The notes below the pieces were generated by a model. The model did not search any database, was not told the origin of the DNA, and saw only the letters and a list, made by a program, of their open reading frames with translations. From assembly GCA_027593235.1 (NCBI GenBank), contig JAQCIU010000061.1, forward strand, positions 1 through 12,122: a stretch of 12,122 nucleotides of DNA, in the 5' to 3' direction. Position 1 is the stretch's first letter, and every line of letters begins with the position of its first letter. This DNA is from Chloroflexota bacterium. Lineage in GTDB: Bacteria > Chloroflexota > Dehalococcoidia > UBA2979. Positions 1 to 12,122 of the stretch are shown piece after piece. A program made the position numbers and the translations under genes.

Positions 1-162
1 ACTCCTGTTCGTTCGACGAGATGGTGCGTTGATCAGTTGAGACCACCCCACATCGTGTGCGCGGAACGATGGCGGGACCGACGCGGTGGTGTGGCGGGAG
101 GCGTGGGGCCTCGTGCGCGGCCGTGTGATGCTGGTTGTGGGTGCGTCGCGCCGGGTGGGGGT

Positions 163-209
163 GTGGTAGCAGGGGGCGGATTCGAACCGCCGACCAAGGG
201 CTTATGAAT
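163..209 (-). repeat. att-site duplication: 3' half of tRNA(CAU), anticodon loop to CCA
   Basis: GTGGTAGCAGGGGGCGGATTCGAACCGCCGACCAAGGGCTTATGAAT at 163-209 is identical to 9432-9478. Identity ends at the 5' edge of the anticodon loop and there is no 5' tRNA half here. Confidence 0.95.
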
Positions 210-325
210 TCTGAAAGATCGCTCTTGGGTCATCCCGCCCAGTGTGGCCTCAGCCTGTGTCTTCAGGCTCTTCTGGGCTCGTCGGTCGCTCAGGGTCATG
301 CCCTGGCCGCGGCCGTACCGGTGAG

Positions 326-347
326 TTGATCCACAATTGATCCCCAA
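326..347. repeat. putative integrase arm-type sites, left end (2 x 11 bp)
   Basis: TTGATCCACAA (326-336) then TTGATCCCCAA (337-347). The same unit recurs in the same orientation at 9344-9370. Confidence 0.7.
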
Positions 348-548
348 CTGCTGACTGCTTAAGCAATTGCGAGGAGCGAGAGGGCACTCAGGTATTGGCG
401 CCTCGTCGGAGGGCGAGATTCTCCAGGACGAGATCTCATCGCATCGCCCCGCTCGAGTCGGTCGCTCGGAGCGATCCGCCAGGCCGCGCTGCTCACGCCC
501 GACGACCTCCCTCCCGCAGAAGGAGGCACGGAGCCGGTCGCGCAACAG

Positions 549-765
549 GTCTTCGTCGTGAAATGCCTCGGCCGCCTCGACGTGCGGCTCGGAGCGACGC
601 CGATCGAACGCTGGCCCGCTCGAGAAGTCCCGAGAGTTCCTCGCGTTCCCGGCTACACAAGGCGGAGCCGCCGTACCGCGCGAGTCCGTGGCTGAGGCGA
701 TGTGGGCGGAGTACCCGTGGGACGCGAGCCTCGGGCACCTGGTCGCGAATGCCGTGAGCGGCCGA
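549..765 (+). pseudogene. frameshifted fragment of a SARP/BTAD-family regulator (winged-helix domain)
   Basis: Manual translation gives VFVVKCLGRLDVRLGATPIERWP, then after a +1 shift near 615-619 LEKSREFLAFPATQGGAAVPRESVAEAMWAEYPWDASLGHLVANAVS. This fits the LG...W..K.RELL...V.RE...EA.W pattern of SARP-type DNA-binding domains. Not in the ORF track. Confidence 0.6.
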
Positions 766-937
766 AACCGGAGCTCCGATCGCCAGGTTCTCGCAGTCGA
801 TGAAGAGGGCGATTCATTCTTCGTCTGCAGCCATCGGTAGACCCTATCGTGCGGCGACGGCCGATCGTGGGCGGGCGCGGCCGAGCGTTCGAGTCGCTCA
901 GCTAGATGTGCGGGCCGGCCGGCGGTGGGGCTCCGTG

Positions 938-1801
938 CTAGGAGACGGTTCGTTCGGCCTCGTCTTGCTGGCCGCGCCGCCGGCGTTGCGAGACGACGAG
1001 GTCGGCGACCGTGGCGACCGCGCTGACGAGCGCCGCGATACCGAGCCAGCGGCGCAGGCGGCCGGCGATCGTGGCGCCGAGGAGTGACGCTGCGGTGACG
1101 CCGTGACTGATCTGGGGATGCCCGAGGTAACGACGCGCCACTCCGGCGGGCGTAGCGAGCGGAGCCAGCCAGCGGGTGCGGCGGGACTCAGGCTGATCGC
1201 CCGGGCCCAAGCGAGGCCGCGTGGTCGTGTCATCCTGCGGGGCGTCGTTTGCTGGCGGCGCCATCTCCGAGGTTGCGGCATGCGCCGCGGTGCCGGAGCT
1301 GGCGCGCCGCAACGCCGCGGCGATCGCGTCACGCTCGGGCTCCACCTGGCGGACGTCCGCCGGACCATCGGCGATCGCGAGGATCGGCGAGGTGACGCCG
1401 CTGACCTCGTAGAGACGGATGGGCGAAGACATGGCGTCGACTGCGAGGGCGGAGCGACCGTCCCGCATGAAGGCGGCGATCGCCTCGGCGAGTTCATCGC
1501 TGGTCGCTGACCCGGCGAGGACGAGTTCGTGCAGGTCTTCGGCGGGTGTGATCTGCTCCTGATCGAAGTAGATCCCGGTCGCCCGGAGGAGCTCCAGCGC
1601 GGCAGAGTCGACCGGGCTGCTCACTAGGTGGTTCGACTCGACGTGTGCATGTAGACCTTGAAGCGGCTCAGGCAGGCGGCCATCGAGAGCCTGCACCGAC
1701 CACTCAAATGCGCGCGGCGACTCTGGCTGCTGCTCACCATCTGCTCGATCGGTGTCATGCGCGGCGTTCGCGTGTTCGTCAGTGGCGTGGCGTTGAATCA
1801 T
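938..1801 (-). CDS. hypothetical protein (~287 aa) with C-terminal hydrophobic segment
   Basis: ATG at 1801 preceded by a GGAAGGA RBS. Acidic globular-looking core; C-terminus WLGIAALVSAVATVADLVV followed by RRRR. No family recognised. Confidence 0.6.
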   Translation of the reverse strand: MIQRHATDEHANAAHDTDRADGEQQPESPRAFEWSVQALDGRLPEPLQGLHAHVESNHLVSSPVDSAALELLRATGIYFDQEQITPAEDLHELVLAGSATSDELAEAIAAFMRDGRSALAVDAMSSPIRLYEVSGVTSPILAIADGPADVRQVEPERDAIAAALRRASSGTAAHAATSEMAPPANDAPQDDTTTRPRLGPGDQPESRRTRWLAPLATPAGVARRYLGHPQISHGVTAASLLGATIAGRLRRWLGIAALVSAVATVADLVVSQRRRRGQQDEAERTVS

Positions 1802-2170
1802 CCGGTTCCTTCCGTTCTTCGCTTCCGGCGGTCGGAGCGAGGTCGTTGCGCGGGCAACCGGCCCCGTGGCTGGCAGCCGGTTGCCGCGCGACGTTCGAGG
1901 TCGAGACACGTTTTGATCGCATCCAGCGATCCGCCCGGCGATGCGAGTACTGCCTCCGACTGTTCCGACTCCAAGATTCCGAGCTGGTCCATTCCGTCAT
2001 GAGGGCCGGAGGTCACGGAGCGCCGGCCCGATCGGGCGTGAATCGCGGCACACCGACCCAACCCGCGAATCCCGAACGCAGGCGTCGTGCCAAACGGCTC
2101 CTCGCTCTCCGGCAAACGCCAGTTTTGAACTGAACACAGACTTCGGGCGACGGGGGGCACGCGCGACGAG

Positions 2171-3058
2171 TCAAAGCTCGACAAGCTCGTCCGGCAACGC
2201 CTCGGCGAGCGTCGGCTGGGCAAACTCCCACCCGCCATCGGTGAGTCGCTGCGGCACCACCCGCTGGCTCACCAGCCCGGTCTCCTCCGCCTTCTCGCCA
2301 CCCATGATCAGCTTCAGCGCGAAGGCGGGCAGCGGGAACAGGGTCGGTCGGCTGATCGCACGGCCGAGGTCTTTCGTGAAGGTGTTGTTAGTCGCCTCTT
2401 CGGGCGCCACTGCGTTCAGCGGGCCTGACACGTCCCCGGTCACCGCGTGCTCGTAGATCCGCACGAGGTCCTCCAGGCCGACCCACGGGAAGTACTGCTT
2501 CCCGCTGCCGAGCTTGCCTCCGAGGCCGAACTTGAACGGGGTGATCAGCGCCGGGAGCATGCTCCGCGGCACGATGCCGCTGCGCACCATCGCCACCCGC
2601 AGTCCGAGTTGCTCGGCCGGCTGCGCCGCGGCCTCCCAATCGACCACGAGGTCGGCGAGGAACCCGCTGCCGCGAGCCGCCTCCTCGGTCAGTCGCTCGT
2701 CGCCGCGGTCGCCGTAGAACCCGACGGCCGAAGACGTCACGAACGCCTGTGGTCGGTCGCTCATCCCTCGGATCGTGTCCACCAGCAGGGTCGCGCCGTC
2801 GATCCGACTGCTGCGCATCTCCTTCTTGTAGGAGTCGCTCCAGCGCCCGTCGCCGATCGACGCGCCGGCGAGGTGCAGCACCACGTCGACGCCATCGAGG
2901 ATGCCCTCGCGCACCCAGCGGTCCGCCGGGCTCCATTCCGCGTTGGGGTTCGAGGCGTCGCCGTGCCTGAGCCGGATGACGTCGTGGCCAGCCGCCTCGA
3001 GCCTGGGCCGCAGCGCAGAGCCGACCATTCCAGAGCTGCCCGTGATCGCGATTCGCAT
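2171..3058 (-). CDS. TIGR01777-family NAD(P)-dependent epimerase/oxidoreductase (YfcH-like)
   Basis: MRIAITGSSGMVG Rossmann start; HLAGASI..RW, SAVGFYG, GFLA...DWE and FKFGLGGKLGSGKQYFPW motifs. ATG overlaps the upstream stop (TGATG) and has a GGAGG RBS. Confidence 0.9.
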   Translation of the reverse strand: MRIAITGSSGMVGSALRPRLEAAGHDVIRLRHGDASNPNAEWSPADRWVREGILDGVDVVLHLAGASIGDGRWSDSYKKEMRSSRIDGATLLVDTIRGMSDRPQAFVTSSAVGFYGDRGDERLTEEAARGSGFLADLVVDWEAAAQPAEQLGLRVAMVRSGIVPRSMLPALITPFKFGLGGKLGSGKQYFPWVGLEDLVRIYEHAVTGDVSGPLNAVAPEEATNNTFTKDLGRAISRPTLFPLPAFALKLIMGGEKAEETGLVSQRVVPQRLTDGGWEFAQPTLAEALPDELVEL

Positions 3059-4020
3059 CAGTCCACCTCCCGGTGGCCTCGATGGAGCGGGATGGGAGCG
3101 CTGCCTGTCAGCTTTCTCTCTCCGCCGCTTCCAGTCAACGTTTCGATCATGACGTTCGCGGCGTCGCCGATGGCGGCGGGTAACCGCACGCCAGGGATGT
3201 CCGAGGAGTCCCCCGCCGCGTCCAGGGCGGGCCCCCCGACGAAGATGCGCGCGCGCACCTTCCCCGCGACCAGCGCCCGTGCGGTCAGTCCCATCACCGG
3301 AAGCGTGGTCGGCGCGGTCGCCGAGAGCGACACTGCGTCGGCATTCGTGCGGCGCAGCGCTGACAGCAAGTCGACACCCGGCACGTCTGCACCGAGGAAG
3401 ATCACCCGCAGGCCGGCTTCGCGCAGGAGCAGCCACAGCGCGCTCACCCCCAGGTCGTGACGCTCATCCTCGGGACAGGCCAGCACGACCGTCGGCGCAT
3501 CGGCTGGCGACATTGGGAGCACGGCTACCGTCGCGAGCAGCTCACGGCGCACGATCGATGACGCGAAGTGCTCCGAGCTCAGCGCCAGCTCGCCACGTTC
3601 CCAACGCTCGCCGATCACCCGCAGCGAGGGGAAGAGGACCTCGGCAAGAGCGCCCCGCCAACCAAGCGACTCCACGGCCTCTTCGATTGCCGCCTGCAGC
3701 TCGGGCTCGTCGTAGCGTTCCGCCGCATCCACGATCGCGAAGGCGAGTGAGTGCACCTCGGCCGGTGGCGCCGCCGGGAGCTCGACGACCGTGCCGCGTT
3801 CGGCCTCGGAGAAGGCCGCCTCGGCCGCCTGGGCTGCCGGCACTCCCGCATCGACCAGCGCGGCCATGCGCCGGATAACGGCGAGGTCGTCCTCCTCGTA
3901 GAGCCGGCGCCCGGTATCCGAGCGGTCAGGGTGGGGGACCCCGTAGCGGCGTTCCCACGTTCGTAGTCGTGCCGAGCTCACGCCAGTGGCCTTCGAAGCG
4001 GCCTGAACTGTGTACTTCAT
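3058..4020 (-). CDS. carH: MerR-family adenosylcobalamin-dependent photoreceptor/repressor (CarH/LitR type)
   Basis: MerR HTH (TGVSSARLRTWERRYG..P.R...GRRLY), W-x9-EH motif (WERGELALSSEH), B12-binding ExHxxG (ERHDLG) with later SxT and GG. Start placed at ATG 4020, apparently leaderless. Confidence 0.88.
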   Translation of the reverse strand: MKYTVQAASKATGVSSARLRTWERRYGVPHPDRSDTGRRLYEEDDLAVIRRMAALVDAGVPAAQAAEAAFSEAERGTVVELPAAPPAEVHSLAFAIVDAAERYDEPELQAAIEEAVESLGWRGALAEVLFPSLRVIGERWERGELALSSEHFASSIVRRELLATVAVLPMSPADAPTVVLACPEDERHDLGVSALWLLLREAGLRVIFLGADVPGVDLLSALRRTNADAVSLSATAPTTLPVMGLTARALVAGKVRARIFVGGPALDAAGDSSDIPGVRLPAAIGDAANVMIETLTGSGGERKLTGSAPIPLHRGHREVD

Positions 4021-4026
4021 GACGAG

Positions 4027-4055
4027 AGGATAGAAGTTTTGCAGTTCTTTTGCAA
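4027..4055 (-). promoter_or_regulatory. sigma70-type promoter for leaderless carH
   Basis: Minus strand reads TTGCAA (4055-4050)-N17-TATCCT (4032-4027)-N6-ATG. No Shine-Dalgarno sequence. Confidence 0.6.
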
Positions 4056-4068
4056 TATGGACTTGCAT
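4037..4068. promoter_or_regulatory. candidate CarH operator (TTTTGCA at 11-bp spacing, third TTGCA 13 bp further)
   Basis: TTTTGCA at 4037 and 4048, TTGCA at 4063, overlapping both -35 boxes. CarH proteins are known to bind 11-bp direct repeats overlapping -35. Confidence 0.5.
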
Positions 4069-4091
4069 CATCTTCAATTCTGCGCCACTAT
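4063..4091 (+). promoter_or_regulatory. divergent promoter for the fasciclin gene
   Basis: TTGCAT (4063-4068)-N17-CACTAT (4086-4091), back to back with the carH promoter. Confidence 0.45.
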
Positions 4092-4231
4092 CCGATCACG
4101 GTGACGCAGTTCTGAACAACTTCGTCACGGACATCGGCATCAACGGGAGGGAGGACCCGACGACGCAACAGCAGCCGGAACGGCCAGATCGAGGTGCCCA
4201 TACCGAGTGGGCCGGTAACAAGACCTGAACA

Positions 4232-5365
4232 ATGAAGAGACCAATGAAGAACGCATTCGCAGCCATCGGCGCTGCACTGATTGCGCTGGCGCTCGTATCT
4301 TCGAGCTCCGCCGCACAACTTCTGCCTCAGAACAGCGACGATGCGGAGATCGCCCAGAGCGGTCCGGAGGACATCGTGGACACCGCCGTTGGGGCGGGGA
4401 ATTTCGACACGCTGGCGGCGGCACTCACCGCAGCTGGCCTCGTAGACACGCTCAAGGGTGACGGACCGTTCACGGTCTTCGCGCCGACCGACGACGCCTT
4501 CGCGGCGCTGCCAGCCGGGACGCTTGACGCCCTGCTGGCCGACATCCCGGCGCTGACCGACATCCTGCTCTACCACGTGGTGGCAGGCTCGGTGCCGGCC
4601 GCTGACGTCGTGACGCTCAGCTCGGCGACCACCGTGCAGGGCTCGGATGTCAGCATCGCGATCGTCGACGGTGGCGTCGTGCTGAACGACTCCGTGAACG
4701 TCACCGCGACCGACGTGTTCGCCTCGAACGGCGTCATCCACGTGATCGACACCGTGCTCCTGCCCCCGTCCCCGATGGAGGACGCGACGCCGTCGATGGA
4801 CATCGTTGACACGGCGGTCGCAGCGGGGAGCTTCACGACGCTGGCCGCAGCGCTCGAGGCGGCTGACCTGATTGGCACCCTCTAGGGTGAGGGCCCGTTC
4901 ACCGTCTTCGCCCCGACCGACGACGCCTTCGCGGCGCTGCCGGCCGGTACGGTTGACGCTCTGCTGGCCGACACCCCGGCGCTGACGGACGTGCTGCTGT
5001 ACCACGTGGTGAGCGGTTCGGTGCTCGCCGAGACCGTGGTCGGTCTCGACACTGCGACGACTGTCCAGGGTTCGCAGATCACGATCGAGGTCGTGGACGG
5101 CAAGGTCATCCTTAACGGCAACATCGAGGTCCTGACCACCGACATCCTCGCCTCGAACGGCGTCATCCACGTCATCGACGGCGTGCTCCTGCCGTCGGCC
5201 GGGGTAGCCGCCCCCGCCCCCGCCCTGGCCCCGGCCGCGGCTGGCAACGCTGGCCTCGGCAGTGGCTCAGGCATCGGTGCCGGATGGCTCGCTGCCATCG
5301 GGGTCATCGCGGCCGCCGGTCTGCTCGGTGGCGCTCGCCTCGCGACCAACGCGCGCCGTAACTAG
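4232..5365 (+). pseudogene. two-domain fasciclin (FAS1) surface protein interrupted by an in-frame TAG at 4883-4885
   Basis: Signal peptide (start 4232 or 4244) and two FAS1 domains ([13 protein letters not shown]...ILLYHVV...[10 protein letters not shown]). C-terminus has [10 protein letters not shown], a hydrophobic helix and an RRN tail. ORFs 4232-4885 and 4991-5365 share a frame and are separated only by the one TAG. Confidence 0.85.
4370..5194 (+). repeat. internal tandem duplication of the FAS1 domain, period 429 bp
   Basis: GACATCGTGGAC (4370) aligns with GACATCGTTGAC (4799). Long near-identical stretches such as CCGACCGACGACGCCTTCGCGGCGCTGCC occur in both units. Confidence 0.9.
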
Positions 5366-5402
5366 GCGCGGGTTGGCCTCCCTCGCGCAGGGAAGCGACA
5401 CC

Positions 5403-5441
5403 CGGCACCGCCCTCGGCTTCGGCCGGGGGCGGTGTCGTTA
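5403..5441 (+). terminator. strong hairpin after the fasciclin gene, probable intrinsic terminator
   Basis: 16-bp stem CGGCACCGCCCTCGGC / GCCGGGGGCGGTGTCG (two G-U pairs) with a cUUCGg tetraloop. The U tract is short (TT). Confidence 0.7.
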
Positions 5442-5694
5442 ACCAAACGAAAGCCCACGCGCTTCGCGGCCCGCGACTCGACGAATGCGAGCAGCACCCT
5501 GACTATCTGGATATCGTGACGATGGAAACCGATTCGAGACGACCTCCGCGCTGCTGGATAGCGATCACTCCGGGTGAGCCGAACCGCCGTACGGCCAAGC
5601 TGGCAGGCCAGCGCGGCGCTGATGCCGCTACTTGCTCGGATCAGCCGGACACACTGCCCCGGCAGTTCCATGCATTCGCCCAGGTGGTTTCGAG

Positions 5695-6954
5695 ATGAAG
5701 ATCGCCGTGATCGGCGCAGGCGTCAGCGGACTGACGGCCGCCTATCTCTTGGACCGTGAACACGACGTTGAGTTGTTCGAGCGCAACACCTACGCGGGCG
5801 GACACGCGAACACGGTGATCGTACCGGGCCTCGATGGCGCGGACGTCCCACTCGATGTCGGCTTCATCGTCTACAACGAGCGGACATATCCCGGGCTGAC
5901 CCGCCTGCTCGCCGAGCTCGATGTCGCCACTCGGCAGAGCGAGATGTCGTTCAGCGTCGCCTGCGAGGAAGACGACTTCGAGTTCAGCAGCCGCGGCATC
6001 CGCGGCTACCTGGCGCAGCCCCGCAACGCGCTGAGGCCATCGCACCTGCGGATGGTCCTCGACCTGTTGCGCTTCCATCGCGACGCGAAGCGCGTGCTAG
6101 CGGAAGACACGATGCACGACGTCAGTTTCGAGGCGTACCTCGACCAACGAGGGTTTGGAGACGCCTTCCGTGAACGGCTGATCGTGCCGTTGATCGCCTC
6201 AACCTGGTCTAACTCGCCGGAGAACATCATCAAGTTCCCGGCGAACTACCTGCTCCGCTTCCTCCGCCAGCACGGCGTGCTCGACCGGAACGCGATCCCG
6301 GAGTGGCGCTGGATCGAGGGCGGCTCGCGCAGCTATGTGAACCGCATCCTCGAGTCGCTGCCCGAGGGGTCCGTCCACCTGGACAGCGAGATCCGCGGGA
6401 TCTCGAGGGCCGGTGGACCCTGCATCGCGTTCGCGAACGGAGAACGGCGTCCGTTCGATGCACTGGTGATCGCCACGCACCCGGACCAGGCGCTCCGCCT
6501 GCTGTCAGATCCCACCGCCGAGGAGCGCGCCGCGCTTGAGGGCTTCACCTACGCGCCGAATCACGTCGTGCTGCACACCGATGACCGGCTGCTGCCGAAG
6601 CGCGAGGCGGCACGCGCCGCCTGGAACTATCAGCGCCACGAGTGCTCAGGCTTCCCGAAGACGCTCACGATGACCTATGACCTGGCACGCCTGCAGCGCC
6701 TGCCCGGCGAGCATCCCTACTGCGTCTCGGTGAACCCTGGCGACCGCGTCGATCCGTCGAAGGTGCTGGCCAAATTCGACTACATGCACCCCGTCTACTC
6801 GATGGACACGCTCGAGGCGCAGCATCGCCTCGAGGCGATCAACGGTAAGCGCGACACCCACTTCGCCGGCGCCTACCTCGGCTACGGTTTCCACGAGGAC
6901 GGCCTGCAGGCTGGCGTGCGCGCCGCGAAGAGATTGAGTGCCTCGACCACCTGA
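5695..6954 (+). CDS. FAD-dependent oxidoreductase (amine oxidase-like; Rv0449c / UfaD-type NAD/FAD-binding family)
   Basis: MKIAVIGAGVSGL dinucleotide motif, GGHANT, DVGFIVYNERTYP, EMSFSV, W..I.GGSRSYV and GAYLGYGFHEDG. AGGTGG RBS before ATG 5695. The last ~6 codons derive from the IS fragment. Confidence 0.88.
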   Translation: MKIAVIGAGVSGLTAAYLLDREHDVELFERNTYAGGHANTVIVPGLDGADVPLDVGFIVYNERTYPGLTRLLAELDVATRQSEMSFSVACEEDDFEFSSRGIRGYLAQPRNALRPSHLRMVLDLLRFHRDAKRVLAEDTMHDVSFEAYLDQRGFGDAFRERLIVPLIASTWSNSPENIIKFPANYLLRFLRQHGVLDRNAIPEWRWIEGGSRSYVNRILESLPEGSVHLDSEIRGISRAGGPCIAFANGERRPFDALVIATHPDQALRLLSDPTAEERAALEGFTYAPNHVVLHTDDRLLPKREAARAAWNYQRHECSGFPKTLTMTYDLARLQRLPGEHPYCVSVNPGDRVDPSKVLAKFDYMHPVYSMDTLEAQHRLEAINGKRDTHFAGAYLGYGFHEDGLQAGVRAAKRLSASTT

Positions 6955-7151
6955 TCGTGCTCAACGAGTCGCAGCTCCGCCGGGTGCTGAGTGAGTACGT
7001 CACCCACTACAACAACGCGCGTCCGCATCGATCATTGGCGCTTGAGCCGCCGGCTGGTCCTCGAGCGCTAACGCCATTCCCGCAGCGGTCTCGCGTCTTT
7101 GGGGCACCGGTCCTCGGCGGCCTCCACCACGATTACGACTGGGCGGCCTGA
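6936..7151 (+). pseudogene. C-terminal remnant of an rve integrase-core (IS481/IS3-like DDE) transposase
   Basis: From 6936 reads ECLDHLIVLNESQLRRVLSEYVTHYNNARPHRSL...PVLGGLHHDYDWAA*, the characteristic end of integrase-core-domain transposases. The N-terminal part is absent. Confidence 0.85.
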
Positions 7152-7153
7152 CC

Positions 7154-7174
7154 GCGGATGGGGTTTTCGCGCCC
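7154..7174 (+). repeat. right terminal inverted repeat of the IS481-like remnant, split by IS110 (last 4 nt CACA at 8647-8650)
   Basis: Removing the IS110 restores GCGGATGGGGTTTTCGCGCCCCACA directly after the transposase stop, ending in ACA as in TGT...ACA-ended elements. The partner left IR is not seen. Confidence 0.65.
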
Positions 7175-7186
7175 TATACGTCGAAG

Positions 7187-7378
7187 CCGGTGGCACTCGG
7201 GTCCGGGTAGCCGGATAGAGTGACGCTGGCCGGCCCCCGCTGGGAGCGCCTTTTCGTGCCTGCCGACCGAACGGCCTCTGTGGGAGATGCGCCCCAGCGG
7301 GGTAGCCGCGGTACGAACGTCCACAAAGATGTCGCGCCGCGAGCGCCAGTATAGGGCTGACGATGTAGCGCGGCCGCC
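7187..7378 (+). ncRNA. IS110 bridge RNA (5' hairpin, target-binding loop, donor-binding loop); ends approximate
   Basis: 5' hairpin 7202-7215. Target loop closed by stem 7235-7249/7289-7302 with inner hairpin 7262-7275, carrying TTTTCGTGCC and CTGTGGG. Donor loop closed by stem 7305-7321/7359-7374 with inner hairpin 7334-7346, carrying CAAAGATGTC and GTATAGG. All four segments match the element junctions. Confidence 0.85.
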
Positions 7379-7412
7379 GGTCGAACCGTTCTCCCCGTGA
7401 GGAAAGGTCGAC

Positions 7413-8627
7413 ATGGACTCGTACCAGCACATGGTTGGCATCGATTGGGGTTCGCAGACGCACCAGGTCTGCCTCGTCTCGCCGCGACGCGCACCCGAGC
7501 AGCGTCAGTTCGCGCATCGTGCGGAGGGCCTCGCTGCACTCGTGGCCTGGTTGACCGAGTCGTGCGGTGACGTCGCGACCGTCGCCGTCGGGATCGAGGT
7601 ACCACACGGCGCGGTGGTCGAGACGCTGCTGGAGCACGGCTTCGCCGTCTACGCCATCAACCCGAAGCAGCTCGATCGCTTTCGTGACCGACACAGCGTG
7701 GCCGGTGCCAAGGACGACCGGCTCGACGCCTTCGTGCTGGCGGACGCGCTACGCACCGACCAGGAGAAGTTCAGACGACTCTCCGTCCCAGACGAGACGA
7801 CGCTGGCGCTGCGTGAGGTCTCGCGCTGCCACGACACGCTGAAGGCGGACCTCAACCGCCTCGCCAATCTCCTGCGCGAGCAGCTGCAGCGCTACTTCCC
7901 GCAGCTTCTCGAGCTGTGTCCGGCCGCCAACGAGCCCTGGCTCTGGGAGCTGCTCGAGGTCGCCGCCGATCCTGCACAGGCGGCGCGGCTGCCGAAACGG
8001 CGAGTGAGTGCCCTGCTCGCGCGACACCGCAAGCGCGCGGTGACCGCAGACGCCGTCCTGGCCGTGCTGCGACGCGAACCGCTGACACTCGCCCCCGGTT
8101 CGCTGGAAGCCGTGCTCTTTCACGTGTCGTCGCTACTGCCGCAGCTGCAGGCCACCCATGTCGAGCATCAACGCTGCCGACGCCGACTGGCGGAGCTGTG
8201 CCGGCAAGCGGGACGCACCGCCGAGATCGTGGACTCGCACCGCGGCGCAGACGTGATCGTCACGGCGAAGCTGCTCGCCGAGGCACCCCAGGCGCTCGCT
8301 GAGCTGGACCTACAGATGCTCCGCATCTTGGCCGGGACCGCGCCCGTCACCAGACAGAGCGGGAAGTCACATCGGGTCGTGATGCGCCGCGCCTGCAACA
8401 CGCGGCTGCGTGATGCAGTCCGGCACTGGGTTCGCTCGAACATGGCCAGCGACCCGTACGGTCGGTCGCTCTACCTGTCGATGCGTGCGCGCGGCCTCCG
8501 TCACGAGCGCGCACTGCGCGGCCTCGCCGACCGGCTGCTTGCCTGTCTCATCGCCACGCTCCGCAACGACGAGCTCTACGACTCGCAGCGACGTGCCCGC
8601 CGTGTCCCGGAAGCGCTCGCCGCTTGA
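7413..8627 (+). CDS. IS110-family transposase (DEDD RuvC-like bridge recombinase)
   Basis: GIDWG (D), GIEVP (E), INPKQL..FR, KDDRLDA (D,D); C-terminal Tnp domain APVTRQSGK with the catalytic Ser and R..CN.RLR. AGGAAAGG RBS. Confidence 0.95.
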   Translation: MDSYQHMVGIDWGSQTHQVCLVSPRRAPEQRQFAHRAEGLAALVAWLTESCGDVATVAVGIEVPHGAVVETLLEHGFAVYAINPKQLDRFRDRHSVAGAKDDRLDAFVLADALRTDQEKFRRLSVPDETTLALREVSRCHDTLKADLNRLANLLREQLQRYFPQLLELCPAANEPWLWELLEVAADPAQAARLPKRRVSALLARHRKRAVTADAVLAVLRREPLTLAPGSLEAVLFHVSSLLPQLQATHVEHQRCRRRLAELCRQAGRTAEIVDSHRGADVIVTAKLLAEAPQALAELDLQMLRILAGTAPVTRQSGKSHRVVMRRACNTRLRDAVRHWVRSNMASDPYGRSLYLSMRARGLRHERALRGLADRLLACLIATLRNDELYDSQRRARRVPEALAA

Positions 8628-8629
8628 CG
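8624..8629 (+). promoter_or_regulatory. -35 box of the IS110 circle-junction promoter (pairs with -10 TATACG at 7175-7180)
   Basis: TTGACG overlaps the transposase stop. Joining the ends through one CC gives TTGACG-AACGACCAAAGATGTCC(17)-TATACG. Confidence 0.75.
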
Positions 8630-8650
8630 AACGACCAAAGATGTCCCACA

Positions 8651-9082
8651 GGCGTTCACTTCCGACCACCCAAGACACGGAACGCACGAAGAACGATCGA
8701 ACTCTCGGCCGCGACGATCGCGCTACTGCGGAGCCATCGGCGAGCACAGCGGGAAGCTCGGTTGAGGCTTGGGCCGTCGTGGAGCGACGGTGGGCTGGTC
8801 TTCCCGTCGCTGGTCGGAACGCCGTGGCTCCCGCGCAACTTCTACCGCGGCTACAAGACGCTGGTGCTCCGGTCCGAGATCGCCAAGCCGGACGGAGTCG
8901 TGTGGCACACCCTGCGGCACACCGCTACGACCCACTGGATCAAAGCTGGAGCTGAACTCCATGTGGTGAGTCGCAGACTCGGCCATGCCTCTGCAGCGTT
9001 CACGATGGATACGTACGGGCACTTGTTGCCCGGCATGCAGCGCCAGGCGGCCGAGGCGTTCGATCATCTGATCGCGACGTAA
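8651..9082 (+). pseudogene. C-terminal fragment of the island's tyrosine integrase
   Basis: GVHFRPPKT...WHTLRHT...VSRRLGHASAAFTMDTYGH retains K, HxxR, H and Y. It lacks the first catalytic Arg and the arm/core-binding domains, and starts immediately after the IS-end ACA. Confidence 0.9.
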
Positions 9083-9343
9083 CACGAGGAGTTACGAGCG
9101 GGCGGGAACTCCACCGCGACCGCGCCGGCTTCCCTGAGGAGCGAAATACTCAGTGTGCGGTGTATGAGCAGCGCAGTTATTCGTGCGGGCTGGTGGTGAC
9201 GTCGTCGCCAGGACGCCCTGCGCCGAGTTCGCGCAGCCAAATCTCTCGGCGTGGCGCATCGGCGCGCCGGCTGAAGATCTCAGGGGCGAGAGCCGGAAGC
9301 CCGTTTGCTCGGTCCCAACTGCCAGCACGCCAGTCGTTGCGAG

Positions 9344-9370
9344 TAGATCCCCAGTTGATCCCCAATTGAT
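9344..9370. repeat. putative integrase arm-type sites, right end (11-bp period)
   Basis: TAGATCCCCAG, TTGATCCCCAA, TTGAT in tandem, ~60 bp from the att duplication; same unit as 326-347. Confidence 0.7.
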
Positions 9371-9432
9371 AGTTTTGCTGACCAATTGCGGTCGGGATCT
9401 GGTACGGAACAGACCGGAAACATTGGGAAACG

Positions 9433-9508
9433 TGGTAGCAGGGGGCGGATTCGAACCGCCGACCAAGGGCTTATGAATCCCCTGCTCTGGCCTCTGAGCT
9501 ACCCTGCC
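9433..9508 (-). tRNA. tRNA with CAU anticodon, most likely elongator tRNA-Met (Ile2 not excluded)
   Basis: 76 nt: GGCAGGG TA GCTC AGAGGCCA GAGC A GGGGA TTCATAA GCCCT TGGTC GGCGG TTCGAAT CCGCC CCCTGCT A CCA. Full cloverleaf with encoded CCA. The paired G1-U72 argues against an initiator tRNA. Confidence 0.95.
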
Positions 9509-9531
9509 ACGGCCCATGATTGCTGACTTTT

Positions 9532-10704
9532 CTAGCCTCCGGCCCCGGTCTCCACAACCCTCAAGGGGTTACGGGCGGGGTTACGCGGGCGAGTCGAGCG
9601 CGCACGAGCGGTCGCCATCTTATCGGCCGCTTCCCGCTTGATCGACTCCGCGAGGTGCCCGTACGTGTTTTTGGTCAGGTGAAAGTCCGCGTGCCCCACA
9701 ACGTCCTGGATGGTCGTCAGTGCCACGCCCTGCTCGAGCATGATGCTCACGGCGGTGTGGCGGAGGTCGTGGAACCGACGACGGGGGAGCCCAAGCCGTG
9801 CCAGTAGCCGCTGGAAGTCCTTGACGAGTGTCGTCGCGTGGATCGGCAGGCCACCCGGACGCGTGAAGACAAGATCGCGTTCGACGTAGTGCCGGCCGAT
9901 CTCGGCGCGCTCCCCATTCTGTCGCGTGCGGTGCCGGTGGAGCGCCTCCACAGCGGGTAGCGGCAGGGCGACGGCTCGACGCCCGGCCGCGGTCTTCGGC
10001 GCGATGAATAGCCACTCGCCGCCGATGCGCTGCAACTGATGCTCGACCTGCAGCCTGGACGCCTCGAGGTCAACGTCCCGCCAACGGAGGCCGAGCAACT
10101 CGCCCGAGCGCATGCCAGTCATCACGGCGAGCGTGTAGAGGGCCTCGAGCGGTTCTCCTTCCAGTGCGTCGAGCAGCCCCCACGCCTGGTCGGCGGTGAG
10201 TGGCTCGACGGTTCGGTCTGGGAGGGGTGCCGGCTCCACAAGAGCGGCCACGTTGCGCGTGACGAGTTCCCAGCGTTGAGCCTGCCCGAGCATGGCTCGC
10301 AGCACGGTCCGGATGTAGTTGACCGAGCGTGGGGCGAGTCCGGTGCTTTGGTCCATCAAGTCGCGCACGTCACGGGGGCTGATATCGCTGAGGCGTTGGT
10401 CGCCAAACGCCGGGAGCAAGTGTCGGCGGACGATCGCTTCCTGGCGCTTGTACGTCCCAGGCGCCCAGATCTTCCGCTTCGCCTGCAACCACTCATCGGC
10501 GAACGCGGCGAAGCGGGCATCGGTCCGGACGCCCGCCTGCAGTTCGCGGACGAGCTGGGCTCGCAGTCGGATCGCGTCGCGCTGGCTGACGGCCCGCCGG
10601 CGTCGCTTCCGCTGCCGACCGGTGGCGTCGATGAACGACACCTGGGCGACCCACCGATCGCCTTCTCGGTAAACCGATCCTTCGCTGTTCGCACGTCGCG
10701 CCAT
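9532..10704 (-). CDS. int: tyrosine recombinase / phage integrase (390 aa)
   Basis: N-terminal RRANSEGSVY...W arm-binding region; TGMRSGELLGLRW (R), PKT (K), FHDLRH, VGH and NTYGH (Y) all present. Confidence 0.95.
   Translation of the reverse strand: MARRANSEGSVYREGDRWVAQVSFIDATGRQRKRRRRAVSQRDAIRLRAQLVRELQAGVRTDARFAAFADEWLQAKRKIWAPGTYKRQEAIVRRHLLPAFGDQRLSDISPRDVRDLMDQSTGLAPRSVNYIRTVLRAMLGQAQRWELVTRNVAALVEPAPLPDRTVEPLTADQAWGLLDALEGEPLEALYTLAVMTGMRSGELLGLRWRDVDLEASRLQVEHQLQRIGGEWLFIAPKTAAGRRAVALPLPAVEALHRHRTRQNGERAEIGRHYVERDLVFTRPGGLPIHATTLVKDFQRLLARLGLPRRRFHDLRHTAVSIMLEQGVALTTIQDVVGHADFHLTKNTYGHLAESIKREAADKMATARARSTRPRNPARNPLRVVETGAGG
9565..9585. repeat. GGGGTTACG direct repeat (12-bp period), candidate arm-type sites within the int 3' end
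   Basis: GGGGTTACG at 9565-9573 and 9577-9585, 57-77 bp from the tRNA 5' end. Confidence 0.5.
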
Positions 10705-10760
10705 TTTGGTGCCCCCACCCCGGACGGTGACCGCCCACCGTCGATTCGCACTTTACGCGG

Positions 10761-10931
10761 TCATTCGCGCTCCACGAGCGCCCGCAGGTCGGTCGCTGTG
10801 ACGAGCCGGCGGCGCCCGATGCGGACCGACCTCAGGCTCCCGTCGCGGATCAACCGCTCGATGGTTTTGCGACTGACGGAGAGTTGCTCGGCCGCCTCGG
10901 ACAGGCCGTAGGTGATTCTCTCGGCTGTCAT
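10761..10931 (-). CDS. xis: excisionase-family HTH DNA-binding protein (56 aa)
   Basis: Manual translation MTAERITYGLSEAAEQLSVSRKTIERLIRDGSLRSVRIGRRRLVTATDLRALVERE*, a typical HTH_17/Xis pattern directly upstream of int. Below the ORF-track cutoff. Confidence 0.88.
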   Translation of the reverse strand: MTAERITYGLSEAAEQLSVSRKTIERLIRDGSLRSVRIGRRRLVTATDLRALVERE

Positions 10932-10963
10932 CGTTCACTCGCTCTCATGGTCCAGCAGGCCGC

Positions 10964-11506
10964 CTACGCGGCGCCGTATTGGCGCGCGATGGTGCGGTAA
11001 AAGCGGAGGGACTCCCGCTCGACATCGATGCCGTGGGCTGCCTTGATGCGCTCAGTACGGGTGCCGATCCCCGCGCCGCGGGCAACCGGTTCGACTGAAA
11101 TCACGTCGAGCGCCTTGAGGAATCGGACCGGCTGGTTTCGCCCTGCGCCAACTGGCCAAGTGCCGAAACTATGGTCCAGTACGCGGAAGACGTACGACCA
11201 CTCGGCGAGCTTCCCGAGATTCCTCACGGTCCGGAAGGCGGCGTCGCCGTGCGGCGTGTCGAGGAAGAACGAACCCTCGATGCGTACGAGCCTGCCGTCC
11301 TCGCGTAGGACCCCGCTGCCTACCGGCAGCGGGCCGCTCGCGTGGTTCCACGCGCCGACGAGGGCGCCGGCGCCGTTCTCGAAGGCTCCGGGCAGGGTCA
11401 CGTCGCCGTCGTGGTCGACGACGTTCAGCGTGGCGAAGACTGCCGTGAACTGGCCGCCGCTCCCTGCTTTGAGCTCCAGCGATAGCGACTTAGTTTCAAG
11501 GCTCAT
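10964..11506 (-). CDS. HK97-family phage prohead protease (~180 aa)
   Basis: FTAVFATLNVVDHDGDVTLPGAF, WNH (His), P.G, EWSY.F (Ser), ISVEPVARGA...T. ATG 11506 has an AAGGGG RBS. Confidence 0.85.
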   Translation of the reverse strand: MSLETKSLSLELKAGSGGQFTAVFATLNVVDHDGDVTLPGAFENGAGALVGAWNHASGPLPVGSGVLREDGRLVRIEGSFFLDTPHGDAAFRTVRNLGKLAEWSYVFRVLDHSFGTWPVGAGRNQPVRFLKALDVISVEPVARGAGIGTRTERIKAAHGIDVERESLRFYRTIARQYGAA

Positions 11507-11719
11507 GGTTGTACCCCTTCGTCGGGCAATGGCGCCTCGATGTCGAGGTCTCGCAGCAGTCGGTGGGCGCGGGTGTCGTCGAAAGGCCGTGTTGATCAGC
11601 TCCTCAGTGATGATTCGAGAGAGGGGGCCAACGTTGATTTGCAGGTCGGGCCGGCTTAGGGTGCCCGACGTGCCTGCCTCAATCGGGCCGAGGTCAAAGA
11701 CGATTTGCCCGGCGGCCAT
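11503..11719 (-). other. small 71-aa hypothetical ORF requiring a +1 shift at 11584-11579; unshifted it runs in frame into the protease
   Basis: ATG 11719 overlaps the terS stop (TAATG). After a +1 shift at GCC TTT CGA the frame reads FDDTRAHRLLRDLDIEAPLPDEGVQP* with its TGA overlapping the protease ATG (ATGA). Confidence 0.5.
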
Positions 11720-12122
11720 TAGTTGACCCTAAAGAGGTCGCGCGGATCGGGGCCGTCAGGCTTCATCTCGTAGACAGCACGAGGCGGCCGTTCGTCCTCG
11801 GGCCGCTTGAGGGCCGGCATGCGGAGCCGAGCGGCGGGGCTGAACCCGAGTTGCTGTGCGAGGCTGATCAAGAGCTGGCTCAGCTCGCGATGGCTCTTGT
11901 AGATCGGCGACTGCACCTGATTGCCGGTCGAGCCCTCGCTCACGAGGTCGTCGACGCTGTTGAGCTTCGCGTCGAGCTCGCGCCAGCGTGCGACGGCGCT
12001 GCACCAGGACTCGAGCAAGGGCAGATCGGCGGCGGTGACGAGCCCCTCGTCGTACGCCCACGGCATCACGCTCCGCCACGCGTCCAGCGTGGCGCCGGTC
12101 AGCGAGTCCGGGGGTTCCGGCT
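11719..12122 (-). CDS. terS: phage terminase small subunit, P27 family (5'-partial, frame open to window edge)
   Basis: PEPPDSLTGATLDAW...D..LLESWC......G.TGNQVQSP...LAQQLGFSPAARLRM matches the P27-type TerS pattern. Confidence 0.85.
   Translation of the reverse strand, partial: PEPPDSLTGATLDAWRSVMPWAYDEGLVTAADLPLLESWCSAVARWRELDAKLNSVDDLVSEGSTGNQVQSPIYKSHRELSQLLISLAQQLGFSPAARLRMPALKRPEDERPPRAVYEMKPDGPDPRDLFRVN

What the first reader, a model, noticed from the sequence alone, without database searches (positions are those of the whole stretch)
7154..8651. The bridge RNA is programmed against the terminal inverted repeat of another transposon
Seen: deleting the IS110 (leaving one CC) restores GGATGGGGTTTTCGCGCCCCACA|GG just after the stop codon of the rve-type transposase remnant, i.e. 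an ACA-terminated IS end. The target guides cover the last 15 bp of that end plus one flanking G. Inference: this IS110 targets conserved ends of IS481-like elements. That gives it a multi-copy, host-neutral site and splits, probably inactivating, the host element's end 4 bp from its tip. Established precedent exists for the IS1111-group IS4321/IS5075 in Tn21-family IRs; I do not know of this pairing being described. The U in the left guide would accept both CGCGC and CGTGC IR variants.
Basis: partly seen in the sequence, partly recalled or inferred. Interest (0 to 1): 0.8.

Follow-up and report, generated by a model that had tools for sequence, protein, structure and literature searches.

The report
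Bridge-RNA transposon aimed at another transposon's end
An RNA-guided IS110 mobile element sits inside the terminal repeat of a different, unrelated insertion sequence, and its guide RNA is spelled to recognise exactly that repeat, a known lifestyle for this family seen here in a new pairing.

Summary
Bases 7175-8644 are an intact IS110-group element: a 238-nt left end that encodes a bridge RNA, a 404-aa DEDD/Ser recombinase, and a 17-nt right end. A CC core copy lies on each side. The four guide segments match the four flanks where the IS621 model expects them.

Removing the element and one CC restores TTTTCGCGC-CC-CACA. This lies 27 nt after the stop codon of a 5'-truncated rve (DDE) transposase gene, so it is that element's right terminal repeat, split 4 bp from its tip.

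- The same site is uninterrupted 28 times in two related genomes, always at IS or MITE ends. It also occurs uninterrupted in metagenome contigs.
- A 91%-identical IS110 copy from a metagenome sits in a variant repeat (TATTCGTGC). Its left guide carries the matching U-to-A change.

The host element is IS481-like in layout, but family profiles do not assign it.

The principle is already published for IS4321/IS5075 in Tn21 repeats and IS1383 in IS1384 repeats. This is therefore a new member of a known kind. Activity and inactivation of the host end are inferred, not shown.

The parts
6936..7151 (+). 3' remnant of the host IS transposase gene (rve/DDE family), last ~71 codons plus the TGA stop. 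The 5' part of the host IS is missing, and the remnant abuts a truncated amine-oxidase ORF.
   Evidence: Pfam rve_3 E 6.6e-07. tblastn finds 6 paralogous C-termini in the genome at 50-56% identity. Contigs of X2, X3 and X4 run on before 6935-6936 with transposase-like sequence, which marks the break.
7152..7172 (+). Inner part of the host IS right terminal repeat. Its last 9 bases, 7164-7172 (TTTTCGCGC), are the left target (LT).
   Evidence: Aligns with the right ends of paralogues: TTTT-N4-CCCN-ACA at 20-30 nt after the stop codon. Matches the guide at 7251-7259.
7173..7174 (+). Left copy of the CC core.
   Evidence: CC flanks the element on both sides. The register was fixed by free target sites.
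7175..8644 (+). IS110-group element proper (1470 bp, TATAC...GATGT).
   Evidence: A 100% self match plus a 94% partial copy on contig C49. Full-length copy L121 with 91% protein identity. No subterminal inverted repeat of 7 bp or more.
7175..7412 (+). Left end (238 nt) encoding the bridge RNA. TATACG at 7175-7180 is a -10-like hexamer of the promoter that would form on circularisation.
   Evidence: Fold z-score -3.63. Consensus structure over 39 homologues has 31 pairs, 21 with compensatory changes.
7237..7300 (+). Target-binding loop. Outer stem 7237-7248/7290-7300; inner stem 7262-7265/7271-7275.
   Evidence: Column mapping; covarying stems.
7251..7261 (+). Left target guide UUUUCGUGC-C-U. 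Positions 7251-7259 pair with the bottom strand of LT, with U7257 opposite the C/T variable base. C7260 and U7261 (wobble) face the core.
   Evidence: L121 has A at the third guide position and A in its flank. Same place in the loop as the flank-matching segment of homologues.
7277..7286 (+). Right target guide. CUGUG (7278-7282) pairs with CACAG, and GG (7283-7284) pairs with the core. U7277 can wobble with flanking G8652. A7285 is a one-base handshake guide to the last base of the donor left arm.
   Evidence: One search gives the match, which is not significant alone. Position agrees with homologues. The handshake concept comes from PMC11208158 passages.
7306..7373 (+). Donor-binding loop. 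Outer stem 7306-7312/7367-7373; inner stem 7334-7337/7343-7346.
7324..7333 (+). Left donor guide CAAAGAUGU-C. It has the same sequence as the right end 8636-8644 plus the first core C.
7349..7357 (+). Right donor guide GUAUA-GG (reverse complement of CC-TATAC), followed by GC. The GC is read as a handshake guide complementary to the last two bases (GC) of the left target.
   Evidence: In homologues the G-run of this guide equals the C-run of the left junction. Concept.
7413..8627 (+). Recombinase CDS, 404 aa, intact.
   Evidence: PF01548 E 3.9e-35 and PF02371 E 1.5e-07. NF033542 147.5 bits against a cut-off of 140. D11, E62, D102, D105 and S316 are invariant in 15 sequences.
8624..8629 (+). 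TTGACG, a -35-like hexamer in the right end that overlaps the stop codon. In a circle it would lie 17 nt (8630-8646) before TATACG.
   Evidence: Direct reading. TTGAC occurs at the equivalent place in 28 of 40 unique homologue right ends. A junction promoter is described for the family.
8645..8646 (+). Right copy of the CC core.
8647..8650 (+). CACA, the last 4 bp of the host IS right end, separated from the rest by the insertion. Bases 8651-8652 (GG) are flank.
   Evidence: All four near-identical IS110 copies are followed by CACAGG and then diverge. Free sites end at ACA with variable following bases.

Best explanation
An intact IS110-group, bridge-RNA-guided element (7175-8644) has inserted by conservative recombination at a CC core into the right terminal inverted repeat of an rve/DDE insertion sequence with IS481-like layout.

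How it is read to work:
- The bridge RNA is encoded in the 238-nt left end.
- Its target-binding loop pairs with TTTTCG(C/T)GC-CC on the bottom strand and with CC-CACAG on the top strand. Together these are the last 15 bp of that repeat plus one flanking G.
- Its donor-binding loop pairs with the element's own joined ends, ...CAAAGATGT-CC-TATAC...

The terminal repeat of this IS family and of its short MITE derivatives is therefore the element's programmed, multi-copy landing site.

Shown: the anatomy, the four complementarities, the identity of the site as an IS/MITE end, its copy number in relatives, and a natural guide/target co-variation.

Inferred: that the RNA is made from a promoter formed on circularisation, that the element is or was active, and that splitting the repeat 4 bp from its tip disables that end of the host IS.
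For: - Family membership. Pfam DEDD_Tnp_IS110 plus Transposase_20. NCBIfam 'IS110 family RNA-guided transposase' scores above its cut-off. Catalytic D11/E62/D102/D105/S316 are invariant.
- Bridge RNA. There are two internal loops between stems that covary in 39 homologues; 21 of 31 pairs show compensatory change.
- Guide matches. Three of the four were reached by 0 of 200 shuffles.
- The same loop positions carry flank-matching sequence across the clade. The own left flank is perfect in 29 of 46 unique insertions, against 81 of 893 with swapped flanks. The own core plus right flank is perfect in 32 of 46, against 134 of 893.
- The site is an IS end. It lies 27 nt after the stop codon of the rve remnant. 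It aligns with the right ends of six paralogues. Two of these are complete 1.13-kb copies with inverted repeats.
- Free sites. TTTCGYGCCCCACA occurs 28 times in G002 and G003, controls 0. Of these, 22 are right ends of a 99-bp MITE, 3 follow a transposase stop codon by about 26 nt, and 3 are other end-like repeats. Contigs of X2 and X6 carry the uninterrupted end.
- Independent insertions. L121 (91% protein identity) sits in a MITE end reading TATTCGTGC, and its guide reads UAUUCGUGC. The truncated copies C49 and L122 are also followed by CC-CACAGG and then by unrelated DNA.
- Junction promoter. TTGACG, 17 nt, TATACG. TTGAC is kept in 28 of 40 homologue right ends.
Against: - Only two complete insertions (window, L121) and two right junctions are known.
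- The MAG holds no free perfect target (0 hits).
- G002 and G003, with 28 free sites, hold no close IS110.
- The C-run makes the register ambiguous from the window alone. A 3-C target would fit the left target guide and right donor guide without wobble.
- The left donor guide does not pair with the second core base.
- The target-loop handshake guide matches only 1 of 2 bases. The donor-loop handshake GC could also partly pair with the cognate donor, which in IS621 hinders strand exchange.
- The 7-nt right-guide match is not significant alone.
- Rfam gave no hit at E up to 1.
- No joint, circle junction or empty site of this very locus was seen in contigs of four runs.
- None of the 160 more distant homologue loci has an rve gene within 1.5 kb, so IS-end targeting is confined to this sub-lineage.
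Confidence: 0.88

Rival explanations
1. Incidental location. The element recognises a short generic motif such as CCCCACAG, and its presence in an IS end is chance or a by-product of such motifs being common in G+C-rich DNA.
For: The right-guide match alone is not significant. CCCCACAGG occurs 19 times in the MAG, mostly in ordinary DNA. 6 of the 27 family-wide hits to the 14-15-nt pattern lie in a conserved single-copy gene, not in an IS.
Against: The 10-nt left match is unique in the window. Both complete insertions lie in ends of the same IS/MITE family, at the same position and orientation, with a compensating guide change. All 28 full-length free sites in G002 and G003 are IS/MITE ends. 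The six gene hits lack the first two bases of the left target.
Confidence: 0.04
2. The practical niche is the MITE, not the autonomous IS. The element lives on the abundant 60-125-bp non-autonomous derivatives, much as other IS110 members live on REP sequences, and the hit on a transposase-bearing copy in the window is the exception.
For: 22 of 28 free sites are ends of a 99-bp MITE. L121's host is a roughly 125-bp MITE-like element with the same left repeat and no transposase.
Against: In the window the split repeat directly follows a transposase stop codon. 3 of 28 free sites do likewise. MITE and IS share the same end, so the RNA cannot tell them apart.
Confidence: 0.4
3. Fossil. The arrangement records an old insertion, and the element no longer moves in this genome.
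For: The host IS is itself a 5'-truncated remnant. The only other copy in the MAG is 94% identical and truncated. There is no free perfect target in the MAG, and no joints were seen.
Against: The ORF, catalytic residues, all four guides, the stems and both promoter hexamers are intact. Variants are present in metagenome runs of several studies. The MAG is 89.66% complete in 78 contigs, so repeats are likely under-assembled.
Confidence: 0.3

Closest known systems
IS621 and the IS110 group of bridge-RNA-guided recombinases (Durrant et al. 2024, PMC11208160; Hiraizumi et al. 2024, PMC11208158)
   Same: - DEDD plus Ser recombinase, with a long left end and a short right end.
- A left-end RNA with a target-binding and a donor-binding loop.
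- Left guides read like the top strand; right guides are its reverse complement.
- A 2-nt core flanks the element, and the right guides carry handshake bases next to the core.
- A promoter is split between the right and left ends.
   Different: - The core is CC rather than CT.
- The left guides pair with only the first core base (donor) or with the second by wobble (target).
- The natural target is a transposon end rather than a REP sequence.
- Protein identity to IS621 was not measured here.
IS4321/IS5075 (IS1111 group) in the 38-bp terminal repeats of Tn21-family transposons (Partridge and Hall 2003; seen only as a reference title, and mentions in PMC11187229)
   Same: An IS110-family element whose fixed, oriented target lies inside the terminal inverted repeat of another transposon.
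   Different: - That element belongs to the IS1111 group, which has subterminal inverted repeats and an RNA in the right end. The window element has no subterminal repeat of 7 bp or more and carries its RNA in the left end.
- The host is a Tn3-family transposon, not a small IS or MITE.
IS1383 in the inverted repeats of IS1384, Pseudomonas putida H (Muller, Lauf and Herrmann 2001; seen only as a reference title)
   Same: An IS110-family element that uses the inverted repeats of another insertion sequence as its specific integration site.
   Different: - Different host IS and different bacteria.
- Durrant et al. cite it where they describe the subterminal repeats of the IS1111 group, so it probably belongs to that group. 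I did not read the paper.

Membership tests
IS110 family, IS110 group (bridge-RNA-guided) | [quoted passage not shown] | tested here: met
   PF01548 covers profile 1-155 of 155, E 3.9e-35. PF02371 covers 2-86 of 87, E 1.5e-07. D11, E62, D102, D105 and S316 are invariant in 15 sequences.
IS110 family, IS110 group (bridge-RNA-guided) | Curated family model scores above its cut-off | tested here: met
   NF033542 scores 147.5 bits against a cut-off of 140.
IS110 family, IS110 group (bridge-RNA-guided) | Long left end, short right end, no long subterminal inverted repeats | tested here: met
   Left end 238 nt, right end 17 nt. The longest inverted match between the first and last 45 nt is 6 nt.
IS110 family, IS110 group (bridge-RNA-guided) | Left-end RNA with two internal loops closed by conserved stems | tested here: met
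   31 consensus pairs, 21 with compensatory change, in 39 homologues. Single-sequence z-score -3.63. No Rfam family matched.
IS110 family, IS110 group (bridge-RNA-guided) | Donor loop complementary to the element's own two ends around the core | tested here: met
IS110 family, IS110 group (bridge-RNA-guided) | Target loop complementary to both flanks, and covarying with them | tested here: met
   L121's guide U-to-A goes with a flank T-to-A. Clade test of own against swapped flanks.
IS110 family, IS110 group (bridge-RNA-guided) | Core dinucleotide included in all four pairings | tested here: inconclusive
   Both right guides pair with CC. The left target guide pairs as C plus a U wobble. The left donor guide pairs with the first C only. 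The same holds in homologues.
IS110 family, IS110 group (bridge-RNA-guided) | Promoter reconstituted across the joined right and left ends | tested here: met
   By sequence only: TTGACG, 17 nt, TATACG; 28 of 40 homologues keep TTGAC. Transcription was not testable.
IS110 family, IS110 group (bridge-RNA-guided) | Circular intermediate and RNA-dependent recombination | not testable with these tools
   No joints in contigs of 4 runs. Contigs drop rare forms.
IS110-family elements that target terminal repeats of other transposons | Same position and orientation inside the terminal repeat of an unrelated transposon, in independent insertions | tested here: met
   Window and L121 are complete. C49 and L122 supply right junctions only.
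IS481 family (host element) | Curated IS481 transposase model scores above its cut-off | tested here: not met
   IS481 96.9 bits against 224; IS3 103.4 against 160. Plasmid homologues are named only 'integrase core domain-containing protein'.
IS481 family (host element) | About 1-1.3 kb, a single DDE (rve) ORF without frameshift, terminal repeats ending TGT/ACA (features recalled, not taken from a call) | tested here: met
   C2 copy: 1132 bp, 340-aa ORF, TGTCGGACCACAATATT / AATATTGTGGTCCGACA. C31 copy: 1126 bp. Pfam rve_3 plus HTH_32. No target duplication could be defined.

The most novel reading that the evidence does not exclude
Two transposon families are locked in mutual attack. An IS110 sub-lineage tracks sequence variants of the terminal repeats of an rve IS/MITE family by mutating its guide, which makes it a parasite of a parasite that disables its host's end. 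That same IS/MITE family in turn truncates IS110 copies.

Supporting hints:
- The guide change in L121.
- 3' fragments of related IS110s in relatives, followed by CC-CACGG and CC-GACGG. These tails look like other end variants of the IS family.
- Both truncated IS110 copies (C49, L122) are abutted at the break by a complete small MITE of that family.
Probability: 0.3. Interest if true: 0.65.

Novelty: new member of a known kind. Interest (0 to 1): 0.45.

Why it matters
- It is a clean natural example of bridge-RNA reprogramming. Two copies 91% alike differ at one guide base, and their targets differ at the matching base. A guide U tolerates a C/T polymorphism of the target.
- It extends the habit of landing in another transposon's terminal repeat. 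That habit was documented for the IS1111 group; here it appears in an IS110-group element with a left-end bridge RNA, on a small IS and its MITEs.
- Calibration on free sites shows that in this clade the donor carries only CC between its arms. The extra G of the right donor guide then behaves as a handshake guide to the target. This is useful for annotating the ends of such elements correctly.
- It does not change what is known about the mechanism.

Tried and rejected
- Rfam scan of 6900-8900 at E up to 1: no family.
- Search of the MAG for a free perfect target: 0 hits.
- Search for a left repeat that mirrors the 22-nt right end, up to 5 mismatches, in 27 loci: none. The two ends of this IS/MITE are imperfect repeats, and the left end (CGTGGGGCGGCAATATT...) is not a good target.
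- A 3-C restored target with a 3-C donor. I first preferred this because the left target guide, right target guide and right donor guide then pair without wobble. I rejected it because free sites have one more C in three independent lineages.
- Two calibration patterns found nothing in G099 and G100.
- DNA search of 99 family genomes with the element. Only 3' fragments at 75-77% identity turned up (G084, G054), plus short weak matches. Other IS110 genes there are 29-34% identical.
- tblastn with the host transposase against all 160 homologue loci: 0 hits.
- Reads. Contigs of 4 runs (X2, X3, X4, X6) gave no joints.
- A target-site duplication for the host IS/MITE could not be defined from 28 copies.
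- Of the 27 family-wide pattern hits, 6 (L206, L208, L209, L210, L212, L213) were left unclassified.
Durrant et al. Supplementary Table 1 and Data 2, and the Siddiquee et al. source data, may list natural targets that include IS ends; I could not see them.
- Literature searches found no description of an IS110-group element aimed at IS481-like or MITE repeats. The library lacks most subscription journals.

Rows dropped before counts
- started from 87 loci with a recognisable left-end start and right donor guide. 49 also had a locatable right end, and 46 of those were unique. Its right-boundary rule is off by one base in some rows, the window included.
- One search used 39 of 58 non-redundant left-end pieces (88 candidates). 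Pieces with long insertions or short length were left out.
Full report
What is there

The window is a whole 12,122-bp contig (C9) of a 3.39-Mb genome assembled from a metagenome. That genome has 78 contigs and is 89.66% complete.

Bases 7413-8627 encode a 404-aa protein.
- Pfam finds DEDD_Tnp_IS110 (E 3.9e-35) and Transposase_20 (E 1.5e-07).
- The NCBIfam model 'IS110 family RNA-guided transposase' scores 147.5 bits against a cut-off of 140.
- D11, E62, D102, D105 and S316 are invariant in an alignment of 15 sequences that reaches down to 31% identity. They correspond to the catalytic D11/E60/D102/D105/S241 named for IS621 (passages of PMC11208158).

Upstream lie 238 non-coding bases, and downstream only 17. 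No inverted match longer than 6 nt joins the two termini. This is the layout of the IS110 group, not of the IS1111 group (passages of PMC11208160).

The bridge RNA

The left end folds well (z-score -3.63). I cut 88 homologous left ends to the region of the two loops and reduced them to 58 non-redundant pieces. I aligned the 39 pieces of comparable length. RNAalifold gave 31 pairs, and 21 of them showed compensatory changes.

The structure is two internal loops, each closed by an outer and an inner stem. In the window these are 7237-7300 and 7306-7373.

The four loop strands carry the expected complementarities.
- TTTTCGTGCC (7251-7260) repeats the left flank TTTTCGCGCC (7164-7173).
- CTGTGGG (7278-7284) is the reverse complement of CCCACAG (8645-8651).
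- CAAAGATGTC (7324-7333) repeats the right end (8636-8645).
- GTATAGGG (7349-7356) is the reverse complement of CCCTATAC (7172-7179).

Three of these matches were reached by none of 200 shuffles. The 7-mer CCCACAG was reached by 79 of 200, so it counts only through its position.

Strand logic and loop order are those described for IS621: left guides pair with the bottom strand and right guides with the top strand (section 7 of PMC11208160). Rfam has no matching family.

As a test over the clade, I compared 46 unique homologue insertions with their own flanks and with flanks swapped among loci.
- The best left-end match to the own left flank was perfect in 29 of 46, against 81 of 893 when swapped.
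- The match to the own core plus right flank was perfect in 32 of 46, against 134 of 893 when swapped.

That script searches for the best match anywhere before the donor loop and allows wobble. Its right boundary is off by one in some rows. It is a rough test, not an exact one.

The target is the end of another insertion sequence

Directly left of the element lies the last part of an rve/DDE transposase gene (Pfam rve_3), ending at TGA 7149-7151. Metagenome contigs that carry full versions of this gene leave the window's sequence at 6935/6936, so the host IS has lost its 5' part.

Six paralogous C-termini exist in the genome. After each stop codon, 20-30 nt on, comes a similar sequence: TTTT (or TATT), four bases, CCC, one base, ACA. 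Two of the copies are complete.
- The C2 copy is 1132 bp. The C31 copy is 1126 bp.
- Each has one ORF of about 340 aa and terminal inverted repeats. The C2 repeats read TGTCGGACCACAATATT / AATATTGTGGTCCGACA.

Taking out the IS110 and one CC gives GGGGTTTTCGCGC-CC-CACA, which fits this pattern in sequence and spacing. The insertion therefore splits the host's right end 4 bp from its tip.

Is the site multi-copy, and where does it end?

The MAG has no free perfect copy. In 99 genomes of the same family, the pattern TTCGYGCC-(0 or 1 base)-CACAGG hit 27 times, against 5 hits for the reversed control.
- 15 hits are in G002 and G003 and are repeats.
- 6 lie in one conserved single-copy gene. These lack the first two target bases.
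- 6 were left unclassified.

Without the trailing GG, TTTCGYGCCCCACA occurs 28 times in G002 (7) and G003 (21), with controls 0.
- 22 are the right end of a 99-bp MITE whose left end reads CGTGGGGCGGCAATATT.
- 3 follow a transposase stop codon (...LHH.YRWAA*) by about 26 nt.
- 3 are other end-like repeats.

After ACA the next two bases vary (GG 13, GC 6, CC 3, AC 3, CG 2, AG 1). The host element therefore ends at ACA, and the right guide reaches one base into the flank.

G002 and G003 have no close relative of the IS110.

Independent insertions and co-variation

Scans of public genomes and metagenomes gave 160 homologous loci. Only two of them are close.
- L121 is 91% identical in protein and full length. 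It has the junctions ...AATATTCGTGCC|CTATAC and GATGTCC|CACAGG, and it lies at the right end of a roughly 125-bp MITE-like element that begins with the same left repeat. Its left guide reads UAUUCGUGCC where the window has UUUUCGUGCC, so the guide and the target changed together.
- The guide U at 7257 faces C in the window (a wobble pair with the bottom-strand G). It faces T in L121 and in all 28 free sites.
- Two truncated copies, C49 (94% identical in DNA) and L122 (95% identical in protein), keep only the right junction. In both it reads CC-CACAGG and is followed by unrelated DNA.
- Fragments of more distant relatives (75-77% DNA identity) in G084 and G054 end with the same right end, followed by CC-CACGG, CC-GACGG or CC-TCCGG. 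The first two resemble tails of other end variants of the IS family. Their guides are lost, so this stays a hint.

The register of the core

Both junctions read CCC, so the window alone allows a restored site with 2, 3 or 4 C. A 3-C target with a 3-C donor would let three guides pair without wobble, and I first preferred it. Free sites decide otherwise.
- The window type has 4 C: 14 IS-like 4-C sites against one 3-C site in G002 and G003 under the unbiased pattern. Contigs of X6 continue after 7174 with CACACC, and contigs of X2 agree with this.
- The L082-type homologue has junction runs of 3 and 2 C. Its free sites have 3 C in 7 of 8.
- The L096-type homologue has runs of 4 and 2 C. Its free sites have 4 C in 3 of 3.

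Since recombination is conservative, in all three lineages the donor carries just CC between ...GT and T(G/A)TAC.

The third G of the right donor guide, and the C after it, are then complementary to the last two bases (GC) of the left target. This is the position and role of the handshake guides described for IS621. In homologues the G-run of that guide equals the C-run of the left junction.

Two further details:
- The left donor guide pairs with only the first core base, in the window and throughout the clade.
- The handshake base of the target loop matches 1 of 2 donor bases.

Expression (inferred)

TTGACG (8624-8629, overlapping the stop codon), the 17 bases 8630-8646, and TATACG (7175-7180) would form a sigma-70-type promoter only when the ends are joined. 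TTGAC stands at the equivalent place in 28 of 40 unique homologue right ends. Such a junction promoter is described for the family. No RNA data were examined.

Family of the host element

NCBIfam scores are below both cut-offs (IS3 103 bits against 160, IS481 97 against 224). Plasmid homologues at 38-47% identity are annotated only as 'integrase core domain-containing protein'. 'IS481-like' therefore describes the layout, not a tested membership.

What is known

I found two published cases of the principle, both seen only as titles in the reference list of PMC11208160.
- IS4321/IS5075 in the terminal repeats of Tn21-family transposons.
- IS1383 in the inverted repeats of IS1384.

The first case is also mentioned in PMC11187229. 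Both are cited in connection with the IS1111 group.

Five literature searches found no IS110-group element with a left-end bridge RNA aimed at IS481-like or MITE repeats. The library is incomplete and the supplements are closed.

Verdict

The observation and the interpretation are right in nearly every detail. The thing is a new pairing within a known lifestyle, with a neat natural case of guide reprogramming. Activity, transcription and disabling of the host end remain inferred.

Noticed in passing
L002 1442-1500 (G000:C49, about 91546-91604) and L122 1-86: Both truncated IS110 copies are abutted, exactly at the break, by a complete small MITE of the rve-IS family. In C49 it is 59 bp (CCTGTGGGGTGCCATTA...TAATGGCACCCCACA) and meets IS110 at about nt 955. 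In L122 it is about 50 bp and meets IS110 at about codon 148. This suggests MITE or IS insertion followed by adjacent deletion inside IS110 copies.
   Followed up: partly
window 5632-6954 and 6935/6936: The amine-oxidase ORF matches only profile positions 1-343 of 443 and runs straight into the transposase remnant. A deletion has fused a truncated oxidase gene to the 3' part of the host IS.
   Followed up: no
window 8690-9082: C-terminal fragment of a tyrosine recombinase (Pfam Phage_integrase, profile 66-168 of 172). It begins shortly after the host IS tip, so the host IS may itself have landed in an integrase gene. The area is a pile of mobile-element debris.
   Followed up: no
L203, L204, L205, L207, L211, L214 (G022, G027, G028, G031, G061, G094): A conserved single-copy gene carries TTCGCGCCCCACAGG, 15 of the 17 target bases, in six genomes of the family. 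It is a possible natural off-target; none is occupied.
   Followed up: no
L202 1417-1515 (G003:C1): A 99-bp MITE copy lies inside the 3' end of a transposase gene of the same IS family, cutting it at about residue 330. G003 holds at least 17 copies of this MITE.
   Followed up: partly
L041-L200, left junctions: Across the roughly 45-55% identical clade the left target always ends in C and the donor-loop handshake base is always G. Every target therefore reads C-CC at the crossover. Annotated ends that include a third C are probably one base too long.
   Followed up: partly
window 7166-7298, run X6 record 29: A 523-nt contig matches the window only from 7166 onwards, with 12 differences. Its first 390 nt lie on nothing here. 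It may be another insertion that shares just the left target, but its sequence could not be read.
   Followed up: no

Follow-up and report, generated by a model that had tools for sequence, protein, structure and literature searches.

A gene for an IS110-type recombinase that is preceded by a long non-coding stretch raises the question of whether this stretch encodes a bridge RNA, and whether the DNA sites that such an RNA would read are found at the junctions of the element itself. The gene lies in a window of 12,122 nucleotides (the whole stretch of DNA that was analysed) from a Chloroflexota bacterium. A preliminary description had proposed an IS110-group element with IS621-type target and donor loops in its left-end RNA, four decodable guides and a CC core, and the present analysis supports this proposal. 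Positions 7175-8644 very probably represent a structurally intact insertion sequence of the IS110 group with an IS621-like mode of working. The element is 1.47 kb in size, has a CC core on both sides, and consists of a 238-nt left end (LE), a recombinase of 404 aa and a 17-nt right end (RE) (Table 1). Its layout is that of the IS110 group: a long non-coding LE, a short RE, no terminal inverted repeats and the same dinucleotide at both junctions. A long left end combined with a short right end is the arrangement given for this group in the available text of Durrant et al. (PMC11208160). The IS1111 group, defined by a short LE, a long RE carrying the RNA and long subterminal inverted repeats, does not fit, since the RE is only 17 nt long and the RNA lies in the LE.

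Table 1. Positions of the element, its predicted RNA and neighbouring features in the window.
Feature	Position	Strand	Remarks
Remnant of rve_3-type (DDE) IS	6930-7172	+	Last ~70 transposase codons (stop 7149-7151) and terminal inverted repeat
Core dinucleotide CC, left copy	7173-7174	+	Identical CC at 8645-8646; metagenome contig passes 7174 directly into CACAC
Left end (LE), non-coding, 238 nt	7175-7412	+	Encodes the bridge RNA; first bases TATAC are the right donor (RD)
-10-like hexamer TATACG	7175-7180	+	Lacks T at position 6
5' stem-loop of predicted RNA	7186-7230	+	Predicted in MFE and centroid fold
Target-binding loop (TBL) module	7235-7302	+	Outer stem 7235-7248/7290-7302; inner hairpin 7262-7275
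Parts of target-binding loop	LTG 7251-7260; RTG 7278-7284; handshake positions 7285-7286	+	Handshake positions AG
Donor-binding loop (DBL) module	7306-7373	+	Outer stem 7306-7321/7359-7373; inner hairpin 7334-7346
Parts of donor-binding loop	LDG 7324-7333; RDG 7349-7355; handshake positions 7356-7357	+	Handshake positions GC
Recombinase gene, 404 aa, intact	7413-8627	+	Pfam matches; RBS-like GAGGAAAGG at 7400-7408
Outward-facing -35-like TTGACG	8624-8629	+	Overlaps recombinase stop codon
Right end (RE), 17 nt	8628-8644	+	Left donor (LD) formed by final 9 nt (8636-8644), CAAAGATGT
Core dinucleotide CC, right copy	8645-8646	+	Read directly
Right target (RT), CACAG plus G	8647-8652	+	Tip of the inverted repeat of the invaded IS
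C-terminal fragment of second integrase	8652-9082	+	Ends against the IS remnant
tRNA-Met gene	9433-9508	-	

Evidence for the boundaries was sought separately, because the boundaries in the preliminary description had been chosen to maximise the matches. An empty site exists on a metagenome contig (run X6), which follows the left flank to 7174 and then continues with CACACCCGCG, reading TTTTCGCGCC-CCACAC. This contig has one single CC...CACA run, with CACAC at the place where the window has CACAG. A diverged copy is found on a second contig of the same run, and its left flank ceases to follow the window before 7166. On the other side, contigs from runs X3 and X4 leave the window sequence after 8652 for other DNA, and CACAGG is common to four right contexts that diverge beyond it (the window, contig C49 of the same genome, X3 and X4). 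Taken together, the empty-site contig and the independent flanks diverging at 7166 and after 8652 assign CC plus CACA to target DNA, not to element DNA. At the start of the LE, relatives have TGTAC in the same place as TATAC of the window.

Reading of window positions 7000-8800 recovered, each in its place, all eight strings on which the preliminary description was built, and confirmed their four matches and the shared register around CC. The left target guide (LTG), TTTTCGTGCC, agrees with the left flank TTTTCGCGCC (7164-7173) in 9 of 10 bases, and at the odd position a guide U stands opposite a bottom-strand G. The right target guide (RTG), CTGTGGG, is the reverse complement of CCCACAG (8645-8651). 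In the donor-binding loop, the left donor guide (LDG), CAAAGATGTC, is identical to 8636-8645, and the right donor guide (RDG), GTATAGG, is the reverse complement of CCTATAC (7173-7179), with complementarity that extends to 9 nt (GCCCTATAC, 7171-7179). Both loops keep one register around the two CC copies (7173-7174 and 8645-8646). When 7180-7412 was subjected to mononucleotide shuffling, the four matches arose in 32, 153, 0 and 29 of 5000 shuffles, and never together. Composition-based expectations of the four matches give a product of ~6e-11, a chance estimate that has to be read with the caveat that the boundaries had been picked to maximise the matches.

The claim that two stem-bounded internal loops are formed stands for both loops by comparative analysis, although the single-sequence MFE fold lacks the canonical donor loop. 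The single-sequence fold of the LE is more stable than that of shuffles (z -3.6) and reproduces the 5' hairpin and the target-loop scaffold, while it pairs part of the donor loop differently; thus, the donor-loop architecture rests on comparative analysis. When 20 left ends are aligned, the scaffold with its four helices is conserved and the loop segments vary. In this alignment 93% of cells are paired, compared with 81% in shuffles and 32-52% when the partner is slid, and 16 of 28 stem pairs have changed on both sides in a compensatory manner (10/13 in helix 1, 2/4 in helix 2 and 4/7 in helix 3; helix 4 is invariant). None of 500 shuffles reached any of five structure measures. RNAalifold paired the 5' part of LDG with RDG in most relatives. 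This pairing was rejected as structure because it is broken in the window and because these bases are guides themselves, and a hand-drawn donor outer stem was tested in its place. The outer stem forms in all 18 representatives with differing sequences, and the donor inner hairpin, GCGC-loop-GCGC, is invariant. The preliminary description had also asked for a covariance model from homologous left ends. The model that was built, R1, matches the window directly upstream of the recombinase gene (103.9 bits, E 5e-20), and it finds the RNA in the same place in 74 of 80 related loci as well as in L004; three of the six loci lacking a match have no upstream DNA to scan. No Rfam family covers the RNA, the tRNA (9436-9508) being the only match in the window among 4227 models at E up to 1.

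Kin genomes were of little use for the comparison (a relative at E <= 1e-40 occurs in only 3 of 60, with 48% identity at best), and so relatives were taken from a wider scan of genome contigs, which gave 80 loci with 42-53% protein identity from many phyla. Elements with long right ends escaped an initial decoding that relied on an exact 8-mer and a right end no farther than 130 nt away, and the guides were then read from the R1 model alignment, with the ends being located for each element. In this way 51 of 81 rows were decoded, representing 31 distinct target loops; the other 30 consist of five distant minus-strand matches and 25 rows in which the right or left end was not found in the available DNA. 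With one row per distinct loop and kinship ignored, the left target (LT) matches its own guide at 7.03 of 9 positions on average, compared with 4.63 for the flanks of other elements, and RT matches at 6.48 of 7 compared with 4.63. For each target guide, 0 of 5000 permutations reached the observed sum, and a 17-loop version (MAFFT alignment, L026 left out) gave the same result. The covariation between guides and flanks, which the preliminary description had named as a check, is therefore borne out.

Donor sequences, too, vary together with their guides. Most relatives have GTGGGGAGT-CC-TGTAC as donor. The window has CAAAGATGT-CC-TATAC and L004 has GAATGAAGT-CC-GGTAC, and in each of them LDG and RDG are changed to match. 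Two relatives, L030 and L048, have a CT core, and the core-pairing bases of their RTG and RDG are changed accordingly; their left target contains GGTGCCATT, which resembles an inverted repeat seen elsewhere in the window's own genome (L002). The handshake rule (PMC11208158, in the text available) also holds in this clade: position 1 after the guide in TBL is complementary to LD -1 in 31 of 31 distinct loops, and that of DBL to LT -1 in 30 of 31. The corresponding pairs in the window are A7285:T8644 and G7356:C7172. These positions are near-invariant, and their covariation is seen in one lineage only (L068).

Not every copy obeys all guides. Among the 51 decoded loci, a good fit to both target halves is seen in 30, a fit to the left half only in 8, to the right half only in 3 and to neither in 1; the 12 loci that fit one half or neither are against a strict four-guide reading. 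Half-match recombination is the subject of a 2026 preprint, in the part of its text available. In Longimicrobiales, eight loci (L029, L032, L033, L034, L090 and L049-L051) have an identical bridge RNA and matching left flanks, and their RTG fits the right flank at only 4-5 of 7 positions; this suggests that they inserted on a half match or that copies recombined with one another at a later time. Many relatives (L036, L039, L046, L068, L030, L048, L057, L015, L017 and others) have long right ends, of 200-1366 nt in place of 11-62 nt. In several of them the extra DNA, perhaps cargo or a second RNA, begins with repeated CATCCCTT(T/C)GT... motifs. Expanded IS110 elements are reportedly the subject of a 2026 preprint.

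The protein has the domains expected of a bridge recombinase: a DEDD RuvC-like domain at the N-terminus and, at the C-terminus, a Tnp domain with the catalytic serine. Pfam gave DEDD_Tnp_IS110 (PF01548, E 3.9e-35, profile positions 1-155 of 155) and Transposase_20 (PF02371, E 1.5e-07). The only match among solved structures is the IS621 transposase 8wt6, with E 1.6e-4 over the RuvC part. In this alignment D11, E62, D102 and D105 correspond to D11, E60, D102 and D105 of IS621, and S316-G317 corresponds to S241-G242, in a stretch that is not significant alone but lies inside the Pfam match. The roles of these residues in IS621 are described in the available text of PMC11208158.

What the element has invaded can also be read from the window. 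In nature it targets the terminal inverted repeat of an rve-type IS, the site being the outermost 16 bp of this repeat. LT is the last 9 nt of the rve_3 remnant (7164-7172, TTTTCGCGC). The frame of this remnant translates as ...THYNNARPHRSL...HHDYDWAA*, has a weak rve_3 match up to the profile end (E 0.0089), and is 72% identical in DNA to the end of an intact rve_3 ORF on contig C6 of the same genome. The inverted-repeat tip ...GCCCCACAG closes this intact ORF and bounds an 833-bp element on contig C35, and with 1-2 mismatches it occurs at six places in the genome, all unoccupied. The 833-bp element (L114 276-1108) lies between target-type inverted repeats (CTGTGGGGCGCCAAAAC ... GTTTTGGCGCCCCACAG), has one ORF with a weak HTH_32 match only, and contains two unoccupied near-target sites; it is probably a deletion derivative of an rve-type IS.

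In its own genome, which is 89.7% complete, the IS110-group element has one full copy and one 5'-truncated copy, and no further full copy was found there. The truncated copy on C49 (L002 1501-2025) has 94% identity and is followed, after the core, by CACAGG and then by different DNA. It starts right after a 55-bp palindrome (L002 1444-1498), in which two IS-type inverted repeats stand back to back (TGTGGGGTGCCATTA ... TAATGGCACCCCACA) and which looks like a scar or miniature form of another IS that cut this copy. The only other R1 match in the genome, a weak one (C35, 35 bits), was set aside, as it belongs to a different IS110-family element with 29% protein identity. This second element (L120, C35:138062-141222) has its R1 match at 1501-1661, just upstream of the ORF at 1693-2904. 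Its recombinase of 403 aa matches PF01548 (E 1.3e-44) and PF02371 (E 1.4e-23), and an MFS transporter gene adjoins.

On one side of the tRNA-Met gene lie an intact phage-type integrase gene (9532-10704, minus strand) and a prohead protease gene (10964-11719, minus strand), which belong to an integrated phage-like element. The C-terminal fragment of a second integrase (8652-9082, plus strand) is found on its other side, and the tRNA-Met region is a decayed integration hot spot. Upstream, an amine-oxidase-like ORF (5632-6954, plus strand) overlaps with its 3' end the start of the rve-type IS remnant ORF (6930-7151, plus strand); from this overlap, the end of the amine-oxidase-like gene may have been replaced by the IS insertion. 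Farther away, an ORF on the minus strand (3058-4077) encodes MerR HTH and B12-binding domains, and we take it to be a light- or B12-responsive type of regulator.

How the element would work can be proposed from these features. No sigma-70-type promoter was found in the integrated state by a promoter scan, and the spacing TTGACG-17 nt-TATACG arises only at the RE-LE junction of the excised circle; among relatives, most of 23 distinct junctions have TTGAC at the corresponding position. Excision would join the right and left ends around one CC, placing TTGACG of RE 17 nt upstream of TATACG of LE, and the putative promoter would then drive an RNA of roughly 190 nt from about 7187. This RNA would fold into a 5' hairpin and two internal loops, the first reading the target and the second the circle junction, which serves as donor. 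As the handshake, the base immediately following each 3' guide (A7285 and G7356) would complement the one that precedes the core in the other DNA, and the DEDD/Ser recombinase would exchange strands at the CC core.

Transcription and present-day activity are inferred. In the one clear metatranscriptome (run X20), two 150-nt contigs fall inside the recombinase ORF (7798-7947 and 8097-8246, with 4 and 1 differences). They include no contig over the left end and no joints, starts or ends, and DNA carry-over is a possible source. Circle joints were not seen in the contigs of the public runs examined. Recent movement is indicated by near-identical copies that have different flanks in contigs from several studies.

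How many bases are read is a further question, as the preliminary description had claimed 16 bp, longer than in IS621. Across the 31 distinct target loops, guide/flank identity in LT is 77-94% at positions -1 to -6 and 58% at -7, and it falls to 39% and 35% at -8 and -9, where the shuffled background is 25%. In RT, identity is 84-100% at positions 1 to 5 and 13% at position 6. Since matching fades beyond LT -7 and stops after RT5, the target footprint of the clade as a whole is ~7+2+5 = 14 nt, the same figure as is given for IS621 and IS622 in the available texts (PMC11208158; 10.1101/2025.05.14.653916). The donor side is different. In the window, six of nine LD positions are changed, including -9 and -8, with matching changes in LDG, and this joint change supports a 9-nt left donor guide. 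Hence, the claimed extra length holds for the left donor guide, where covariation backs it, but is not fully supported for the target, where matching across the 31 relatives extends over ~14 nt as in IS621. Guide lengths vary among orthologues, according to the available text of Durrant et al. (PMC11208160).

Several other explanations of the locus have to be weighed against this reading. If the boundaries were misplaced, CACAGG (8647-8652) would be part of the element and the right-flank match an internal repeat, as might be thought from its presence before the point of divergence in all four known right contexts. This is very improbable, because an unoccupied copy of the left flank runs ...GCGCC-CCACAC without the element, which makes CACA target DNA, and because further rve-type IS copies of this genome also end with the tip ...CCCCACAG. 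It is harder still to believe in a conventional transposon whose four segments serve as subterminal repeats for protein binding instead of as RNA guides. The donor-matching segments do lie inside the element near its end, where protein sites might be, but external DNA is matched by two of the four, which vary together with it from relative to relative, all are placed in loops between stems that have undergone compensatory changes, and the protein family is one that has been shown to use bridge RNA.

Two further alternatives leave the IS621-like element as such in place and have a more substantial chance of being right. The target guide may truly read nine LT bases, giving a target of 16-17 bp, 2-3 bp beyond IS621; we lean away from this possibility while regarding it as a serious one. 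The LTG of the window matches LT at all nine positions, one of them by G:U, covariation at -9 and -8 speaks for a 9-nt guide on the donor side and the two loops should be held in the same way, and RT position 6 (G in 4/4 contexts) could wobble-pair with U7277. However, relatives are near background at LT -8 and -9 and have 13% identity at RT6, and the odds of two extra matches by chance are ~1 in 12. The two extra matches of the window may thus be real or due to chance; one near-identical copy has A at LT -8. The other alternative is that the element is a recent fossil with intact anatomy, which does not move in this host and whose RNA is not made. We consider this unlikely, though it would agree with the presence of only one full and one truncated copy, with the target-like sites (1-2 mismatches) that stand empty in the same genome, and with the lack of RNA cover over the left end and of circle joints in the runs examined. 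Against it stand the full-length ORF with its catalytic residues in place, the four guides that all still match, and the near-identical copies with different flanks in several studies.

If the reading as a working IS621-like element is taken one step further, the element may be a naturally reprogrammed bridge system. In this proposal, which we put forward tentatively and with considerable doubt, six of nine left-donor bases and one right-donor base were rewritten together with the loops relative to the clade donor, the donor/RNA pair is orthogonal to those of relatives, 9+2+5(6) bases are read on both DNAs (16-17 bp), and the system is aimed at the tip of an IS inverted repeat. Such an element would be a parasite of a parasite, disarming the IS end in which it lands. 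Apart from this proposal, the locus is a natural case in which empty site, flanks, both loops and handshake could all be worked out, and in which the bridge-RNA rules hold far from IS621. It also documents that an IS110-group element homes to a terminal repeat of the rve type of IS. From the data on the clade it can be seen which target positions are read in nature (~7+2+5), with about a quarter of natural copies (12/51) fitting one half or neither. The recombinase, with its CC core and 9-nt left donor guide, is a candidate orthologue for bridge-recombinase screens.

The mechanism itself is not new. It was first described in 2024, when bridge RNAs were also predicted for thousands of IS110 elements (PMC11208160, in the text available), and the window element is thus a clean further example. 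As far as the available texts on IS621 of Escherichia coli go (PMC11208160; PMC11208158), the two systems share a DEDD RuvC-like domain and a Tnp domain with a catalytic Ser-Gly, a long left end and a short right end with an outward -35 in the latter, and an RNA with target-binding and donor-binding internal loops. Common to both are also a 2-nt core inside the pairings, 5' guides that read the bottom strand and 3' guides that read the top strand, and a handshake complementary to the non-cognate DNA. The differences begin with the protein, whose similarity is weak (E 1.6e-4, RuvC part), and whose 404 aa compare with a 328-residue chain in the PDB entry of IS621. The core is CT in IS621 and CC in the window element, and the left donor guide has 7 nt plus core in the former and 9 nt plus core in the latter. 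The target of the window element is an IS terminal repeat, and this system is known from sequence alone. IS621 presumably targets REP elements. On such targets, the available text of Durrant et al. (PMC11208160) cites Tobes and Pareja.

In the available part of the study of IS622/ISCro4 and a screen of 72 orthologues (Perry et al., 10.1101/2025.05.14.653916), sites were rebuilt from element boundaries, as was done here. IS622 is 88% identical to IS621, reads 14 nt and has a CT core, whereas the window element represents a distant lineage. In the IS1111 group the guide RNA lies in the long right end, according to the available text of Durrant et al. (PMC11208160). Certain elements of that group likewise have a specific insertion site in a terminal inverted repeat that belongs to another mobile element. 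Their target is a Tn3-family transposon, whereas the window element belongs to the IS110 group and has an rve-type IS as its target.
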